Below are positions 1 through 64,000 of a stretch of DNA of 64,000 nt, piece by piece. The DNA lies in assembly GCA_947478005.1 (NCBI GenBank), contig CANJVG010000005.1:1597-65596 (forward strand), read 5' to 3'. The first letter of the stretch is position 1; every line of letters begins with the position of its first letter. The stretch is from Bacteroidota bacterium. GTDB taxonomy: Bacteria; Bacteroidota; Bacteroidia; Chitinophagales; LD1. The translations under genes and the position numbers were made by a program. Below the pieces are notes generated by a model that was given only the letters and a program-made list of their open reading frames with translations, had not been told where the DNA came from and searched no databases.

Positions 1-956
1 ACGGCAGTCACAATTTTTGCTACCGAAGGGAGATATTGATCAACCAGGTTTGGCGCATAGTGCATCGAAGCATCCGCCCCACAAACTCTGCGAATGGGGG
101 CATCGAGATAATCAAAAGCATAGCGCTGTGCTTGAAAAGTTATTTCGGATGCTATGGAAGTAAACGGCCAACTTTCATCTACAATTACCAATCGGTTAGT
201 CTTCTTCACGGATTGAATAATCGTCGCAATATCGAGTGGACGAATCGTTCTTAAATCAATCACCTCGGCACTGATGTTTTCTTTCTCCAATTCCTCAGCC
301 GCCTGTAAAGCCAGTTTCATCATCTTGTTATAGGATACAATCGTAACGTCCTTCCCTTCGCGCTTGATATCACACTTACCAATCTCAATCACATATTCTT
401 CCTCGGGCACCTCACCCATATCCGAATACATCATTTCACTTTCCATAAACATCACCGGGTCATTATCGCGAATGGCAGACTTCAATAATCCTTTAGCATC
501 ATAAGGATTAGAAGGCGAAATAACTTTCAAGCCGGGAACGGAAGCCAGCATATTAGTAAGCATCTGTGAATGTTGTGCCCCTAACTGACCTGCAGTGCCA
601 TGTGGCCCTCTGAACACAATAGGGTTGCCAAATGCACCTGCGCTCATTGAAAGCATTTTCGCAGAACCATTAATGATTTGGTCGAAAGCAAGAATGGCAA
701 AGTTCCAGGTCATAAATTCGATGATAGGACGTGTTCCGTTCATAGCTGCTCCTACACCAATCCCGGCAAAACCAAGTTCAGAAATAGGAGTGTCAATTAC
801 GCGTTTCGCTCCAAACTCCTGAAGCATACCTTGACTTACCTTATAAGCGCCATCGTATTCCGCCACTTCTTCTCCCATCAAAAAAACAGAAGAGTCTCTC
901 CGCATCTCTTCACTCATCGCTTCGCGCAGGGCTTCTCTGAATCGTATTTTTCTCAT
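1..956 (-). CDS. pdhB: pyruvate/2-oxoacid dehydrogenase E1 component, beta subunit (C-terminal end runs off the window; absent from the ORF track)
   Basis: My own minus-strand translation from ATG (956-954) gives MRKIRFREALREAMSEEMRRDSSVFLMGEEVAEYDGAYKVSQGMLQEFGAKRVIDTPISELGFAGIGVGAAMNGTRPIIEFMTWNFA... The frame stays open to position 3 (...YAPNLVDQYLPSVAKIVTA). This is a typical E1-beta N-terminus. Confidence 0.85.
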   Translation of the reverse strand, partial: MRKIRFREALREAMSEEMRRDSSVFLMGEEVAEYDGAYKVSQGMLQEFGAKRVIDTPISELGFAGIGVGAAMNGTRPIIEFMTWNFAILAFDQIINGSAKMLSMSAGAFGNPIVFRGPHGTAGQLGAQHSQMLTNMLASVPGLKVISPSNPYDAKGLLKSAIRDNDPVMFMESEMMYSDMGEVPEEEYVIEIGKCDIKREGKDVTIVSYNKMMKLALQAAEELEKENISAEVIDLRTIRPLDIATIIQSVKKTNRLVIVDESWPFTSIASEITFQAQRYAFDYLDAPIRRVCGADASMHYAPNLVDQYLPSVAKIVTA

Positions 957-1050
957 AAATTATTATTTACCAAACGCTAATAAAGACAAACCTTCAAAAT
1001 CGTCCAATTGTTTCGCAGCAATATTTCAATTCTTATTCCTACTCTTGACG

Positions 1051-1758
1051 ATGGGAAATACGTCATTCCAATTTAAGCAATTTACAGTAGAGCAAAGCAA
1101 AGTTGCTATGAAGGTAAACACAGATGGCGTTTTATTGGGGGCTTGGGCAGATGTTGCCCAATCAACCACCATACTGGATATAGGCACAGGAACGGGGGTA
1201 ATAGCTCTGATGACGGCTCAAAAGAACTTATCCGCAACTATAGATGCAATTGATTTAGACGAGGATGCTTTTTTACAAACGAAAGAAAATTTTGAAAGAA
1301 GTAGCTGGCATCAACGGTTAAATGCGATTCAATGCTCAGTACAAAACTACAGTATCGAAAGAAGGTATGATGTGATAATTTCGAACCCTCCATATTTCAT
1401 TGACGACTTCAAAACTTCAAATGAACAAAAGAACATTGCCAAGCACTCCACTGCATTAACTTACGAGGAATTGATAAGTGGAATTAGTCGCCTGCTTTCG
1501 GTTCATGGGAAAGCATTTTTATCAATTCCCGTTTTTAATGTGGAGAGAATGCAAAGAATAGCAGCACAACAAAACCTGTTTTCAATAAAACTAACGGAGG
1601 TAATTGCGGTAGAAGGGAAACTTCCTTATTTAGCGTTAATGCAACTAACCCGACAACAGCAAGTGCTTTCGAAATCTACCATCACCATCAAGGATGGAAA
1701 AGGAGCTTTTACATCCGAGTATATAGAACTGACTAAGGACTTTTATCTCAAGTTCTAA
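1051..1758 (+). CDS. trmN6: tRNA1(Val) (adenine37-N6)-methyltransferase (TrmN6/YfiC family)
   Basis: FQFKQF...VNTDGVLLGAW opening, SAM-binding ILDIGTGTGVIAL and the NPPY(F) N6-adenine MTase motif. ATG at 1051 is preferred over the TTG at 1045 used by the track. Confidence 0.8.
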   Translation: MGNTSFQFKQFTVEQSKVAMKVNTDGVLLGAWADVAQSTTILDIGTGTGVIALMTAQKNLSATIDAIDLDEDAFLQTKENFERSSWHQRLNAIQCSVQNYSIERRYDVIISNPPYFIDDFKTSNEQKNIAKHSTALTYEELISGISRLLSVHGKAFLSIPVFNVERMQRIAAQQNLFSIKLTEVIAVEGKLPYLALMQLTRQQQVLSKSTITIKDGKGAFTSEYIELTKDFYLKF

Positions 1759-1769
1759 CTTGACTGTAA

Positions 1770-3680
1770 TTATTTCCTTGCTTTTGCTTTTTGTTCAGCT
1801 TGCTTTTGTAAATCAGCTAATTTCTTCGACCACCCGCTTGGCTGCTTCGGGTTTTTCTTATTGTCTTCAATTTGCTTACGCAATTTCTCTTCGTTAATGA
1901 AGAATTTTTGAATTACCCATTGATGGATGATACCGAGTAAGTTCTGCAAAAGGTAGTAGTAAGTTAAGGCGGCAGGAAAACTGTTGAACATAAACATTAA
2001 CATCACTGGCATAATGTAAGGCATATACTGCATTCCGGGTTGCTGATTGGCCATGGAGTTCATGGAGCTATTCATGACAGCCTGCAATACCGAAGTAATA
2101 GTCATTAGGATGGTAAACAAACTGATGTGATCGCCAATTAATGGGAGTGAAGTTTTAAACGTCCAAATTGAATCGTAGCTCGATAAATCACTTGCCCATA
2201 AGAAAGATTGTTGACGAAGTTCTACGGAAGCCGGAAAGAAGTAATACATCGCCATAAGGATTGGCATTTGAATCAATAGCGGTAAACAGCCTCCGAAAGG
2301 GCTGACTCCTGCTTTGCTGTAAAGCTTCATTTGTTCTTGTCCTATCTTACCTTGATCATCGCCATATTTTTCTTTTAATGCGGCCAATTCAGGAGCTAAT
2401 ATTTTCATTTTTGCAGCACTCTCTATAGATTTTGCGGTAAGAGGATGAAGCACTACTTTTAAAAGGAGAGTCATCAATAAAATAATGATGCCGTAGTTCA
2501 AGTGAACGCTATCAAACCAACTGAACACCCAGATAATAAAACGGGTGATGTACTTTATCCAGTTGAACATCCAGAAATCGGCACTTAGCTTAATGATACT
2601 TTGCACATCTTTATCCAACGCAGCAAGTGTGTTGTAGCTGTTTGGTCCTATATAAATTTGAAAAGCATAGTTGGACTGTGCACCGCTGGTGTAAGGTAGC
2701 GTGAAGTTGGTATTGTAACGTTTTACAAAGGCATTATTTGCTTTAGTAAAATGAGTTTTCAACTTGCCGCGATGAATCTCCCCTTTAGAGCTGAATAACG
2801 TAGTGTTAAAGAATTGTTGCTTGGAAGAAATCCATTCTAGCGGAGAATCAAAAACTAACTCATCATCCTCTTTGTCTTCATTTAAGTGAGCGACATCACT
2901 CTTATCATATTTGAAATATAGTGCGCTGTATCTACGTTCCAATTCAATATTATGCTCCACATTGGTTAGCGTATTCTCCCAAGTGGTATTAATGAAGGTA
3001 TTGTTGGTAGGAATTACTGTATTCAAACCAACCAGGTTTAAATCATAATTCATTAAATAGGAATTGCCTTTAATTGTATACCTCTGTTCTAAATATTTTC
3101 CTTCACCTGCATTTAATCGGAGCGAGAAAGATTTAGTGGCATCACCAGTTATGGTGAACCCTTCACCTACAGGCTCAAAGTATAAGTTCTTAGTGTCAAT
3201 GACCCTGTTGTTATCTATTGAAAACTGATAGCTGAGTGAATTTGTTTTGTCGGTGAATAGGATCAGTGGCTGCTTATCCCATGTTTTGTATTTCTTCAGT
3301 TCTACACTCTTGATTTGACCACCTTTAGTCGTCAGGGTAATTTTTTCCAAATCATTTTCAATAACAAACAACTTCTCTTCGCCATTCGCTGTAGCGGAGA
3401 AAGCTCCGAATTGTGATTGAAGTATTGCCGTATCTTCTGCTACAGGTGAGCTTAACGTGGAAGAATCCCCAATCGTGTTTTGTGTTGCTGTTTTGGTGTT
3501 ATCTGTTATTTCGGTTGCATCCTTTGTAAGTTGGGGCGTTTGGGTTTGTTCTGTCTTTTTTGCTTCGAGCTTTTTCTTCTGCTCCTCCGACATTTTCTTC
3601 TGCTGATAGAAAACAAAACCAAGCATCAATAACACAATCAAAATCCAACCAATAACTGTTTCTTTATTCTTATTAAACAT
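1770..3680 (-). CDS. yidC: membrane protein insertase YidC (long Bacteroidetes form)
   Basis: 636 aa with an N-terminal TM, a large periplasmic domain and a C-terminal 60 kDa-IMP core (GCLPLLIQMPILMAMYYFFP...). It ends in a basic tail. Confidence 0.9.
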   Translation of the reverse strand: MFNKNKETVIGWILIVLLMLGFVFYQQKKMSEEQKKKLEAKKTEQTQTPQLTKDATEITDNTKTATQNTIGDSSTLSSPVAEDTAILQSQFGAFSATANGEEKLFVIENDLEKITLTTKGGQIKSVELKKYKTWDKQPLILFTDKTNSLSYQFSIDNNRVIDTKNLYFEPVGEGFTITGDATKSFSLRLNAGEGKYLEQRYTIKGNSYLMNYDLNLVGLNTVIPTNNTFINTTWENTLTNVEHNIELERRYSALYFKYDKSDVAHLNEDKEDDELVFDSPLEWISSKQQFFNTTLFSSKGEIHRGKLKTHFTKANNAFVKRYNTNFTLPYTSGAQSNYAFQIYIGPNSYNTLAALDKDVQSIIKLSADFWMFNWIKYITRFIIWVFSWFDSVHLNYGIIILLMTLLLKVVLHPLTAKSIESAAKMKILAPELAALKEKYGDDQGKIGQEQMKLYSKAGVSPFGGCLPLLIQMPILMAMYYFFPASVELRQQSFLWASDLSSYDSIWTFKTSLPLIGDHISLFTILMTITSVLQAVMNSSMNSMANQQPGMQYMPYIMPVMLMFMFNSFPAALTYYYLLQNLLGIIHQWVIQKFFINEEKLRKQIEDNKKNPKQPSGWSKKLADLQKQAEQKAKARK

Positions 3681-3875
3681 ACTGCTTTTTAAAATGAGGG
3701 CGCAAACGTAAGAAAATTAGCGTTTGATGCTATTTGCTCACTTAGGTCGTTCTTCAGCAGTATTTATTTTACAAAACACGCCAATATTTTCTCCGTCAAT
3801 TCGACTTGGTTATAGTTGAAAACAATTACCCCCTCTCAGTTACTCTAATACATTTGCAACGCAATTTGAAAATCT

Positions 3876-5762
3876 ATGTCTGAATCTGCCGAACCTGAAA
3901 AGAAGAAGAAGAAAATAAGCCGTAAAGAACTTGTTGAAGCGCTAAGAATTTACCGATTCATTCTCCCCTATAAATGGCAATTCATTATCGGGATGATTTG
4001 TCTGGTGGTTTCAACGGGTGTTGTAAGTTTTATCCCCGGTGGCTTTGGAAAGTTGATTGATGCTGCCTCTCCTGCAAAGGAGGTCATCACCAAAATAGCG
4101 GCCGCAGTAAAGTCAACTGCTTCGGCTGAAGAGAAAGTAGCACAAATAACCACCCTGGTTGGAAGCTACACCTCAGAAATCTCTCCTGAAAAACTCAAGG
4201 AGATAGGATTGATACTTGGTATTGTTCTTTTGATTCAGGCCGTGCTTTCTTTCTTTCGGATTTACCTGTTTGAATATGTTAGTCAGAATGCCATGTCCGC
4301 TATTCGAAGGGCGCTGTATGAAAAGATCATAACCCTGCCTATACAATTCTTCGAAGAGAACAGAGTCGGTAATCTTACTTCCAGAATCTCTTCCGATGTT
4401 TCTCAGTTGCAGGATGCGCTGACTAACCAACTTGCTTTTTTTGTAAGGCAATTGGTCCTTCCAATTGTTTGTATCCCTTTCATACTGGCTGTTTCGGTAA
4501 AGCTGACGATGATAATTCTTGCTTTACTTCCGGTCTTGGTTGTGGCAGCTGTTATCTTTGGTCGTTTCATTCGTAAGATATCGCGCAAGGCACAGGATGA
4601 ATTGGCGGAGAGCAATACGATTGTAGAAGAAACTTTCACTGCTATTGATGTGGTGAAAGCCTTTACTAACGAAGCTTACGAAACAAGAAGATACTCTAAG
4701 ATAAGTCAGAGTGTAGCTACCATTGGTATGTATGCAGCTAAGTATCGGGCGGGCTTTGTGTCGTTCATCATCTTCGCGATGTTCGGAGCAATTGTCTTCA
4801 TTGTTTATGCCGGATTGAATGAAGTAGCTCAGGGTAAGATAAGCATGGGTGATTTGATTCAGTTTTTTCTGCTAACTCTTTTCATCGGAAGTTCTTTGGC
4901 GGGGTTGAGTGAAAGCTATACAGTGTTACAAAAAACTGTAGGTGCTTCCGAGCGTATTAATGAGATTTTAGGAGAAGAGAGCGAAACCCGAACGATGGAT
5001 GAAGACCGTTCTTCTCCCGTAAAAGGGGAGGTGGAGTTTAAAAACGTTCACTTTGCATATCCATCAAGAAAGGATACGCTCTTATTTAATGACCTCTCCT
5101 TTAAAGTTAATGCAGGACAGAAGATTGCTTTGGTTGGCCCGAGCGGTTCAGGTAAATCAACTATTGTAAAACTACTAAGCGGTCTTTATCCCTTCTCGGA
5201 AGGCGATATTCTGATTGATGGTAAGGGTATTCGTGATTACAACGTTACCGCCTTGCGCAAAAACTATGGCACCGTTCCTCAGGATACGATTTTGTTTGGC
5301 GGGACCATTCGCGAAAACATTGCCTATGGTAAAACAAATGCTACGGAAGAAGAAATCATCAACGCAGCTAAGAAGGCAAACGCCTATAGTTTCATTGAGT
5401 CATTCCCTGAAAAGTTAGACACGATTGTAGGCGAACGTGGTGTGAAAATTTCAGGCGGACAAAAGCAACGAATTGCTATTGCACGCGCTATTCTTCGCGA
5501 CCCCAAAATTTTGATATTGGATGAAGCTACTTCGGCTCTGGATTCGGAAAGCGAGAAATTAGTGAAACAGGCTTTGGATGAATTGATGAAGAACCGCACA
5601 ACATTTATTATTGCCCACCGTTTATCTACCATTCGCGAAGCGGATGTAATACTGGTAATTAATAAAGGAAAGATAGTGGAGCAGGGAACGCACGATGATT
5701 TGTCAAAAATGGAGAAAGGTATTTACAGCAACTTGCTGAAACTGCAATACGACTTAGAGTAA
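3876..5762 (+). CDS. ABC transporter, fused permease/ATP-binding protein (MsbA/multidrug-exporter type)
   Basis: Six-TM N-terminal half, Walker A GPSGSGKST, signature ISGGQKQRIAIARA and Walker B ILILDEATSALD, followed by an H-loop. Confidence 0.9.
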   Translation: MSESAEPEKKKKKISRKELVEALRIYRFILPYKWQFIIGMICLVVSTGVVSFIPGGFGKLIDAASPAKEVITKIAAAVKSTASAEEKVAQITTLVGSYTSEISPEKLKEIGLILGIVLLIQAVLSFFRIYLFEYVSQNAMSAIRRALYEKIITLPIQFFEENRVGNLTSRISSDVSQLQDALTNQLAFFVRQLVLPIVCIPFILAVSVKLTMIILALLPVLVVAAVIFGRFIRKISRKAQDELAESNTIVEETFTAIDVVKAFTNEAYETRRYSKISQSVATIGMYAAKYRAGFVSFIIFAMFGAIVFIVYAGLNEVAQGKISMGDLIQFFLLTLFIGSSLAGLSESYTVLQKTVGASERINEILGEESETRTMDEDRSSPVKGEVEFKNVHFAYPSRKDTLLFNDLSFKVNAGQKIALVGPSGSGKSTIVKLLSGLYPFSEGDILIDGKGIRDYNVTALRKNYGTVPQDTILFGGTIRENIAYGKTNATEEEIINAAKKANAYSFIESFPEKLDTIVGERGVKISGGQKQRIAIARAILRDPKILILDEATSALDSESEKLVKQALDELMKNRTTFIIAHRLSTIREADVILVINKGKIVEQGTHDDLSKMEKGIYSNLLKLQYDLE

Positions 5763-6767
5763 ATGAAGATTTCGGCATCTATCTATTCGAGCAAAGAGAA
5801 AACACCGGAGCAATTGGTGCGCGATTTAGACGCGCACAAAATTGATATGCTGCATGTTGATTGTGTCGATAATGAAAAAGTGTTCAACGATATTGCTGCT
5901 ATCCGTCAAATATCTTCTACACCTATTGACCTCCACATTATCTCTGCCGAGCCGCAGAAATACTTACAGCAAATACAAGACTTAAAGATTGAGTATGTCA
6001 GTTTTCAGTATGAGAATCTGAAACAGATTCCTGTTCTTGCTGCAAGCAGCACTACTAAATATGGTCTGTCCATTATCTCTTCTACGTCCATCGATGTTTT
6101 CGAACAGGTTAAAGACAGTTTTGACTTCGTCATGATTATGACCACGGTTCCGGGTCAAAGCGGTGGCGCATTTAACCGCGAAAGTTTTCAAAAGATTGTT
6201 GAGGTCAAGAACCGCTATCCAAAAACCCGGGTTCATGTAGATGGTGGAGTGAATGATGAGATAGCCTATATTCTTCGTTTGTTGGGTGTTCATGTTTTTG
6301 TTACAGGCAGTTATCTGATGAATCATGAATCACTTAGTGCAGGTATTTTGAGTTTTCATAAAACTCCTACCGAACATCGTAGCTTCCAGGTAGCTGAATT
6401 TGCCACACCGGTTAAATATCTTCCTGTGCTTAAACGCGATGGCCTTGATTTCAAAGCCATTCTTAAAACCATCGAGCAATACGGATTGGGTTTTGTTTTG
6501 ATTACCGATGATGCCGGAAAGTTGGCCGGAGTAGTCAGCAATGCCGATGTGCGCAAAGGTTTACTCAAGAACCTTAATGACCTAGACGCTACATCTGCCG
6601 ATACAGTTATCAATAATAAACCAATCAGTATTGCCGATAGCTCAACGGTTTCAGATATCGTGCATCTGGTGAATGAGCTAAACTTTATTGTTCTATTTTT
6701 GCCGATAGTTGACCAGGAGAATATTTTGAAAGGAGCTGTATTGCTCAATAATTTAACCCGTGTATAA
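5763..6767 (+). CDS. divergent ribulose-phosphate 3-epimerase-like TIM barrel fused to a C-terminal CBS-domain pair
   Basis: Rpe-like motifs are present in degenerate form: MLHVDCVD, DLHIIS, MTTVPGQSGGAF, VHVDGGVN and VTGSYLM. The C-terminal half carries a CBS-type signature (GFVLITDDAGKLAGVVSNADVRKGL...LPIVDQENILKGAV). The ATG directly abuts the upstream stop (TAAATG). Confidence 0.6.
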   Translation: MKISASIYSSKEKTPEQLVRDLDAHKIDMLHVDCVDNEKVFNDIAAIRQISSTPIDLHIISAEPQKYLQQIQDLKIEYVSFQYENLKQIPVLAASSTTKYGLSIISSTSIDVFEQVKDSFDFVMIMTTVPGQSGGAFNRESFQKIVEVKNRYPKTRVHVDGGVNDEIAYILRLLGVHVFVTGSYLMNHESLSAGILSFHKTPTEHRSFQVAEFATPVKYLPVLKRDGLDFKAILKTIEQYGLGFVLITDDAGKLAGVVSNADVRKGLLKNLNDLDATSADTVINNKPISIADSSTVSDIVHLVNELNFIVLFLPIVDQENILKGAVLLNNLTRV

Positions 6768-7763
6768 ATGATAGTCCACTTAAATAAAAGTATTTCGAAG
6801 GAACAGGCGCAGCAGTTGGCTGAAAAGTATCAAAGCATCCTGTTTGAAAATGGCCGACAGGTTTTGGTTACTCCATCAAAACTAAAGGCAGCCGATGATG
6901 AATTGAAAAGCGCATCAGATGAGATTTTCGTAGCTGACTCGGATATTCAATTAGCCAGCAAGCAGTACATCGCCACTAAGCGCGAAATTGCCATTGGTGA
7001 TGTTACGATTGGCGGCAACACCAACAACACTCTTGTTATCACGGGCCCTTGTTCGGTGGAGAGCGAAGAACAGATAGAATCTGCCGCACAGCTTTGTGTA
7101 GAGCTCGGAGTGAAAGTGCTTCGGGCCGGTGCTTACAAACCGCGTACTTCGCCTTATACTTTTCAGGGTATGGGCCTGGACGGTTTGAAATTGCTTGACA
7201 AGATGCGCAGCAAATACGGATTGAAGATAATTACCGAAGTGCGCGACAGCACCCATGTAGATGAGATAATTGAGTATGCCGATATTATTCAGATAGGAGC
7301 CAAGAGCATGTATGACCACGGCATTTTGCGCAAGTGCGGCAAAACCCGCAAACCCGTGTTGTTGAAGCGTGGTTTCGGAACCACCCTGCAGGAGTTTGTG
7401 CAGAGCGCAGAGTTTATTTTGAGCGGTGGCAATGCCAATGTGATGCTTTGCGAAAGAGGCATCCGCACCTTCGAAACCAAGACCCGCTTCACGCTCGACC
7501 TTTGCGGAGTAGCCTGGTTAAAGCAGAACACGAATCTTCCCGTTATTCTCGACCCGAGCCATGCGATAGGTTATGCTTATGGGGTGCCTGATTTGGCACG
7601 CGCTTGTGTGGCCATGGGCATTGACGGCTTATTGATTGAAAGCCATCCAAACCCGAAAGTGGCGAAGAGCGATGCCGACCAGCAACTGAATTTCGAAGAG
7701 TTCAGAAAGCTCTATGCAAGTTTACAAACTGTTGCTACTGCGGTAGGTTATAAAGTAGTTTAA
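6768..7763 (+). CDS. 3-deoxy-7-phosphoheptulonate (DAHP) synthase, type I-beta, with an N-terminal ferredoxin-like regulatory extension
   Basis: The core LVITGPCSVESEEQ...LRAGAYKPRTSPYTFQGMG...LKRG...ILDPSH matches the Thermotoga/Bacillus-type DAHPS/KDO8PS family. The ~70 aa N-terminal domain resembles the T. maritima-type regulatory domain. Confidence 0.85.
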   Translation: MIVHLNKSISKEQAQQLAEKYQSILFENGRQVLVTPSKLKAADDELKSASDEIFVADSDIQLASKQYIATKREIAIGDVTIGGNTNNTLVITGPCSVESEEQIESAAQLCVELGVKVLRAGAYKPRTSPYTFQGMGLDGLKLLDKMRSKYGLKIITEVRDSTHVDEIIEYADIIQIGAKSMYDHGILRKCGKTRKPVLLKRGFGTTLQEFVQSAEFILSGGNANVMLCERGIRTFETKTRFTLDLCGVAWLKQNTNLPVILDPSHAIGYAYGVPDLARACVAMGIDGLLIESHPNPKVAKSDADQQLNFEEFRKLYASLQTVATAVGYKVV

Positions 7764-7766
7764 CCA

Positions 7767-8930
7767 ATGGAGAAATACGAACAACGTGGAGTATCGGCCG
7801 GCAAAGAAGAAGTTCATGCGGCTGTAAAGGATTTATACCACGGGCTTTATCCCAAGGCCTTCTGCAAAGTTTATCCCGATTATATGGGAGGCGATGAAAT
7901 CTTCTGCAATGTCATGAGCAGCGATGGCAGCGGCACCAAATCTATTCTTGCCTATTTGTATTGGAAAGAAACCGGTGACATATCGGTTTGGCGCGGCATA
8001 GCGCAGGATGCCATGGTCATGAATCTCGACGACCTGCTTTGCATTGGCGCCACCGACAATTTTCTTTACACCAGCATCATCAACCGCAACAAACATTTGA
8101 TTACCGGTGAGGTCATTGCCGAAATCATTAAAGGCGGCAAAGAGTTCATGGACCGCATGAAAGATTTTGGCGTGAACATTCACCTGATGGGAGGGGAGAC
8201 AGCCGACCTTGGCGACTGTGTGCGCACGACCACGGTGGACGCTACGATGACCGTGCGCATGAAGAAAGAGAACCTTGTGCTCACTCAAAACATTAAACCC
8301 GGCAACGTGATTATTGGTTTGGCGAGTTATGGCAAGGCCACTTACGAAGACGATTACAACAGCGGCATCAGCAGCAATGGGCTCACCTCTGCGCGCCACG
8401 ATTTGCTGGCCAAGCTCTATGCCGAAAAATATCCCGAAACCTTCGATGCTTCTATCAATGCCTCGCTGGTCTATGCCGGAACAAAGAAACTGACCGATGC
8501 CCTCGAAGGCACCTCGCTGAATATCGGCAAGGCGGTTCTTTCGCCTACCCGCACTTTCACGCCCGTTATCAAAAAGGTGCTCGAAGAAATACCCGGACAG
8601 GTAAAGGGCATGGTCAACTGCACGGGTGGCGCACACACCAAGGTGCTGCACTACATCGACCAACTGCGCATAGTCAAGAATAATCTGCTGCCGGTGCCGC
8701 CTTTGTTCAAACTGATTCAGCAGGAATCGAAAACCGACTGGAAAGAAATGTATAAAGTGCTCAACTGCGGCACCCGCCTCGAAATATACGTGGACGAAAA
8801 ATACAGCTCACTGATTATAGACGTAGCCAAATCCTTCGGCATTGCCGCGCAGGTAATCGGCCATGTAGAAGCATCCGACAAAAACGAAGTGCTGCTAACG
8901 AGCGAGCACGGAGAGTTTAGGTATTCGTAA
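7767..8930 (+). CDS. purM: AIR synthase family protein (Bacteroidetes-type phosphoribosylformylglycinamidine cyclo-ligase)
   Basis: YEQRGVSAGKEEVHAAV...FCKVYPDYMGGDE...DGSGTKSILAYLYWKETGDISVWRGIAQDAMVMNLDDLLC matches the ~390 aa PurM form recalled from Bacteroides. Confidence 0.7.
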   Translation: MEKYEQRGVSAGKEEVHAAVKDLYHGLYPKAFCKVYPDYMGGDEIFCNVMSSDGSGTKSILAYLYWKETGDISVWRGIAQDAMVMNLDDLLCIGATDNFLYTSIINRNKHLITGEVIAEIIKGGKEFMDRMKDFGVNIHLMGGETADLGDCVRTTTVDATMTVRMKKENLVLTQNIKPGNVIIGLASYGKATYEDDYNSGISSNGLTSARHDLLAKLYAEKYPETFDASINASLVYAGTKKLTDALEGTSLNIGKAVLSPTRTFTPVIKKVLEEIPGQVKGMVNCTGGAHTKVLHYIDQLRIVKNNLLPVPPLFKLIQQESKTDWKEMYKVLNCGTRLEIYVDEKYSSLIIDVAKSFGIAAQVIGHVEASDKNEVLLTSEHGEFRYS

Positions 8931-8957
8931 CTTTTGCTGAAAAAAATTTATGGGGTT

Positions 8958-9200
8958 CCGCGAGACGCGGGCGCGCTATCCGTTCCGCTCTTTTTTTGCG
9001 GTATTCTGTCCTCCGCTGGCGGAGGTGGCTCGCTGCTCCGAGCGAGACGGAGGTGGATGTATTTCCTCTTCACTCACCGCAAAAAAAGGAGCTCCACTAC
9101 TATCGCTAATCCAACAGCCGCCCTTCACTCAATGCTTTGTCGTTCTGAACGAAGGTACCCGAAGCGAAGAAATGGAGCAAAGCGGAATTCACGAATTCCG
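8958..9200. repeat. GC-rich nested-hairpin element (REP/MITE-like, or a structured RNA)
   Basis: Small hairpins at 8958-8970, 9010-9025 and 9029-9046. The latter two are enclosed by an outer stem (8987-9002 / 9076-9092, T7/A7 plus flanks). There is also a palindrome CGGAATTCACGAATTCCG at 9183-9200. Confidence 0.5.
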
Positions 9201-9356
9201 TTTTAATAAGAAATTGAATCATGAGTAATCTTGTATTTGTCTTTGCTCCAGCGGAGCAACACGTGTATAGAAAACAATTCAACCAATACAAAACCCTGAC
9301 CCTAGCGGGAGTTCAGCGTCTCTGTTTTAATATGCGGAAATGTATATTTTCGACTT

Positions 9357-10226
9357 ATGATAAAATTTATATTGGGCATTCTATTCTTAATAATTGTTGC
9401 GGTTGCTTACATTTTAGGGCTTAGAACTCTTCATCTTGATTTACTTGAAACATTTACATCAGAAGCCAGTGGTGCTGCATTTGGTGGATTTATTGGTGGC
9501 TTATTTGTATGGTCGATGCGTGAAGTCTATGTACATTGGAGAAAAAGACCAAAACATGTTGTTACATATTTTGTTGCTGACAATAAGGAAGAAATTTATG
9601 GTAAGCTATTACATCATCGGGGTGAGCGAGTTTTAAATAAGGATGAAATAAAAAAGGTGCTAGGTGATAATGTAAACTCGGAAGTAATTAGTAATGGATT
9701 ATGGGAATATAAATTAACAGCAGATCATTTGCATAAGAATAAGGCTGCGTTCTATGGTCCCTATACTTATGATTTAACCGAGCCCGGAACTTATGAAGCA
9801 AGCTTTCACTATTATGGTAGAGGTTTTGAGGAAAAAAAGGAGGAAAATCCTATGTTGTTTCATGTTGATGTGGTTTTGAAACAAAATATTGATGAACACC
9901 TCCAATATTATGACGATAATGCTCAACTTATACCTGTTCAAAATAAGCATATTGGACAGAAGAAAGTCATAATTAAAGGTAAGAAGCACCTTTATTATAA
10001 AGATTTTATTGCCGACAAAAAAAAAGAAGCAAACTCTGGAAGGGTTATGAAATTAAGATTTTATTATGATGGCGTGGGTGATTTTGAATTTCGAGCTTAT
10101 GTTCCCGATCAACCTGACACTGCTTTTGGAGAAGTTGTTACTCTTCTTGGAAAGGGCTGCCGTGTATTTTTCTTCAAAGTCGAAATCAATCAAGTTTTCG
10201 CAATTGAAATACCCGAAGCTATTTAG
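9357..10226 (+). CDS. hypothetical membrane protein (two N-terminal TM helices plus a ~220 aa soluble domain)
   Basis: 289 aa ORF in an AT-rich islet. TM1 is FILGILFLIIVAVAYILGL and TM2 is AAFGGFIGGLFVWSM. I recognise no family motif. Confidence 0.6.
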   Translation: MIKFILGILFLIIVAVAYILGLRTLHLDLLETFTSEASGAAFGGFIGGLFVWSMREVYVHWRKRPKHVVTYFVADNKEEIYGKLLHHRGERVLNKDEIKKVLGDNVNSEVISNGLWEYKLTADHLHKNKAAFYGPYTYDLTEPGTYEASFHYYGRGFEEKKEENPMLFHVDVVLKQNIDEHLQYYDDNAQLIPVQNKHIGQKKVIIKGKKHLYYKDFIADKKKEANSGRVMKLRFYYDGVGDFEFRAYVPDQPDTAFGEVVTLLGKGCRVFFFKVEINQVFAIEIPEAI

Positions 10227-10268
10227 TGCCATAGAAACCAGTTTAGGTTATATCAATATCCACTAACA

Positions 10269-11021
10269 ATGATTCAACAATATGAAAACACTTTAAGGAA
10301 TATTATTTCCATGATAATCGGATCTTCTGACACGGTTGATTATGGAATAACTCAAGAAAGAATTGGAAAATGGAAGGAAAAACGAGAAATAGAAAAAAAG
10401 AAATATTCAGGAATTCTTACGGAGCCCCGAATAATCTATTACTCTGATTTTTTTGATTTAAAGGTTATCATTGGAAAAAGATGGGAATTGTTCAAGGATA
10501 TCTTAATCGAAAAAAAGAGATTTGACGTTCTCTTTGATGAAGTTGAAATGTTTAGAAATACAATTGCACACGGAAGAGAATTATTCCCTCACCAAAAGGA
10601 ATTGTTAGCAGGTATTGTAGGTGATTTAAAACTTAAGCTTGTAATTTATCATAATAAGGGCATGAATACAGATGACTATTTTATCAAAATTTTGAAGGTT
10701 TCCGATAGCCTAGGGAACACAGGCGAATGGAAACAGGAGAGCAACATAGCAATCAGAGCAAAAAAGAATTTGAAAGTTGGTGATGAAATCGACATTCTGG
10801 TAGATGCCTATGATCCTAAAGGTAGACAAATTAAATATGAGTTAACTGGTCATCACAATGGGAATTGGTATAGAGTTTCAAGCGATAAAAATTGTCTCAA
10901 ATTTAAGGCAGGCAAAGAAATGATTTCTCAAATCTATGGACTTCACATTAGCGTTTCAACTGAAGAAGCTGACTATAAAAATGAGGCTAGAGCAAATATA
11001 TTGTATTCGATACTGCCATAA
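10269..11021 (+). CDS. Swt1-like HEPN domain protein with an unassigned C-terminal domain
   Basis: HEPN Rx4H motif FRNTIAHGR (R96...H101, nt 10554-10571). Before it lie helical segments typical of Swt1-like HEPN (LRNIISMII...W..KRE...YSDFFDLKVII..RWELF). The gene sits 42 nt downstream of the membrane protein on the same strand. Confidence 0.65.
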   Translation: MIQQYENTLRNIISMIIGSSDTVDYGITQERIGKWKEKREIEKKKYSGILTEPRIIYYSDFFDLKVIIGKRWELFKDILIEKKRFDVLFDEVEMFRNTIAHGRELFPHQKELLAGIVGDLKLKLVIYHNKGMNTDDYFIKILKVSDSLGNTGEWKQESNIAIRAKKNLKVGDEIDILVDAYDPKGRQIKYELTGHHNGNWYRVSSDKNCLKFKAGKEMISQIYGLHISVSTEEADYKNEARANILYSILP

Positions 11022-11244
11022 GTTTAGCTTTTCGTCTTGGCCGGGTCTCCGCATAGGTACGCCCGTAACTCAAATCTAACCTTCCCTCCGTATTTCCCTC
11101 TGCCTTGAGGATTTGGGAGTTAAAAAATTTATTGAGTGGAGCGTTACAAATCCATTTGCTTCCTTAGAAAATGGACATTGGATGAAAGAATGGCTTTTTT
11201 TTCGATTTCTGCCACTATTTTATTGAATTAAGTGCATTTAACAC

Positions 11245-11368
11245 AAATGCAGACCCCTCCTAGTTACGGTTTGGAGCCCCCTGGATAAATGCAAGACCCT
11301 CCAAGTTGGGGTTTGGAGCCCCCTGCATAAATGCAAACCCTTCCAAGTTGCGGTTTGGAGCCTACTCC
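11245..11368. repeat. 3 tandem copies of a 42-bp unit (AAATGCAGACCCCTCCTAGTTACGGTTTGGAGCCCCCTGGAT)
   Basis: Units at 11245-11286, 11287-11328 and 11329-11368 (the last is degenerate). Intergenic, upstream of the S8 protease gene. Confidence 0.8.
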
Positions 11369-11418
11369 AGAACTGTTAGAGTTTCTGACCCACGGTTAAA
11401 CATATCTGTATTTCGAAA

Positions 11419-11487
11419 TCAAACAACCTCAAACCACTTTCAAACAATATCAAACAATGGTCAAACCCCGTCAAACCAAAATCAACC
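11419..11487. promoter_or_regulatory. seven helically phased TCAAAC motifs (alternating 10/11 bp spacing)
   Basis: Motif starts at 11419, 11429, 11440, 11450, 11461, 11471 and 11482 (the last is TCAACC). The array lies 120-185 bp upstream of the ATG at 11605. Confidence 0.5.
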
Positions 11488-11604
11488 ACCCCCTTCCCTG
11501 TCTTCTTTCCGCCATTCTACATTTCGAAAGTGGATAAAACCCGCCCAATTAAGCACCTTCGATAACCGATTAGCTTTACCTTTAAATTACAAAAGCTTCA
11601 TGCT

Positions 11605-14600
11605 ATGAAACAACGCATCTACTCTGCCCTGCTTACCCTCGCCATCTGTTGCTTTCTTCAACCTTCTCAGGCACAACAGGCCATCGTTTCCTCCAAGCTC
11701 GACCTGCGCCTGTTCAAGCGCCTGCAACAAGGCGACATTCGCAATCAAAACATGCCCCTGCTCGTGCGTGGCAATCAAGACCTGATAAAAGAACTCACCG
11801 AGAGCCTTAAAGGCATTTACAAATATGGCTACAACGGCATTTCTTCAGTTGAAATTCCCGAAAAGAACCTGCTTGCTTTTTCCAACAGCAAAGCCGTGGA
11901 GAAAATCGAAAGCACGGGTGGCAAAGGCGTCTTCCTGATGGACACCGCCCGCATCCGCAACAATGTCGACAGTGTGCTCGGTGGCTTCGCTCCGCTGGTG
12001 AATAGTTTGAAGGGCAAGAATGTGGTGGTGGGCATTATAGATGGCGGCATCTACTGGCAGCATTTCGATTTCAAAAAACCAACCGACAGCACCACGCGCA
12101 TCAAATACATTTGGGACCAGGTAGCTACCGGTGGCATCACCCCGGCCCCCTACAATTATGGTCGCCAGTGGTCTTCTACCGAAATAAACAACGGCACTTG
12201 TACCCACACTCCACCTAACAGCGATTTTGGCCACGGCACCTGTGTGGCAGGCATTGCTGCGGGCAACAGTCTTTCCACCAAGGGCACTGCTTATCAGGGT
12301 CAGTTTACAGGCGTGGCTCCAGAAGCCGACATCATTGCCGTGCGCATTCCATCAGGCACCGGCAATAATTTCATGACTAAGATTACCGATGCCGTGGATT
12401 ATATTTTTAAGAAGGCCGATTCTTTGGGCAAACCCTGCGTTATCAATACCAGCGTAGGCGATTACTATGGGTCACACGATGGAAACGATTTAGCCACTCA
12501 AATGATTGATGCAATGATTACCCAGAAGAACGGCAGAGTATTAGTGGCCGCTGCGGGCAATGGCGGGCAGATTCCTTTTCACCTGTCCTACAATATTCCT
12601 ACCGATTCGGCTTACACACTTTTCAAATACAGCAATTCGTTTGGCGGTGTTTATTTCGATTGGTGGGCAGATACCGTTGATTTCAAAAATGCCAGCTTTG
12701 CTATTGGTTGCAATGCACCGCTCACGGGTGCCGATTCGGGCAGAACGGCCTATCTGAATGTGCCCGCCAACTTCAATCCTCCACCGGGCAACAGCGTGTT
12801 GAATACCTATAACTTAACCAGTCGTTCAGGAGTTGCCCTCGGCACCATTGATGTGTATGCCGCTTTGGATGATAACCGCTATCATGTAGAAGTAATAGTA
12901 ACCCCCGCCAACAACAGCTTCCTCTGGCGCCTGCAAACCAAGGGCACCGGCACCTTCGATTGTTGGGCTACCGAATCATTGATTGGCACTTCCGACATGA
13001 CCGATTATATCAATTCCGTGTACATCACCGACCCCGCCTACCGTCATCCCGATTACTTCAAAACGATGGTGAGCGCCTGGCAAAACAGCGACAAGGTAAT
13101 CACCGTGGGCAATTACTCCAACCGCGCGAGCTATCTCGACCGAGATGGCAACACCGTCAACCTCTTGCAGTCACCTTACTTCGAAACCGTGGGCAAAAGA
13201 TTCGGCACCTCGAGTTGGGGCCCCACCCGCGACAATCGTTTGAAGCCCGATGTAATGGCCACCGGCAGCACCACTATATGCACAGGCGATGCTAACTTCA
13301 TCGCCCTCGCCACCGCCCCTGCCAATCGCGTTAAGGTCTCCATCACCCTCAAACACATTCGCAACGGAGGAACCTCCATGGCATCTCCGCTAGTTGCGGG
13401 CATTGCCGCGCTTTACTTAGAGAAATACCCGCACGCTTCTTATAGCGAAATTAAACAGGCGCTCATTTGCACTGCCAAGTCCGATGCTTTCACAGGCATC
13501 ACCCCGAACTACGAATACGGCAACGGTAAAGTAGATGCGTTTGCTGCCATTGCACACTCCTGCATCCGCTATGGCACAAGCGACACCTCCTGCGCCAACT
13601 ACAATCCTTCTGCCAACACCGACACCGGTTGCGTGGCAAAGATTTACGGCATCATGGACACCGCCTGCACGAACTACAACCCACTGGCAAATACAACAGC
13701 GGGTATCTGTGTTCCGAAGGTTTATGGAGTAATGGATACCGCTTGTCTGAACTACAATTCCTTAGCAAATGTAAGTGGAGGCGTTTGTGTCCCGAAAGTT
13801 TACGGAGTGATGGACACCGCCTGTATGAACTACAACGCCTTAGCGAATGTTAGCGGAGGAGTTTGTGTTGCTAAAGTTTATGGAGTGATGGATACTGCTT
13901 GCATGAACTACAATGCCTTAGCAAATGTAAGCGGAGGCATTTGTGTTCCGAAAGTTTATGGAGTAATGGACACTGCCTGCATCAACTACAACCCTTTAGC
14001 AAATGTTAGTGGTGGTGTTTGTGTTCCGAAAGTTTATGGTGTGATGGATACTGCTTGCATGAACTATAACGCATTAGCAAATGTTAGCGGAGGTATTTGT
14101 GTTCCGAAAGTTTATGGAGTGATGGACACTGCTTGCATGAACTACAATGCATTAGCGAATGCTGCCGGAGGAGTGTGTGTCCCAAAAGTTTATGGAGTGA
14201 TGGACACTGCCTGCATGAACTACAACGCTTTGGCGAATGTAGATGGTGGAGTTTGTGTTCCCAAAGTTTATGGAGTAATGGATACTGCTTGTATGAACTA
14301 CAACGCTTTGGCAAATGTAGATGGTGGAGTATGTGTTCCTAAAGTTTACGGAGTCATGGACACTGCCTGCATGAACTATAACGCATTAGCGAATGTTAGC
14401 GGTGGTGTATGTGTTGCTAAGGTTTATGGAGTGATGGACACCGCTTGTATCAACTATAACGCTTTGGCAAATGTAGATGGTGGAATATGTGTTGCTAAAG
14501 TTTATGGGGTAATGGACACTGCTTGTATGAACTACAACGCTTTGGCAAATGTTAGTGTTGGAGTATGCGTTCCGAAAGTTTATGGAGTAATGGATACTGC

Positions 14601-15084
14601 ATGTATGAACTACAACTCGCTGGCTAACATCGATAACGGAACTTGTGTAGCCAAAATATACGGTGTTACTGATACCGGCTGTATCAATTTCAATCCTGCG
14701 GCTAATATTGATGGAGGTGGATGTATGGCTAAAGTATATGGAGCTACCGATACCACTTGTGTAAACTACAATGCATTGGCAAATGTGAATGATGGTAGCT
14801 GCATAACCTCTTCCATTTCAGTTATAGCTTCACAAGCTGTCAGCGTGCAGGTAATCCCGAATCCTTTCCGTAATCAAACAAATTTCATCCTTGAGGGATT
14901 GAAGTTTACAACGGGCAGAATTAAAATCTACAATCAGTTAGGCGAAGTAGTAGATGAACTCCCATTGATAGAAGGTAAATATCAGTACACCTATCGCAAC
15001 GATAAACTCGCTAAAGCGATTTATCATTATCTACTGCTGGCAGATGGAAAGATTATTAAAACAGGAAAGTTAGTAGTGGAATAA
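11605..15084 (+). CDS. secreted subtilisin-like (S8) serine protease with a 16x26-aa Cys-containing repeat array and a T9SS type-A C-terminal sorting domain
   Basis: Signal peptide MKQRIYSALLTLAICCFLQPSQAQ. Catalytic triad contexts are VGIIDGG (Asp), HGTCVAGIAAG (His) and GTSMASPLVAGIAALY (Ser). Repeats G(V)MDTACxNYNxLANxxGGxCVxKVY span nt 13573-14802. The C-terminal tail is VQVIPNPFRNQTNFIL...GKLVVE. Confidence 0.9.
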   Translation: MKQRIYSALLTLAICCFLQPSQAQQAIVSSKLDLRLFKRLQQGDIRNQNMPLLVRGNQDLIKELTESLKGIYKYGYNGISSVEIPEKNLLAFSNSKAVEKIESTGGKGVFLMDTARIRNNVDSVLGGFAPLVNSLKGKNVVVGIIDGGIYWQHFDFKKPTDSTTRIKYIWDQVATGGITPAPYNYGRQWSSTEINNGTCTHTPPNSDFGHGTCVAGIAAGNSLSTKGTAYQGQFTGVAPEADIIAVRIPSGTGNNFMTKITDAVDYIFKKADSLGKPCVINTSVGDYYGSHDGNDLATQMIDAMITQKNGRVLVAAAGNGGQIPFHLSYNIPTDSAYTLFKYSNSFGGVYFDWWADTVDFKNASFAIGCNAPLTGADSGRTAYLNVPANFNPPPGNSVLNTYNLTSRSGVALGTIDVYAALDDNRYHVEVIVTPANNSFLWRLQTKGTGTFDCWATESLIGTSDMTDYINSVYITDPAYRHPDYFKTMVSAWQNSDKVITVGNYSNRASYLDRDGNTVNLLQSPYFETVGKRFGTSSWGPTRDNRLKPDVMATGSTTICTGDANFIALATAPANRVKVSITLKHIRNGGTSMASPLVAGIAALYLEKYPHASYSEIKQALICTAKSDAFTGITPNYEYGNGKVDAFAAIAHSCIRYGTSDTSCANYNPSANTDTGCVAKIYGIMDTACTNYNPLANTTAGICVPKVYGVMDTACLNYNSLANVSGGVCVPKVYGVMDTACMNYNALANVSGGVCVAKVYGVMDTACMNYNALANVSGGICVPKVYGVMDTACINYNPLANVSGGVCVPKVYGVMDTACMNYNALANVSGGICVPKVYGVMDTACMNYNALANAAGGVCVPKVYGVMDTACMNYNALANVDGGVCVPKVYGVMDTACMNYNALANVDGGVCVPKVYGVMDTACMNYNALANVSGGVCVAKVYGVMDTACINYNALANVDGGICVAKVYGVMDTACMNYNALANVSVGVCVPKVYGVMDTACMNYNSLANIDNGTCVAKIYGVTDTGCINFNPAANIDGGGCMAKVYGATDTTCVNYNALANVNDGSCITSSISVIASQAVSVQVIPNPFRNQTNFILEGLKFTTGRIKIYNQLGEVVDELPLIEGKYQYTYRNDKLAKAIYHYLLLADGKIIKTGKLVVE
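13573..14802 (+). repeat. 16 tandem 78-bp coding repeats inside the S8 protease gene
   Basis: The period was confirmed at nucleotide level (for example TACGGAGTGATGG at 13801 and TATGGAGTGATGG at 13879). Central copies are near-identical and edge copies more diverged. Confidence 0.9.
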
Positions 15085-15099
15085 TCCGCTACGAAGCAA

Positions 15100-16254
15100 C
15101 TACTTGCTGATAACTATTTTCTTACTGATACCATATCCCTTGCTGTCAACACGGAGGATATAAACTCCGTTAGCAATAGCAGATGTGTTTACCTGGAATG
15201 AAAATGTATTCTCTTTCACCGAAGTTTGTGAAACAATTCTTCCTGTCAGGTCAGCAACAGTAACTTGCTCAATCGGTAAGGTACCATCATTCAGACTTAC
15301 CTGAATTTCATTCTGTGCAGGATTAGGATAAACAGCAAGCAGAGGTTTTAAATCCTGTGTCGCTATGCCGGTTGTCTGTTGTTGTGCAGTCCAACGAAAG
15401 CGACTAAAGAATCTCCATATCTCTACCGAGTAGGTAATGTCATTTGCCGAAGTCAACCATTGGTGTGTTCCTCCCACTACTTTAAAAAACTCTACCTCTG
15501 TGTTGTACCTGCCATTAGGGTATTTATAATGAACAACGGTTCTGCCATCATTCTTTGTGTTGGGAATAGAATCAATAATGGCGGTTGTATCGCAACCGTT
15601 ATTGTTTACCCAATATTTCACCAATTCTTCCGGGTCATTTCCAAAGGTTCCACCTGAATAGGCGATTGTAGAATCTGCCGTACCATGAAAATGGGCTACC
15701 GGTATGGCTCTTCCCGGTTGACAGTTGAGTGTTCCACCAATAGTACCCGAAACAGAAGCAATAGCCGCAACTCTGTTGTTCAGTTCACAGGCTAATCGGT
15801 TACTCATAAACCCGCCCATCGAAAAACCCGTAGCAAAGATACGCGATTGGTCTATATTGTATTTTGCGGACACAGTATCCATCAATGCATTTAAAAATCC
15901 TACATCATCGACACTGGCGTTCAACGAAATGCCAAAGGCTCCTGCTCCTGAGTTCCAGGCAGTGGCGCCTGTAAATAAATTATCTACCAAAGCCTGCGGT
16001 ATGGCAAAGATGAACTTAGCTGTATCGGCAATAGATTTGAAATTGATGTTTTTGAAGCTATTCATGTTATCTCCCAAACCATGTAATGCCACTACAAAAG
16101 GCACTGTATCAGTAATTTGATACGAAGCAGGGACATACAATAGATATTGTCGGTTAACTCCACCGAAGGAGAAACTCTTTGTAAGATATGTCTGTGATTG
16201 AGCAATACCAACAACCATCAAAATCAAAAAGGTGCAAGCGTATATTTTCTTCAT
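15100..16254 (-). CDS. secreted PHB-depolymerase-family esterase with a T9SS type-A C-terminal sorting domain
   Basis: Start reassigned to MKKIYACTFLILMVVGIAQSQ (ATG at 16254-16252). Family motifs are RQYLLYVPASY...VVALHG and the nucleophile elbow GFSMGG. The C-terminal tail is LAVYPNPAQNEIQVSL...GVYILRV. Confidence 0.8.
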   Translation of the reverse strand: MKKIYACTFLILMVVGIAQSQTYLTKSFSFGGVNRQYLLYVPASYQITDTVPFVVALHGLGDNMNSFKNINFKSIADTAKFIFAIPQALVDNLFTGATAWNSGAGAFGISLNASVDDVGFLNALMDTVSAKYNIDQSRIFATGFSMGGFMSNRLACELNNRVAAIASVSGTIGGTLNCQPGRAIPVAHFHGTADSTIAYSGGTFGNDPEELVKYWVNNNGCDTTAIIDSIPNTKNDGRTVVHYKYPNGRYNTEVEFFKVVGGTHQWLTSANDITYSVEIWRFFSRFRWTAQQQTTGIATQDLKPLLAVYPNPAQNEIQVSLNDGTLPIEQVTVADLTGRIVSQTSVKENTFSFQVNTSAIANGVYILRVDSKGYGISKKIVISK

Positions 16255-16533
16255 AATTAAATAAGGTTTTGAACAAAAATAGAATTTAGGCGAACAAAAA
16301 TAGGAGCGGAGATACATACAGCGAACCTTTTTTTTGAGCATCTGCTTTTTATGATTCGCTATCAATTCAAAAATACTTTTTATATTCATCACATGATTCG
16401 CAACCAGATTATTACCGCTTCGTATTATCGCTATCGGCATAGCGGGCAGTAGTATAATTAGATGCACATCAAAAATATTTACGCCCGGCTCTAACGAACC
16501 GGGTTTTTTTATGCCAATTATTAAATAGAAACT

Positions 16534-17262
16534 ATGTTACAGCAGCAATACGAAACCTATACAGCCGAGCATTTCGAGGTATGGAAGATTCTTTTTGAAA
16601 GGCAGATGAAAAATCTGCACGACACCGCTACAGCTAAGTATGCAGAAGGTTTAGATAAAATCAATTTCAACGCACATCGCATTCCTGATTTTAAAGAAAC
16701 CAATGCCCTTCTTGAAAAGCATACCGGCTGGCATATACAGGCTGTGCCGGGTATTATTCCCGATAAGGATTTTTTTCTGTTGCTAAATCAGCGCAAGTTT
16801 CCCGCTACCTGTTGGCTCCGCCAACTTTCGCAACTCAACTATATTCAGGAGCCTGATATGTTTCACGATGTATTTGGGCATATACCGTTGCTCACCGATG
16901 AGCATTTCTGCGAGTTCCTCTTTGGACTCAGCAAGATTGCACTGCAGCATATCGACAACCCTTATGCCATCGAGTTGATGAGCCGCATCTATTGGTTTAC
17001 GATTGAGTTTGGATTGATACAGGAAAACCATGCAGTTAAAATATATGGTGCCGGTATTATTTCTTCTGCTGGCGAAACAGAATATTCTTTAAGTAAGGTA
17101 CCAGGTCACTTTGCATTCGATGTGATTGAAGTGTTGAACTCACCTTTCCATAAAGATAAAATGCAGGAGAAGTATTTCATCATTCAGTCGTTTGAAGAGC
17201 TATACCATTGCCTTCCTGAGTTAGAGCAGCAGATCAATAAAATGGTTTCTGCTGCTCAGTAG
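16534..17262 (+). CDS. phhA: phenylalanine-4-hydroxylase (bacterial aromatic amino acid hydroxylase)
   Basis: YTAEHFEVWKILFERQ..., iron ligands in PDMFHDVFGHIPLL, and EFGL...IYGAGIISSAGE. Confidence 0.9.
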   Translation: MLQQQYETYTAEHFEVWKILFERQMKNLHDTATAKYAEGLDKINFNAHRIPDFKETNALLEKHTGWHIQAVPGIIPDKDFFLLLNQRKFPATCWLRQLSQLNYIQEPDMFHDVFGHIPLLTDEHFCEFLFGLSKIALQHIDNPYAIELMSRIYWFTIEFGLIQENHAVKIYGAGIISSAGETEYSLSKVPGHFAFDVIEVLNSPFHKDKMQEKYFIIQSFEELYHCLPELEQQINKMVSAAQ

Positions 17263-17319
17263 GTGATATAAAGAAGGTATGAGCATGGTTTGAATGCTTT
17301 ACACTAACTTACCTGAAAC

Positions 17320-17360
17320 AAAAAAGGTTCCGTATTGATACGGAACCTTTTTTGTTTTTT
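17320..17360. terminator. bidirectional intrinsic terminator between the convergent phhA and ompA-family genes
   Basis: AAAAAAGGTTCCGTA-TTGA-TACGGAACCTTTTTTGTTTTTT: a 9-bp stem flanked by an A-run and a T-run. Confidence 0.8.
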
Positions 17361-17372
17361 AAAGAGTCAACT

Positions 17373-19448
17373 TTATTTCTTCTTACCGGTAAAGCCGGGA
17401 CCTGTTTTTACTTCTTTTACTACCTCACCGGTGCTTTCAAATTCAGGAGCATCATCCGGCTTGTCAGTAATAATTTTAAACTCCACTCTTCTGTTTCTTG
17501 CTCTGCCTTCCGGATCATCTTCTCCTGTCGGCAATTCATTTGGAACAGCAGGCATTTTCTCACCGAAGGTCTTAACCACAATTCTGTCTTCGGTAATCTT
17601 CTTCTTCTTTATCAAGAAAGTCTTAACCTCATTAGCTCTTTTTACAGATAGTTTTTCGTTGTATTCGTCTGTTCCTTTCGTATCGGTATGTCCTTGAACT
17701 TCTACTGAATAAGCAGGGTGATCATTCAGCAATTTCACTACCGAATCAATTTGACCCTTGTAGAAATCAATTACGTTCGATTTGTCGAAGGCAAAGTAAA
17801 CATTCGGTATCTTGATATGGGTCTTGATAATAGGGTCTAAATAGAAGATTTGAGAAATAGTATCGCGCTCTTCATCTTCCGCTATTGTCAGATTATCGAT
17901 AGCCGGCCAGTAGCCTTCTTTGTTACCATTCAATTTGTAAGCAGTAGCTCTCTTTACAGGGAACACAAACGGAGCCGGTGTAGTAATGTTATTACCTACA
18001 AATTCAAAACTGTTGCCGTTTACTTTATATAAAGAACCGTCAACACCTAAAATAGGCGTGTTGCTTGCATCACCTCTCTTTACATAAAACCCTTTAAGGA
18101 ATACATCGCGTTGAACGATTACAGTCCATATATCATCGCAGCAGGTAGCACCACGAGATGAAGTAGTACCCGCACGGTTTGACACCATAAAGCCTTTAGC
18201 TGCTTTGTCATCTAAAGCCAAATACAAATCATCAGCCGAAGAGTTGATAGGAATTCCTGCATTTACAGCAGCACCCCAAGCACCCGGAGTTCCTGATATC
18301 TTGAAAACATCTAAACCTCCGATAGAAGGATGTCCGTTTGAAGAGAAGTAAAGAGTTTTGTTCTTCTTATCATAAAAAGGAGACAATTCATCACCCACTG
18401 AGTTTACTTCAGCACCTGCATTTTGCACAGCTCCAAAAGTTCCGTCAGCATTAACCAAAGCGTAGAAAAGGTCTAAACCGCCTTTTCCTTCTCTGTTCGA
18501 AGCAAAATAAAGAATAGGGTTGCCATCTTTATCAACTCCATAAGCAGGTTCAGTCGTAGTAAACCCTTCTAAATTCAATGACTTTAATTCTTCTGCATTA
18601 GTCCATTCAGCACCATTCTTGGTAGAGCGGTAAAGATTGCACTTCATCTTTACAATAGCCGACTGGTCGCACTTAGTATAGATGATTGTTTTTTCATCGG
18701 TAGTAAGAATAGCATTACCAGTATGAGCCTTAGGGTCATTCGGTGGGCTTAACATAACGGTGCGGTTGGAATAAGAAGATCCCGCTTTTTCTGCTGTAAA
18801 GATAGAAGAGTAGTAGTCAGCTGTGCTTGTTGAAAGGTTAACTGCTGTATCCGTTTTCTGAGAAGAGAAAAGGATTCTATTGCCGCTCAATGGTTTTGGA
18901 GAATAATCCTGAATGGCAGTGTTTACGGCTCCTTCTGTTTTTTCTACCTTAATTTTAGATGGTGATTTCAATAAAGCTAAAGCCGTGTCGCAACCTTCTA
19001 ATTCAATCTTAGCCAGGGTCTTGTAGTTAGCATCTCCCTTATCTAATTTAGAAACAAGATAAGCATTAAAGGTTTTCTTAGCTTCCTCGTATTTACCATT
19101 CATTTTCTGAGATTGAGCCAGATAGAATTGGTCGCTTGGATAAGCTTCTGCGTCCTTAGTCACTACCGCCTGAAAGTACTTTTCAGCCGATACGTAATCG
19201 CGCAGAGACATATTTACTTCTCCCAACAAGTGCGGGATGGCGATTTTCTCCGGCTTGTCTTTATAAGCATCTTCCAAATACTGAGCTGCATTGTAATAAC
19301 TGCCTTCGTTTATTTTTTTGCGGGCGATCTTTAATTTTTTACGCCATTTATATTTAGGATACTTCTCCACGTTCTTCAAACCTCCTTCAGTCTGGCTGAA
19401 AGATATAAGGGTAAGAGGAATCATCAACACTAATAAAAGATACTTCAT
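17373..19448 (-). CDS. OmpA-family protein with N-terminal TPR and TolB-like beta-propeller repeats (partner of PorP/SprF)
   Basis: The C-terminal OmpA_C motif is GHTDTKGTDEYNEKLSVKRANEV...NRRVEFKI. The N-terminal half has TPR-like and WD40-like (TolB) repeats. It lies immediately downstream of the porP/sprF-family gene. Confidence 0.85.
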   Translation of the reverse strand: MKYLLLVLMIPLTLISFSQTEGGLKNVEKYPKYKWRKKLKIARKKINEGSYYNAAQYLEDAYKDKPEKIAIPHLLGEVNMSLRDYVSAEKYFQAVVTKDAEAYPSDQFYLAQSQKMNGKYEEAKKTFNAYLVSKLDKGDANYKTLAKIELEGCDTALALLKSPSKIKVEKTEGAVNTAIQDYSPKPLSGNRILFSSQKTDTAVNLSTSTADYYSSIFTAEKAGSSYSNRTVMLSPPNDPKAHTGNAILTTDEKTIIYTKCDQSAIVKMKCNLYRSTKNGAEWTNAEELKSLNLEGFTTTEPAYGVDKDGNPILYFASNREGKGGLDLFYALVNADGTFGAVQNAGAEVNSVGDELSPFYDKKNKTLYFSSNGHPSIGGLDVFKISGTPGAWGAAVNAGIPINSSADDLYLALDDKAAKGFMVSNRAGTTSSRGATCCDDIWTVIVQRDVFLKGFYVKRGDASNTPILGVDGSLYKVNGNSFEFVGNNITTPAPFVFPVKRATAYKLNGNKEGYWPAIDNLTIAEDEERDTISQIFYLDPIIKTHIKIPNVYFAFDKSNVIDFYKGQIDSVVKLLNDHPAYSVEVQGHTDTKGTDEYNEKLSVKRANEVKTFLIKKKKITEDRIVVKTFGEKMPAVPNELPTGEDDPEGRARNRRVEFKIITDKPDDAPEFESTGEVVKEVKTGPGFTGKKK

Positions 19449-19502
19449 AATAGTTGCTTAGTTTACGTAAGGGTTATCGAAATTGTAATCGGAAATTGAA
19501 TT

Positions 19503-20582
19503 TTAGTAACGGGGATTGAACAAGTAGTTGTCTTCTTTTGGTACGAAGAGATTACCAATGTAGCTAAGGGTAATTTCAAAACCCTGCGGTAAGTTAGCAC
19601 CTTTACCGGTAACAGTTCCATTGTTTCCTACCTTGTCATATCCTTTATACTTCTGGCTTAAGTGCACATCGTATGCAAAGCCGGCACGGAATCCTTTCCA
19701 TTCAAATCCTATTTTAGGAATCATGGTATAGTTTCCTGTGTTTAAACGGTTCCACAATCCTAAGTAAAGAGTCGCACGTTTAGCAGGGTCTTGGATAACG
19801 TGTACTCCACCGGTTAAACCAAAGTTAACTTCATTTGCTTTCGCTTGTGACATATATAACACACCTGGGATAATCACTCCTTTGTCTTTAATATCAAATT
19901 CAAATCCACCATGAATGGTGTGGCGGAAAGGCAATTTGTAAGTTGGGCTATTGGTTAAGAAGTCCTGTTTGTAGTTAGTGGCATTGTTGAAGGCATAACC
20001 TAAGTAAACACGCATTCCTTTGTAGAAATCATACTTGGCAAAAAGACCGGCATTGAAAGCGCCTTTCATTTTTGTTCCGCTGCTATACGATTCAGGATTC
20101 AACTGAGCGTTGTAAGTCAAATCAGAGTTGTAGCTATCGGCAAAAGTAAACTTGCTGAAATCCAGTTTGTTCATTACCAAACCTCCTTGCAGACCTAATC
20201 CAATCTGGAACTGTGACTTAGCACCGAAACTCATGTTGTAGGCCAATGAAAGCAAAATCTGATTTTGGTTAAAGGTCTTTCCATTTTGCTGGTCATTCAC
20301 AAACACCAATCCTGCTCCTAATGCACCATGCTTAATTTTATCCTTCAACAAAGAAAAATCTATGCCAACCGAAGGAGTAGAGAAAGCAGGGCTGTTGCCT
20401 GTCAATCCCGGCCATTGGTTACGATAGATAAAACTAACACGGTAAAAACCGTTGAAGTTCCCTGTCATTGCCGGATTAAGCGTGAGTGGAGAAGAATAGA
20501 ATTGTGAAAAGTGAATGTCCTGTGCATTTACTGCCAGTATTCCCATTAAACAAACTAAAAGTGTGTAGAATCTAACTTTCAT
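19503..20582 (-). CDS. type IX secretion system membrane protein, PorP/SprF family
   Basis: Start reassigned to MKVRFYTLLVCLMGILAVNAQ. The family signature QDIHFSQFYSSPLTLNPAMTG is present, with beta-barrel-like alternating sequence to the end. Confidence 0.85.
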   Translation of the reverse strand: MKVRFYTLLVCLMGILAVNAQDIHFSQFYSSPLTLNPAMTGNFNGFYRVSFIYRNQWPGLTGNSPAFSTPSVGIDFSLLKDKIKHGALGAGLVFVNDQQNGKTFNQNQILLSLAYNMSFGAKSQFQIGLGLQGGLVMNKLDFSKFTFADSYNSDLTYNAQLNPESYSSGTKMKGAFNAGLFAKYDFYKGMRVYLGYAFNNATNYKQDFLTNSPTYKLPFRHTIHGGFEFDIKDKGVIIPGVLYMSQAKANEVNFGLTGGVHVIQDPAKRATLYLGLWNRLNTGNYTMIPKIGFEWKGFRAGFAYDVHLSQKYKGYDKVGNNGTVTGKGANLPQGFEITLSYIGNLFVPKEDNYLFNPRY

Positions 20583-20789
20583 CTGAATCGTTTTTTGTTT
20601 TAAAATTTTAGCCTTAGCGAGTCTTCCTAAATTACAAGGTTCAAAGAAAATAATTTTTGTGAAATCGTCACTAATTATCAAATATATGGGGAATGATTTT
20701 TTCAACAAAGCCCAAAATAAGTTGACAACTGAAGTTGTACCCCTTCAATTAGATGAAAGAACCAGTAAGTTTTGGTAACAAAATGATGT

Positions 20790-21392
20790 TTATTTCTTCC
20801 ATTTAATGCTGCATCCTATTGCTTTGGTAAACACAGGATTTACCGGTTTGCCGGCTAATAAATTATCTACGGCACTCGCTACATAGTTCTCTTTTACAGC
20901 CGTAGCATCATCGCTGTTGTCATCAATAGCGCCTATGTATTTAACTACTCTCATATCCTTTTCTTTTTGCAAAACGTAAACATGTGGAGTTGATTTAGCG
21001 CCATAAGCAGTAGCAATCGCCTGTGATTCGTCATGCAGGTAAGGGAAGGTGAATCCTTTTTCCTTAGCTCGTACTTTCATGCTTTCAAAATCATCCGAAG
21101 CGTGTTGTGCCGCATCGTTCGGGTTGATAGCAATAACAGGATACCCCAGCGGTTTATACTTTTTGTCAAGCAATATAATCCGGTCTTCATACTTTTTGCT
21201 GAAGGGGCAGTGGTTGCAGGTGAACACCACAATAAAACCTTTGGCTTCTTTAAAATCGGCCAGAGAGACCATTTTGTCATCTATGTTTTTCAGTTTAAAA
21301 TCAATAGCGCGGTCATCTACTTTATAACCACCTTCGGGTTTGAAGGAGGTAAAAAGAATAAAACTGAATGTGAGGATGAAAATGTTTTTCAT
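20790..21392 (-). CDS. thioredoxin-fold (redoxin/AhpC-TSA-like) protein
   Basis: Signal peptide, a FTCNHCPF CxxC-type motif and a thioredoxin-fold-like layout. Confidence 0.75.
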   Translation of the reverse strand: MKNIFILTFSFILFTSFKPEGGYKVDDRAIDFKLKNIDDKMVSLADFKEAKGFIVVFTCNHCPFSKKYEDRIILLDKKYKPLGYPVIAINPNDAAQHASDDFESMKVRAKEKGFTFPYLHDESQAIATAYGAKSTPHVYVLQKEKDMRVVKYIGAIDDNSDDATAVKENYVASAVDNLLAGKPVNPVFTKAIGCSIKWKK

Positions 21393-21394
21393 GT

Positions 21395-21871
21395 TTATTG
21401 GTTTTGGTTTTTAATAATTGAATCTAATTCTGTTTGTGTAAATTCTCCTTCGCGAAAGAAAACTTTTTTACCGTGTCTGTACATGATTGTGGCAGGAATC
21501 GAACCGCTCCACTCAGGTTCTATTTTATCAATCCAGCTATTCGGGTTGCCTGCGTTCAGTAAATAGCAGGTGGACTGCACTTTGTTCTTCTTCACAAAAT
21601 CACTGACCATGCTTTGCTCGCGGGCATAGTTTAAGCTCACAAAGATTAACTTGACTTTTTGAGTGGCAAAGGTTTTGGCTGCTTTTTCAAAGTAAGGCAT
21701 CTCTGCTACGCATGGTTTGCACCAGGTAGCCCAAAAGTTAACTACATACAAGGTGTCGTTCGTTTGATTCGCAGCTTTAGCCTGCAACTGTTCGAGTGTA
21801 ATAACTTCTACCTGTTGTGCATCGGCAGGAGAGGAGAAGAAAGCAAAAAGCAAGAACAGGAGTACACGCAT
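21395..21871 (-). CDS. TlpA-family thiol:disulfide oxidoreductase
   Basis: Start reassigned to MRVLLFLLFAFFSSPADAQ. The active site is FWATWCKPCVAEMP. Confidence 0.8.
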   Translation of the reverse strand: MRVLLFLLFAFFSSPADAQQVEVITLEQLQAKAANQTNDTLYVVNFWATWCKPCVAEMPYFEKAAKTFATQKVKLIFVSLNYAREQSMVSDFVKKNKVQSTCYLLNAGNPNSWIDKIEPEWSGSIPATIMYRHGKKVFFREGEFTQTELDSIIKNQNQ

Positions 21872-21986
21872 GATTTGGAAGATTAATCGTGGGTGTGGCA
21901 ATGATGAACAAAACTACCGAAAGAAAGAAACGGAACCGCGGTATTTCGTGGCTCTTAACAGGAATGATGAAAGGTCTTTTAAACGC

Positions 21987-22018
21987 GAAAGCCCTGTTCG
22001 TGATGAACAAGGGCTTTC
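21987..22018. terminator. stem-loop, likely terminator downstream of the 22105-22719 (-) gene
   Basis: GAAAGCCCTGTTC-GTGAT-GAACAAGGGCTTTC: a 13-bp stem. Confidence 0.6.
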
Positions 22019-22104
22019 ATTTTCGGGCAATGGTTCGCAACGAACCTGCACCGTACTGATTTTGAATCATGTTTTATACTTAGATTTTAATTCTATTAAG
22101 CTTC

Positions 22105-22719
22105 TCAACGGGCTATAATGGATACCGGTTCGCTGACAGTTCCTGCTTCCTCTCTGCCAAGAGCGGTGATTCTCACCCAGTACTTAGTGCCGGGAGCAAA
22201 TCCGCCATGCTCTTTTTGAGTCTTGGTCGTGAAGCCACGCTTGTCAATCGTAGAGAAATCAGCCAGCTTTGAAACTTCTACCATATACATCACTGCATCG
22301 GTAGCTTTATCCCATTCTGCTTTTATTCTTCCACTGGTTGTACCATCGTCTACGCGAAGATTATGCACCTCACCCGCTACAACGGGTTTAGGTGTTTTAG
22401 TTTTCGCTACATCAAAGCCGCTGGAGAGGATTTTTTCTCCATCTGCACCGGAAGCCTGCTGTACATATACCGAAAGCTGACCGATTAAGAAGAGCAACTC
22501 TTTTCTGCGTAATCGCATTTCTGCGGTCTTCACTTTATCGCGACCGCGCGAGGCATTATACGCATCTTCGAGATCGTCTGCTGCTTTATTCACATCTACC
22601 AGTGCCGGAACGGGAGTCACATAAAGTGCATTTCCGTCCATTTTTCCGGTGATGAGGCGTGTGCGCTCAATCTGTTCTGGAACATTTAAACCACTAAAGC
22701 CAATTTTTACTTTAGACAT
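22105..22719 (-). CDS. hypothetical protein with a C-terminal FN3-like beta domain
   Basis: 204 aa ORF with coding-like composition. The C-terminal part (VHNLRVDDGTTSGRIKAEWDKATDAVMYMVEVS...TKYWVRITALG) resembles a fibronectin type III repeat. Confidence 0.55.
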   Translation of the reverse strand: MSKVKIGFSGLNVPEQIERTRLITGKMDGNALYVTPVPALVDVNKAADDLEDAYNASRGRDKVKTAEMRLRRKELLFLIGQLSVYVQQASGADGEKILSSGFDVAKTKTPKPVVAGEVHNLRVDDGTTSGRIKAEWDKATDAVMYMVEVSKLADFSTIDKRGFTTKTQKEHGGFAPGTKYWVRITALGREEAGTVSEPVSIIAR

Positions 22720-22906
22720 AATATTATGTGTTGGTTTTAAAAGTTACGAAATAGTGCTGCCGAAACATTCCGGTAGCTGTCTTCAGTTTTTTCTGCCCGA
22801 GAGGACCTTCACCTCTGTGTTTTCCATAAGCCATCATTTTTGTGAAGGAATACATACTACTGCAGTTATTTTTTTAGAACGAATTTTGATTTTTGAAATT
22901 GCACAT

Positions 22907-23314
22907 TCAGAGAACTGTTTTTTTGCTGAAAAGAATAACAGCTACAGGAGGTGCTCTGGAATTATAAGCACCCGGCAGCAAAACAAAGAGCGGCTCCTGC
23001 CATCTTTGAATGCTGAGTATAAGGTAGTGCAGCACCTTGCGTTCATCGCCCCTGCACGCCTTATCCAAAGCGCTTATTAATTCCTTCTCCAATAATTCTA
23101 TAGCAGCCGGTGGCGGTGTATTACCGTCCTTGTGCAGCTTGCCTATTATATGCTTACCATGTGCTATCAGCCATCGGTCTTTGTAAACTGGGGCTAATGC
23201 TTGATTATCTTGAGTTGCTAACCGACCATGCGCTTCACGCGGGTGCTTTTGAGGGCGCTCTTCCTTTTGGGTAAGTCTTACATCATCGGGCAATATGTGA
23301 ACACGCGAATACAT
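22907..23314 (-). CDS. hypothetical protein (weak call)
   Basis: 135 aa ORF with no recognisable motif. It could be a gene remnant. Confidence 0.3.
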   Translation of the reverse strand: MYSRVHILPDDVRLTQKEERPQKHPREAHGRLATQDNQALAPVYKDRWLIAHGKHIIGKLHKDGNTPPPAAIELLEKELISALDKACRGDERKVLHYLILSIQRWQEPLFVLLPGAYNSRAPPVAVILFSKKTVL

Positions 23315-23523
23315 ACATCAGTTGTTATACTTCTGCCGCTGCGCTGTTTCTTTTTGTGTTTTAGGTTTTACTGCTTAAGGAGCGCAACCGGGAAGTTTTA
23401 TTTGAATTTAAAACGGAATTGATTTTATGATATTGCGGTTATTCAAAACTAAATTGTCATAGAATTGTCATTTTTTTATTGGGGCAAATATTTTGTAGCT
23501 TTGGGACAACAATTGTGTGAGGT

Positions 23524-24042
23524 ATGCCTTATGAATTCAAAGCTGAGTTGATTCCTGATGAACGAAAAGGGAAGGGTGTTACAAATATCTGTGTAGTAGT
23601 GCCCGCTAATTTAGCGCTGGAAATGAAGCACTACGACAAAAAGAAATCCTTCTATGTAAAGGGCCATCTGGACTATGTCAAATACGAAATGCTGCCGCTG
23701 GCTCCTGTGGGTGATGGTACTTTTCTGCTGCGCATACCACCCGCCTTGCGCAAAGAACTAAACAAGATAGCAGGCGACACGGTGAGCATAAGAATACAGA
23801 AGGACCGGAAGTATTATCCTATGAACTTTGAGTTCCGGCAACTGATTATAGAAGAAAGCCGCGATGCCTGGTTCTTTTATGCTTTGCTGCCTCCCGTGCA
23901 CCAACACTACTTTAATAAATGGATAGCCGAAGCAAAAACCGAAGATGATCGCGCTGAAAGAATGCTGCGCACACTCGAAGCCTTGAAAAACAAAGTACGG
24001 TTTACTAAAATGAAGAAGGGGAAGAAAGAATCGGACGTATGA
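23524..24042 (+). CDS. DUF1905 / YdeI (bacteriocin-protection)-family protein
   Basis: N-terminal DUF1905-like segment (...GDGTFLLRIPPALRKELNKIAGDTVSIRIQKD) and a C-terminal YdeI-like helix region (HQHYFNKWIAEAKTEDDRAERMLRTLEAL). Confidence 0.7.
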   Translation: MPYEFKAELIPDERKGKGVTNICVVVPANLALEMKHYDKKKSFYVKGHLDYVKYEMLPLAPVGDGTFLLRIPPALRKELNKIAGDTVSIRIQKDRKYYPMNFEFRQLIIEESRDAWFFYALLPPVHQHYFNKWIAEAKTEDDRAERMLRTLEALKNKVRFTKMKKGKKESDV

Positions 24043-24091
24043 CAGAATGTGGGGTAAGAGGCTGCTAACGGCAACTACCAACGCTTTCTAT

Positions 24092-24244
24092 CTATTTTGC
24101 AATTGGCGTTAACTTCGTTTTCTCTAAGTATGCTTTAAACTCTTCAAAGTTCATTCCCTTAATCTCTTTTGAGATTTTTGTTTTTATTTCTCTGAAAGTT
24201 TTTACTGTGTCAAAGTCCTTTTCAATTTTATTCTTCGTTTCCAT
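24092..24244 (-). CDS. 50-aa small ORF overlapping the PIN gene stop; candidate antitoxin/partner (absent from the ORF track because it is under 60 aa)
   Basis: My own translation gives METKNKIEKDFDTVKTFREIKTKISKEIKGMNFEEFKAYLEKTKLTPIAK*. Its ATG at 24244 lies 17 nt inside the 3' end of the PIN ORF, which suggests translational coupling. Confidence 0.45.
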   Translation of the reverse strand: METKNKIEKDFDTVKTFREIKTKISKEIKGMNFEEFKAYLEKTKLTPIAK

Positions 24245-24695
24245 AACCTACTATTTCTTTTGGTGAATGAATGTTCAAGGAAGGATAACCCAAGCGCAAA
24301 TTTACGGAATTATATCCGCGTATACGATATACGTTTACAATGTGCTTGAAGTTCCAACTAACCAGCAAATCAACTTTGCTCAAAGTTGCAACTGCAATGT
24401 GAATGCAATCGTCAAAACTTGTTTCGCCTACAACTTTTTCGGAAACATAGGTTTGTGCCAACTGTATTGCCTCGGGCGTAACTTCTATTTTTTCTTTCCA
24501 ATCGTTGTTAAGGGAGAGAAAAAAATCTTTTACCCTTTCTGGCGCGTTGCTCAATTCGCTCTCGGTTAAACCGGAGTAAACGCAAATTATCTGACCTAAC
24601 TTTACTTTCTCAAACAACAGTGTTGTTTCTAATTCAAATTCTGTGTCAAAGATGCCACCAATTACTGAAGTATCAATGTAAAATCGCTGTCTCAT
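24228..24695 (-). CDS. PIN-domain protein (VapC-like toxin nuclease)
   Basis: Start reassigned to MRQRFYIDTSVIGG (the first acidic residue sits in the YIDTS context). Further conserved acidic positions are in ...SELS..., ...FDDCIHIAVA... and ...LVSWNFKH. The 58 N-terminal residues in the track are antisense to the duplicated ydeI fragment. Confidence 0.7.
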   Translation of the reverse strand: MRQRFYIDTSVIGGIFDTEFELETTLLFEKVKLGQIICVYSGLTESELSNAPERVKDFFLSLNNDWKEKIEVTPEAIQLAQTYVSEKVVGETSFDDCIHIAVATLSKVDLLVSWNFKHIVNVYRIRGYNSVNLRLGYPSLNIHSPKEIVGYGNEE

Positions 24696-24726
24696 TAGAA
24701 CGAAGATAATACCTTCCTTTAAAACT

Positions 24727-24853
24727 ACCAGCACTACTTTAATAAATGGATAGCCGAAGCAAAAACCGAAGATGAGCGCGCAGAAAGAATGCTGCGCACA
24801 CTCGAAGCCTTGAAAAACAAAGTGCGGTTTACTAAAATGAAGAAGGGGAAATA
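24727..24853 (+). pseudogene. displaced duplicate of the 3' end of the ydeI-like gene
   Basis: 24727-24851 is near-identical to 23900-24024. It would encode ...HYFNKWIAEAKTEDERAERMLRTLEALKNKVRFTKMKKGK* with no 5' part. Confidence 0.8.
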
Positions 24854-24948
24854 AGGGCTTTGTAAACAAGCGTTAAATATTAGCTTGATAAAATAATACG
24901 GAAGGCCGGTCTGCGTTTGGAAAGCATTTTTAACCAAACCCTGACAGC

Positions 24949-25716
24949 ATGCTTCATTCTTCTGTTTTCTGGAAAAATCATTTCGAACACAATCTTACCA
25001 AACAACGTGTGGACTGGTCATTAAGACCTGCGATAAGCGCACACGAAAAACAAAACATTCTTTACTCCCTCAAGGCCTGGCAACTGGGCGAAACCAGCGA
25101 TGGCAGCCACCTGATGGCCGCAGCCAACAAATATGCAGGACGTATTAATGACCCTGTATATCCCGAAGCGGTGAAGCTGTTTATTACCGAAGAACAAAAG
25201 CACGGCAACAACCTTGGCAGATACATCGACCTGCTGGGCGAAACCCGATTGAAGAAAGATTGGGGCGATACCCTGTTTCGCAAAATACGTTACCTGAACA
25301 CCAGTATGGAACTGTGGACCATTACGGTAATAATAGTAGAAAGTGCTGCGCAGGTTTTTTATACCGCCCTGCACAATGCCACTGCCTGCCCGCTGCTGCG
25401 GCAAATCTGCACCGATATATTAATAGATGAAGCCCATCATCTTAAATTTCAAAACGAAAGGATGTACATTCTCTTTCAGCAGAAGAAGTTTTACAACAAA
25501 GCTATATCTATTGGCTTGTATGCTGTTTTGTTCTTTGCTACTATTCATGCCATTTGGTTCGCGCATGGCAAAGCCTTAAAAGCCGGTGGTGTGGCTAAAC
25601 CTGAGTTTATGAAGCAGATGTATTACCGCTTCTTTAAGAGTATGCAGTTTCTGCATGCGCCTCAACCGCAAGAGGCAACTGCTTTGCAGTATCCCGAAGC
25701 GAGAGTTTTGTTTTGA
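24949..25716 (+). CDS. ferritin-like / di-iron-carboxylate-like hypothetical protein
   Basis: Two ExxH motifs (ITEEQKHG and LIDEAHHL) in a helical protein. The assignment is tentative. Confidence 0.5.
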   Translation: MLHSSVFWKNHFEHNLTKQRVDWSLRPAISAHEKQNILYSLKAWQLGETSDGSHLMAAANKYAGRINDPVYPEAVKLFITEEQKHGNNLGRYIDLLGETRLKKDWGDTLFRKIRYLNTSMELWTITVIIVESAAQVFYTALHNATACPLLRQICTDILIDEAHHLKFQNERMYILFQQKKFYNKAISIGLYAVLFFATIHAIWFAHGKALKAGGVAKPEFMKQMYYRFFKSMQFLHAPQPQEATALQYPEARVLF

Positions 25717-25994
25717 GGAGGGTTTATTGATAACGTTTCGCAGCTCCCTAAAGGGCGGGACTTTTAGCACAAAACTTGATTTGAAAAACTAAACTTTCAC
25801 TAACCATAAAACTGTCTTTGGAAAATGAAACCCACCTTTAGGGTAGGTGCTGTTATCTCTTCGCTGTTTTTTTTCGGTCGTGGATTGTCTGTCCATTTTG
25901 TTTTGTCTTTGTGCGTTTGCGTGGGAGCTCTTTTATAATTTTTGCTCTGTGTGTTGCCTTGTGCGAATTGTAAATGTACTGCTAACTGCGCTGG

Positions 25995-27374
25995 CTATTT
26001 CAAATATATTTCGTCTCTTACATAAGTGTTGTTAAGCCAAAAACAATGCTTTGTATATTCTTTTGCTTTCGTCAGTTTGTCCTTTGTCGGCAAAGGGTAG
26101 GTGTCTGCTGCATTACTGGCGTGTGGTCTGACGTGTGATACTGAATTGAAAGATTTATTAGGAAAGTTAGTGTAACGTGTTGTACCGATTACTTCTTTTA
26201 CAATTTTACCTTTTGAAACAATGTCTTTTGTTTTTGCCCAAACTTTTTCTGCTTCCAAAATATCAGCATACGGCATATTCCAAAACTTCACTTTTCTTAA
26301 AACCAGTTGTTCCTTTTCAAATTGGAAGAACACAAATAGAAATTTATGCTCTAAAATATCCTTGAAATTAGAGTCGTCCCATTCTTCATTTACAATTTCT
26401 TCGTATTTGAAATTTGGAAACGAAATATCCTCTTTCGGTAAGTCATTTTCCTTTAGTCTTACTGTCTTTACAACGATTTCAGCCTTTTCGAACTCTTCAA
26501 TTTCTTTATCAAGTTCAATACCTAAAATTGCTTTTGTAAGACTTGCATAAAAACTTTTAGCTGTTTTATTAAGTTCAACTCCAGTTGAAGTAAGGATTTG
26601 CTCAATTGTCTTGCCATAATACGGTTTAAATTTTGAAATTACGATTTCTTCAATTGTTTGCTTTTTAGCAACTGCAACAGACGGAATTAGTTTCCCATAA
26701 ACTTCTTTTGTCTCCCCAGCTATTGAAGCAATAATATGATTGACATAACCTTGTTTTAGCGAATATGCTCTTTGTTTAGCAGGGATTTTAGAAAAAGGTT
26801 GTTTTCTAACAGTCAAAGCATTTGCACCTTTTGTGCAAGCACCTAAATAAAAAGTGTCGCCTTCTGAAAGTTCGTGAGCCTTGCCGTCAGCTACTTTTTG
26901 CTTAATCAGTTGCCAGTCTTTTTTGATGATTTCCAAATCTGTATTTGGAAAGTTCCACTCATCAACAAGTTTTATCAGGTAATCAAGAATATCAAATCCT
27001 GATTGATGCAAATAGAAAATCAAAAGAATGTTTGCATTCTTTTTCCAAAAATCACTTTCGTCAAACGATTGGTCAACTATTTTCAAATAGTCAATAATGC
27101 TTAATACCAATCTTTCTTTTGAACGATATTCATTATTCTTCAACTGCTTTAGAGGCGAGGATTTGAGTTCCATTCCTATCTCAAAAAAGTCAGCTTCTGA
27201 TTTGGAATTTGGATCATAACCAAAATAAAACTTCTCAAGTATTTGCCCGAAGTTTCCTTTGCCTATGTAGTTGTGTTCTAAAATTAGCGGGTCGCAAATC
27301 TCTCTTAAAGTTTTACCTTTAAGCAACTTAGCATAATCAATAACTGATTTTTTATCTTTCGGATTATATACCAC
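25995..27374 (-). CDS. type II restriction endonuclease, Sau3AI / MutH family (predicted GATC specificity)
   Basis: Strong resemblance to my recollection of R.Sau3AI: GKGNFGQILEKFYFG...EADFFEIGMELKSSPLK...YRSKERLVLSIIDY...IKKDWQLIKQKVADGKAHELSEGDTFYLGACTKGANA...KQRAYSLKQGY...SHVRPH. Confidence 0.8.
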   Translation of the reverse strand: MVYNPKDKKSVIDYAKLLKGKTLREICDPLILEHNYIGKGNFGQILEKFYFGYDPNSKSEADFFEIGMELKSSPLKQLKNNEYRSKERLVLSIIDYLKIVDQSFDESDFWKKNANILLIFYLHQSGFDILDYLIKLVDEWNFPNTDLEIIKKDWQLIKQKVADGKAHELSEGDTFYLGACTKGANALTVRKQPFSKIPAKQRAYSLKQGYVNHIIASIAGETKEVYGKLIPSVAVAKKQTIEEIVISKFKPYYGKTIEQILTSTGVELNKTAKSFYASLTKAILGIELDKEIEEFEKAEIVVKTVRLKENDLPKEDISFPNFKYEEIVNEEWDDSNFKDILEHKFLFVFFQFEKEQLVLRKVKFWNMPYADILEAEKVWAKTKDIVSKGKIVKEVIGTTRYTNFPNKSFNSVSHVRPHASNAADTYPLPTKDKLTKAKEYTKHCFWLNNTYVRDEIYLK

Positions 27375-27376
27375 AG

Positions 27377-29230
27377 TTAGAAACCCATTTTACTTTTTAA
27401 ATCTACACACCATATATCATGAGCCTTTCTAGTAATGTCATCTAATCGCTTTGTAATTGCCTCAAAACTTTGTTCGGTCCTTATTCTATCAAAGTCCCAA
27501 TCCTTAGATTCTATTTTCTCAATTAATTCAAGTACTAATTTTAAATTGGGTTTACTTTCTCTTATCAATACTAGTTTTTCAGATATTATTTTATTTTCAA
27601 GTTGCCCATTTAATTTTTTACTAATCAGTGTTAGGTTACCTAACGTATTTACATAAGGTTTAGTAGTTTTTTTAGCAACATTCCACTTTTTAGATTCTCT
27701 TGGCAGAATATGTTCTATACTTACTTTCTCTTCATCATATCCTTCTGTCTGGTTACCACCTATTTTTTCCTCAATTTCATTTAATACATATCTGATAATG
27801 ATTCTTGATTTTTGATCATCTTTATATTCAATGCTTTTGAATCCGTCTATAAAATCATCACTATAAGATGAGGGTATTTTTGACTTGAAGTTATTATAAA
27901 GGTCACTTGTAAAAAGATTCAGTACTTCATTCGTTTTGTTCTTATGAATTTTTTCTTCAATCTTCTCACAAAAATCACAGATTTGACTAAAATACCAGTT
28001 ACCCGGTAGGCTTAGAATCTGAAAATATAAAAAAGTGAATTTTTCTATTATTTGCCACCTGTTTGATAGTTTAGATTTTATTCTTTTCGGGTTACTTAAG
28101 TCTAGGTTTCTAAAAAGACATAAGTACAGAATAATCCATGTTTTGGCTTTTGTATTCCTTAATACTCGCAAACTATTATATACTTTTAATGCCTCGTTTC
28201 TGTCACGTTCAAAAAAGCCAAGTATGTCTTCAAACCCACCATTAAGGATAATATTTAAATAATTAGAATTAGCAACCAAATTATCTAAAAACGAATCCCA
28301 TTCCTTTTTAGATGTTTTAAATTTTTCTTTTATTGCCGAATACAGTTTTTTATCCGATATGTACTCATAACGTGAAGACCAATAATAGCTTAGAAAGTCT
28401 TTTAGAGAGAAATCGATGCGGTCCAAATTTTCTAAAATTTGAGCCCACCTTTCTTTAGCTGAATCAATATATTTATCGTCACTACCAACAACATTTTTAA
28501 AAATTTGATTTTTAATTAAGTCTGCTACACTTAAATCAATCCCTTTTGCATTAACAGATTCAAATATTTCATAAGCAAGATTTTCATCGTCAATTTCTAT
28601 TTTTACGAAGTAGTGTTTCGACAATCTATTGTCTACTAATGCCTTTAACCAATTAAAAGTTTCTTCAAAATTCAGGGCCTTAGTTTCACCTTCTATAATA
28701 TTTTGAAATTTCAAGTAGGCCTTTTTTACCTTTTCTTCTTCTGAACCTTTTGGCACTGAAAGTTTTTCGGTAATCAGAGTTGGAGGGTTGTCTTGAATGT
28801 GCTTTTCAAAAAAAACTTTAATTGAATCCCCCGGGATTAAGAAATTGTGAAATTTATTTTCGTCAAAATCGTCTTGTGTTCCAAGAAATATTTTATTAAA
28901 ACCATTAGCTTTATTCTTATAATCGGATACTTTTTCATGCTTACCTTTACTTAATAACGTATCCCGAATAACAGATCCTAAAATTTGAATAGTTAAATAT
29001 CTTTGTTGACCATCAATTATTTCGATGATATTTTTGTCACTTTCCTTTACATTAAAAATGACAGTACCAAGAAATACTGGCAATTCAGAATTAATGGTTT
29101 CCCAAAATTCTGCTATTTGTTTTTCTTCCCAGGTATATTGTCTTTGAAACCGTGGGATTCGGAAATTATTCTTTGGCTTAATATAAACTTCACCAATGTT
29201 TGTTTTAACTACAAAATTACTTGTTGACAT
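27377..29230 (-). CDS. DUF262 (ParB-like N-terminal) + DUF1524 (HNH/His-Me-like C-terminal) protein, GmrSD-like type IV restriction family
   Basis: The N-terminus has IPRFQRQYTWEEKQIAEFWETI and IIDGQQRYLT. The C-terminus has VSIEHILPR...NTLGNLTLISKKLN. It overlaps the MTase gene by 22 nt, and its stop lies 2 nt before the endonuclease start. Confidence 0.8.
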   Translation of the reverse strand: MSTSNFVVKTNIGEVYIKPKNNFRIPRFQRQYTWEEKQIAEFWETINSELPVFLGTVIFNVKESDKNIIEIIDGQQRYLTIQILGSVIRDTLLSKGKHEKVSDYKNKANGFNKIFLGTQDDFDENKFHNFLIPGDSIKVFFEKHIQDNPPTLITEKLSVPKGSEEEKVKKAYLKFQNIIEGETKALNFEETFNWLKALVDNRLSKHYFVKIEIDDENLAYEIFESVNAKGIDLSVADLIKNQIFKNVVGSDDKYIDSAKERWAQILENLDRIDFSLKDFLSYYWSSRYEYISDKKLYSAIKEKFKTSKKEWDSFLDNLVANSNYLNIILNGGFEDILGFFERDRNEALKVYNSLRVLRNTKAKTWIILYLCLFRNLDLSNPKRIKSKLSNRWQIIEKFTFLYFQILSLPGNWYFSQICDFCEKIEEKIHKNKTNEVLNLFTSDLYNNFKSKIPSSYSDDFIDGFKSIEYKDDQKSRIIIRYVLNEIEEKIGGNQTEGYDEEKVSIEHILPRESKKWNVAKKTTKPYVNTLGNLTLISKKLNGQLENKIISEKLVLIRESKPNLKLVLELIEKIESKDWDFDRIRTEQSFEAITKRLDDITRKAHDIWCVDLKSKMGF

Positions 29231-30501
29231 AAGTTAATTTTCTTGTTTAATGATAGTCCTATTTTTTCAATTACACCAACAACCAAAGCGTTACCCATAA
29301 AGAAAGCTCGTTTTGTATCTGAAACCCCTTCTAGTTTTGTGTGGTCGTCTGGAAACATATTTAGGCGTTCAAGTTCGACTGGTGAAAGTCTTCTGAACCC
29401 TTTTGGGGTTTGAATGACGTGTTTAAATCTTGATGGAGATTTGCCACCCTCACCGGTTATAATTGTTCTTGAAGGTTTGTCTAATGGGTCCGGGAAAATC
29501 ATTCCACCTTCACTATAATTGTATTCAAAACCTTGTGCGTTTGTCCGCATTTCTTTTTTCGGCCCTTTTAAATACGCCCATTTATCAAGGTCGTTTTTGT
29601 CAATATAAAACTCTGATGTTACTTCTCCGTTTTGAATAAGGTCTCTCAAAATCGTGAACTTTCCATCAAAGTTTGGTTGCGTTTTAAGGGTTGTAACCAA
29701 ACCATTAATCATTAAACCTGTATTTTCAAAAAGTCCACTAGTTCCACATTTGTTGAAGTTTTCAGAAATAGAAACGATGTCTCCTTTGAGTTTAAATTCT
29801 GTCGGAAGCAAAGTATTAGCAGATGTTACAGGAAATGCTTTTGCTAAAGTTCCTTCTTCTATAATCCATTCAACTGGCGCAACTTCGTTGATATTTTCAT
29901 AAATGTTTGTTCCTTGTAAATAGGCCAATATGAAAATTCTTCTCCTGCGTTGAGGCATCCCAAAATCCGCTGCATTGATAATTCGCCACTCAACCGCATA
30001 GCCCAATGCATTTAGACTTTGTAAGATAATTGCAAAGTCCCGCCCTCGTTGTCCCGATGGCGAAATGAGAAGCCTGTCTACGTTTTCGAGGAATAGATAT
30101 TTAGGTTTATTCTTTTTCTCTGAAATTATTTTGTGAATGCTCCACCACAAAACTCCCTTTTTTCCGATAAGTCCTTTTGAGTTTTTTAGGGTTGTGGCAA
30201 CTGAATAATCTTGGCAAGGAAAACCGCCAACCAATAAGTCGTGGTCGGGGATTTTTGAAGTATCAACTTGCGAAATATCTTCGTTCGTATGCCCATCTTT
30301 TCCAAAACGATTTTCATATACTAATGAGGCGTGCTGAGTTTTTGTCGATGGCTCCCATTGGTTACTCCAAACTACTTCATAATTTGTTTTGAGAGTTTTT
30401 TTATAGCCCGATGAGGCAGATTTTTTATTCAAACCTTCAAGCCCAAGTCGAAAGCCACCAACGCCCGCAAATAATTCTACAACTTTTATTTTACCTTCCA
30501 T
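29209..30501 (-). CDS. DNA (cytosine-5)-methyltransferase, M.Sau3AI-like
   Basis: Motif I ELFAGVGGFRLGL, motif IV GGFPCQDYS, motif VI ENV, motif VIII QRRRRIF and motif X GNALVV. The overall pattern is very close to my recollection of M.Sau3AI (WSNQWEPS..., RGRDFAIILQSLNALGYAVEWRIINAADFG). Confidence 0.9.
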   Translation of the reverse strand: MEGKIKVVELFAGVGGFRLGLEGLNKKSASSGYKKTLKTNYEVVWSNQWEPSTKTQHASLVYENRFGKDGHTNEDISQVDTSKIPDHDLLVGGFPCQDYSVATTLKNSKGLIGKKGVLWWSIHKIISEKKNKPKYLFLENVDRLLISPSGQRGRDFAIILQSLNALGYAVEWRIINAADFGMPQRRRRIFILAYLQGTNIYENINEVAPVEWIIEEGTLAKAFPVTSANTLLPTEFKLKGDIVSISENFNKCGTSGLFENTGLMINGLVTTLKTQPNFDGKFTILRDLIQNGEVTSEFYIDKNDLDKWAYLKGPKKEMRTNAQGFEYNYSEGGMIFPDPLDKPSRTIITGEGGKSPSRFKHVIQTPKGFRRLSPVELERLNMFPDDHTKLEGVSDTKRAFFMGNALVVGVIEKIGLSLNKKINLCQQVIL

Positions 30502-30814
30502 CGTGAACTGCTTTTAGGTATTTAACTTTTTCTTCTGCTACTTTCAAAATGCTTAAATCTGCTTCTTCCTCAAGAATTCTATATGCAATTTGGTCACTTA
30601 AAAAATTGTTTTGCAAGTCCTTTTCGTCAACCTTAAAATATGCTGCAATCCCTTTAATTATCTGCTTGGTTGGTTGTCTTTCATTGCGTTCAATTTTAGC
30701 AAGTAAAGAAGGGTCAACACTAATATCTTCTGCAACAGTTTTGAGCGTTAATCTGGCTTCTTCTCTAAGGTTTCTAAGATGCTCTCCGAAAGATTCTGTC
30801 TTTTTAATTGCCAT
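30491..30814 (-). CDS. XRE-family helix-turn-helix regulator (candidate R-M controller / C-protein)
   Basis: FGEHLRNLREEARLTLKTVAEDISVDPSLLAKIERNERQPT is a classic HTH_3 motif. ATG at 30814 is preferred over the TTG at 30823. The 3' end overlaps the MTase start by 11 nt. Confidence 0.8.
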   Translation of the reverse strand: MAIKKTESFGEHLRNLREEARLTLKTVAEDISVDPSLLAKIERNERQPTKQIIKGIAAYFKVDEKDLQNNFLSDQIAYRILEEEADLSILKVAEEKVKYLKAVHDGR

Positions 30815-30827
30815 ATTGGTCAAATTA

Positions 30828-30874
30828 TGTCCAAATGTAAGTAGGAAAATGTTATGGACAAAAAAAGTCCAAAT
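30828..30874. promoter_or_regulatory. candidate operator (C-box-like) upstream of the XRE gene
   Basis: Inverted repeat TGTCCA (30828-30833) / TGGACA (30855-30860). Direct repeat GTCCAAAT at 30829-30836 and 30867-30874. The sites lie 14-60 nt upstream of the ATG. Confidence 0.35.
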
Positions 30875-31409
30875 AAGTTTTCAACAATGACTGGGTGGTG
30901 GGTGGGCTTTGGAGTGTCGGGCAAATTTAAATGTGTTGTTTTTGTGTCGGCTTGTGAGTTCCCAAAACAGCTCTTTTAATTTTGCGAAGCGATGGCAGTC
31001 TTTCCCTTTTCTGGTTGAAATTTTATCGTTTTATTCAGTCGTCCTACAATGAGGCATAACTTATTTATAGAGGTGGTTTTTATTTAGCTCCTATTTCCGT
31101 TCATTTTTGAAGCATCGGTACTAATTTCGACCTATCGTCACCTATTTGTCAGGCTTTTGACCGATATATTTCCAATTTTTGGTTTCAATTTTAGTAATTG
31201 ATTCATCAATAAGCCAATGTTTATGTGCATTTTATCACCTTGGTTCAAATCAATTTCTGAATTAGACTAAGTTCAATCAAATTTGTACTGATAAGTGCCC
31301 ATTGAGCAATGTGTTTGGCAAGTTATCACCTCGTTTTGCTAAATCTAGTTGATTTCTCTGCTTAAAAAATCTAAGTTTTACAGCATAAACCCTCATTTCT
31401 ACCTGAAAT

Positions 31410-31757
31410 AACCATTTCACTTCGTAACATCATTACGATAGCATCTATCGTAACCATTTCACTTCCTAACATCATTACGATAGCATCTATCGTGATCATT
31501 TTACTTCGTAACATCATTATGATAGCATCTATCGTGATCATTTTACTTCGTAACATCATTACGATAGCATCTATCGTGATCATTTTACTTCGTAACATCA
31601 TTACGATAGCATCTATCGTGATCATTTTACTTCGTAACATCATTAGGATAGCATCTATCGTAATCATTTCACTTCGTAACATCATTATGATAGCATCTAT
31701 CGTAACCATTTTACTTTGTAACATCATTATGATAGCATCTATCGTAATCATTTCAGA
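31410..31757. repeat. tandem array of a 42-bp unit, 8 full copies plus a partial, each carrying the palindrome ACGATAG-CAT-CTATCGT
   Basis: Units start at 31410, 31452, 31494, 31536, 31578, 31620, 31662 and 31704. Copies 3-6 read CGTGATCATT (containing GATC) where the others read CGTAACCATT or CGTAATCATT. Confidence 0.9.
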
Positions 31758-31890
31758 TTTAAGACAGTGATATTGCCTCGAAATCAGCGGTTTTAACATC
31801 GCCAAAACAGGTTTTGGAAAATTAAAACCTTTGTTCTAATTTTATTCCTGAATAGGATTAGGCTCTTAGGGAAGAAAAAAGGAAAACCAA

Positions 31891-31959
31891 GCCACGAATT
31901 GCACAAATTATCACGAATTAATGCAACATCATTCGTGTTTAATTCGTGTAATTAGTGGC
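31891..31959. repeat. REP-like imperfect palindromic element (CACGAATT / AATTCGTG family)
   Basis: GCCACGAATTGCACAAATTATCACGAAT...ATTCGTGTTTAATTCGTGTAATTAGTGGC; the two arms are imperfect reverse complements. Confidence 0.6.
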
Positions 31960-32026
31960 AAAACAGAAGTTTGGATTTAAGCGCCTAACCCGGTTTTGAA
32001 TTAGAATACCACAAAATCAACAGCTT

Positions 32027-33379
32027 ATGAAAGCATCGGTAGAAGAATTGCAGGCTCAACTGCAAGAGCAGCCCGAAAATGCCGAACTGTATTACCGGTT
32101 GGGCCTTGCTTTGCAGGAAAAATATCCGGGTCATTCCTTGCAGGAAGACCACGGAACTTACCAAACCTGGAATTTTAAAGGCATGGATGAAATGGAGAAG
32201 GCCACCGAACTTGACCCGATGAATTATGAATATATGCATACCTGTGCTTTGTTTCGCGAAAAACGGGACGATTTGGATTGGGCTCTGCGTGGCTTTAAGC
32301 GCTGTGCCGAGTTGAACCCCGGGGCCGAGGGTTTGTTTGAGGATATAAAACGGGTGCAGGATAAAAAGGCAGCGGCCAAGCAGCAGCAATTAATTCGTGC
32401 ACAGGAGGAGGTCAATAAAAAACCGCAGGATGCCAATGCCTTGCGGATGATGGGTTATGCTTTTGATAATGAGGGGAAAATAGAAGAGGCCTTGGTTTGG
32501 TATCAAAAAGCCATTGAAGCGGACCCCAAGGATGATACGGTTTATGTAATGATGGCCGCTACTTTTTTTAAAGCCAAGCGCTATCAAGAATCGATTGAAG
32601 CTAATCTAAAGGCCATCGAACTGTTTGTGCCCTTTCCGCCTGACGAAGATGACCTCAACGACCCCGACTATGCCCCCGATAATACGGCTAATATCCATCT
32701 GAGCATTGCAGAATGCTATATGGAACTGAAAGATTATGACCATGCCGAAGAATATTACCGAAAGACGTTTGAGATAGAGCCAACTTATGATGGGTTAAAT
32801 GTTTACCTCGCGGAGATTGAATATGCGCGCGAAAGATATCAGGAGGCGCTGGCTTTATACCTCGAAGCCATCGAAGAGATTGATTTAAAGAGATGGTCCT
32901 ATATAGAGGAGAACGTGGGCTTGTGTTATATCCATTTGAATGATTTAGAAAATGCTAAACGGTGGTTGGAGAAATGTATAAAGAGGAATCCCGGCTATAG
33001 CGGGGCTTATTATAACCTGGCTGTGGTATTTGACCGCCTGGGCGATGAAGAAGGAACCGAGATGGTATTGCAAATGGCGGTGCAGGCGAAGCAGAATGAT
33101 ATTAAAGCGCTTTATCAACTCGCTAAAATATACAAGAACAAGGGCTACTACCGCGATGCGCTCGAACTGTTGGAGAAGGCCCTCTATGTCAATCCGTTTG
33201 AACCGATGGTGTTGGAGATGAGAGCAGAGATTTATGCCAATATGGGCGATAGCGAACGGGCTGAAATGGAGGCCGCCATGGCGCAGTTTGTTAAAGATAT
33301 AAGAGACGGCAAGGAGCCTGATTTGGGCGATGAGGAGGACGAGGAAGGAGAGGAGGATGAGGACGATGATGAATGGTAG
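32027..33379 (+). CDS. tetratricopeptide (TPR) repeat protein with an acidic C-terminal tail
   Basis: Multiple 34-aa TPR-like units (for example EEALVWYQKAIEADPKD, YDHAEEYYRKTFEIEPTY, AKRWLEKCIKRNPGYSGAYYNLAVVF). It ends in DEEDEEGEEDEDDDEW. Confidence 0.8.
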   Translation: MKASVEELQAQLQEQPENAELYYRLGLALQEKYPGHSLQEDHGTYQTWNFKGMDEMEKATELDPMNYEYMHTCALFREKRDDLDWALRGFKRCAELNPGAEGLFEDIKRVQDKKAAAKQQQLIRAQEEVNKKPQDANALRMMGYAFDNEGKIEEALVWYQKAIEADPKDDTVYVMMAATFFKAKRYQESIEANLKAIELFVPFPPDEDDLNDPDYAPDNTANIHLSIAECYMELKDYDHAEEYYRKTFEIEPTYDGLNVYLAEIEYARERYQEALALYLEAIEEIDLKRWSYIEENVGLCYIHLNDLENAKRWLEKCIKRNPGYSGAYYNLAVVFDRLGDEEGTEMVLQMAVQAKQNDIKALYQLAKIYKNKGYYRDALELLEKALYVNPFEPMVLEMRAEIYANMGDSERAEMEAAMAQFVKDIRDGKEPDLGDEEDEEGEEDEDDDEW

Positions 33380-33398
33380 CTTATGCATTGCTTGAATA

Positions 33399-33448
33399 AT
33401 CACGAATTGGTTCAGAATAACTCGTGTTTGATTCGTGTAATTCGTGGC
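33399..33448. repeat. second copy of the CACGAATT / AATTCGTG REP-like element
   Basis: It shares the core TCGTGTTT[A/G]ATTCGTGTAATT[A/C]GTGGCAAA with 31933-31962. Confidence 0.6.
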
Positions 33449-33486
33449 AAACAGAAATATAGTTTTCAGCTTTCAAAAACCACTAT

Positions 33487-34023
33487 ATGGCAATAGTCTA
33501 TTACAAACGAAAACAGTCAGCCGCGGTAGCGGTGAAAATTTGCGAAGTATTTCCCTCTGTTTTGGGCGTCAGGCGATTGGAGTTTACCCACTTTCAGAAA
33601 GAGAATGGTATGGCGCTGGTGCTGCTTAATAAACTAAGCCAGCTACAGACCGACTCACCCGAACTGAAGAGTCTGTTGCGCACGGTATCTACCCGCACCT
33701 ACGAAACCTACCTCAACTGTATTCAAACCGCGCAAAGCCTGATACGGAAGTTCACGACCTTGAACACCAACCTTTCCTATCCCTATGAAAAGGAACTGGA
33801 AAGCATCAGTCATTATCTAAGTGCTTTCCCGGGCTCCGAAAATTATAGTCAGGAACTTGATGAGGAAGTGCTGGACACGCTCAATGAATTTAATCGTCAT
33901 AAATCGAGCATCAGCCATTTGGAGAATGCGATTATAACCCTGGCAGCCGAGGTGGAAGTGTTTAAGCAGGAGTATGAAAATTATCTGCAAATGCTGCAAC
34001 TGGATAAAGATAAAAGCCGGTAA
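33487..34023 (+). CDS. hypothetical protein (start uncertain; an alternative is M42 at 33610)
   Basis: 178 aa ORF, helical, with no recognised motif. Confidence 0.4.
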   Translation: MAIVYYKRKQSAAVAVKICEVFPSVLGVRRLEFTHFQKENGMALVLLNKLSQLQTDSPELKSLLRTVSTRTYETYLNCIQTAQSLIRKFTTLNTNLSYPYEKELESISHYLSAFPGSENYSQELDEEVLDTLNEFNRHKSSISHLENAIITLAAEVEVFKQEYENYLQMLQLDKDKSR

Positions 34024-34085
34024 TGGATTTTACGTTGCAATAAGGAAAGCGAAAAACCCTATCGGCTTATTCCTACATTTGCCGC

Positions 34086-34655
34086 ATGTTACTGGTTAAG
34101 TCAATTATTACAATTACGCTCACGCTGTTTGCGGTGGTGGATGTTATAGGCAGTTTGCCGGTTATTATATCGGTGAAGAAGAAAGTCCCCAACTTCAACC
34201 CCTTGCTCGTTACGCTGGCTTCTGGTGCTTTAATGATTTTCTTCCTGTTTGCAGGCGAGCAGTTTTTGGGCATTATGGGTATCGATGTGCGCTCTTTTGC
34301 GCTGGCGGGTTCCATTGTGCTTTTTGTGCTGGCTATGGAAATGATTCTCGGCATTCATCTTTTCCGCACCAATGAAGGCGACCAGCGTTCGGGCAATTAT
34401 GTGCCCGTGGCGTTTCCGCTTATTGCAGGCTCCGGAACGCTAACTACCATTCTTTCGCTACGATCGGTTTATGAAGTGCCCGAAATCCTGATTGCCATCA
34501 TCATCAATCTGGTTATTGTATTGCTGGTATTGCTGTCTACCGATTGGATTGAAGAGAAACTCGGCACCACGGCTTTAGCCGCTATCAAAAAATTTTTCGG
34601 GGTAATCTTGTTGGCTATCTCCATTAAGATTTTCAGTGCTTACGTAAAGTTTTAA
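34086..34655 (+). CDS. MarC-family (UPF0056) integral membrane protein
   Basis: Six-TM small protein with the family-typical N-terminus LFAVVDVIGSLPVII and ...VAFPLIAGSGTLTT. Confidence 0.75.
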   Translation: MLLVKSIITITLTLFAVVDVIGSLPVIISVKKKVPNFNPLLVTLASGALMIFFLFAGEQFLGIMGIDVRSFALAGSIVLFVLAMEMILGIHLFRTNEGDQRSGNYVPVAFPLIAGSGTLTTILSLRSVYEVPEILIAIIINLVIVLLVLLSTDWIEEKLGTTALAAIKKFFGVILLAISIKIFSAYVKF

Positions 34656-34826
34656 TGCGCGGTTGATTGGGGTGCTTTTGTATTCCTCCAAACAAGCTTC
34701 GCTTTAGTGCATCAAAATATGGATGCCATGAAAGCAAAAGATTTTGGGTAGGTTTCCAAAGCGAAATAACATAAGGATAACAGGCTCCTGTTATTTACAA
34801 GCTATATTTGCGGCTACAATTTAGTT

Positions 34827-35864
34827 ATGAAGGAATTTAATAAGGAAGAAGTATTAACCGATTTTAAAAACTGGAATCAAAAAGTAAAGAAGTATCAACT
34901 GCCAAGTACAAGCAGCGCCATCATCCAGTTGGCGGATAGTTTTGGCTTTTATATCGGTCTGCTGCTTTTGCAGTTTTACCTCTACGACAAAACGATTGTT
35001 GGTTCGGTTGCCTTAGCGGTGCTCAACGGATTTATTCTCGGTCGTATATTTATCATTCAGCACGATTGCGGGCACCAGTCGTTTACAAAAAGCAGAACAG
35101 CCAATAATATTATCGGCACTATTTGCAGTATCTGCACTATCATTCCTTATAAATATTGGGCTAAATCGCACAACTTTCACCATGCTCATAACGGTCAATT
35201 GGAAGTAAGCGATATTGGTGATGTGCAGTGCCTCACTACCGAGGAATATGCCCAACTCGGATGGAAACAGAAAGTGGCTTATCGTATTTACCGCAATCCG
35301 TTTTATCTGTTCACGATAGGCGGGTTTGTGTATGTGGTGCTTTACAACCGCTTTGCGTTGCTAAAGACCGGGCAATTTGAAAAAGTGCGCAAGTATGTAA
35401 CCATCAGCAACATCATGTTTGCGGTTCTTTATTCTGTGTTCGCCTGGCTGATTGGGGTAGATAGATTCCTGGTGGTGCAATTTGCCAATCTGCTTTTCTT
35501 CGGCACTTATGCCCTTTGGTTTTTCTATATCCAGCATCAGTATGAGTTCATTTACAAAAGCGGAAAAGAGAATTGGGATTATGTGCTGTCGGCCATAAAG
35601 GGGAGTACTTATTACAAACTGCCAGGAGTAGCGCATTGGCTAACCGGTAACATCGGCTATCACCACATTCACCATTTGTGCCCCACTATACCTAACTATA
35701 ATTTGAAGCGCTGCCACTTCGACAATCCTGAATTTGAGAAGCACGTCAACACGCTTACTTTCTGGAAGAGTTTAAAGACCGTGCGTGCCAATCTGTGGGA
35801 TGCCACCCAACAAAAAATGGTTTCGTTCAGAGAATACAAACGGTTGAGAAGACAAGGTGTTTAA
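34827..35864 (+). CDS. membrane fatty acid desaturase
   Basis: Three histidine boxes: HDCGHQSF, HNFHHAHNG and HHIHHL. Confidence 0.85.
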   Translation: MKEFNKEEVLTDFKNWNQKVKKYQLPSTSSAIIQLADSFGFYIGLLLLQFYLYDKTIVGSVALAVLNGFILGRIFIIQHDCGHQSFTKSRTANNIIGTICSICTIIPYKYWAKSHNFHHAHNGQLEVSDIGDVQCLTTEEYAQLGWKQKVAYRIYRNPFYLFTIGGFVYVVLYNRFALLKTGQFEKVRKYVTISNIMFAVLYSVFAWLIGVDRFLVVQFANLLFFGTYALWFFYIQHQYEFIYKSGKENWDYVLSAIKGSTYYKLPGVAHWLTGNIGYHHIHHLCPTIPNYNLKRCHFDNPEFEKHVNTLTFWKSLKTVRANLWDATQQKMVSFREYKRLRRQGV

Positions 35865-35870
35865 TACCTT

Positions 35871-35910
35871 AAAAAAGAAAGGGGCTTCCATCGAAGCCCC
35901 TTTCTTTTTT
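35871..35910. terminator. bidirectional intrinsic terminator between the convergent desaturase and mdh genes
   Basis: AAAAAAGAAAGGGGCTTC-CATC-GAAGCCCCTTTCTTTTTT. Confidence 0.85.
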
Positions 35911-35928
35911 AAAATAAGGAAGATGAAT

Positions 35929-36864
35929 TTACAGCGTCAAGGTGTCAAGCACGCTGTTCATGCTGCGTACTGCATCGGCACTTTTGTTGAAAGCATCCTG
36001 CTCTGCTGCATCCAGTTTGTAATCCACAATCTTTTCCCATCCGTTCTTGCCAATCACTACCGGCACGCCTAAGCAAATATCTTTCTGACCGTATTCGCCA
36101 TCCAGCGCTACGCAGCAAGGGAACACTTTCTTTTCATCGCGTACAATGCTTTCTACTAAAGCGGCTCCTGCAGCACCCGGTGCATACCAGGCAGAAGTTC
36201 CGATAAGCTTAGTAAGTGTAGCACCGCCTACCATTGTATCGGCAGCTACTTTTTGCAAAGTGGCAGCATCCAATAAATTAGAAACAGGGTTTCCATTTAA
36301 TACAGCAAGGCGTGTAAGAGGAATCATTGTAGTATCACCATGTCCGCCAACTACCACCGCATGCAAATCAGCTGCTGAACAATTCAATGCCTGCGTCAAA
36401 TAATATTTAAAACGGGCGCTGTCCAGAATTCCTCCCATACCGATAATACGGTTCTTAGGAAGTCCGCTTGATTTAAGCGCCAGATAAGTCATGGTATCCA
36501 TCGGGTTGCTGATAACCACAATGATGGCGTTTGGAGAATGCTTTAAAATATTTTCAGTCACGCCCTTCACAATCGAAGCGTTTGTACCAATCAATTCTTC
36601 ACGAGTCATGCCCGGCTTGCGCGGAATGCCCGAAGTAATAACGGCCACATCGGTTCCGGCAGTCTTGGTATAATCATTGGTAGAACCTATCACACGTGTG
36701 TCGAAACCCAACAGCGTGGCAGTTTGGTTCATGTCCATGGCTTTGCCTTCGGCAATGCCTTCTTTAATATCTACTAAAACAAGTTCCTGGCAAAGTTCTT
36801 TGCGGGCAATATTATCGGCAACGGTTGCGCCTACTGCACCTGCTCCAACTACGGTAATTTTCAT
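35929..36864 (-). CDS. mdh: malate dehydrogenase (LDH-like MDH)
   Basis: Start reassigned to MKITVVGAGAVGAT (ATG 36864-36862). Supporting motifs are VITSGIPRKPGMTREEL, ISNPMD and GGHGDT. The 85-aa N-terminal extension in the track would overlap the next gene. Confidence 0.9.
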   Translation of the reverse strand: MKITVVGAGAVGATVADNIARKELCQELVLVDIKEGIAEGKAMDMNQTATLLGFDTRVIGSTNDYTKTAGTDVAVITSGIPRKPGMTREELIGTNASIVKGVTENILKHSPNAIIVVISNPMDTMTYLALKSSGLPKNRIIGMGGILDSARFKYYLTQALNCSAADLHAVVVGGHGDTTMIPLTRLAVLNGNPVSNLLDAATLQKVAADTMVGGATLTKLIGTSAWYAPGAAGAALVESIVRDEKKVFPCCVALDGEYGQKDICLGVPVVIGKNGWEKIVDYKLDAAEQDAFNKSADAVRSMNSVLDTLTL

Positions 36865-36955
36865 TTGTATTATTTTTTGAAAGGTTTGAAAAAATTTGGC
36901 GTGCAAACATAACCGAATCACCAAAACCAGCAAATGACTTTCGGCAGCAATCCTA

Positions 36956-37690
36956 TTACCTGGATTTCTTCTTTTTCTTCTTAAAACTATCGGGAATGTC
37001 CCATGCATAAACCACCGCAATGGCCTGCACCAGGTCGGGGTACTTTGAACTGAAATCGGGCTGCGCCATATACACGAGGTTGATGCTGTGCATCTTTTTG
37101 AATGCATATTCCAGACCACCGATAAAAGCTACTCTGCGCACATTCATTCCCCGATAATCAAAAAGAGTATAAGCCTCGGCTGTCACATAAGCGCCCCATT
37201 GTTTTTTGAAATCCCAACGAACCTCAATACGGTTTCTCCAGTAGTTGGTGGGGAAATGTCCGTGCTCATAGGTACGGGCAAAGTATTCGTTTTCATGAAA
37301 ATAGGCCATGCGGTAAGCAAAAACCCAATTCTTGTATTTATACCTTGCCTTCACCCCAAATTCAAAGCGATACAGATTCTTTTCCGGAGTAATCACCCCT
37401 CTGAATTGAAAATCGGGCTGGAGAAACTTAAAGGCCTTATACTTAACACTGGCGTAAAAATAATGGCCATCTATAGCCCTGTTCATTAAATCAGCTCGCA
37501 TCACGTACTGCACATTGGCATTCCAGCCATACTTGAAATCCTTATTCAGCTTGATACTTGGCCAAAGCTGAAAGGTGCTGTGGTAGTTGTTGTACCCCAT
37601 GTCTGCATTGTCCTGACCATTCACCGTGATGGTAAACAGCAAGATGAGAAAGCTGACAGGAAGTGTTGATTTAAAGAACCGGATATTCAA
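36956..37690 (-). CDS. DUF2490-like outer-membrane beta-barrel protein (hypothetical)
   Basis: Signal peptide and an aromatic-rich alternating pattern. TTG start. The family call comes from memory of DUF2490 and is tentative. Confidence 0.55.
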   Translation of the reverse strand: MNIRFFKSTLPVSFLILLFTITVNGQDNADMGYNNYHSTFQLWPSIKLNKDFKYGWNANVQYVMRADLMNRAIDGHYFYASVKYKAFKFLQPDFQFRGVITPEKNLYRFEFGVKARYKYKNWVFAYRMAYFHENEYFARTYEHGHFPTNYWRNRIEVRWDFKKQWGAYVTAEAYTLFDYRGMNVRRVAFIGGLEYAFKKMHSINLVYMAQPDFSSKYPDLVQAIAVVYAWDIPDSFKKKKKKSR

Positions 37691-37722
37691 TTGATGATTT
37701 GTAACTCGTAATTAATAGTTGC

Positions 37723-38457
37723 CTAATCGTCACCATCACCTGTTCCGTAAGAGCTCATTTCGTTTTCCATTGAATAATAAAACGCGCGTAGGCGGGCAAT
37801 GTCGCGCAGGAAATCAATCTTGATTATCTCAACACGATGCACCGGAAGACCGGTTCTGCTTTTTATATCTGCCAACATCTGTTCGCGAACTTCAGGTTTT
37901 ATTAAATCAATGCGCTCATACACTATGTCTTTCCAGTTTTCGTGTTCCAGACCAAGTTGTCGGTCAAGAAACACAATCATTCCGAGAATGATAGCGTCTG
38001 CAAACAACAATACCACTATGCTGTGGTCCATTAAATACAAAGCACTTAATAATCCTTTGGTTCGGGAGAAGTCCACCAACTCGTTTAAACTGGTATTAAT
38101 ATCTGCCAAGGCATTAATGATACCCACCGTTACACAAATGAAGAAGTAGCCCATCTCTCGAATAGGCACCGCTACGGTACGATAGCGCAGAATAGAGAAG
38201 ATGGCAAACAGTCCAAATGCAAAACCGATTTTCAGTTTCAAACTGCTCAGCAAAAAGCAGATTAGAAAGTTCACCGTATTGAAAAGGAAGAAGGTGAAAA
38301 CAAAGTCTTTGTTCTTGTGCCTTGGATAATAAATATAGCGCACCAGGGTAATGATGACCAAAAGATTTAATCCATATCGAATAATGAAATCGAGTAGGTT
38401 GCCACTTACAAAAGGCAAACTGGTGTTAACTACTTCACTGAGGGTTTCTGTTTCCAT
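37723..38457 (-). CDS. DUF4956-like membrane protein
   Basis: Four to five TM helices followed by a soluble tail. It overlaps the upstream VTC-domain gene by 23 nt, and this pairing is common. Confidence 0.55.
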   Translation of the reverse strand: METETLSEVVNTSLPFVSGNLLDFIIRYGLNLLVIITLVRYIYYPRHKNKDFVFTFFLFNTVNFLICFLLSSLKLKIGFAFGLFAIFSILRYRTVAVPIREMGYFFICVTVGIINALADINTSLNELVDFSRTKGLLSALYLMDHSIVVLLFADAIILGMIVFLDRQLGLEHENWKDIVYERIDLIKPEVREQMLADIKSRTGLPVHRVEIIKIDFLRDIARLRAFYYSMENEMSSYGTGDGDD

Positions 38458-39223
38458 TCTTAATGATTTTATCTATTTTAATAAAGTTGGGTTTAAACGC
38501 GTTGTTCTTAATGTCTTCCATCATGGCTACAGCCGTGGAGTATTTGCTAAAGCCTACCTCTTCAAAGTTTCGCTTATTGAAACTCTTGATGATGGGGCTG
38601 CCGGTAGCACTCTTTTCGGTTTTTACTTCGGCTATTATTAACTCAGGAAATTCTTTTTCCTTTTTAAAGTTATCGAACACGATATGCAAATCGAGCGTAA
38701 GACGCTCGTTCATCTTTTTGCTTGCCAACGTGATACGGTTAAAGTAAATCCACATTTTTTTATTCAGCTGCGTTTCATCCAACTGATGATGCTTTACCAA
38801 TTTTAGTTCTTCCGCAGTCAGGTCCAACTTCAAATCGCTTTGTTGAAGACGTTTCTTGTCAGTTCGGTTTCCTTTCACTTTATATTTCACTTCAAAATAA
38901 ACCAAGCCTGAATCTGAATATCTGCGATAGCGAACCTTCAAACGATTCAACTTACCGTTGTGGTGAAACTTATAGAGCAAGTAATCGTCCGTATCAAAAT
39001 ATAAAGACTCATAACGAAACATCCGTCCTCCATCAATCTCCAGCGCGTAATAATCCTCCTTCATTTCTTCCAATATTTCAGCAAACTGGTCGATATGAAA
39101 AACATATTTAGTGTCAATACGATTGAGCATACGCACTTCATCCAACCCTTTTAAGGTGATGGGTGAAAAAGTGCGAAGCACCTGTTCTATTTTATTTTCT
39201 TCCTCTTGGTAATTAAAAGACAT
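38435..39223 (-). CDS. VTC-domain (polyphosphate polymerase / CYTH-like) protein
   Basis: RIDTKYVF, YESLYFDTDDYLLY..HHNGKLNRLKVRYRRY and IAEVK are characteristic of the VTC/CYTH tunnel fold. Confidence 0.7.
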   Translation of the reverse strand: MSFNYQEEENKIEQVLRTFSPITLKGLDEVRMLNRIDTKYVFHIDQFAEILEEMKEDYYALEIDGGRMFRYESLYFDTDDYLLYKFHHNGKLNRLKVRYRRYSDSGLVYFEVKYKVKGNRTDKKRLQQSDLKLDLTAEELKLVKHHQLDETQLNKKMWIYFNRITLASKKMNERLTLDLHIVFDNFKKEKEFPELIIAEVKTEKSATGSPIIKSFNKRNFEEVGFSKYSTAVAMMEDIKNNAFKPNFIKIDKIIKNGNRNPQ

Positions 39224-39224
39224 T

Positions 39225-39611
39225 TCAATAGTAATTTATCAGGTCTCTTACCTCCACGGTTTCGCGTGGTTTATTGATGCTTACATGCGCTACATCATAC
39301 GATTGTTTTAAGGGACAGGTGTCACACTTATTCAGAATCCAAACCGTGTAATCGCCTGTATGTAGAAAAGGGAAGGCATATTCGCCCGTGTAGGAGGAAT
39401 TGGCGTTTTGATCTTCCCATGTATGATTTCCATATGATAAATACACGTTTACGCCTGATTTATATCCTGAATCGGCTCCGGTAGTTTTATAGGCATATAC
39501 CTTCCCGTGAATTGTTGCCTGCCCGCCATCACCGGGTTCCTTCTTACAGGAACTGATAACGGTAAAAAGAAAGGCTATTGCCAGGAATGAAATTTTAATT
39601 CTGTCTCTCAT
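39225..39611 (-). CDS. hypothetical lipoprotein (carboxypeptidase-regulatory-like beta sandwich?)
   Basis: Lipobox VISSC; 128 aa; its stop is 2 nt from the start of the next gene. Confidence 0.5.
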   Translation of the reverse strand: MRDRIKISFLAIAFLFTVISSCKKEPGDGGQATIHGKVYAYKTTGADSGYKSGVNVYLSYGNHTWEDQNANSSYTGEYAFPFLHTGDYTVWILNKCDTCPLKQSYDVAHVSINKPRETVEVRDLINYY

Positions 39612-39624
39612 GGGTTGTTTTTGA

Positions 39625-42528
39625 TTATTGCAGTATCAATTTAGACTCAACAGTTTTGTTGCCACAGCTAACACGCATAAAATAGATGCCGGCCTGCCAG
39701 TTAGAAGCTTCCAGTGTGTAGCTTGAATTGGTTGGAATAGCTGAAACCAGTTCCTTGCCCAACACATCAAAAACCTTTATGCTGTTATTGCTGTTTTCGG
39801 TAAACATCGCACTGCTAACTGTAAACTGTCCATGCGAAGGATTTGGATAGACCTTTACGTTTATTTCGTTTTTTACTTCATTAATGCCGGAAACAAGGTC
39901 ATACTTAATGGTAAGGAAATCCTTTTGGTTTGTGGCATCAAAAGTCCCCCATCCGGTTACATAAACCACTCCGTTGTCTAACAAAACAGCACTGTTGGCA
40001 TCGCTGGAAGTAGCAACGCCATTAAACGAGATATGGTTTAACTCTAACCCTGTCGAAGAGTATACAACAGTTGTTCCATTGAAATTCTTATCGAGTAAAG
40101 AACCCTCATCCGTTTGTCCGGTTACATAGACCGTACCGGTTGCATCAACGGCTACATCATAAGCCGCATCTATAGAATTGGCGGCACCGTTAAATGTTTT
40201 TTCCCATTGCTTTGCACCGGTATTGTTGTATTTCACGGTAACATAATCGGTGTTAACTGCTGCTGTGGAATCGACATCCGAAGCACCTGTTACGTAAATA
40301 TTTCCTGCAGCGTCTAAGGTCATGTTGTTCAAATCATCTTCGCCATTTCCCACTCCGTTGTACAATTGCTGCCACTGTTCGACTCCTGCGCTGTTGTATT
40401 GAATTATAAGAAAATCAATATTGTTTGCGGCTGAAGCATCTCTATCGCTCTTTGCACCCACTACCACGTTGCTGTTGTTATCCAGCTTAATCTTCACAGG
40501 CGCATCATCGCCAAGGTTAGAAGCGTAAACTGCAAATGCAGTTTGTGTTCCGTTAGCCGAAGAATATTGTAAGGTCTGAATATCATAGTCAGTCCCGTTC
40601 CAAACTTTTCCTGTAACAAAGGCGTCACCTGCCGAATTTAGGGCAATGGCGCTTGCTTTATCATCCCCATTGGCGGTGCCGTTAAATATTTTTGCCCACT
40701 GCAAAGCTCCGGCAGCATTATATTTTAAAGTAACAAAGTCATTGTTTACCAACAACGAGGCATCCTGGTCAGTAATGCCTGTTACATAGATATTCCCGGA
40801 TGCATCAACGACCATATCGTTAGGTTGATCATCACCTGCAACTCCGCCATCATAATTTTTTGTCCATATCGTATCGCCATTAGGATTGTATTTGATAATG
40901 AAAATGTCGTAGTCATTAGCGGCATTCTTGCTTCGGCCGACTACATACACATTGCCTGAACCATCGGGAGCGATGCCAATCGGTTCATCAGTATCGCTGT
41001 TTGGCCCGTTGAATGTTTTTGTCCAAAGTTTATTACCCGCAGCATCGTATTTTATAGTGCAGAAATTTCTGTCCTGATTATAAGCATAAGAATAACCCGT
41101 TCCATAAAGAATGCCGGAACTCATACACAATGCAATGCCTTTGTCTGTAAACTCTCCCAAGCCATTATAGGTTTTGTTGAATTGAAGAGTTCCACCGGCA
41201 TCATGGTTCACCAGTACGGCATCCTTCATAGTAGAAGCATTGACGAAAGCACCTGCTGTGAAAATATTGCCAGAGGCATCTACTACACTTGCGGAGCCAT
41301 TGTCATCAGCATTAGCATCTCCACCGATTATTTTAGAGAATTGCTGTGTGCCAGAGATATTGTATTTCAATACCAGTATATCGTTATTGCTCACTGCGGT
41401 GGTGGAAATGTTAGTGGTGCCCGTTACTATAGCCACATCGCCAGCACCAATAGTAATTTGGTTGGGAGATTCATCTTTTCCGTTCGGATTGGCGTAAGCT
41501 GTTGACCAAAGTTGAGTGCCGTTTGCAGGGTTATAGGCAACAGTTTGAATATCGTTTTGTGCTCCGTTGAATTTAGTGCCCGTAATCACCACTTCGTTCG
41601 TGTTGCCCGCTATGTCTGTTGCCTGGTCGGTGCCGTTGGAGTCATAAAATCTGGGTTGTGCCCATCCGTTGTTGCCGTTGGCGCCCAAATATTTTATAGT
41701 GGCATAATCATCATCTGTTCCATTGCTCGAACGTCCGGTTACATAAGCATCGCCATTGGCATCTACATAAATGCCGGTAGCTCTGTCGGTTTTGCCCGCC
41801 TGGTCATAAGTCTTTGTCCATTGAACCGCTAGGGTGGAGTTATATTTGATGGTAGCGTAATCATCTTTGTTGGCGGTTGTTTTCGATTTACCAGTAACTA
41901 AAATATTTCCCGAAGCATCTATCGCCATATCTGCCAATACATCGTCCAACTGGGCAACTCCGTTGAAGGTTGCTAGATTTTGCTGTGTACCGGCTGCTGA
42001 ATATTTCACCACCAGGTAGTCAAGGTTCAAAGCTGTATTGTAACCATACCCTGCGACATATACGTTGTCTGCAGCATCGGCTGCTATTTTTACTCCATAG
42101 TCATCCAGATTGCCGGTATAATTATATGTAACCAACCAAAGCGAATCGCCATTCGTGCCATATTTATAGGTGGTTATATCCTTGCCGGTTAGGGTTTTGC
42201 TGCTGCCGGTAGCAATGATGTTGCCTGAATTATCGAAGGTTAAGGCGTTTATTTCATCGTTGCCGTTGCCTGTTCCGTCATAGGTGCGGATCCAGAGTGT
42301 GTCGCCTGTGTTGTTAAACTTTACGAGTAGAAAATCTTTGCCATTGCCAGCCCGGAAGGTATATCCCCCTGCATAGACATTGCCCGAAGCATCGGCAATG
42401 AGGGTGTTGAATTTATCGGAATTATCACCTGATCCCGAAAGGGAGGTTGCCCACTGTTGGCTAAGGTTTTGCGACTGAATCTTCAAACCAAAAGCCGTAA
42501 TCCACAGAAAGAGTAATATTTTTTTCAT
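39625..42528 (-). CDS. SBBP beta-propeller repeat protein with a T9SS type-A C-terminal sorting domain
   Basis: About 18 repeats of the D(A)SGN(I/V)YVTG...DY.T.KY type and a signal peptide. The C-terminal tail is VKVYPNPSHGQFTVSS...GIYFMRV. Confidence 0.85.
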   Translation of the reverse strand: MKKILLFLWITAFGLKIQSQNLSQQWATSLSGSGDNSDKFNTLIADASGNVYAGGYTFRAGNGKDFLLVKFNNTGDTLWIRTYDGTGNGNDEINALTFDNSGNIIATGSSKTLTGKDITTYKYGTNGDSLWLVTYNYTGNLDDYGVKIAADAADNVYVAGYGYNTALNLDYLVVKYSAAGTQQNLATFNGVAQLDDVLADMAIDASGNILVTGKSKTTANKDDYATIKYNSTLAVQWTKTYDQAGKTDRATGIYVDANGDAYVTGRSSNGTDDDYATIKYLGANGNNGWAQPRFYDSNGTDQATDIAGNTNEVVITGTKFNGAQNDIQTVAYNPANGTQLWSTAYANPNGKDESPNQITIGAGDVAIVTGTTNISTTAVSNNDILVLKYNISGTQQFSKIIGGDANADDNGSASVVDASGNIFTAGAFVNASTMKDAVLVNHDAGGTLQFNKTYNGLGEFTDKGIALCMSSGILYGTGYSYAYNQDRNFCTIKYDAAGNKLWTKTFNGPNSDTDEPIGIAPDGSGNVYVVGRSKNAANDYDIFIIKYNPNGDTIWTKNYDGGVAGDDQPNDMVVDASGNIYVTGITDQDASLLVNNDFVTLKYNAAGALQWAKIFNGTANGDDKASAIALNSAGDAFVTGKVWNGTDYDIQTLQYSSANGTQTAFAVYASNLGDDAPVKIKLDNNSNVVVGAKSDRDASAANNIDFLIIQYNSAGVEQWQQLYNGVGNGEDDLNNMTLDAAGNIYVTGASDVDSTAAVNTDYVTVKYNNTGAKQWEKTFNGAANSIDAAYDVAVDATGTVYVTGQTDEGSLLDKNFNGTTVVYSSTGLELNHISFNGVATSSDANSAVLLDNGVVYVTGWGTFDATNQKDFLTIKYDLVSGINEVKNEINVKVYPNPSHGQFTVSSAMFTENSNNSIKVFDVLGKELVSAIPTNSSYTLEASNWQAGIYFMRVSCGNKTVESKLILQ

Positions 42529-42813
42529 ACTAGCGTAACAATTGAGTAATAAATAACCAGTCGAAAATAGTAAAAGACCAAAACGATAATAATCCTACTA
42601 CAATGTTCAAATGATTTGAATTGATGAATGAGTAGATCAGATTAGAAGCGATTGAATTACAAAAGGATTTAAAATCCAATTTTTGAAAGCAAAACTCCAA
42701 AACCTAATAGGAGCTAAACCGTTAACTGGTTTGTCGCGGTTAATTGGAAGTACATCTTTTTTGTTGGGTTTTAATTTTCAAACCACAGTATATGGGAAAA
42801 TGTAAATTCTTAG

Positions 42814-43662
42814 CTAGAATTTCATATTCGCTGCCTGTTTTACCCAGTCTTTCTTGGCAAATTGTTTGGCTTTGAATTTTAAAAAGCCCATAGGCATTAA
42901 TCGCTTTATATGGAAAACCAATTTGGCTTGGTAAGGATGAAGAATGTAGAACTTGTTCTTGCCTGCTTGGGTCAAGATATAATCAGCAATTTCATCAGGA
43001 GAATATTTAGCGCGGCTGATAATAGCTTCGCCAATCTTCTTTGATTTTTCATCTCCCTTGTGATACTGCATAATATTGCTTCGGAAGAAAGTCGGGCAAA
43101 CAACACTTGCGTTCACGTTGAAACCATATAACTCGGCATACAAGGTTTCCATCAACGAAATGACTGCCGCCTTCGTTACGTTATACATACCCATGTTCGG
43201 CATGTTTGCCAAACCTGCTGCGCTGGCAATAGAAATGATATGACCGCTTTTTTGTTTTTTCATCAACGGCACCGCATAGTGTGAACCGTAAATTGCCGCC
43301 ATTTGATTGATGCCGGTTATCCAATCCCAATTATCTAAACCGTATTCACCCACCAAACCACCATCACCTACACCCGCATTGTTGATGAGTAAATCAATGC
43401 CATTTGCTTTGGCAATAAAATCATCAAACGCATTTTTGTATTCGTCTTTTTTCGCAACGTCAAATTTATACGTGTACGCTTTACCACCTGCGGCCTCAAT
43501 TAATCTCTTCGATTCAGCCAAGGCTTCTTCCTTAATATCGGTAATACCTATTGTCCAACCATCTTTAGCTAAGGCTAAACTTAATCCTCTGCCTAATCCT
43601 CCTCCTGCACCGGTAATGAATGCGCGTTTACCAATATGTTTTTCTGATAGTTTGTAGGCCAT
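42814..43662 (-). CDS. short-chain dehydrogenase/reductase (SDR)
   Basis: TGAGGGLGRGL cofactor motif, NNAG, and the catalytic YNVTKAA. Confidence 0.85.
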   Translation of the reverse strand: MAYKLSEKHIGKRAFITGAGGGLGRGLSLALAKDGWTIGITDIKEEALAESKRLIEAAGGKAYTYKFDVAKKDEYKNAFDDFIAKANGIDLLINNAGVGDGGLVGEYGLDNWDWITGINQMAAIYGSHYAVPLMKKQKSGHIISIASAAGLANMPNMGMYNVTKAAVISLMETLYAELYGFNVNASVVCPTFFRSNIMQYHKGDEKSKKIGEAIISRAKYSPDEIADYILTQAGKNKFYILHPYQAKLVFHIKRLMPMGFLKFKAKQFAKKDWVKQAANMKF

Positions 43663-43679
43663 TATTGATTGTTTAGATA

Positions 43680-44390
43680 TTAAATACTCCGAACGAATAT
43701 CTTTAAAAAATTTCCAAATTCCTGTAACAGTATCGTAAAATTCATGGTGGAAAGTCGGATTTCAGGACGAAGCTCTACCGGTATTGTTTTAATGTTGAGT
43801 TTTTGACGGGCCGAAAGGAAAATAAATTCAAGGTCAAACAAGTACCGGTTGATAGTGGTTTGCAAAAACACCTCTTTCCCTTTTTGATTAAAACCCTTTA
43901 ATCCACATTGTGTATCATCCGTAGGAATGCGAAGGAAGGTTTGAATGCACCAACGCAATAACTTTGAAATTTGCACTCTGGCTTTGGGTAAATGGTTGTA
44001 GTAGTCTGTCCCTCTAACACCTATAGCTACATCTATATCTTCGTTTTTAAGTGATGTGTAAATATGAAGGAAGCTTTCGAGGGTGTAGGGGAAATCAATA
44101 TCCGTGTAGATAACCAAATCTCCCGAGGACTGTTTGATTCCTTCCCGAAGTGCAAAGCCCTTTCCTTTGTTTTCGGAATACGAAATGATTTTTATGTCGG
44201 TGTATGGCGCAAAGAACGATATAGCTTCCTCTAGTTCAAATTTTTTTGAGCTACCATCATTAACAAGAATAAGTTCGCCCGAGCCTGATTGGTTTTGAAT
44301 AGCTTCAAACTGTTTGATAATGTTCTCGCGCCATCCTTCAATTGGATTGTAGCACGGTAATATAATGGAAAAAGGAGAAGGTGAAGCCAT
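43680..44390 (-). CDS. family 2 glycosyltransferase
   Basis: SIILPCYNP, VNDGS and YTDIDFPY (DxD) motifs. Confidence 0.8.
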   Translation of the reverse strand: MASPSPFSIILPCYNPIEGWRENIIKQFEAIQNQSGSGELILVNDGSSKKFELEEAISFFAPYTDIKIISYSENKGKGFALREGIKQSSGDLVIYTDIDFPYTLESFLHIYTSLKNEDIDVAIGVRGTDYYNHLPKARVQISKLLRWCIQTFLRIPTDDTQCGLKGFNQKGKEVFLQTTINRYLFDLEFIFLSARQKLNIKTIPVELRPEIRLSTMNFTILLQEFGNFLKIFVRSI

Positions 44391-44419
44391 GCCTTAATGA
44401 AGGCCGCAAGATAAATATA

Positions 44420-46702
44420 TTACCGAATAGGGAAGTTGTTATACATGAAAGTAGTGTCGTTTCGTCTGTCTGAAATAATGGTTTCGTTTTTTGCCCGAAT
44501 TAGGACTTCATCATAAGTTCCAAAATCTCCACTGCCAGCTATCAAGATTTTGTTGTTGCTGTTTTCCAGAGTAAAACTTACATCTACACGCATCCATTTT
44601 CCAAAAACATTGCAACCATATTTAGGCTCCAATTTAAATTTCGTAAGCTCATTTCCCTGTTGATCTACCTGTCCTACAAGGACATCACAGAACGCAGACC
44701 TTCGCTCATCGGCATATACCCATAGCGATATTTCATACGGTTCTTTATCCCGGGCGTTTGGTATTTTGTCAAAATAAATTCCACTTGGTTTGTTTTCTGT
44801 ATTTAATGCTCCTTTACCAAACTCTGCATAATTCAGAGTCTGATGTTCATACCTAAGCAAAACACTTCGAGTGATAGAATCAGAAGAAGTATAGTCAGCA
44901 TGATTATAATAATGGCGCTTGTTTTTGCTGTAATTCTTTTTGATGGAATCTTGCACATCATTAAAAGCAGTTAATGGGAGTTCGTAAAATTGTGCGTTGT
45001 TAGCCTCAAATAAATAGGTTGACCTGGCCAGAATTTTCTGTTCTTGCGGTTTTAATTCCTGACCATTATAAACCAATAGAAGTGGCTTTCTGTTTTTGTA
45101 AAGTTGTAGAATGTCTTTCTTCATCAGGTCATCTGAGATAAGGCGCGCCAGTTGAAAGGTCTGTTGTTCAGAAGTGCGCGATAGCATTCCAGTGGCAATT
45201 GGAAGTCCTATGCTAAAAGAAGTTTTCATGACATCATAAGCCACAGACGATTCAATCCCTATTCTTTCGGAACCGGTTACAAAAAAGGGCAATGGGAATA
45301 TAGCTTGAAAATCGGTTGTCTTTTTGCCTGCTCTGCTTAGCGCGGCTTTCAGATTTCCTTTATCTTCTTCCACATGTATCAGCTCCATATTTGCTTTAAT
45401 GAATTTGAAATACTTGGTAGAAACCATATTCACATCCACAAACCAGAGGACGTAAACGGACAGAATAAGTAGATAAGCAAGGGTTTTATTCTTTGAAAGA
45501 AGGGAAGTGAAAAAGCGATAAATAAAGATGGCTGAAAAAATAGTGGCGGTGTAATAGAATATCCAGTTGAATCTACCCGCAGCCCGAAACTGCTTAACCG
45601 AAAACGGTAATAGCTCATAGTATTTCTCAATAGGGTCTATGCTGAATGGAAACGCCATCGCAAACAACAAAACAACACCCGAAGCGGGTAATAAATAGCT
45701 GAACGGATAGAAGGGATTAAGGTAATTCTCTTTTTTACACCAACGCTTGACTACTACCACAAACAAAACTGCCAGAGCAATATCACAGACCAAGCCGATA
45801 TATCCCGTACCTTCAAAATGATAAACAATGGCGGCATGAGGAAAAAGCCTGCTAATTGTTTCACCGGTAAAAGAAGAAGGATGCAGAAATATATCGGCCA
45901 TGGTAGAGCGATTCATCACAAAGCCCCATGGATTCTGAGGGCGGTCGGTAATGGAATCAGTCAAATACATGAATAGTTTAAATGCCGAAAGCGGAACTAA
46001 AGCAGCGGAGGCTAGTAGAGTGGGAAATTGCCAATGGTCTTTGAGCTGTTTCACATGAACCAGAAAATGGAGACTTGCAATCAACAGTAAAAACAAACCG
46101 GCAATGGCCAAATAATAAACATGGATAAAGGTGAAGAAGGTCATCAGAAGAATAATCAGTATGTAGTACTTCATACCGCCATTGGTTTTGAATAAGCGAA
46201 CTGTGAGATAAAGTAACAATGGAACAAAGCACGGATAGCTGAGAGAAAAGTGGGTGTGCATCCTCTGAATTTGGGGAGAGAGCAGAGCAATGAGAGTGGC
46301 AAACAGAGGGGCATGAGGTTCGCTGATGGCAAACTCCTTCAAGATGAGATAGACGACAAACGCTGTCAGAAGAATACCTGCAAATATTGCCAATGCGATA
46401 AATGCGTGAATGTGATTTATAAAAGAAGGAAAAATATGAACGATCGGTTTCAGCAGCCAGGCTATGATCGGTTGATTATCTGTGAAAACTATATGCTCTC
46501 CGAAGGGGTAATTCATTCCCGTGAAATGCACACCATTGTCATACTGTAGGTAATAGGCCAACGTGTAATAGTTTTTGTAACCGTCACCCCACGGGCAGAA
46601 AGCTAGGTGGTCAGCTTGTAGGATAAATGGGGTATAGTAAACCAGCAACAGAATTGCGGTGAGCAGAACAGCAAGAAAACCGCCACTCCATCTTTTCATC
46701 AC
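44420..46702 (-). CDS. large polytopic membrane protein with a C-terminal soluble domain (function unknown; possibly a glycosylation partner of the adjacent GT2)
   Basis: 760 aa with about 12 hydrophobic helices in the N-terminal 430 aa. Its start is 1 nt from the smc stop. Confidence 0.6.
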   Translation of the reverse strand: MMKRWSGGFLAVLLTAILLLVYYTPFILQADHLAFCPWGDGYKNYYTLAYYLQYDNGVHFTGMNYPFGEHIVFTDNQPIIAWLLKPIVHIFPSFINHIHAFIALAIFAGILLTAFVVYLILKEFAISEPHAPLFATLIALLSPQIQRMHTHFSLSYPCFVPLLLYLTVRLFKTNGGMKYYILIILLMTFFTFIHVYYLAIAGLFLLLIASLHFLVHVKQLKDHWQFPTLLASAALVPLSAFKLFMYLTDSITDRPQNPWGFVMNRSTMADIFLHPSSFTGETISRLFPHAAIVYHFEGTGYIGLVCDIALAVLFVVVVKRWCKKENYLNPFYPFSYLLPASGVVLLFAMAFPFSIDPIEKYYELLPFSVKQFRAAGRFNWIFYYTATIFSAIFIYRFFTSLLSKNKTLAYLLILSVYVLWFVDVNMVSTKYFKFIKANMELIHVEEDKGNLKAALSRAGKKTTDFQAIFPLPFFVTGSERIGIESSVAYDVMKTSFSIGLPIATGMLSRTSEQQTFQLARLISDDLMKKDILQLYKNRKPLLLVYNGQELKPQEQKILARSTYLFEANNAQFYELPLTAFNDVQDSIKKNYSKNKRHYYNHADYTSSDSITRSVLLRYEHQTLNYAEFGKGALNTENKPSGIYFDKIPNARDKEPYEISLWVYADERRSAFCDVLVGQVDQQGNELTKFKLEPKYGCNVFGKWMRVDVSFTLENSNNKILIAGSGDFGTYDEVLIRAKNETIISDRRNDTTFMYNNFPIR

Positions 46703-46703
46703 A

Positions 46704-49700
46704 CTAGTTCAAACTTCTGAAGTCCACAGGAACAACTCTCGATACGCCCTGTTCTGCCATTGTAACACCGTAGATAGCTTCTACTGACGTCATGGTCATT
46801 TTGTTGTGAGTAACGATAATGAACTGAGAGTCTTTTGAAAACTCGCTGATTATTTTGTTGAACTTGCCGATGTTGGCATCATCCAATGGAGCGTCCACCT
46901 CATCGAAAATACAAAATGGAGCGGGCTTCAAAAGGTAAAGCGAGAACAACAAGGCTGTTGCGGTCAATGTTTTTTCTCCCCCTGAAAGTTGGTCTATTAC
47001 CGTAGGTCTCTTCCCTTTTGGTTTGGCGATGATTTCAATCTTAGATTCTAACGGGTCATCCGGGTTTACGAGGAATAAATCACACTGGTCGTCTTCGCTG
47101 AAGAGGGTGTGAAATACTTTTATAAAGCTTTCTCTGATTTTGGTAAAGGCCTCGGTGAATTGAGTCTTGGCAGTGTCTTCAATTTCTTTGATGGTTTCCA
47201 TCAACGAGTTCTTGGCATTTTCTAAATCTGTTTTCTGCACAATGATGAAGTCATAGCGCTTCTTCATTTCTTCAAAAGCTTCGAGAGCCATTGGATTAAT
47301 TTCACCGAAGTTCTCTACGCGTTTCTTTACCTTCTCTACTTCTATTTTTACTTCTTCGAGTGGTTGCACCATTTCGAATTCTTCGTTCAGAATATCGTTG
47401 ATGTTGATATCGAATTCAACGCTTAAGCGCTCCTTCATGGACGTGAGCGACAGTTTCAATTCGTTGAATTTCTCGTTAATGGTGTTTAGTAAGTTGACTA
47501 CGTTGTCGCGGCTACGCGTAAACTCTCTTGACTTTGTATCTAGCTCATTGATGCTGGCGCGTGAGTCGTAATATTTCTTTTCGGCTTCTTCTACTTCAAT
47601 GGTGTAGCTTTCTTTATCTGCATAGTTCGATAGGAGAGTAGCCTCAATCTCTTTGGCTTTCTTCTGGCTTTCCTCTACCTGCATTTTGCTTTCCAATATC
47701 ACCTCGTTATTGCGGGTGAGTTGGCTCATCAAGGTTTCAATCTGACTTTTCTTAAAACCTAATTCCTGTGTAATCGAATTGACCCGGTTTTGCTGTTGAT
47801 GAAACTCAATGTTCTTCTGATTGTATCGAGAGGAAGCCTCGCTTAGTTTGTTGGTGAGTTCTACAAACTCTTTATCGGTTTTCTCAAGTATTGCTTTGGC
47901 AGAACCTTGTGTATCGCGCAATATCGTAAGCTCGGTATTAATGCTCTCTACTTCTGTTTTCAACTTCTCCAATCGACCTGTAATGTCTTTGCTCTTTGCA
48001 TCGGCACCTTCGAGGAACTTCACTAAACTTTGAATGCTCGCCTGCGAACCCGAAAACTTCGAGCTGAGTTGATTCAGCAAATTTCGTTGTGCATCTATTT
48101 CTCTTGCAACGGTCGATGCCTTTAGCTGATTGATTTTTACCTGTGCGTTCGAAACCTGCTGATGCAGTTTGTAAGTAGAAAGTTCGAGCACTTTTATCTC
48201 CTCCTGCAACTTCTCCAGGTTCTTGGCGCGGCCAATCTTCTTTCCTTCAAACAAACCAACCGCTCCACCGCTCAAAGCAAAATCCTTGCGCACATACTTG
48301 CCACTCTTGGAAAGGATAACCACCTTTCTTCCCTGCGTATCGAGTTGTGCAATGTTGAACGAGGCCGAATCATCGATCATGTAAACGCGGTCGAGGAGGT
48401 AGCCACCAAGCTTTTTATACTGCTCGTCTAACTCTACCAATGCATTTACTGATTTCGCTCCGACAATATTCACCGGTGCATTCGGCTCATACTTTTCAAA
48501 CTCATCGAGAATGAAAAAGTTGGCGCGACCCATCGATGAATCGTTGAGCATGTTCACAGCCATGATGGCTTCCTGCATGTTCTGCACCACATAGTAGTTC
48601 AAATACGGTTCGAGATAATTCTCCACCGCCACCCGATATTCTTCGGCACAGTAAATAATATCGGAAAGGAGAGGAGCGTCTTTGCTCCACTTGGCATTCT
48701 TCTTCAAAAACTTAATCGACTCCGGAAAGCCTTCTAAGTTCTCCACCAAACTTTTGGTCAGGTCAAACTCATTCTTCTTGGCATCTAGTGTTCTTGTTTC
48801 CTGTGTAAGTTCCTGTCTGGTTTTCTCCACCGAAGATTCCAGTTCAACTATCTCGGCCTTCTTGGCTTCTTCTTCTTTTATCAGCGATTGCAGCTTTGCT
48901 TCTGCTGCTTCTTTATCGCTTTTCAATTGTTCAAAATCCCTTTGCAGTTGTTCTAACTCAGCGCGTTTCTTTTGGGTATCGTCTTCGCTGTTCAGCAAAT
49001 CGCGTTGCAGGGCTTCGTTGCTGCTGCGGTTTACGGCTAACTTTTTTTCCAGTTCAAATATCTGCCTTTCCTTTTCGCTAAAAAGTTTTTGTTCGCTGGT
49101 GAGGGTATCTTTGAGGCCCGTATGCTGAGCGCGAATTTCATTCAACTCATTTTCCAGCACGCTCAATTCATTCTTGCGCGCGTTTAAAATCGTGTTTTCG
49201 CTTTCGTGGTCAATCGTCAATTTATCAATGGATAGTTTCAATTTCTCCACCTGGTCGTTGGCTTCCACTATCTGTTTGCCCGCTATATCGCTCTTGTCGA
49301 GTGAGTATTTTATCTGCGAGTTCAGGAGGTTCCGTTCGTTTTCTTTTTCGCTCAATCCGCTAACGGTTGTGTTCAACTTCTTCTGCACTTCAAACAAGGC
49401 CTGCTCTTTTTCAACGTTGGCCAGTTTCTCTTTTTCCAGCGTAGCATCCACCTGCGACACCGAAGTTTCCAACTCCAGTTTGTTGTCTTCTTCTCTGCGT
49501 TTCGATTCTTCCAACTGCTTGAAATCTTCCTTGTACGATTGCAGATTATACTTCGCCAACAACAAACTCAGCTCTTTGTATTCTGCCTTCAGCTCGTAGT
49601 AACGCTTCGTTTTTTTAGCCTGTGCCTCGAGGGTCTTCAGGTTGCCTTCAATTTCAAACAACAAATCCTTTACGCGGTCTAAATCGGCATCGGTGCCTTT

Positions 49701-50243
49701 CAGTTTGTCCACGGTTTCCTTCTTGCGCTTCTTGTATTTGGCTACACCTGCTGCCTGCTCAAATAGTTTACGTCTCGAATTGTCGCGGTCGTTCAGGATT
49801 TCGTCCATCATCCCTAACTCGATAATGGCGTAGCTGTCGCTGCTGATACCGGTGTCCATGAAGAGCGTGGTGATGTCTTTCAAGCGGCAAGGCACATCAT
49901 TCAGGCGGTATTCGCTTTCGCCATCGCGGAACAATCTGCGCGTGATGGTGATGGTTTTATAATCGCTCGAAATAATGTTCTTGGTGTTTTCAAACGTAAG
50001 CGACACTTCGGCCATGCCCGCAGCCTTGCGGTTCTTGGTGCCGTTGAAGATGAGGTTCTCCATTTTCTCCAAACGCAGGTGTGATGTCTTCTGCTCGCCC
50101 AGCACCCAACGAATGCTATCTACCACATTCGATTTGCCGCAGCCGTTTGGCCCCACCACTCCCGTAATTTTGTTATTGAAGTGGATGGTGGTCTTCTCGG
50201 CAAAACTCTTGAAACCCTTAATTTCTAATGTTGTTAACTGCAT
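46704..50243 (-). CDS. smc: chromosome segregation protein SMC
   Basis: N-terminal Walker A GPNGCGKSN, long coiled coils, a hinge, and the C-terminal LSGGEKTLTATALLFSL plus Walker B CIFDEVDAPLD. Confidence 0.95.
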   Translation of the reverse strand: MQLTTLEIKGFKSFAEKTTIHFNNKITGVVGPNGCGKSNVVDSIRWVLGEQKTSHLRLEKMENLIFNGTKNRKAAGMAEVSLTFENTKNIISSDYKTITITRRLFRDGESEYRLNDVPCRLKDITTLFMDTGISSDSYAIIELGMMDEILNDRDNSRRKLFEQAAGVAKYKKRKKETVDKLKGTDADLDRVKDLLFEIEGNLKTLEAQAKKTKRYYELKAEYKELSLLLAKYNLQSYKEDFKQLEESKRREEDNKLELETSVSQVDATLEKEKLANVEKEQALFEVQKKLNTTVSGLSEKENERNLLNSQIKYSLDKSDIAGKQIVEANDQVEKLKLSIDKLTIDHESENTILNARKNELSVLENELNEIRAQHTGLKDTLTSEQKLFSEKERQIFELEKKLAVNRSSNEALQRDLLNSEDDTQKKRAELEQLQRDFEQLKSDKEAAEAKLQSLIKEEEAKKAEIVELESSVEKTRQELTQETRTLDAKKNEFDLTKSLVENLEGFPESIKFLKKNAKWSKDAPLLSDIIYCAEEYRVAVENYLEPYLNYYVVQNMQEAIMAVNMLNDSSMGRANFFILDEFEKYEPNAPVNIVGAKSVNALVELDEQYKKLGGYLLDRVYMIDDSASFNIAQLDTQGRKVVILSKSGKYVRKDFALSGGAVGLFEGKKIGRAKNLEKLQEEIKVLELSTYKLHQQVSNAQVKINQLKASTVAREIDAQRNLLNQLSSKFSGSQASIQSLVKFLEGADAKSKDITGRLEKLKTEVESINTELTILRDTQGSAKAILEKTDKEFVELTNKLSEASSRYNQKNIEFHQQQNRVNSITQELGFKKSQIETLMSQLTRNNEVILESKMQVEESQKKAKEIEATLLSNYADKESYTIEVEEAEKKYYDSRASINELDTKSREFTRSRDNVVNLLNTINEKFNELKLSLTSMKERLSVEFDININDILNEEFEMVQPLEEVKIEVEKVKKRVENFGEINPMALEAFEEMKKRYDFIIVQKTDLENAKNSLMETIKEIEDTAKTQFTEAFTKIRESFIKVFHTLFSEDDQCDLFLVNPDDPLESKIEIIAKPKGKRPTVIDQLSGGEKTLTATALLFSLYLLKPAPFCIFDEVDAPLDDANIGKFNKIISEFSKDSQFIIVTHNKMTMTSVEAIYGVTMAEQGVSRVVPVDFRSLN

Positions 50244-50532
50244 AATGTGTCGCCCTTTGAAACTCTATAAAAGGGGGACGAAAATAGAAAAACGAATGAG
50301 GCTTCAAAACCGTAATATTGCCGCGTTTTGCAGGAAGAAGTTAGAGGAAGGGGAATTGGCAGATTCGGCTTCCAAAAGGGAGAGAAACCAGCTCCTAGCA
50401 ATGTATTAGACTTCTTCAGCTATTTCTAAGGCGGGCTTTGGCCCCTAGAAGTATTTTCTGAAGAAATCTAATACCTTATTTCGTGTGCTTAAAATCTTCA
50501 ATTTTCGACCAATTTAACTAAAAAAAATCTCT

Positions 50533-50660
50533 GGATGGTCGACATTTATAGCTGGGTAGTCAACCTTTGGGGCTGTGGGATGGACCTTTAGAGCTGTGTA
50601 ATCAACCTTTTGAGCTGCGGCATCGCACTTTGGAGCTGGGTGGTCAACCTTTGGATGTCC
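50533..50660. repeat. six tandem ~21-bp units (consensus nnnTCAACCTTTGGAGCTGnG)
   Basis: Units at 50533, 50555, 50577, 50598, 50619 and 50639. Intergenic, upstream of smc. Confidence 0.75.
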
Positions 50661-50726
50661 GGCAAATGGATCGGATTGTTTTGCAAAGAGGGGATGAGAT
50701 TCGCAGAATGGTAATAGCTTTGATAT

Positions 50727-50927
50727 TTACTTCTCTTCCAGCTTCTTCAAGCGCTTCTCTATAGCAAAGAGAAACGCGAAGATGCAAAGCAAAATAATCG
50801 TGAGCACACCTACGGGTACAAATATTTTCAGATTGCTTTTAAAAAGTTCATTCGCTCCCGTTTCGCCCTGGGCAAACAACGAGGCATAAGTAAACACCGA
50901 AAGCAAAATCGTGATTATTCTTTTCAT
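50727..50927 (-). CDS. CcmD-family small membrane protein
   Basis: Start reassigned to MKRIITILLSVFTY. There is one TM helix near the C-terminus (VLTIILLCIFAFLFAI). It overlaps the upstream cytochrome c biogenesis gene stop by 4 nt. Confidence 0.6.
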   Translation of the reverse strand: MKRIITILLSVFTYASLFAQGETGANELFKSNLKIFVPVGVLTIILLCIFAFLFAIEKRLKKLEEK

Positions 50928-52015
50928 GATTTCTTTTTTAGAGCAATAAATTGAAGGCGCATAAGCACTGATAGAATCCAAAACCCTAGTAATATCCAAC
51001 CAATAACTGCGGGATAGAAAAATAAACGGAGGGTACTGTCCAAATCATATTTGCTGAAAGCCGGATTGCCTCCGTTGCCGGGGTGCATAGAATCGGTGAG
51101 CCTTGGCAGTACAAACACACAGAGGATAAAAATGACGAAGGCAAAAATATTATACACAGCAGAAATCTTTCTTCGTTGTTGCATATCCTCCATTGAGTTG
51201 CGAAGCACTAAGTAGGCTATATAAAAGAACATTGCTATTAAAGCGGCCGCCATCTTAATATCTTCTAACAGCAATTTGCGGATAACATCGCTCCATGAAA
51301 CCCCGATATACCAGGTATATTTTGCCCACAACAATCCTGTAAGATAACCACAGGTGCCAAAAAGCAGGGCAACCGCCACACTTTGCTCCGCCAGCAAATC
51401 CTGTTTCCAATCTCCGTTTATCAAGTAGCGAATGCTGCCGATAAAGGAAGCAAACACCAACATCGTCATCACAAACCACATAGGCACATGGAAGAAAGTG
51501 TTGCGGATAGTTTCATACAATATTTCGCGGTAAGGAAAACAAATCAGCTGATGATGATTGCTCTTTACCTCGGGTTCGGTTTCTGTGGCCATTGAGGTAA
51601 ATGAAGAATCAACCATAGCCGATTTAACCAATGTTACCGCATCACGCAGCGCAAATGTTCCATCCAAATCATCATTTACGACCACATCTAAATTAGAAGG
51701 GTTGAATTTATCCTGTTGAGCAGATGCCAGCGCAAATTGGGCCACCAATTCGTTATCATTAACCACCTGCATGGAAACAGCCGAATAGTATTTCGTGCGG
51801 TTCTTGAACCACAGTTGTATTTTTCCGGCCTTTGGTGAAGTGAAATGCGAATGGCAGGTGCGAATATGAAAGGTATAAACCGAATCGGGATAGAAGGAAA
51901 GCGGTAAAACCTGTGTGACACCTGGCCCTAGAGGAACAAAAAAACTACCCGCTATAACATAAGTAAGAAGCACTACCGACAACCACTTCCACCAGGTACT
52001 GTAAAGCCACTTCAT
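50924..52015 (-). CDS. cytochrome c biogenesis protein, CcsA/CcmC heme-handling family with an N-terminal extension
   Basis: Trp-rich motif LLWAKYTWYIGVSWSD, multiple TM helices and conserved His residues. Confidence 0.7.
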   Translation of the reverse strand: MKWLYSTWWKWLSVVLLTYVIAGSFFVPLGPGVTQVLPLSFYPDSVYTFHIRTCHSHFTSPKAGKIQLWFKNRTKYYSAVSMQVVNDNELVAQFALASAQQDKFNPSNLDVVVNDDLDGTFALRDAVTLVKSAMVDSSFTSMATETEPEVKSNHHQLICFPYREILYETIRNTFFHVPMWFVMTMLVFASFIGSIRYLINGDWKQDLLAEQSVAVALLFGTCGYLTGLLWAKYTWYIGVSWSDVIRKLLLEDIKMAAALIAMFFYIAYLVLRNSMEDMQQRRKISAVYNIFAFVIFILCVFVLPRLTDSMHPGNGGNPAFSKYDLDSTLRLFFYPAVIGWILLGFWILSVLMRLQFIALKKKS

Positions 52016-52221
52016 TCTTATCTATCGGGGGTTTATGTTTTTATGAGGCGCAAACCTACATGAATTTGGCAATAGATAAAATGTAAACTGCTAAAATGCT
52101 GTGAATAAACGATGAGATTACTCAATATGCGAAACTGGATTATTTAATTAGGAATTACAAAGTGTAAACGGGTTCATGATTTATGGTTTTTCTTTTATAA
52201 TTGCCGAATCTGTTAGAGCAC

Positions 52222-52884
52222 ATGATTACCTGGCACCACACTTTTAGAGCTAATTGGAGAGAAGCATTGTCTGAGAAATATTTCGGGCTTAAGTATGCAG
52301 TGAACCTATCCGTTCTCTTTTCGTTGTACATGTTGATTGTCCAGTTTTTGGTTTGGAACCGATTTCGCTCCGGAGTAATTCTTCAAGACCCTGTTCAACA
52401 ATTGTTTACGCCAAGAGATTTTTCGTTTTGGGTTTTTGCTTTTACCTATTTCTGTGTTATATCCTTCGTAATTTACATAGCGGCTCGCCCTCGCGATTTC
52501 TATCACGCCTCCCGAGCGTTTACTTTTGTGTTTGTGTTGAGGGCTGTTTTTATTTATACCATCCCTCTACTGCCTCCTACAGATACAATTCCGTTGCACG
52601 ACCCTTTTCTTGTTTTTTTGGTGGGAGAGAAAAAGGACATATTAAACGACCTTTTCTATTCCGGACATATAACAGACTTATCAATCTTCATTTTTTGCTG
52701 TCAGGTAAAGCCACTTAAATACTTTTACATAGCTGCAGCGCTGATTGTTGCGGTTATGTTGGTTTGGCAACATGTCCATTACACAGCCGATGTGCTGGCA
52801 GCCCCCTTTTTTGCTTATGTATTCTATGCTTTGTTGGCCAAAAATCAAATAGACAGGCCGCAGGAATTTAAACCCGCCCAATAG
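52222..52884 (+). CDS. PAP2_C / sphingomyelin-synthase-like membrane phosphotransferase
   Basis: Polytopic membrane protein carrying YSGHITD and HYTADVLAAPFFAY. These match the SMS-family D3/D4 motifs (S-G-H-T and H-Y-T-x-D-V). The track starts at the TTG at 52201. Confidence 0.6.
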   Translation: MITWHHTFRANWREALSEKYFGLKYAVNLSVLFSLYMLIVQFLVWNRFRSGVILQDPVQQLFTPRDFSFWVFAFTYFCVISFVIYIAARPRDFYHASRAFTFVFVLRAVFIYTIPLLPPTDTIPLHDPFLVFLVGEKKDILNDLFYSGHITDLSIFIFCCQVKPLKYFYIAAALIVAVMLVWQHVHYTADVLAAPFFAYVFYALLAKNQIDRPQEFKPAQ

Positions 52885-53096
52885 CCAATCTGCTTCGTTT
52901 TTACTTTATAGAATGGAAATTATACAAGCCAGCACTTGTATCAACTACTATTTACTATTTAAATGAACATTACTACGTTGAAACATTTAATTCACTTTTA
53001 TAGTTTAATTAAAAAGGAATTGACGAGAATTGTAAAAGAAATGGATGTTGCACATTAAGTACAGCAGACATTGTTAGACCCAATGAACCAACACCA

Positions 53097-56000
53097 GTGA
53101 AAGGAAAAGTTACAGCAGTCTTTCTTTTATTTGCTATATTAAGTTTCAGACTGTCTGCGCAGGTACAAAGTCATATTACCGCGTCAGTTGTTTACGGCTG
53201 TCCTCCTCTCGTGGTTACCTTTCAGGACGCATCTACAGGGAATCCCACCAGTTACTTTTGGGATTTTGGCGGCAGTGGTACCTCGACCCTTCCGGTACCT
53301 ACAGCTACCTTTGCCAATTCCGGAATATTTAATGTAATTCACATTGTTTCTGATGGAGCTACCAGCGATACTTCCTACGTGCAGATAAAAGTATTTGTGA
53401 TGCCTACAGTAAACTTTTCGGCACCTGATAGGCACGGGTGTATTTTCCCTTGCCACACGGTAAATTTTACCAATCAAACCATCCCTGGTGAAAGCCCGGT
53501 GGTAGATTATGTATGGGATTTTGGGGATGGCACTTTGCCGGTTCATGGTTTCAACACGCAACACTGCTACAATGCTATCGGAAGTTATGATGTAACTTTA
53601 GTAGCGCTGGACAGCAACACCTGTCAACCCAGTTTAATTCAATCGAATTATGTAGTCATAGGAAATCATCCTACATCAGGTATTTCGACCCCAGATACCG
53701 TTAGCTGCACATCACCTTTGATAACTCAATTTTCGGGAACAGGGAGTTCAACCAATGGCTCAGTAACCTATAGTTGGTATTTTGGTAATGGTTCTACCTC
53801 TGCTTTGCAAAATCCAATACAGGTATATCAGGATGGAATCTATGACCCTATCCTGATTGTGTCTGACACGCTTGGTTGTCAGGATACATCTTATGCACAC
53901 ATTTCAGTAACAGATGTAAAAGCGGGTTTTTCGTCATCTGTAACTAACGCCTGCAACGGAATTCCGGTACAGTTTACAGATACCTCTAATTTTGCCACTT
54001 CATGGGATTGGAATTTTGGCGATGGTTCGCCTCATTCCACTCAACAGAATCCTTCGCATATTTATAGCGCGAACGGCACTTATTCTGTTTCGCTGGTAGC
54101 GGTTTTCAATAGCTGTCCGTCCGATACTTTTGTGGCGCTTAACTATATCAACGTTACCACCCCGGCCACATTTACGCTTAGTGCCGATGACACTTCTAAT
54201 TGTTCGATGCCTTTTACAGTAAACTTTACCAGCAATGCGGCTGGTGGTTCTGCATATGACTGGGACTTTGGTGATGGCAGTAGTTCTACTTCTGCATCTC
54301 CCGTACATACCTACACTAATAACGGAACATATACTGTGACGTTGGACGTAGCGAATGCAAACGGTTGTGTGGCTTCGCAAGCACTGAGTAGCCATGTCTC
54401 AATTGGTGTGTTGAACGCAGGTTTTAAAACGGATTCATCTGGCGGCTGCACTCCGCTTTCTGTACAGTTTACTGATACTAGTTCTTCAAATGTGCCCATT
54501 ACCAGCTACAACTGGGATTTTGGTGATGGGTCCTTCTCGACCTTAAAAAATCCTTTGCATGTATACAATACATCGGGTATTTACCTGCCTACTTTGATAA
54601 TTCAAAATGCAGATGGTTGTACAGATACGATACAATTGGCGGATAGTATTAAAGTTGGTCAAAGCATATTACCTACGTTTATTGCCGCCCCTTTAGTACA
54701 GTGTGTGAATCAACTCGTTGCTTTTACAGACCTTACTCCAAATGTTCCTCCGGGCGCTATCTATACCTGGGAATTTGGTGATGGACAAATAAGCCATTTA
54801 GTCAATCCCGATCATTTTTATTCAGATACTGGTTACTATGATATTACTTTAAGTATTAAGAATCAGGGTTGCAGAGGAGATACAGTTAAGCTGAGATATG
54901 TTTTGATTGTGGTGCCGAAGGCCGATTTCTATTTCGACTTTGATTGCGCTAATCCTACCAATGTAGCTTTTCACGATACTTCGCAAGGAGCGCAAACATG
55001 GTTGTGGGAATTTGGCGATGGCACTACATCTACTTTGCAAAACCCTTCCCATTCTTATGCATCTCAAAATGTCTATACTGTAACCCTAATCGTAACCAAT
55101 AGTACTACGGGTTGTGTTGATTCCACCAATAAGGACCTACCCATAGGGACACCCGGTGCCGGATTTGGCAGCGATACTACGAACGGATGTTTTCCGCTTA
55201 CTATACATTTTGCCGATAGTTCTTCTTTTGCGACCACCTGGCTGTGGAAGTTTGGTGATGGAAGTTCTTCCAGCCTTCAAAATCCGATACATACATATAC
55301 CGATACCGGGCGATTTACAGTGAAGTTAATTGTGAATCCGGGTAAGCCGTGTTCCGACTCAACTGTCCGGCTGAATTATATTACTGCTTATGGTATAAAG
55401 GGATTTGCAAGTGCCACTCCTTTTTATGGCTGTATACCCATGAACGTGACCTTTAGAGACTCGAGTAAGTCTTTTTTGGGTACAATTAATTCATGGAAAT
55501 GGTCTTTTGGAACAGGTGATAGCAGCTTGGTTCAAAATCCGTCTTACATTTATACCACTGTCGGAAATTTTGGAGCTAAATTAGTAGTTACCGATAATCA
55601 TGGCTGCAAAGCTACTTTGGCTCGTCCTATTGGTACTATTGATGTGAATGCCATTTTTACTTCTGATACTGCTGTGTGCCCTGGTGAATCAGTGCAGTTC
55701 TCAAATCTTTCAACCAGCTCGAATATTTTTAACTGGGACTTTGGTGATGGAGTTACTTCTATATTGAATAAACCCGTTCATGCTTATGCTAACTCTGGGG
55801 TTTATACCATACGTTTAATTGCCCGTAATAGTAGTTATGGATGTCCCGATACTTTAGTGGCCCCAAACTTCATGGTGGTAGATACCCCAATTGCTGATTT
55901 TACGGTGGCTTCAAATTTCGCTCCATGTCCACCTTTCCCGGTGCAGTTTACAAACACGACCAATAGGTTTGATTTGCAATGGTTGTGGTACTTTGGCGAT

Positions 56001-57620
56001 GGCGATACCAGCACCGAGCGCAACCCTTTGCATGTTTATTTCATGCCCGGTGATTACGATGTGGCTTTAGTGGCTTGGGATTCTTCAGGCTGTCGCGATT
56101 CTATTATGTATATTGATTTAATTCGTGTACGCGGCCCGCTTGGACATTTTACTGCTTCCACCGATAGCGGTTGTGTTCCCCTTACTATTACTATTACCGG
56201 TACATTAGGCAGCAGCGTGGCCAGTTCACTATCAGATTTGGGTGATGGTACTGCGTTTTTAGATTCAATTAATCTTAGCCATACTTACACCAATGTGGGT
56301 ACTTATTACCCGATTTATACGCTTACCGATAGTTTGGCCTGTACCGTATCCTATGCTATTGATACACTTGTAGTTGGCTTAATTCCATATCCAAATTTGT
56401 CTGCGGATACAACAGTTTGCAAAGGAAATTATGTTCAGTTCAGTTTGCCTTATGGCGATCATTTCGATTGGCAATCTAATCTTTCACCAAACCATTTAAG
56501 TTGCACTGATTGTGCGAGCCCAGTTTCTTCAGCACCCGATACCATTACCTATTATGTAACTGCTTCCACTGATTTTGGCTGCATGGCCAAAGACACTATC
56601 GTGGTGAATGTTGATGCCTTGCCTCATATATTTCCGGGTCTTAATTTCCGTATATGTCATGGCGACACTTTGCAGCTGAATGCCGGAGATAATGTGAATG
56701 CAGCTCAATGGTCACCGAATCTGTTTATCAGCGATTCCAATTCAGTAAGACCTTTGGTATGGCCACCCGATTCACAGGTTTACCGGGTGCTTGGGGCAAA
56801 TTCTACAGGGTGCTCTATTTCCCGTATTGTAAAGGTGTGGATGATAAACAAGGTGGAGATGGACTTAACGCTGGCGGATACCTTGGTGTGTGATGGAGGC
56901 GATATACAGTTGAAGGTAAATGTGCGGGAAGCGTCTTTTAACGATACGAGCTTTAGCTGGTCTCCGGGAACGTATCTTAACTCAACCATGATTCCTAATC
57001 CACTGGTGAGTGCTCCAGTAGGTGATTATACCTTTCAGGTAATAGTAAGTAGTTCTACCTGTGTGGCGGATACAGGTACTGTTCATGTGAATATTGCGCC
57101 AAAGCCTGTTATTGAAGCCGGAGATGACCAAACGGTTACGGATGGTACTACTATTCAACTGTATGTTGCTTCTCCTGACCGGGTTACTTATCAGTGGTTG
57201 CCGGTGGATGATATGACCTGCACCACCTGTCGCAGACCATTTGTTACGGTTACCCAGGATCAACGGATTCCGGTGATTGCTACCAACCAATACGGCTGTA
57301 AGGATTCGGCTTTTGTAAATATCAGAATGGTGGCCTGCGACCCTTCGATGATTTTTGTACCGAATACTTTTACGCCTAATAATGATGGTTTGAACGATAT
57401 CCTTTATGTGCGCGGTATTGGTTTACGCTCTTTAGAATATTTCCGGGTGTTTGACCGTTGGGGAAAGATGGTGTATGAAACCAAAAACATCAGCGAAGGC
57501 TGGGATGGGAAAATGAACGGCAAAGATGCTGAATTGGCTACTTATGTTTACCTGGCCAAAGGAACTTGTTCCAGCGGACACAGCATAGAGAAATCGGGCA
57601 ATGTGACCCTGGTACGCTAA
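53097..57620 (+). CDS. PKD-repeat surface protein with a T9SS type-B (gliding-motility-associated) C-terminal sorting domain
   Basis: GTG start and a signal peptide. About 12 PKD-like units have the W(D/E)FGDGxxSxxxNPxHxY core. The C-terminus is [22 protein letters not shown]...[10 protein letters not shown]...GWDGKMNGK. Confidence 0.9.
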
Positions 57621-57639
57621 ATCATTTGAGTTCCTATTC

Positions 57640-58746
57640 CTAAAAATCAGAAGCCATTTCGAGTGTATCTCGAAGACCTAACGTTTGGAGCAAACGGGCA
57701 TGTGATGCAATGGCAGAACTAAAGGTATTGTTCTTGATATAAGGGATGCCGTATTCTTTGGCTGTCTTTTCGACAATAGGCGCAATGGCAGGATAATGCA
57801 CATGGCATATCCGTTGGAAAAGATGGTGTTCGATCTGGTAGTTCAACCCACCAACATAAAAGGTAAGCAGTTTGTTCTTGGGAGCAAAATCGGCTGTTGT
57901 TTGCATTTGATGAATGGCCCATTCGGCATCAATCGCTCCATTTACCGGTTCAGGATATTCGGTTCCTTCCACCACATGGGCTAATTGAAAGATAGTCGTG
58001 AGCACCAGGCCGCCAACGGCATGAATAGTCATAAAACCAATCAGCAATTGCCACCAGGCTAAGTGCAATACGATGGCAGGGATAACTAAGATGTAGGTAA
58101 AGTAAATGAGCTTGAACAAAATGATATTTAGCAAGCGAATGGTCTTCTCTTTCTTGTTGTTGGCCGAAGAGTAGAACTGCAGATACAAATCATACTGCAT
58201 GAAGTCTTTCGCTACTACCCAAAAAAAAGTTTGCAGACTGTAGAGCACAAAGGCGTAGAACACCTGAAAACGGTGCATATGGTTTCTCTTCACAGCAGGT
58301 GTCAGTCGAAGATTCATACGCGGACGAATGTCCTGATCGAAGCCGTGAATGTTGGTGTAAGTATGATGCAATTGGTTATGCTGTATTTTCCAGTTGAAGT
58401 TATCACCGCCTATGATGTTCAGCGAATAGCCCATTACCTGATTCAGCCAGCTTTTGTTGGAATAGGCTCCATGATTGGCATCATGCATTACGCTCATACC
58501 TATGCCGGCTAAACCCAATCCCATCACTACCGTGCCAAGCCACATAGCCCAGAGTGGGAGTGAACCCGATATAATTAAAGTGTATGGAACAAAATAAAGC
58601 GTGAACATGACCAGGGTCTTGAACACCATTCGGTAATCACCATTTTTTGAAATTCCTTTATCTATAAAGTATTGGTCCACCCGTTGTGTAACTACTTTGT
58701 GAAAGTCAGTTTTCTTTTTGTTCGTGAACTTGAGGGTAGCAGACAT
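57640..58746 (-). CDS. membrane fatty acid desaturase (front-end / acyl-lipid type)
   Basis: Histidine boxes HDANHGAYS, HNQLHHTYTN and QIEHHLF. Confidence 0.85.
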   Translation of the reverse strand: MSATLKFTNKKKTDFHKVVTQRVDQYFIDKGISKNGDYRMVFKTLVMFTLYFVPYTLIISGSLPLWAMWLGTVVMGLGLAGIGMSVMHDANHGAYSNKSWLNQVMGYSLNIIGGDNFNWKIQHNQLHHTYTNIHGFDQDIRPRMNLRLTPAVKRNHMHRFQVFYAFVLYSLQTFFWVVAKDFMQYDLYLQFYSSANNKKEKTIRLLNIILFKLIYFTYILVIPAIVLHLAWWQLLIGFMTIHAVGGLVLTTIFQLAHVVEGTEYPEPVNGAIDAEWAIHQMQTTADFAPKNKLLTFYVGGLNYQIEHHLFQRICHVHYPAIAPIVEKTAKEYGIPYIKNNTFSSAIASHARLLQTLGLRDTLEMASDF

Positions 58747-58909
58747 TTAGATAATTATGCTGTGAAGATATTGTTTTCGGTTCACGGTTTGAAGTTTGCT
58801 GCCAGTCGTTTATGGTTAATTGGCTATTGTAAATAAGAACAGGTGCAAAAGAAGAGTTCTTGCAACTACGTTTCATTGCTGTGGTAAACAGTTAAGAGGC
58901 TCGTGATAA

Positions 58910-59884
58910 TTAAACCGTAGAACGCAAACTTTCTTCAATAGAAATCTCAAACAAGCGCTCTAACGAAATCCCCATGGCACGTGCCTGTTGCGGCACTATG
59001 CTTTCTTCGCTGAGGCCCGGTATGGAGTTTACTTCGAGCATATAATAGTCATTGCCTTTGATAATGTAATCAATGCGGCACATGCCTTTGAAATCAAGTT
59101 TCTTGTAGATGAAGGCGGAGGTCTGCTGAATCTTTTTGTAAATCACTGCATCTATTTCTGCCGGTGTTACTTCTTTCGAATCGCCTTCATACTTGGCTTT
59201 GTAATCGAAGAACTCACCTTTGCTTCTTATCTCTGTAATCGGCAAGGCAGTTATTTGTCCATCAATGGTTATTACTCCACAGGTAACTTCAGTTCCCTGA
59301 ATAAATTCTTCCACCAGTATTTCATCATCAAACTTAAATGCGTTTTCAATGGCAGGCAATAAATCTTCTTGTTTCGAAACTTTCGAGGCACCATAGCTCG
59401 AACCATTTTTGTTTGGTTTCACAAACACAGGCAAGGCGATGTCCGCATTCGGAATCGTGAACTTTGATTTGTAAAGCAATTCGGCATTCGCGGTTTTTAT
59501 GCCAAACGGAGCGAGGTATTCTTTACAACGTAGTTTGTCGAAGGTTAATGCGGCCTGCAATATTCCACAAGCGTTGTAAGGTATCTTCAACAGGTCGAAG
59601 TAGCCTTGCAGTTTGCCATCCTCGGCCGGTGTGCCGTGCAAAGCCATGAACACTGCATCGAAACTTATCTTGTGTCCTTCGATAGTGAAAGTGAAATCGT
59701 TTTTATCTATGAATAGTTTCACCGGATTATTGCGCTCTACTACCCAGTCGTTGCCTTCTATCACCACTTTGAACACATTGTATTTGTCCTTGTTCAGGTG
59801 TTTGCAAACCACATCGGCACTCTTCAGTGATATTCCTCTTTCGCTGGCTTCGCCTCCGGTTATTACGGCAATGTTCTTTTTCAT
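58910..59884 (-). CDS. ddl: D-alanine--D-alanine ligase
   Basis: VITGGEASERGISLKSA..., FMALHGTPAEDGKLQG, FVKPNKNGSSYGASKV and LEVNSIPGLSEESI. Confidence 0.9.
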   Translation of the reverse strand: MKKNIAVITGGEASERGISLKSADVVCKHLNKDKYNVFKVVIEGNDWVVERNNPVKLFIDKNDFTFTIEGHKISFDAVFMALHGTPAEDGKLQGYFDLLKIPYNACGILQAALTFDKLRCKEYLAPFGIKTANAELLYKSKFTIPNADIALPVFVKPNKNGSSYGASKVSKQEDLLPAIENAFKFDDEILVEEFIQGTEVTCGVITIDGQITALPITEIRSKGEFFDYKAKYEGDSKEVTPAEIDAVIYKKIQQTSAFIYKKLDFKGMCRIDYIIKGNDYYMLEVNSIPGLSEESIVPQQARAMGISLERLFEISIEESLRSTV

Positions 59885-60030
59885 TTGGTAGTTTCTAAAC
59901 GCTAAAGACTCACTTTATTTTATCTGCTGAAAGCATTTCTTTTCAACAAACCGAAGAAATGTATTTTCCTTGCATCGAAATTTAGACAAACCCTTCTGAA
60001 TTGCCCTTGAAGGGCAGACCTCGAAATACA

Positions 60031-61038
60031 ATGAACAAAACAATAGACCATTTAGCCGACTTAGGCAAACGACTCAGTGCTTCTGAGGAAATGAAAGAAG
60101 CGATTGCAAGAGCTGCGAATAAGAACCCGTGGTTTGATGAGCGCTTTGTGCAGTATGCGGTGGATGCAGTGGTGCATGAAATGCTGAATGCGCAACAACT
60201 GAACGAATGGCTCAGCCGCTACCAATTAAAACCAGTGGACAAAACCATCGGGTTGATTTTTGCAGGCAACCTTCCGCTGGTAGGTTTCCACGATTTTCTG
60301 TGTTGCTATGTGGCTGGATGCCGGATGAAAATCAAACTTTCATCCAAAGACGATGAGCTGTTTTTACTCGTGCTGAAAACGCTGCAGGAGATTGACCCAT
60401 CGTTGCAATCAAAAGTAGAACTGGTAGACAGGCTGAAGGATTTTGATGCGGTGATAGCTACCGGCAGCAACAACACGCACCGGTATTTCGAGTATTACTT
60501 CCGCGATTACCCAAAGGTGCTGCGCAAGAACCGAAACTCGGTGGCGATACTGAGCGGAGAGGAAACTCCGGAGCAATTGGAGCAGTTGGCCGATGATATA
60601 TTTCTGTATTTCGGTTTCGGCTGCCGCAATGTGTCGAAGTTGTATGTGCCGGTGGATTATGATTTTGCGCGCCTGTTTCCGCATTTCGAAAAATATAAGT
60701 GGCTGCATCAGCACACCAAGTATATGAACAACTATGATTACAACCGCACCCTGCTGTTGCTCAATAACACGCCTCACCTTTCGAATGATTTTGTGATGAT
60801 TACTGAGAATGCCTCGATTCCTTCGCCTGTGTCGGTGCTGTATTACGAACACTGGCACGATGAGCGGATATTGCAAACCCAGCTAAAACTGAACGAGGAG
60901 AAAATACAGTGCGTGGTTTCCCAAAAACCCGAACAATGGAAGCTTCCATCTTCGGTTGCTTTCGGTCAATCGCAGCATCCCGCCTTATGGGATTATGCCG
61001 ATGGGGTGGATACAGTGAGTTTTTTGTTGGGGCTTTGA
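60031..61038 (+). CDS. acyl-CoA reductase (LuxC-like) family protein
   Basis: NPWFDERFVQYAV...WLSRY...IGLIFAGNLPLVGFHDFLCC...KLSSKDDEL matches the ~340 aa Bacteroidetes LuxC-like family. ATG at 60031 is preferred over the TTG at 60001. Confidence 0.7.
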   Translation: MNKTIDHLADLGKRLSASEEMKEAIARAANKNPWFDERFVQYAVDAVVHEMLNAQQLNEWLSRYQLKPVDKTIGLIFAGNLPLVGFHDFLCCYVAGCRMKIKLSSKDDELFLLVLKTLQEIDPSLQSKVELVDRLKDFDAVIATGSNNTHRYFEYYFRDYPKVLRKNRNSVAILSGEETPEQLEQLADDIFLYFGFGCRNVSKLYVPVDYDFARLFPHFEKYKWLHQHTKYMNNYDYNRTLLLLNNTPHLSNDFVMITENASIPSPVSVLYYEHWHDERILQTQLKLNEEKIQCVVSQKPEQWKLPSSVAFGQSQHPALWDYADGVDTVSFLLGL

Positions 61039-61090
61039 GAGAAAGGTAGAAGGAAGGTAATTGGGAGAAAATTAAGGTTGATTGAGAAAA

Positions 61091-61393
61091 ATCTACCGTT
61101 AAGTAGCCGCGACTTTACGGTAGGAGTAAAAGACTTAACGGTAGGGCTCATGGACTTACCCTTAAGTGCCAGACACTTTCCGTTAAGTGCAAAAAGGTTT
61201 CTGGCATCTGTGAAGCACTTACCGTTAGGTTGGAAGCACTTGCCGTTAAGTGTAAAGGACTTTCCGGTAGGTTTCGAAGACTTACTGTAAACCGGACGCT
61301 GCTTTCCGTTAAGTGAGAAAGACTTACTGTAAAGTGTAGGCAGGTTTCCAGTAAGTGCGCAATACTTTCCGTTAAGTGCAGCGAACTTAATAC
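61091..61393. repeat. about 14 tandem 21-bp units, consensus ACTTACCGTTAAGTGnnnnnG, each with the inverted repeat ACTTA-N4-TAAGT
   Basis: Units start at 61091, 61112, 61133, 61154, 61175, 61196, 61217, 61238, 61259, 61280, 61302, 61322, 61343 and 61364. The array is open in frames on both strands because of the 21-nt period. Confidence 0.9.
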
Positions 61394-61740
61394 TATAAAT
61401 CAATACAAAATCATCAAAATTTGCATCAAACATACCAAAATGCAAAGGATAGATGTTGTAAGGAAAGATAAGGAGGCTGAAAGGAGATAGTTGGTTAAAT
61501 AGTTTGCTGGACTTACTTTATTATTCCCAGGTTCTCCAATTATCTGCCCGTCATGCAGGCTCGCGAACCTTCTCCGTTCTGCCCAAATAACTTTACATCT
61601 CGGCATTTTTAGGGTGAACAACAGGCGTGTTAACCGACCCTAAGTTATTATCTTTACACCGTTAATTTTTACCAAGATACGCCACAGCACAATATTAAAG
61701 GTGTCGAAAACGTTATTTTGGCAACCATAACCCTTAGCCC

Positions 61741-63330
61741 GTGAAAACTAAACTATTCAGGACTATCGCAGTTTCTCTGATTGCAATGTCGCTCTCATCA
61801 TCTGCCTTTAGTCAGCCTTACTTTGCAGATGCCACCGGATTGACCTGTGTTGACCCTGTTATCTGCCAGCTCGACAGCATGTCGTTTTCGCTCTTCACCC
61901 GCGATAAATTCTTCGTACGCGATGAAGAAGTGTTGGCCAGCATCAATATGCCTTTTAATCTCATCCCTAAATACTCCGAAGACGAGGTAAAGGAAAAGAT
62001 GAAACTGATTCCGTCCATGGTACCCTTGACCTACAATGCTCAGGTGAAACAGTTTATTGACCTGTTTGTTTACAAACGCAGAGGCTTAATGTCGCGCTGC
62101 CTCGCCAACGCGCAGATTTACTTTCCGGTGTTTGAAGAAGTGTTGGATAAGAAAGGTGTTCCGCTGGAGTTCAAATACCTTCCCATTATTGAATCGGCTT
62201 TCAATCCAGTGGCAGTTTCGCGCGCAGGAGCCACGGGTTTGTGGCAACTGATGTATGGCACGGGTGCCCAAATGGGGTTGAACATCAACTCTTACATTGA
62301 CGAAAGACGCGACCCGCAGAAGTCTACCGAAGCAGCCGTTGATTACCTAAAGAAACTCTATGCTATCTATGGCGATTGGCATCTGGTGCTGGCGGCTTAC
62401 AACTCAGGCCCCGGCAACGTGAACAAAGCCATTGCAAGAGCAGGTGGGGTGAAGAACTTCTGGGCGATTATGAATTACCTGCCGGCCGAAACCCGAAGCT
62501 ATGTGCCTACCTACATTGCCATGGTGTATGCCATGAACTATTTTCAGGATTACAAAATGGCTTCCTCTGAACCTAAGCGCGAACTATATGCGGTAGATAC
62601 CGTGATGGTTAGTTCCAAGGTTAGTCTAAAGCATATTTCCGATGTGTTGAGCATTCCGGTAGATGAGTTGCAGTTTCTGAATCCCTCTATCAAAACAGGT
62701 ATCATTCCATATACCATGAAGGGGTTTCCATTGAATCTGCCTATCAATTACTTCGCTTTGTATGAAGCCAGAAAGTACGAGATATTGAATGACAGTTCGC
62801 AGTATGTCCGCAACTTTGAGCCAGTGGCTTCAGGTGCGCCACGAACACAATATTATAAGGTAAAGAAGAACGAGACACTGCAAAAAGTGGCAGAGAAGTA
62901 TGGTGTCAGTGCCAGTGCTATCAAAAAGTGGAACCATCTGAAGAGCGCAAATATCTATGCCGGACTAAAGCTTAAAATTATCATTACACCCAATGCCACT
63001 CCGGTTTCATCTTCCTATACAAATGCCTTTGCCAATCGCATTTTAGAAAAGCCGAAGACAGATTCTGTAGTGATGCAAACAACCCAAACAGCATTGGTTG
63101 CCGATACGCTTTCTGATAGCAGCCTTGCAAAGATAGCGGCACCTTCACTCAAGCTGAATCCAAGTTGCGGATGTATTTACCACGTAGTGCAGTTTGGCGA
63201 TACACTTTGGAACATTGCCCAGCGATATCATGAACAGGGATTAACCGTTGAGAAGCTGAAGGCAGATAACAGCAAACTGCTGAGGGAGCATCCGATAAAA
63301 GTGGGTGATACCTTAAAGATATTTCTTTAA
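61741..63330 (+). CDS. lytic murein transglycosylase (MltD-like) with C-terminal LysM domains
   Basis: GTG start and a signal peptide. The SLT motif is ESAFNPVAVSRAGATGLWQLM...AYNSGPGNV. LysM units are YKVKKNETLQKVAEKYGVSASAIKKWN and HVVQFGDTLWNIAQRY. Confidence 0.85.
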   Translation: MKTKLFRTIAVSLIAMSLSSSAFSQPYFADATGLTCVDPVICQLDSMSFSLFTRDKFFVRDEEVLASINMPFNLIPKYSEDEVKEKMKLIPSMVPLTYNAQVKQFIDLFVYKRRGLMSRCLANAQIYFPVFEEVLDKKGVPLEFKYLPIIESAFNPVAVSRAGATGLWQLMYGTGAQMGLNINSYIDERRDPQKSTEAAVDYLKKLYAIYGDWHLVLAAYNSGPGNVNKAIARAGGVKNFWAIMNYLPAETRSYVPTYIAMVYAMNYFQDYKMASSEPKRELYAVDTVMVSSKVSLKHISDVLSIPVDELQFLNPSIKTGIIPYTMKGFPLNLPINYFALYEARKYEILNDSSQYVRNFEPVASGAPRTQYYKVKKNETLQKVAEKYGVSASAIKKWNHLKSANIYAGLKLKIIITPNATPVSSSYTNAFANRILEKPKTDSVVMQTTQTALVADTLSDSSLAKIAAPSLKLNPSCGCIYHVVQFGDTLWNIAQRYHEQGLTVEKLKADNSKLLREHPIKVGDTLKIFL

Positions 63331-63341
63331 GAAGAAGAAAC

Positions 63342-63359
63342 TTCCCGCTTGAACGGGAA
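63342..63359. terminator. short stem-loop between convergent genes
   Basis: TTCCCG-CTTGAA-CGGGAA, followed by AAAA. Confidence 0.45.
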
Positions 63360-63380
63360 AAAGGATGAACCGGATTTAAT

Positions 63381-63932
63381 TTACTCGGTTACCTTTCCTT
63401 TAAAGGTCCCTTGATAATCTTCCCATTTGATGGTTTTGTAGTTGTTGCTGCCTACAAAATTCAAAACAGTTTCAAAAGTCTTAGGGTCCTGATAGCCCGG
63501 AACCGGGAATATAACTTCGAGTTTTTCATTTAAGTAAACAGTCGTTGGATAGCTCATTTGTCCGTTTACTATTTCAGCAGCCAGCTCATTGTAGCCACGG
63601 GCTCCCTGCGCTATATATTTATAGTCTTTCCCTTTAAAGTTGATGACTTCCTGCGTTTCGGCATCAAACTTTACAGCATAAAAGTTCTTTCCCACATACT
63701 TTACTATCTCGGCATTGGTAAAGGTAGTGGCATCCATCCGTTTGCACCATCCGCACCATCCGGTATAGACATCCACAAACACTTTGCGAGGTTCCTTCTT
63801 CTGAGCTTCCTGCACTTCTTTCCATGTCATCCATTTGATTTCGGATGCCTCGGCAGCCGGCTTAGGGCAATGAATAAAAGAGAAAGCAATAATCGCAATG
63901 GCAATGGGCAGGGCAAACAATACTTTTTTCAT
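63381..63932 (-). CDS. thioredoxin-fold protein (DUF255/thioredoxin-like)
   Basis: Start reassigned to MKKVLFALPIAIAIIAF. The active-site-like motif is TGWCGWCKRMD. Confidence 0.7.
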   Translation of the reverse strand: MKKVLFALPIAIAIIAFSFIHCPKPAAEASEIKWMTWKEVQEAQKKEPRKVFVDVYTGWCGWCKRMDATTFTNAEIVKYVGKNFYAVKFDAETQEVINFKGKDYKYIAQGARGYNELAAEIVNGQMSYPTTVYLNEKLEVIFPVPGYQDPKTFETVLNFVGSNNYKTIKWEDYQGTFKGKVTE

Positions 63933-64000
63933 GACTTCAATTTTGATTGTAAAGGTATTCAATAATTCGGCCAAAAACTTTCCTTAACGGATTTTAATAA

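Follow-up and report, generated by a model that had tools for sequence, protein, structure and literature searches.

Four genes with tight junctions were identified, from the ORF listing, on the minus strand of a low-GC islet of the window, i.e. the whole 64,000-nucleotide stretch of Bacteroidota DNA that was analysed (Table 1). In the direction of reading they encode a helix-turn-helix (HTH) protein, a C5-cytosine DNA methyltransferase, a GmrSD-like protein and a Sau3AI-type endonuclease. GC content is 0.29-0.35 over positions 26000-31500 compared to 0.42-0.46 in the flanks. The HTH and methyltransferase genes overlap by 11 nt (30491-30501), the methyltransferase and GmrSD-like genes by 22 nt (29209-29230), and the GmrSD-like and endonuclease genes are separated by 2 nt (27375-27376). 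The initial annotation had described an overlapping four-gene operon in an AT-rich islet, and ORFs, junctions and GC content all agree with this description; profile searches (Pfam, PADLOC, NCBIfam) also bore out the identities proposed for the four genes. A single, tightly coupled transcription unit, as also proposed there, is plausible, and the four genes are probably co-transcribed. Neighbours within about 6 kb are DUF1905/YdeI, TPR, MarC and desaturase genes and unannotated ORFs, and the m5C methyltransferase gene is the only linked modification gene. No dnd or ssp genes were found within about 6 kb of the operon, and no helicase or ATPase genes adjoin it.

Table 1. Features of the operon and its surroundings (positions in the window).
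Feature	Position	Strand	Remarks
HTH ORF, longest form	30491-30823	-	110 aa, TTG start
HTH (XRE/Cro-C1 type) controller-like gene	30491-30814	-	107 aa from conserved ATG
C5-cytosine DNA methyltransferase, probably GATC-specific (M.Sau3AI-like)	29209-30501	-	430 aa
GmrSD-family protein (DUF262 NTPase + DUF1524 His-Me nuclease), HEC-06-like, inserted cargo	27377-29230	-	617 aa
Sau3AI-family type II restriction endonuclease, two MutH-like domains	25995-27374	-	459 aa, GTG start
Operator-like inverted repeat 1, TGGAC-N7-GTCCA, putative C-box	30855..30871	-	read directly
Operator-like repeat 2, GGACATAATTTGACC, imperfect GGAC-N7-GaCC	30818..30832	-	ends 3 nt before HTH ATG
Insert limits relative to plain C-M-R cassettes	27370..29233	-	blastn
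Terminator-like hairpin, about 150 nt past endonuclease stop	25830..25848	-	pattern scan only, weak

The restriction-modification pair and its putative controller

The methyltransferase (M) matches the Pfam DNA_methylase family over residues 5-418 (7.6e-64, 216.6 bits), TIGR00675 dcm (233 bits) and PADLOC MTase_II (1.9e-180). Along with the family profile it possesses the conserved motifs I, IV (PC), VI (ENV), VIII and X, and FAGVGG, GFPCQ, ENV, QRRRR and GNA can be read in the translation. Its residues 4-420 form one continuous tblastn alignment, at 48% identity, with the methyltransferase beside a Sau3AI-family gene of Staphylococcus intermedius, where the two genes are a plain restriction-modification (R-M) pair. 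Identity with the Clostridia partners of Sau3AI-family enzymes is 45-55%, and the target-recognition region is homologous to that of Sau3AI-family partners in these other phyla.

The endonuclease (R) matches over residues 7-456 the NCBIfam equivalog NF040973, "Sau3AI family type II restriction endonuclease", with 543 bits for a cut-off of 300 bits. Pfam MutH is found in two stretches and PADLOC REase_II scores 2.4e-101. The N-terminal MutH-like domain has the D-x(n)-E-x-K arrangement, with no variation at D62, E69 and K71 among 9 homologues (45-93% identity). Of the 16 palindromic tetramers, none is as strongly depleted in the window as GATC, for which 39 copies were observed and 215 expected (ratio 0.18). 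The predicted specificity of the operon is GATC, methylated as GATm5C. The pair resembles GATC systems of the Sau3AI and LlaKR2I type by its Sau3AI equivalog, its two MutH-like domains, its m5C methyltransferase partner and the GATC depletion of the host. It differs from them by a controller gene upstream (order C-M-R) and by a third enzyme between the predicted M and R.

The HTH protein matches Pfam HTH_31 (4e-11) and HTH_3 (3e-10) and PADLOC HTH_VI (8e-11), and weakly Control_protein (3.5e-4). The start of its gene is the ATG at 30814, which is aligned in 12 cassettes, and not the TTG at 30823. Repeat 1 is nearly invariant in these 12 cassettes, whose upstream DNA around it is otherwise unalignable. 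In the region of repeat 2 the block TTTGGACA-N4-TTGACCAATATG is kept in all 12, and both repeats are candidate binding sites of the HTH protein. The operon is similar to controller-regulated type II systems in that a small HTH gene comes first, with two conserved inverted-repeat boxes just upstream of its start; its C-M-(X)-R order, the 107-aa length of the protein and the weak Control_protein match set it apart. PvuII, AhdI and Esp1396I are type II R-M systems regulated by a controller (C) protein, in the order C-R with a separately transcribed M. C-M-R is an unusual order for such systems, which counts against the reading of the operon that we favour below. The textbook arrangement, C and R co-transcribed and M under its own promoter, is not the one found here: the reading frames overlap in the order C-M-(G)-R, G being the GmrSD-like gene, and plain cassettes are C-M-R. 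With this order, regulation may differ from the textbook delay circuit.

The GmrSD-like protein

Both halves of the third protein score above the gathering thresholds of their Pfam families (GmrSD_N, 8.6e-33, 114.6 bits; GmrSD_C, 8.2e-15, 55.3 bits). The best PADLOC match is HEC-06 (PDLC04157, 2e-73), residues 20-588 being aligned with positions 20-545 of the 558 of the profile. The initial annotation had made its proposal dependent on the catalytic residues (DGQQR, His-Me finger), and these are intact: IIDGQQR is at 71-77 (DGQQR 73-77), EHILP at 506-510, GNL at 531-533, followed by N541, and none of DGQQR, EH, GNL and N541 varies among 27 homologues. HEC-06 defends E. coli alone, DGQQR and EH being required (bioRxiv 10.1101/2024.01.29.577857). 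The substrates of the family differ: GmrSD acts on hmC and ghmC, BrxU also on 5mC (PMC8565348), and EF_B0059 is toxic in methylation-free E. coli, apparently without need of modification (PMC11322646).

A sequence-only search of PDB with the protein gave no match. With its AF2 model (pLDDT 88), Foldseek ranked DndI (9jfl, 3.7e-13) and SspE (7drr, 2.6e-10) before BrxU (7p9k, 1.4e-6). The closest solved structures are therefore two readers of host marks, and not BrxU; this counts against the reading favoured below. In DndI and SspE the N-terminal hydrophobic sensing patch contains an aromatic residue, Y25 and Y30 respectively. F28 (P-R-F-Q-R) occupies the putative sensing position in the present protein, an equivalence taken from motif position alone (P-x-aromatic-Q; DndI P23/Y25/Q26), without alignment to DndI. 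The position is not discriminating, all 27 aligned homologues having F or Y.

A probable exchangeable site at the M/R junction

The backbone of the operon is a compact C-M-R cassette, widespread in Bacteroidota, in most copies of which one ATGA holds both the M stop and the R start. Homology by blastn to more than 20 plain cassettes ends at 29234 on the M side and restarts at 27368/27369 on the R side; these exact breaks define an insert of one ORF. The present cassette is set apart from the plain copies by nothing but a clean insert, of the size of an ORF, at the M/R junction. As the initial annotation stated for the Sau3AI prototype, a simple pair is the usual form: M and R are 8-72 nt apart in 25 of 34 complete Bacteroidota species-representative cassettes. 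The GmrSD gene is present in none of these 34 and is missing from cassettes whose M and R reach about 90% identity, which indicates that the R-M pair does not depend on the GmrSD-like protein. These cassettes without it, together with unrelated cargo at the same junction, speak against the earlier suggestion that an R-M system has recruited it as a new accessory component. We consider that such middle genes should be annotated as separate type IV-like systems and not as R-M subunits.

A one-off passenger insertion does not account for the locus either, since M-GmrSD-R was found in seven genome contexts unrelated to one another, at identities as low as 40%. Tight junctions and unrelated flanks characterize the C/M-GmrSD-R loci L001, L002, L005, L007, L009 and L155. 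Recurrence of an identical gene set and order, with tight junctions, in independent genomes indicates that the arrangement is not due to chance. In L007 and L008, M and GmrSD are intact and the endonuclease is reduced to its non-catalytic C-terminal half. In the trees of M and R, cargo-bearing and plain cassettes are interleaved, and L002 is a mosaic (identity 76% for M, 66% for GmrSD and 42% for R); both observations point to exchange. All 11 neighbourhoods examined for GmrSD homologues of at least 39% identity contain a Sau3AI-type M and/or R within 7 kb, in contrast to distant homologues, where the link was found in none of 80 metagenome loci and is absent at P0066 and P0062. Members of the clade stand in the order M-G-R, M / inverted G / R, G-BglII-R-M or R><M G, or lie in a defence island. 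An association with Sau3AI-type genes in at least four arrangements exceeds what would be predicted if any slot would do, and this counts against the reading favoured below.

Some cargo is present in about a quarter of the complete species-representative cassettes. Besides GmrSD, the cargo seen at the junction consists of a protein of about 389 aa (the commonest, 6 cassettes), a ParB-like protein with an alpha/beta hydrolase (1 cassette) and an ORF of about 80 aa (2 cassettes). The AF2 model (pLDDT 90) of the uncharacterised, unannotated 389-aa protein has an N-terminal EVE/YTH-like fold, also matching the modification-dependent enzyme VcaM4I, and a C-terminal NucS/EndoMS-like PD-(D/E)XK domain. 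Two unrelated types of reader-nuclease, GmrSD-like and EVE-NucS-like, thus share the site, and the function of this large unannotated family becomes a question that can be addressed.

Nested defence genes are documented in type I R-M, BREX, DISARM and Hma systems, to which the present locus adds a minimal type II operon. GmrSD-like genes in particular are known within type I R-M, BREX and Hma (PMC4619093; bioRxiv 10.1101/2024.01.29.577857; PMC8565348): RloF sits between hsdS and hsdR (PMC4619093), BrxU in the pEFER BREX locus (PMC8565348), and HEC-05/HEC-06 in Hma, BREX and type I R-M (bioRxiv 10.1101/2024.01.29.577857). As in these cases, a DUF262+DUF1524 nuclease with the same catalytic motifs is nested co-directionally in a modification-based defence operon. 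Here the host is a three-gene type II operon, a kind of host left out of the surveys in those studies, and not the helicase-methylase-ATPase (Hma) locus typical of HEC-06. The gene is nested exactly at a translationally coupled, ATGA-type M/R junction, with overlapping reading frames, and this junction behaves as an exchangeable slot. DUF3427 (SauUSI-like) modification-dependent enzymes such as BwiMMI and EfaL9I adjoin genes for a GATC-m5C methyltransferase and a Sau3AI/MutH-like enzyme, and the published reasoning is that they do not act on GAT5mC (PMC6765204). They share with our locus the combination of Sau3AI-type R-M with a nuclease putatively dependent on cytosine modification; they belong to another nuclease family, and the published association is adjacency, not insertion inside the operon. 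The architecture had been taken as undescribed. This stands for the particular Sau3AI/GmrSD combination, on which a literature search (Sau3AI with DUF262) found no paper, and not for the principle, nested GmrSD-like genes and adjacent modification-dependent nucleases being already described. M-GmrSD-R is a recurring but minority variant of known defence-gene nesting.

Function of the nested nuclease

We favour, with a probability of about 0.55, the reading of a mobile, controller-regulated Sau3AI-type C-M-R operon whose M/R slot holds an autonomous, probably modification-targeting nuclease of the GmrSD family. The four genes would probably be expressed from one promoter overlapping the two operator-like repeats, bound by the HTH protein, and their translation would be coupled. 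The methyltransferase would mark host GATC as GATm5C and the Sau3AI-like enzyme would cleave incoming unmethylated GATC. The GmrSD-like enzyme would be an independent second layer, directed most likely against hypermodified-cytosine DNA that the Sau3AI-like enzyme could not cut, and would have to tolerate the sparse GATm5C marks of the host. The activity of HEC-06 alone supports autonomy of the protein. Precedents for this reading are BrxU, which complements BREX by cleaving modified DNA (PMC8565348), and the modification-dependent enzymes beside GATC-m5C/Sau3AI-like genes (PMC6765204). BrxU cuts 5mC DNA in vitro (PMC8565348); a like activity of the GmrSD-like enzyme would bring it into conflict with the methylase of its own operon, which counts against this reading. 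So does the toxicity of EF_B0059 without methylation, since some family members are then independent of modified DNA. The locus is a natural system of about 5 kb, clonable and with isogenic plain relatives, in which one can examine if a nuclease blocked by modification and another that putatively targets it complement each other as layers of defence.

A more tentative alternative is that one methylase serves two restriction arms, the GmrSD-like enzyme using GATm5C as a self tag and restricting unmarked DNA alongside the Sau3AI-like enzyme. The linkage to Sau3AI-type genes, confined to the closer homologues, argues for it, as do the Foldseek ranking and the loci L007 and L008, where GmrSD persists beside M with a truncated endonuclease. 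DndI is co-transcribed with DndFGH and has a modification module in common with it (PMC11662687). In both dndFGHI and SspABCD-SspE (PMC11662687), as probably here, a DUF262+DUF1524 nuclease is co-transcribed with a restriction module beside a host DNA-modification module; the difference is that the modification enzyme here is an m5C methyltransferase. However, HEC-06, as the best profile match, does not require a cognate methylase, the Foldseek order may stem from conformation and not from function, and DUF262 proteins in general have an aromatic residue at the phosphorothioate-sensing position (P-x-F/Y-Q-R). The linkage itself could be historical, with one ancestral insertion followed by rearrangement and by recombination through the conserved M and R flanks, and the reader fold of the alternative cargo is typical of modification-dependent enzymes. 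We hold as similarly doubtful the wider proposal that, besides a GmrSD-like second arm sensing the methyl mark, the M/R junction would serve specifically as a docking slot, with recombination exchanging one reader-nuclease module (GmrSD-like, EVE-NucS-like) for another. If a methyl-mark-sensing GmrSD did exist, it would be the methylation counterpart of dndFGHI and Ssp-SspE, one m5C methylase serving two mechanistically unrelated, co-transcribed nucleases. The locus also lends itself to the question of whether a methyl mark of the host is readable for GmrSD-like enzymes in the way that phosphorothioate is for DndI and SspE.

It appears unlikely that a permissive recombination site received the gene as selfish or incidental cargo, without R-M-connected benefit. 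Such a hitch-hiker would agree with the variable content of the slot, the interleaved M and R trees and the rarity of the gene among species representatives; among the 120 closest endonuclease clusters, a single one has a longest contig of the same length (30,257 bp) as that of a GmrSD cluster, which points indirectly to co-occurrence. Against such neutrality, the full-length ORF and all catalytic residues are kept from 90% to 25% identity, the junctions are tight and coupled in every in-slot case, and GmrSD persists in the slot down to 40% identity. Very improbable, finally, is a guard model of the PrrC type, in which the R-M proteins would hold the nested nuclease latent until a phage anti-restriction factor inhibiting R-M released it. 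The classical precedent is PrrC, whose gene lies within the EcoprrI type I locus (PMC12707154), and tight translational coupling would favour complex formation, but HEC-06 is active alone and members of the clade are unlinked in orientation at L148, L150 and L154.

Gene content of the operon and of its backbone cassette

The operon of the window consists of four minus-strand genes: an HTH controller gene (C), an m5C methyltransferase gene (M), a gene for a GmrSD-like protein and a gene for a Sau3AI-family endonuclease (R). The ORF listing agrees exactly with the coordinates and overlaps of the initial annotation, and each of its domain assignments is backed by profile searches; for R, the score against the NCBIfam Sau3AI-family equivalog is 543 bits, with a cut-off of 300. 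One correction concerns the HTH gene, whose conserved ATG lies at 30814 and not at the ORF start (30823). In gene order, the first two pairs of neighbours overlap by 11 nt and 22 nt, and the last pair is separated by 2 nt. GC content is 0.29-0.35 over the four genes, compared to 0.42-0.46 on either side.

Coordinates of features in the window and in loci from other genomes (L-numbers, each with its own coordinates)
Feature	Location	Strand	Description
HTH gene (C)	window 30491-30823 (as ORF)	minus	110 aa; HTH_31/HTH_3 profile match
Methyltransferase (M)	window 29209-30501	minus	430 aa; DNA_methylase 217 bits; TIGR00675 dcm 233 bits
GmrSD-like protein	window 27377-29230	minus	617 aa; GmrSD_N 115 bits, GmrSD_C 55 bits
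Endonuclease (R)	window 25995-27374	minus	459 aa; MutH in two stretches; NCBIfam Sau3AI family type II restriction endonuclease equivalog
Operator-like repeats	window 30855-30871, 30818-30832		TGGAC-N7-GTCCA, GGAC-N7-GaCC
Tandem repeat	window 31409-31753		42-bp unit, 8.2 copies, 95% matches
Direct repeat	window 23900-24028, 24727-24855		129 nt, 95% identity
Two small ORFs	window 24092-24244, 24228-24869	minus	flanked by the direct repeats
Flavo-1 RNA motif	window 8965-9114	minus	RF01705, 47.4 bits
~389-aa genes	L010:5821-6990; L028:4142-5326; L030:5800-6969; L034:5800-6969; L052:5816-6979; L056:2574-3740		between M and R
Chryseobacterium cargo	L021:4932-6983		392-aa protein with DGNRR (ParB-like) motif; 290-aa alpha/beta hydrolase
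Clostridia R and M	L046:7666-12991		convergent, ~6 kb apart
Parapedobacter ~389-aa and GmrSD genes	L154:5469-9860		adjacent, 4-nt overlap
M-GmrSD-R copy	L155:5551-7011		486-aa methyltransferase
R remnant	L007:9881-10495; L008:9881-10495		204 aa

The backbone of this operon is a mobile C-M-R cassette. R is abundant and highly conserved, with over 120 protein clusters that are at least 87% identical, whereas eight clusters (at least 76% identity) represent the far rarer GmrSD-like protein. When one genome per species was scanned with the endonuclease alignment (tblastn summary), 58 loci were obtained. M is followed by R on one strand in 40 of them, nearly all from Bacteroidota; 34 of these 40 cassettes are complete. 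Of the complete ones, 25 show an M-R spacing of 8-72 nt and usually have the HTH gene in front. Loci from Firmicutes and other groups lack the HTH gene, with R and M convergent, divergent or in R-M order; an example is Staphylococcus intermedius, whose R shares 32% and whose M shares 48% identity with its counterpart in the window.

Other cassettes share DNA homology of 75-85% with the window. This homology ends about 70-180 nt before the HTH gene (30873-30997) and, downstream, mostly at the R stop (25995), with a few loci extending up to ~70 nt beyond, and the genes flanking the cassette are different in every genome compared. With homology ending so close to the operon and ordinary genes around it, a large defence island was ruled out as the context of the window. 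The search of viral contigs gave no relative of R, GmrSD relatives of at most 33% identity over full-length matches, and no sign of a phage-borne cassette; tblastn against the plasmid collection was uninformative, its homologues not exceeding 31% identity. Part of the cassette is replaced by a different R-M pair in two other loci (L045, L054), and an IS21 element interrupts a third (L059).

The two repeats upstream of the HTH gene are near-invariant in 12 cassettes, in surrounding DNA that is unalignable, and the second ends 3 nt before the HTH gene ATG. They look like operators, to which the controller protein would bind. A sigma-70 promoter scan, using a model ill-suited to Bacteroidota promoters, stayed at background (20 found, 17 expected). 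Of the palindromic tetramers in the 64-kb window, GATC shows the strongest depletion (39 observed versus 215 expected, ratio 0.18), ahead of CTAG (0.25) and GTAC (0.47), which fits GATC-directed restriction in the lineage. The 42-bp tandem repeat lies in an AT-rich spacer upstream of the cassette, outside the DNA common to other cassettes; four of its units contain GATC.

Contents of the junction between M and R

Over 20 plain cassettes, which have no cargo gene between M and R, lose homology to the window at 29234 and regain it at 27368/9; the window thus differs from them by a single piece of ORF size (27370-29233). In plain cassettes an ATGA is common to the M stop and the R start. In the window the M stop is shifted; the inserted ORF begins 22 nt ahead of it and finishes 2 nt short of the R start. 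The junction between M and R emerges as a slot with exchangeable contents. In the species-representative sample it holds a ~389-aa protein in six of the 34 complete cassettes, an ORF of ~80 aa in two (L012, L013), and in one, from Chryseobacterium, a ParB-like protein together with an alpha/beta hydrolase (PGAP1/DUF676; PADLOC LmuA, 3.9e-11). In Clostridia, the gap between the convergent Sau3AI-like R and M of L046 codes for a 1212-aa DEAD/Helicase_C protein and a helicase of the NERD-UvrD type, so that cargo between R and M is found in another phylum too; L055 and L063 show similar R-M spacing.

The ~389-aa protein, one of the commonest cargoes, belongs to an uncharacterized family of more than 1000 homologues. 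It has no Pfam domain, and profile searches against Pfam, NCBIfam, PADLOC and PDB gave only sub-threshold matches to NucS. Its AlphaFold model (pLDDT 90) contains two domains. The N-terminal one, recognized solely through structure prediction and Foldseek, resembles the modification-dependent enzyme VcaM4I as well as modified-base readers of the EVE and YTH types; the C-terminal one resembles the NucS/EndoMS PD-(D/E)XK nuclease by Foldseek, with weak sequence support. This predicted combination of reader and nuclease indicates that the protein is probably a modification-dependent endonuclease. Two unrelated nucleases whose domain architectures are of the reader type thus share one insertion point. 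In a Parapedobacter locus (L154) the ~389-aa and GmrSD genes are neighbours, behind HTH and HNH genes.

Recurrence of the GmrSD-like gene

The (C-)M-GmrSD-R order, with overlapping or abutting junctions, recurs in unrelated flanks. Seven in-slot contexts were found, window included, which refutes the idea of a one-off passenger; identity to the window GmrSD-like protein is 82% in L001, 66% in L002-4, 61% in L005, 47% in L007/8 and 40% in both L009 (Nonlabens) and L155. The L155 copy has a longer methyltransferase, lacks a separate HTH gene and is preceded by a tyrosine integrase. In L007 and L008, which carry a Vsr gene upstream, the ORF following C-M-GmrSD matches only residues 234-456 of R, i.e. 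its non-catalytic C-terminal half; M and GmrSD have thus been kept without the catalytic domain of R.

Other arrangements keep the link with Sau3AI-type genes: GmrSD-BglII-R-M in Myroides (51%); a conjugative element whose GmrSD gene lies between M and R in the opposite orientation (42%); a GmrSD gene adjoining a convergent R/M pair (39%); and, in the Parapedobacter island (55%), HTH-HNH-389aa-GmrSD with two Sau3AI-like genes and an m5C methyltransferase. This island also holds an IS3-family (rve) transposase. Among the neighbourhoods examined the linkage is gone below ~37% identity, and none of the 80 metagenome homologues among the matches listed (34% or less), which serve as a negative control, adjoins Sau3AI-type genes. 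Neighbour-joining trees of M and R intermix cassettes bearing GmrSD, cassettes bearing the 389-aa gene and plain ones, and L002 shows mixed identities to the window (M 76%, GmrSD 66%, R 42%); cargo and modules have thus been repeatedly gained, lost or exchanged. Only a minority of cassettes carries the GmrSD gene, and the R-M pair clearly works without it.

Possible roles of the GmrSD-like protein

The catalytic residues on which the initial annotation made its proposal depend are present: DGQQR (73-77), E506-H507 (EHILP), G531-N532-L533 and N541 are invariant in an alignment of 27 homologues ranging from 90% down to 25% identity. Since these nuclease motifs are intact, a DndB-like regulator role was rejected. 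The best PADLOC match is HEC-06 (2e-73, nearly full length), followed by 'Orf5' models; SspE and type IV models match weakly. A sequence-only PDB search gave no match, and structural relatives were found by fold search: Foldseek with the AlphaFold model (pLDDT 88) returned GmrSD-type structures only, namely DndI (9jfl, 3.7e-13), SspE (7drr/7drs/6jiv, 2.6e-10 to 1e-6) and BrxU (7p9k, 1.4e-6).

The reading we favour, with a probability of about 0.55, is a type II operon in which an autonomous nuclease of the GmrSD/HEC-06 type, encoded at the M|R junction, adds a second layer complementary to the R-M pair. This layer would be expressed from the same controller-regulated promoter as the R-M genes and would probably target modified-cytosine DNA that the Sau3AI-like enzyme cannot cut. 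HEC-06 alone protected E. coli and required its DGQQR and EH motifs (bioRxiv 10.1101/2024.01.29.577857); BrxU complements BREX, with 5mC, 5hmC and glucosyl-5hmC DNA as substrates (PMC8565348). The composite of type II and type IV systems suggested by the initial annotation is plausible and now draws support from recurrence, while its other suggestion, an accessory subunit of the R-M system, is not supported.

The main rival, which we consider possible at distinctly lower odds, is that the protein reads the GATm5C mark of its own operon, in the manner of DndI and SspE. DndI, a DUF262-DUF1524 nuclease, is co-transcribed with dndFGH and relies on the host phosphorothioate mark to leave self DNA uncut (PMC11662687). 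The rival is favoured by the Sau3AI linkage specific to the clade, which holds across several gene arrangements, by the order of the structural hits and by the persistence of M and GmrSD beside the R remnant of L007/8. Neutral hitch-hiking is unlikely, and a PrrC-like guard function more improbable still.

GmrSD-like genes are known inside other systems: RloF within type I R-M loci (PMC4619093), and others within BREX, Hma and type I systems (bioRxiv 10.1101/2024.01.29.577857). Another GmrSD-like enzyme, EF_B0059, is toxic to E. coli even in the absence of methylation (PMC11322646). Lutz et al. described DUF3427 modification-dependent enzymes next to Sau3AI/MutH-like ORFs and a GATC-specific C5 methyltransferase, and reasoned that GAT5mC would not serve them as substrate (PMC6765204). 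The present architecture is a variant of such embedding of defence genes; our literature search found no paper joining 'Sau3AI' and 'DUF262'.

Two further features of the window were recorded. The 129-nt direct repeats are copies of the 3' end of a DUF1905/YdeI gene; the two ORFs between them, without Pfam match, look like a module of two genes that was inserted here and may encode a toxin-antitoxin pair. The Flavo-1 motif, above its gathering score, is consistent with a Bacteroidota host.
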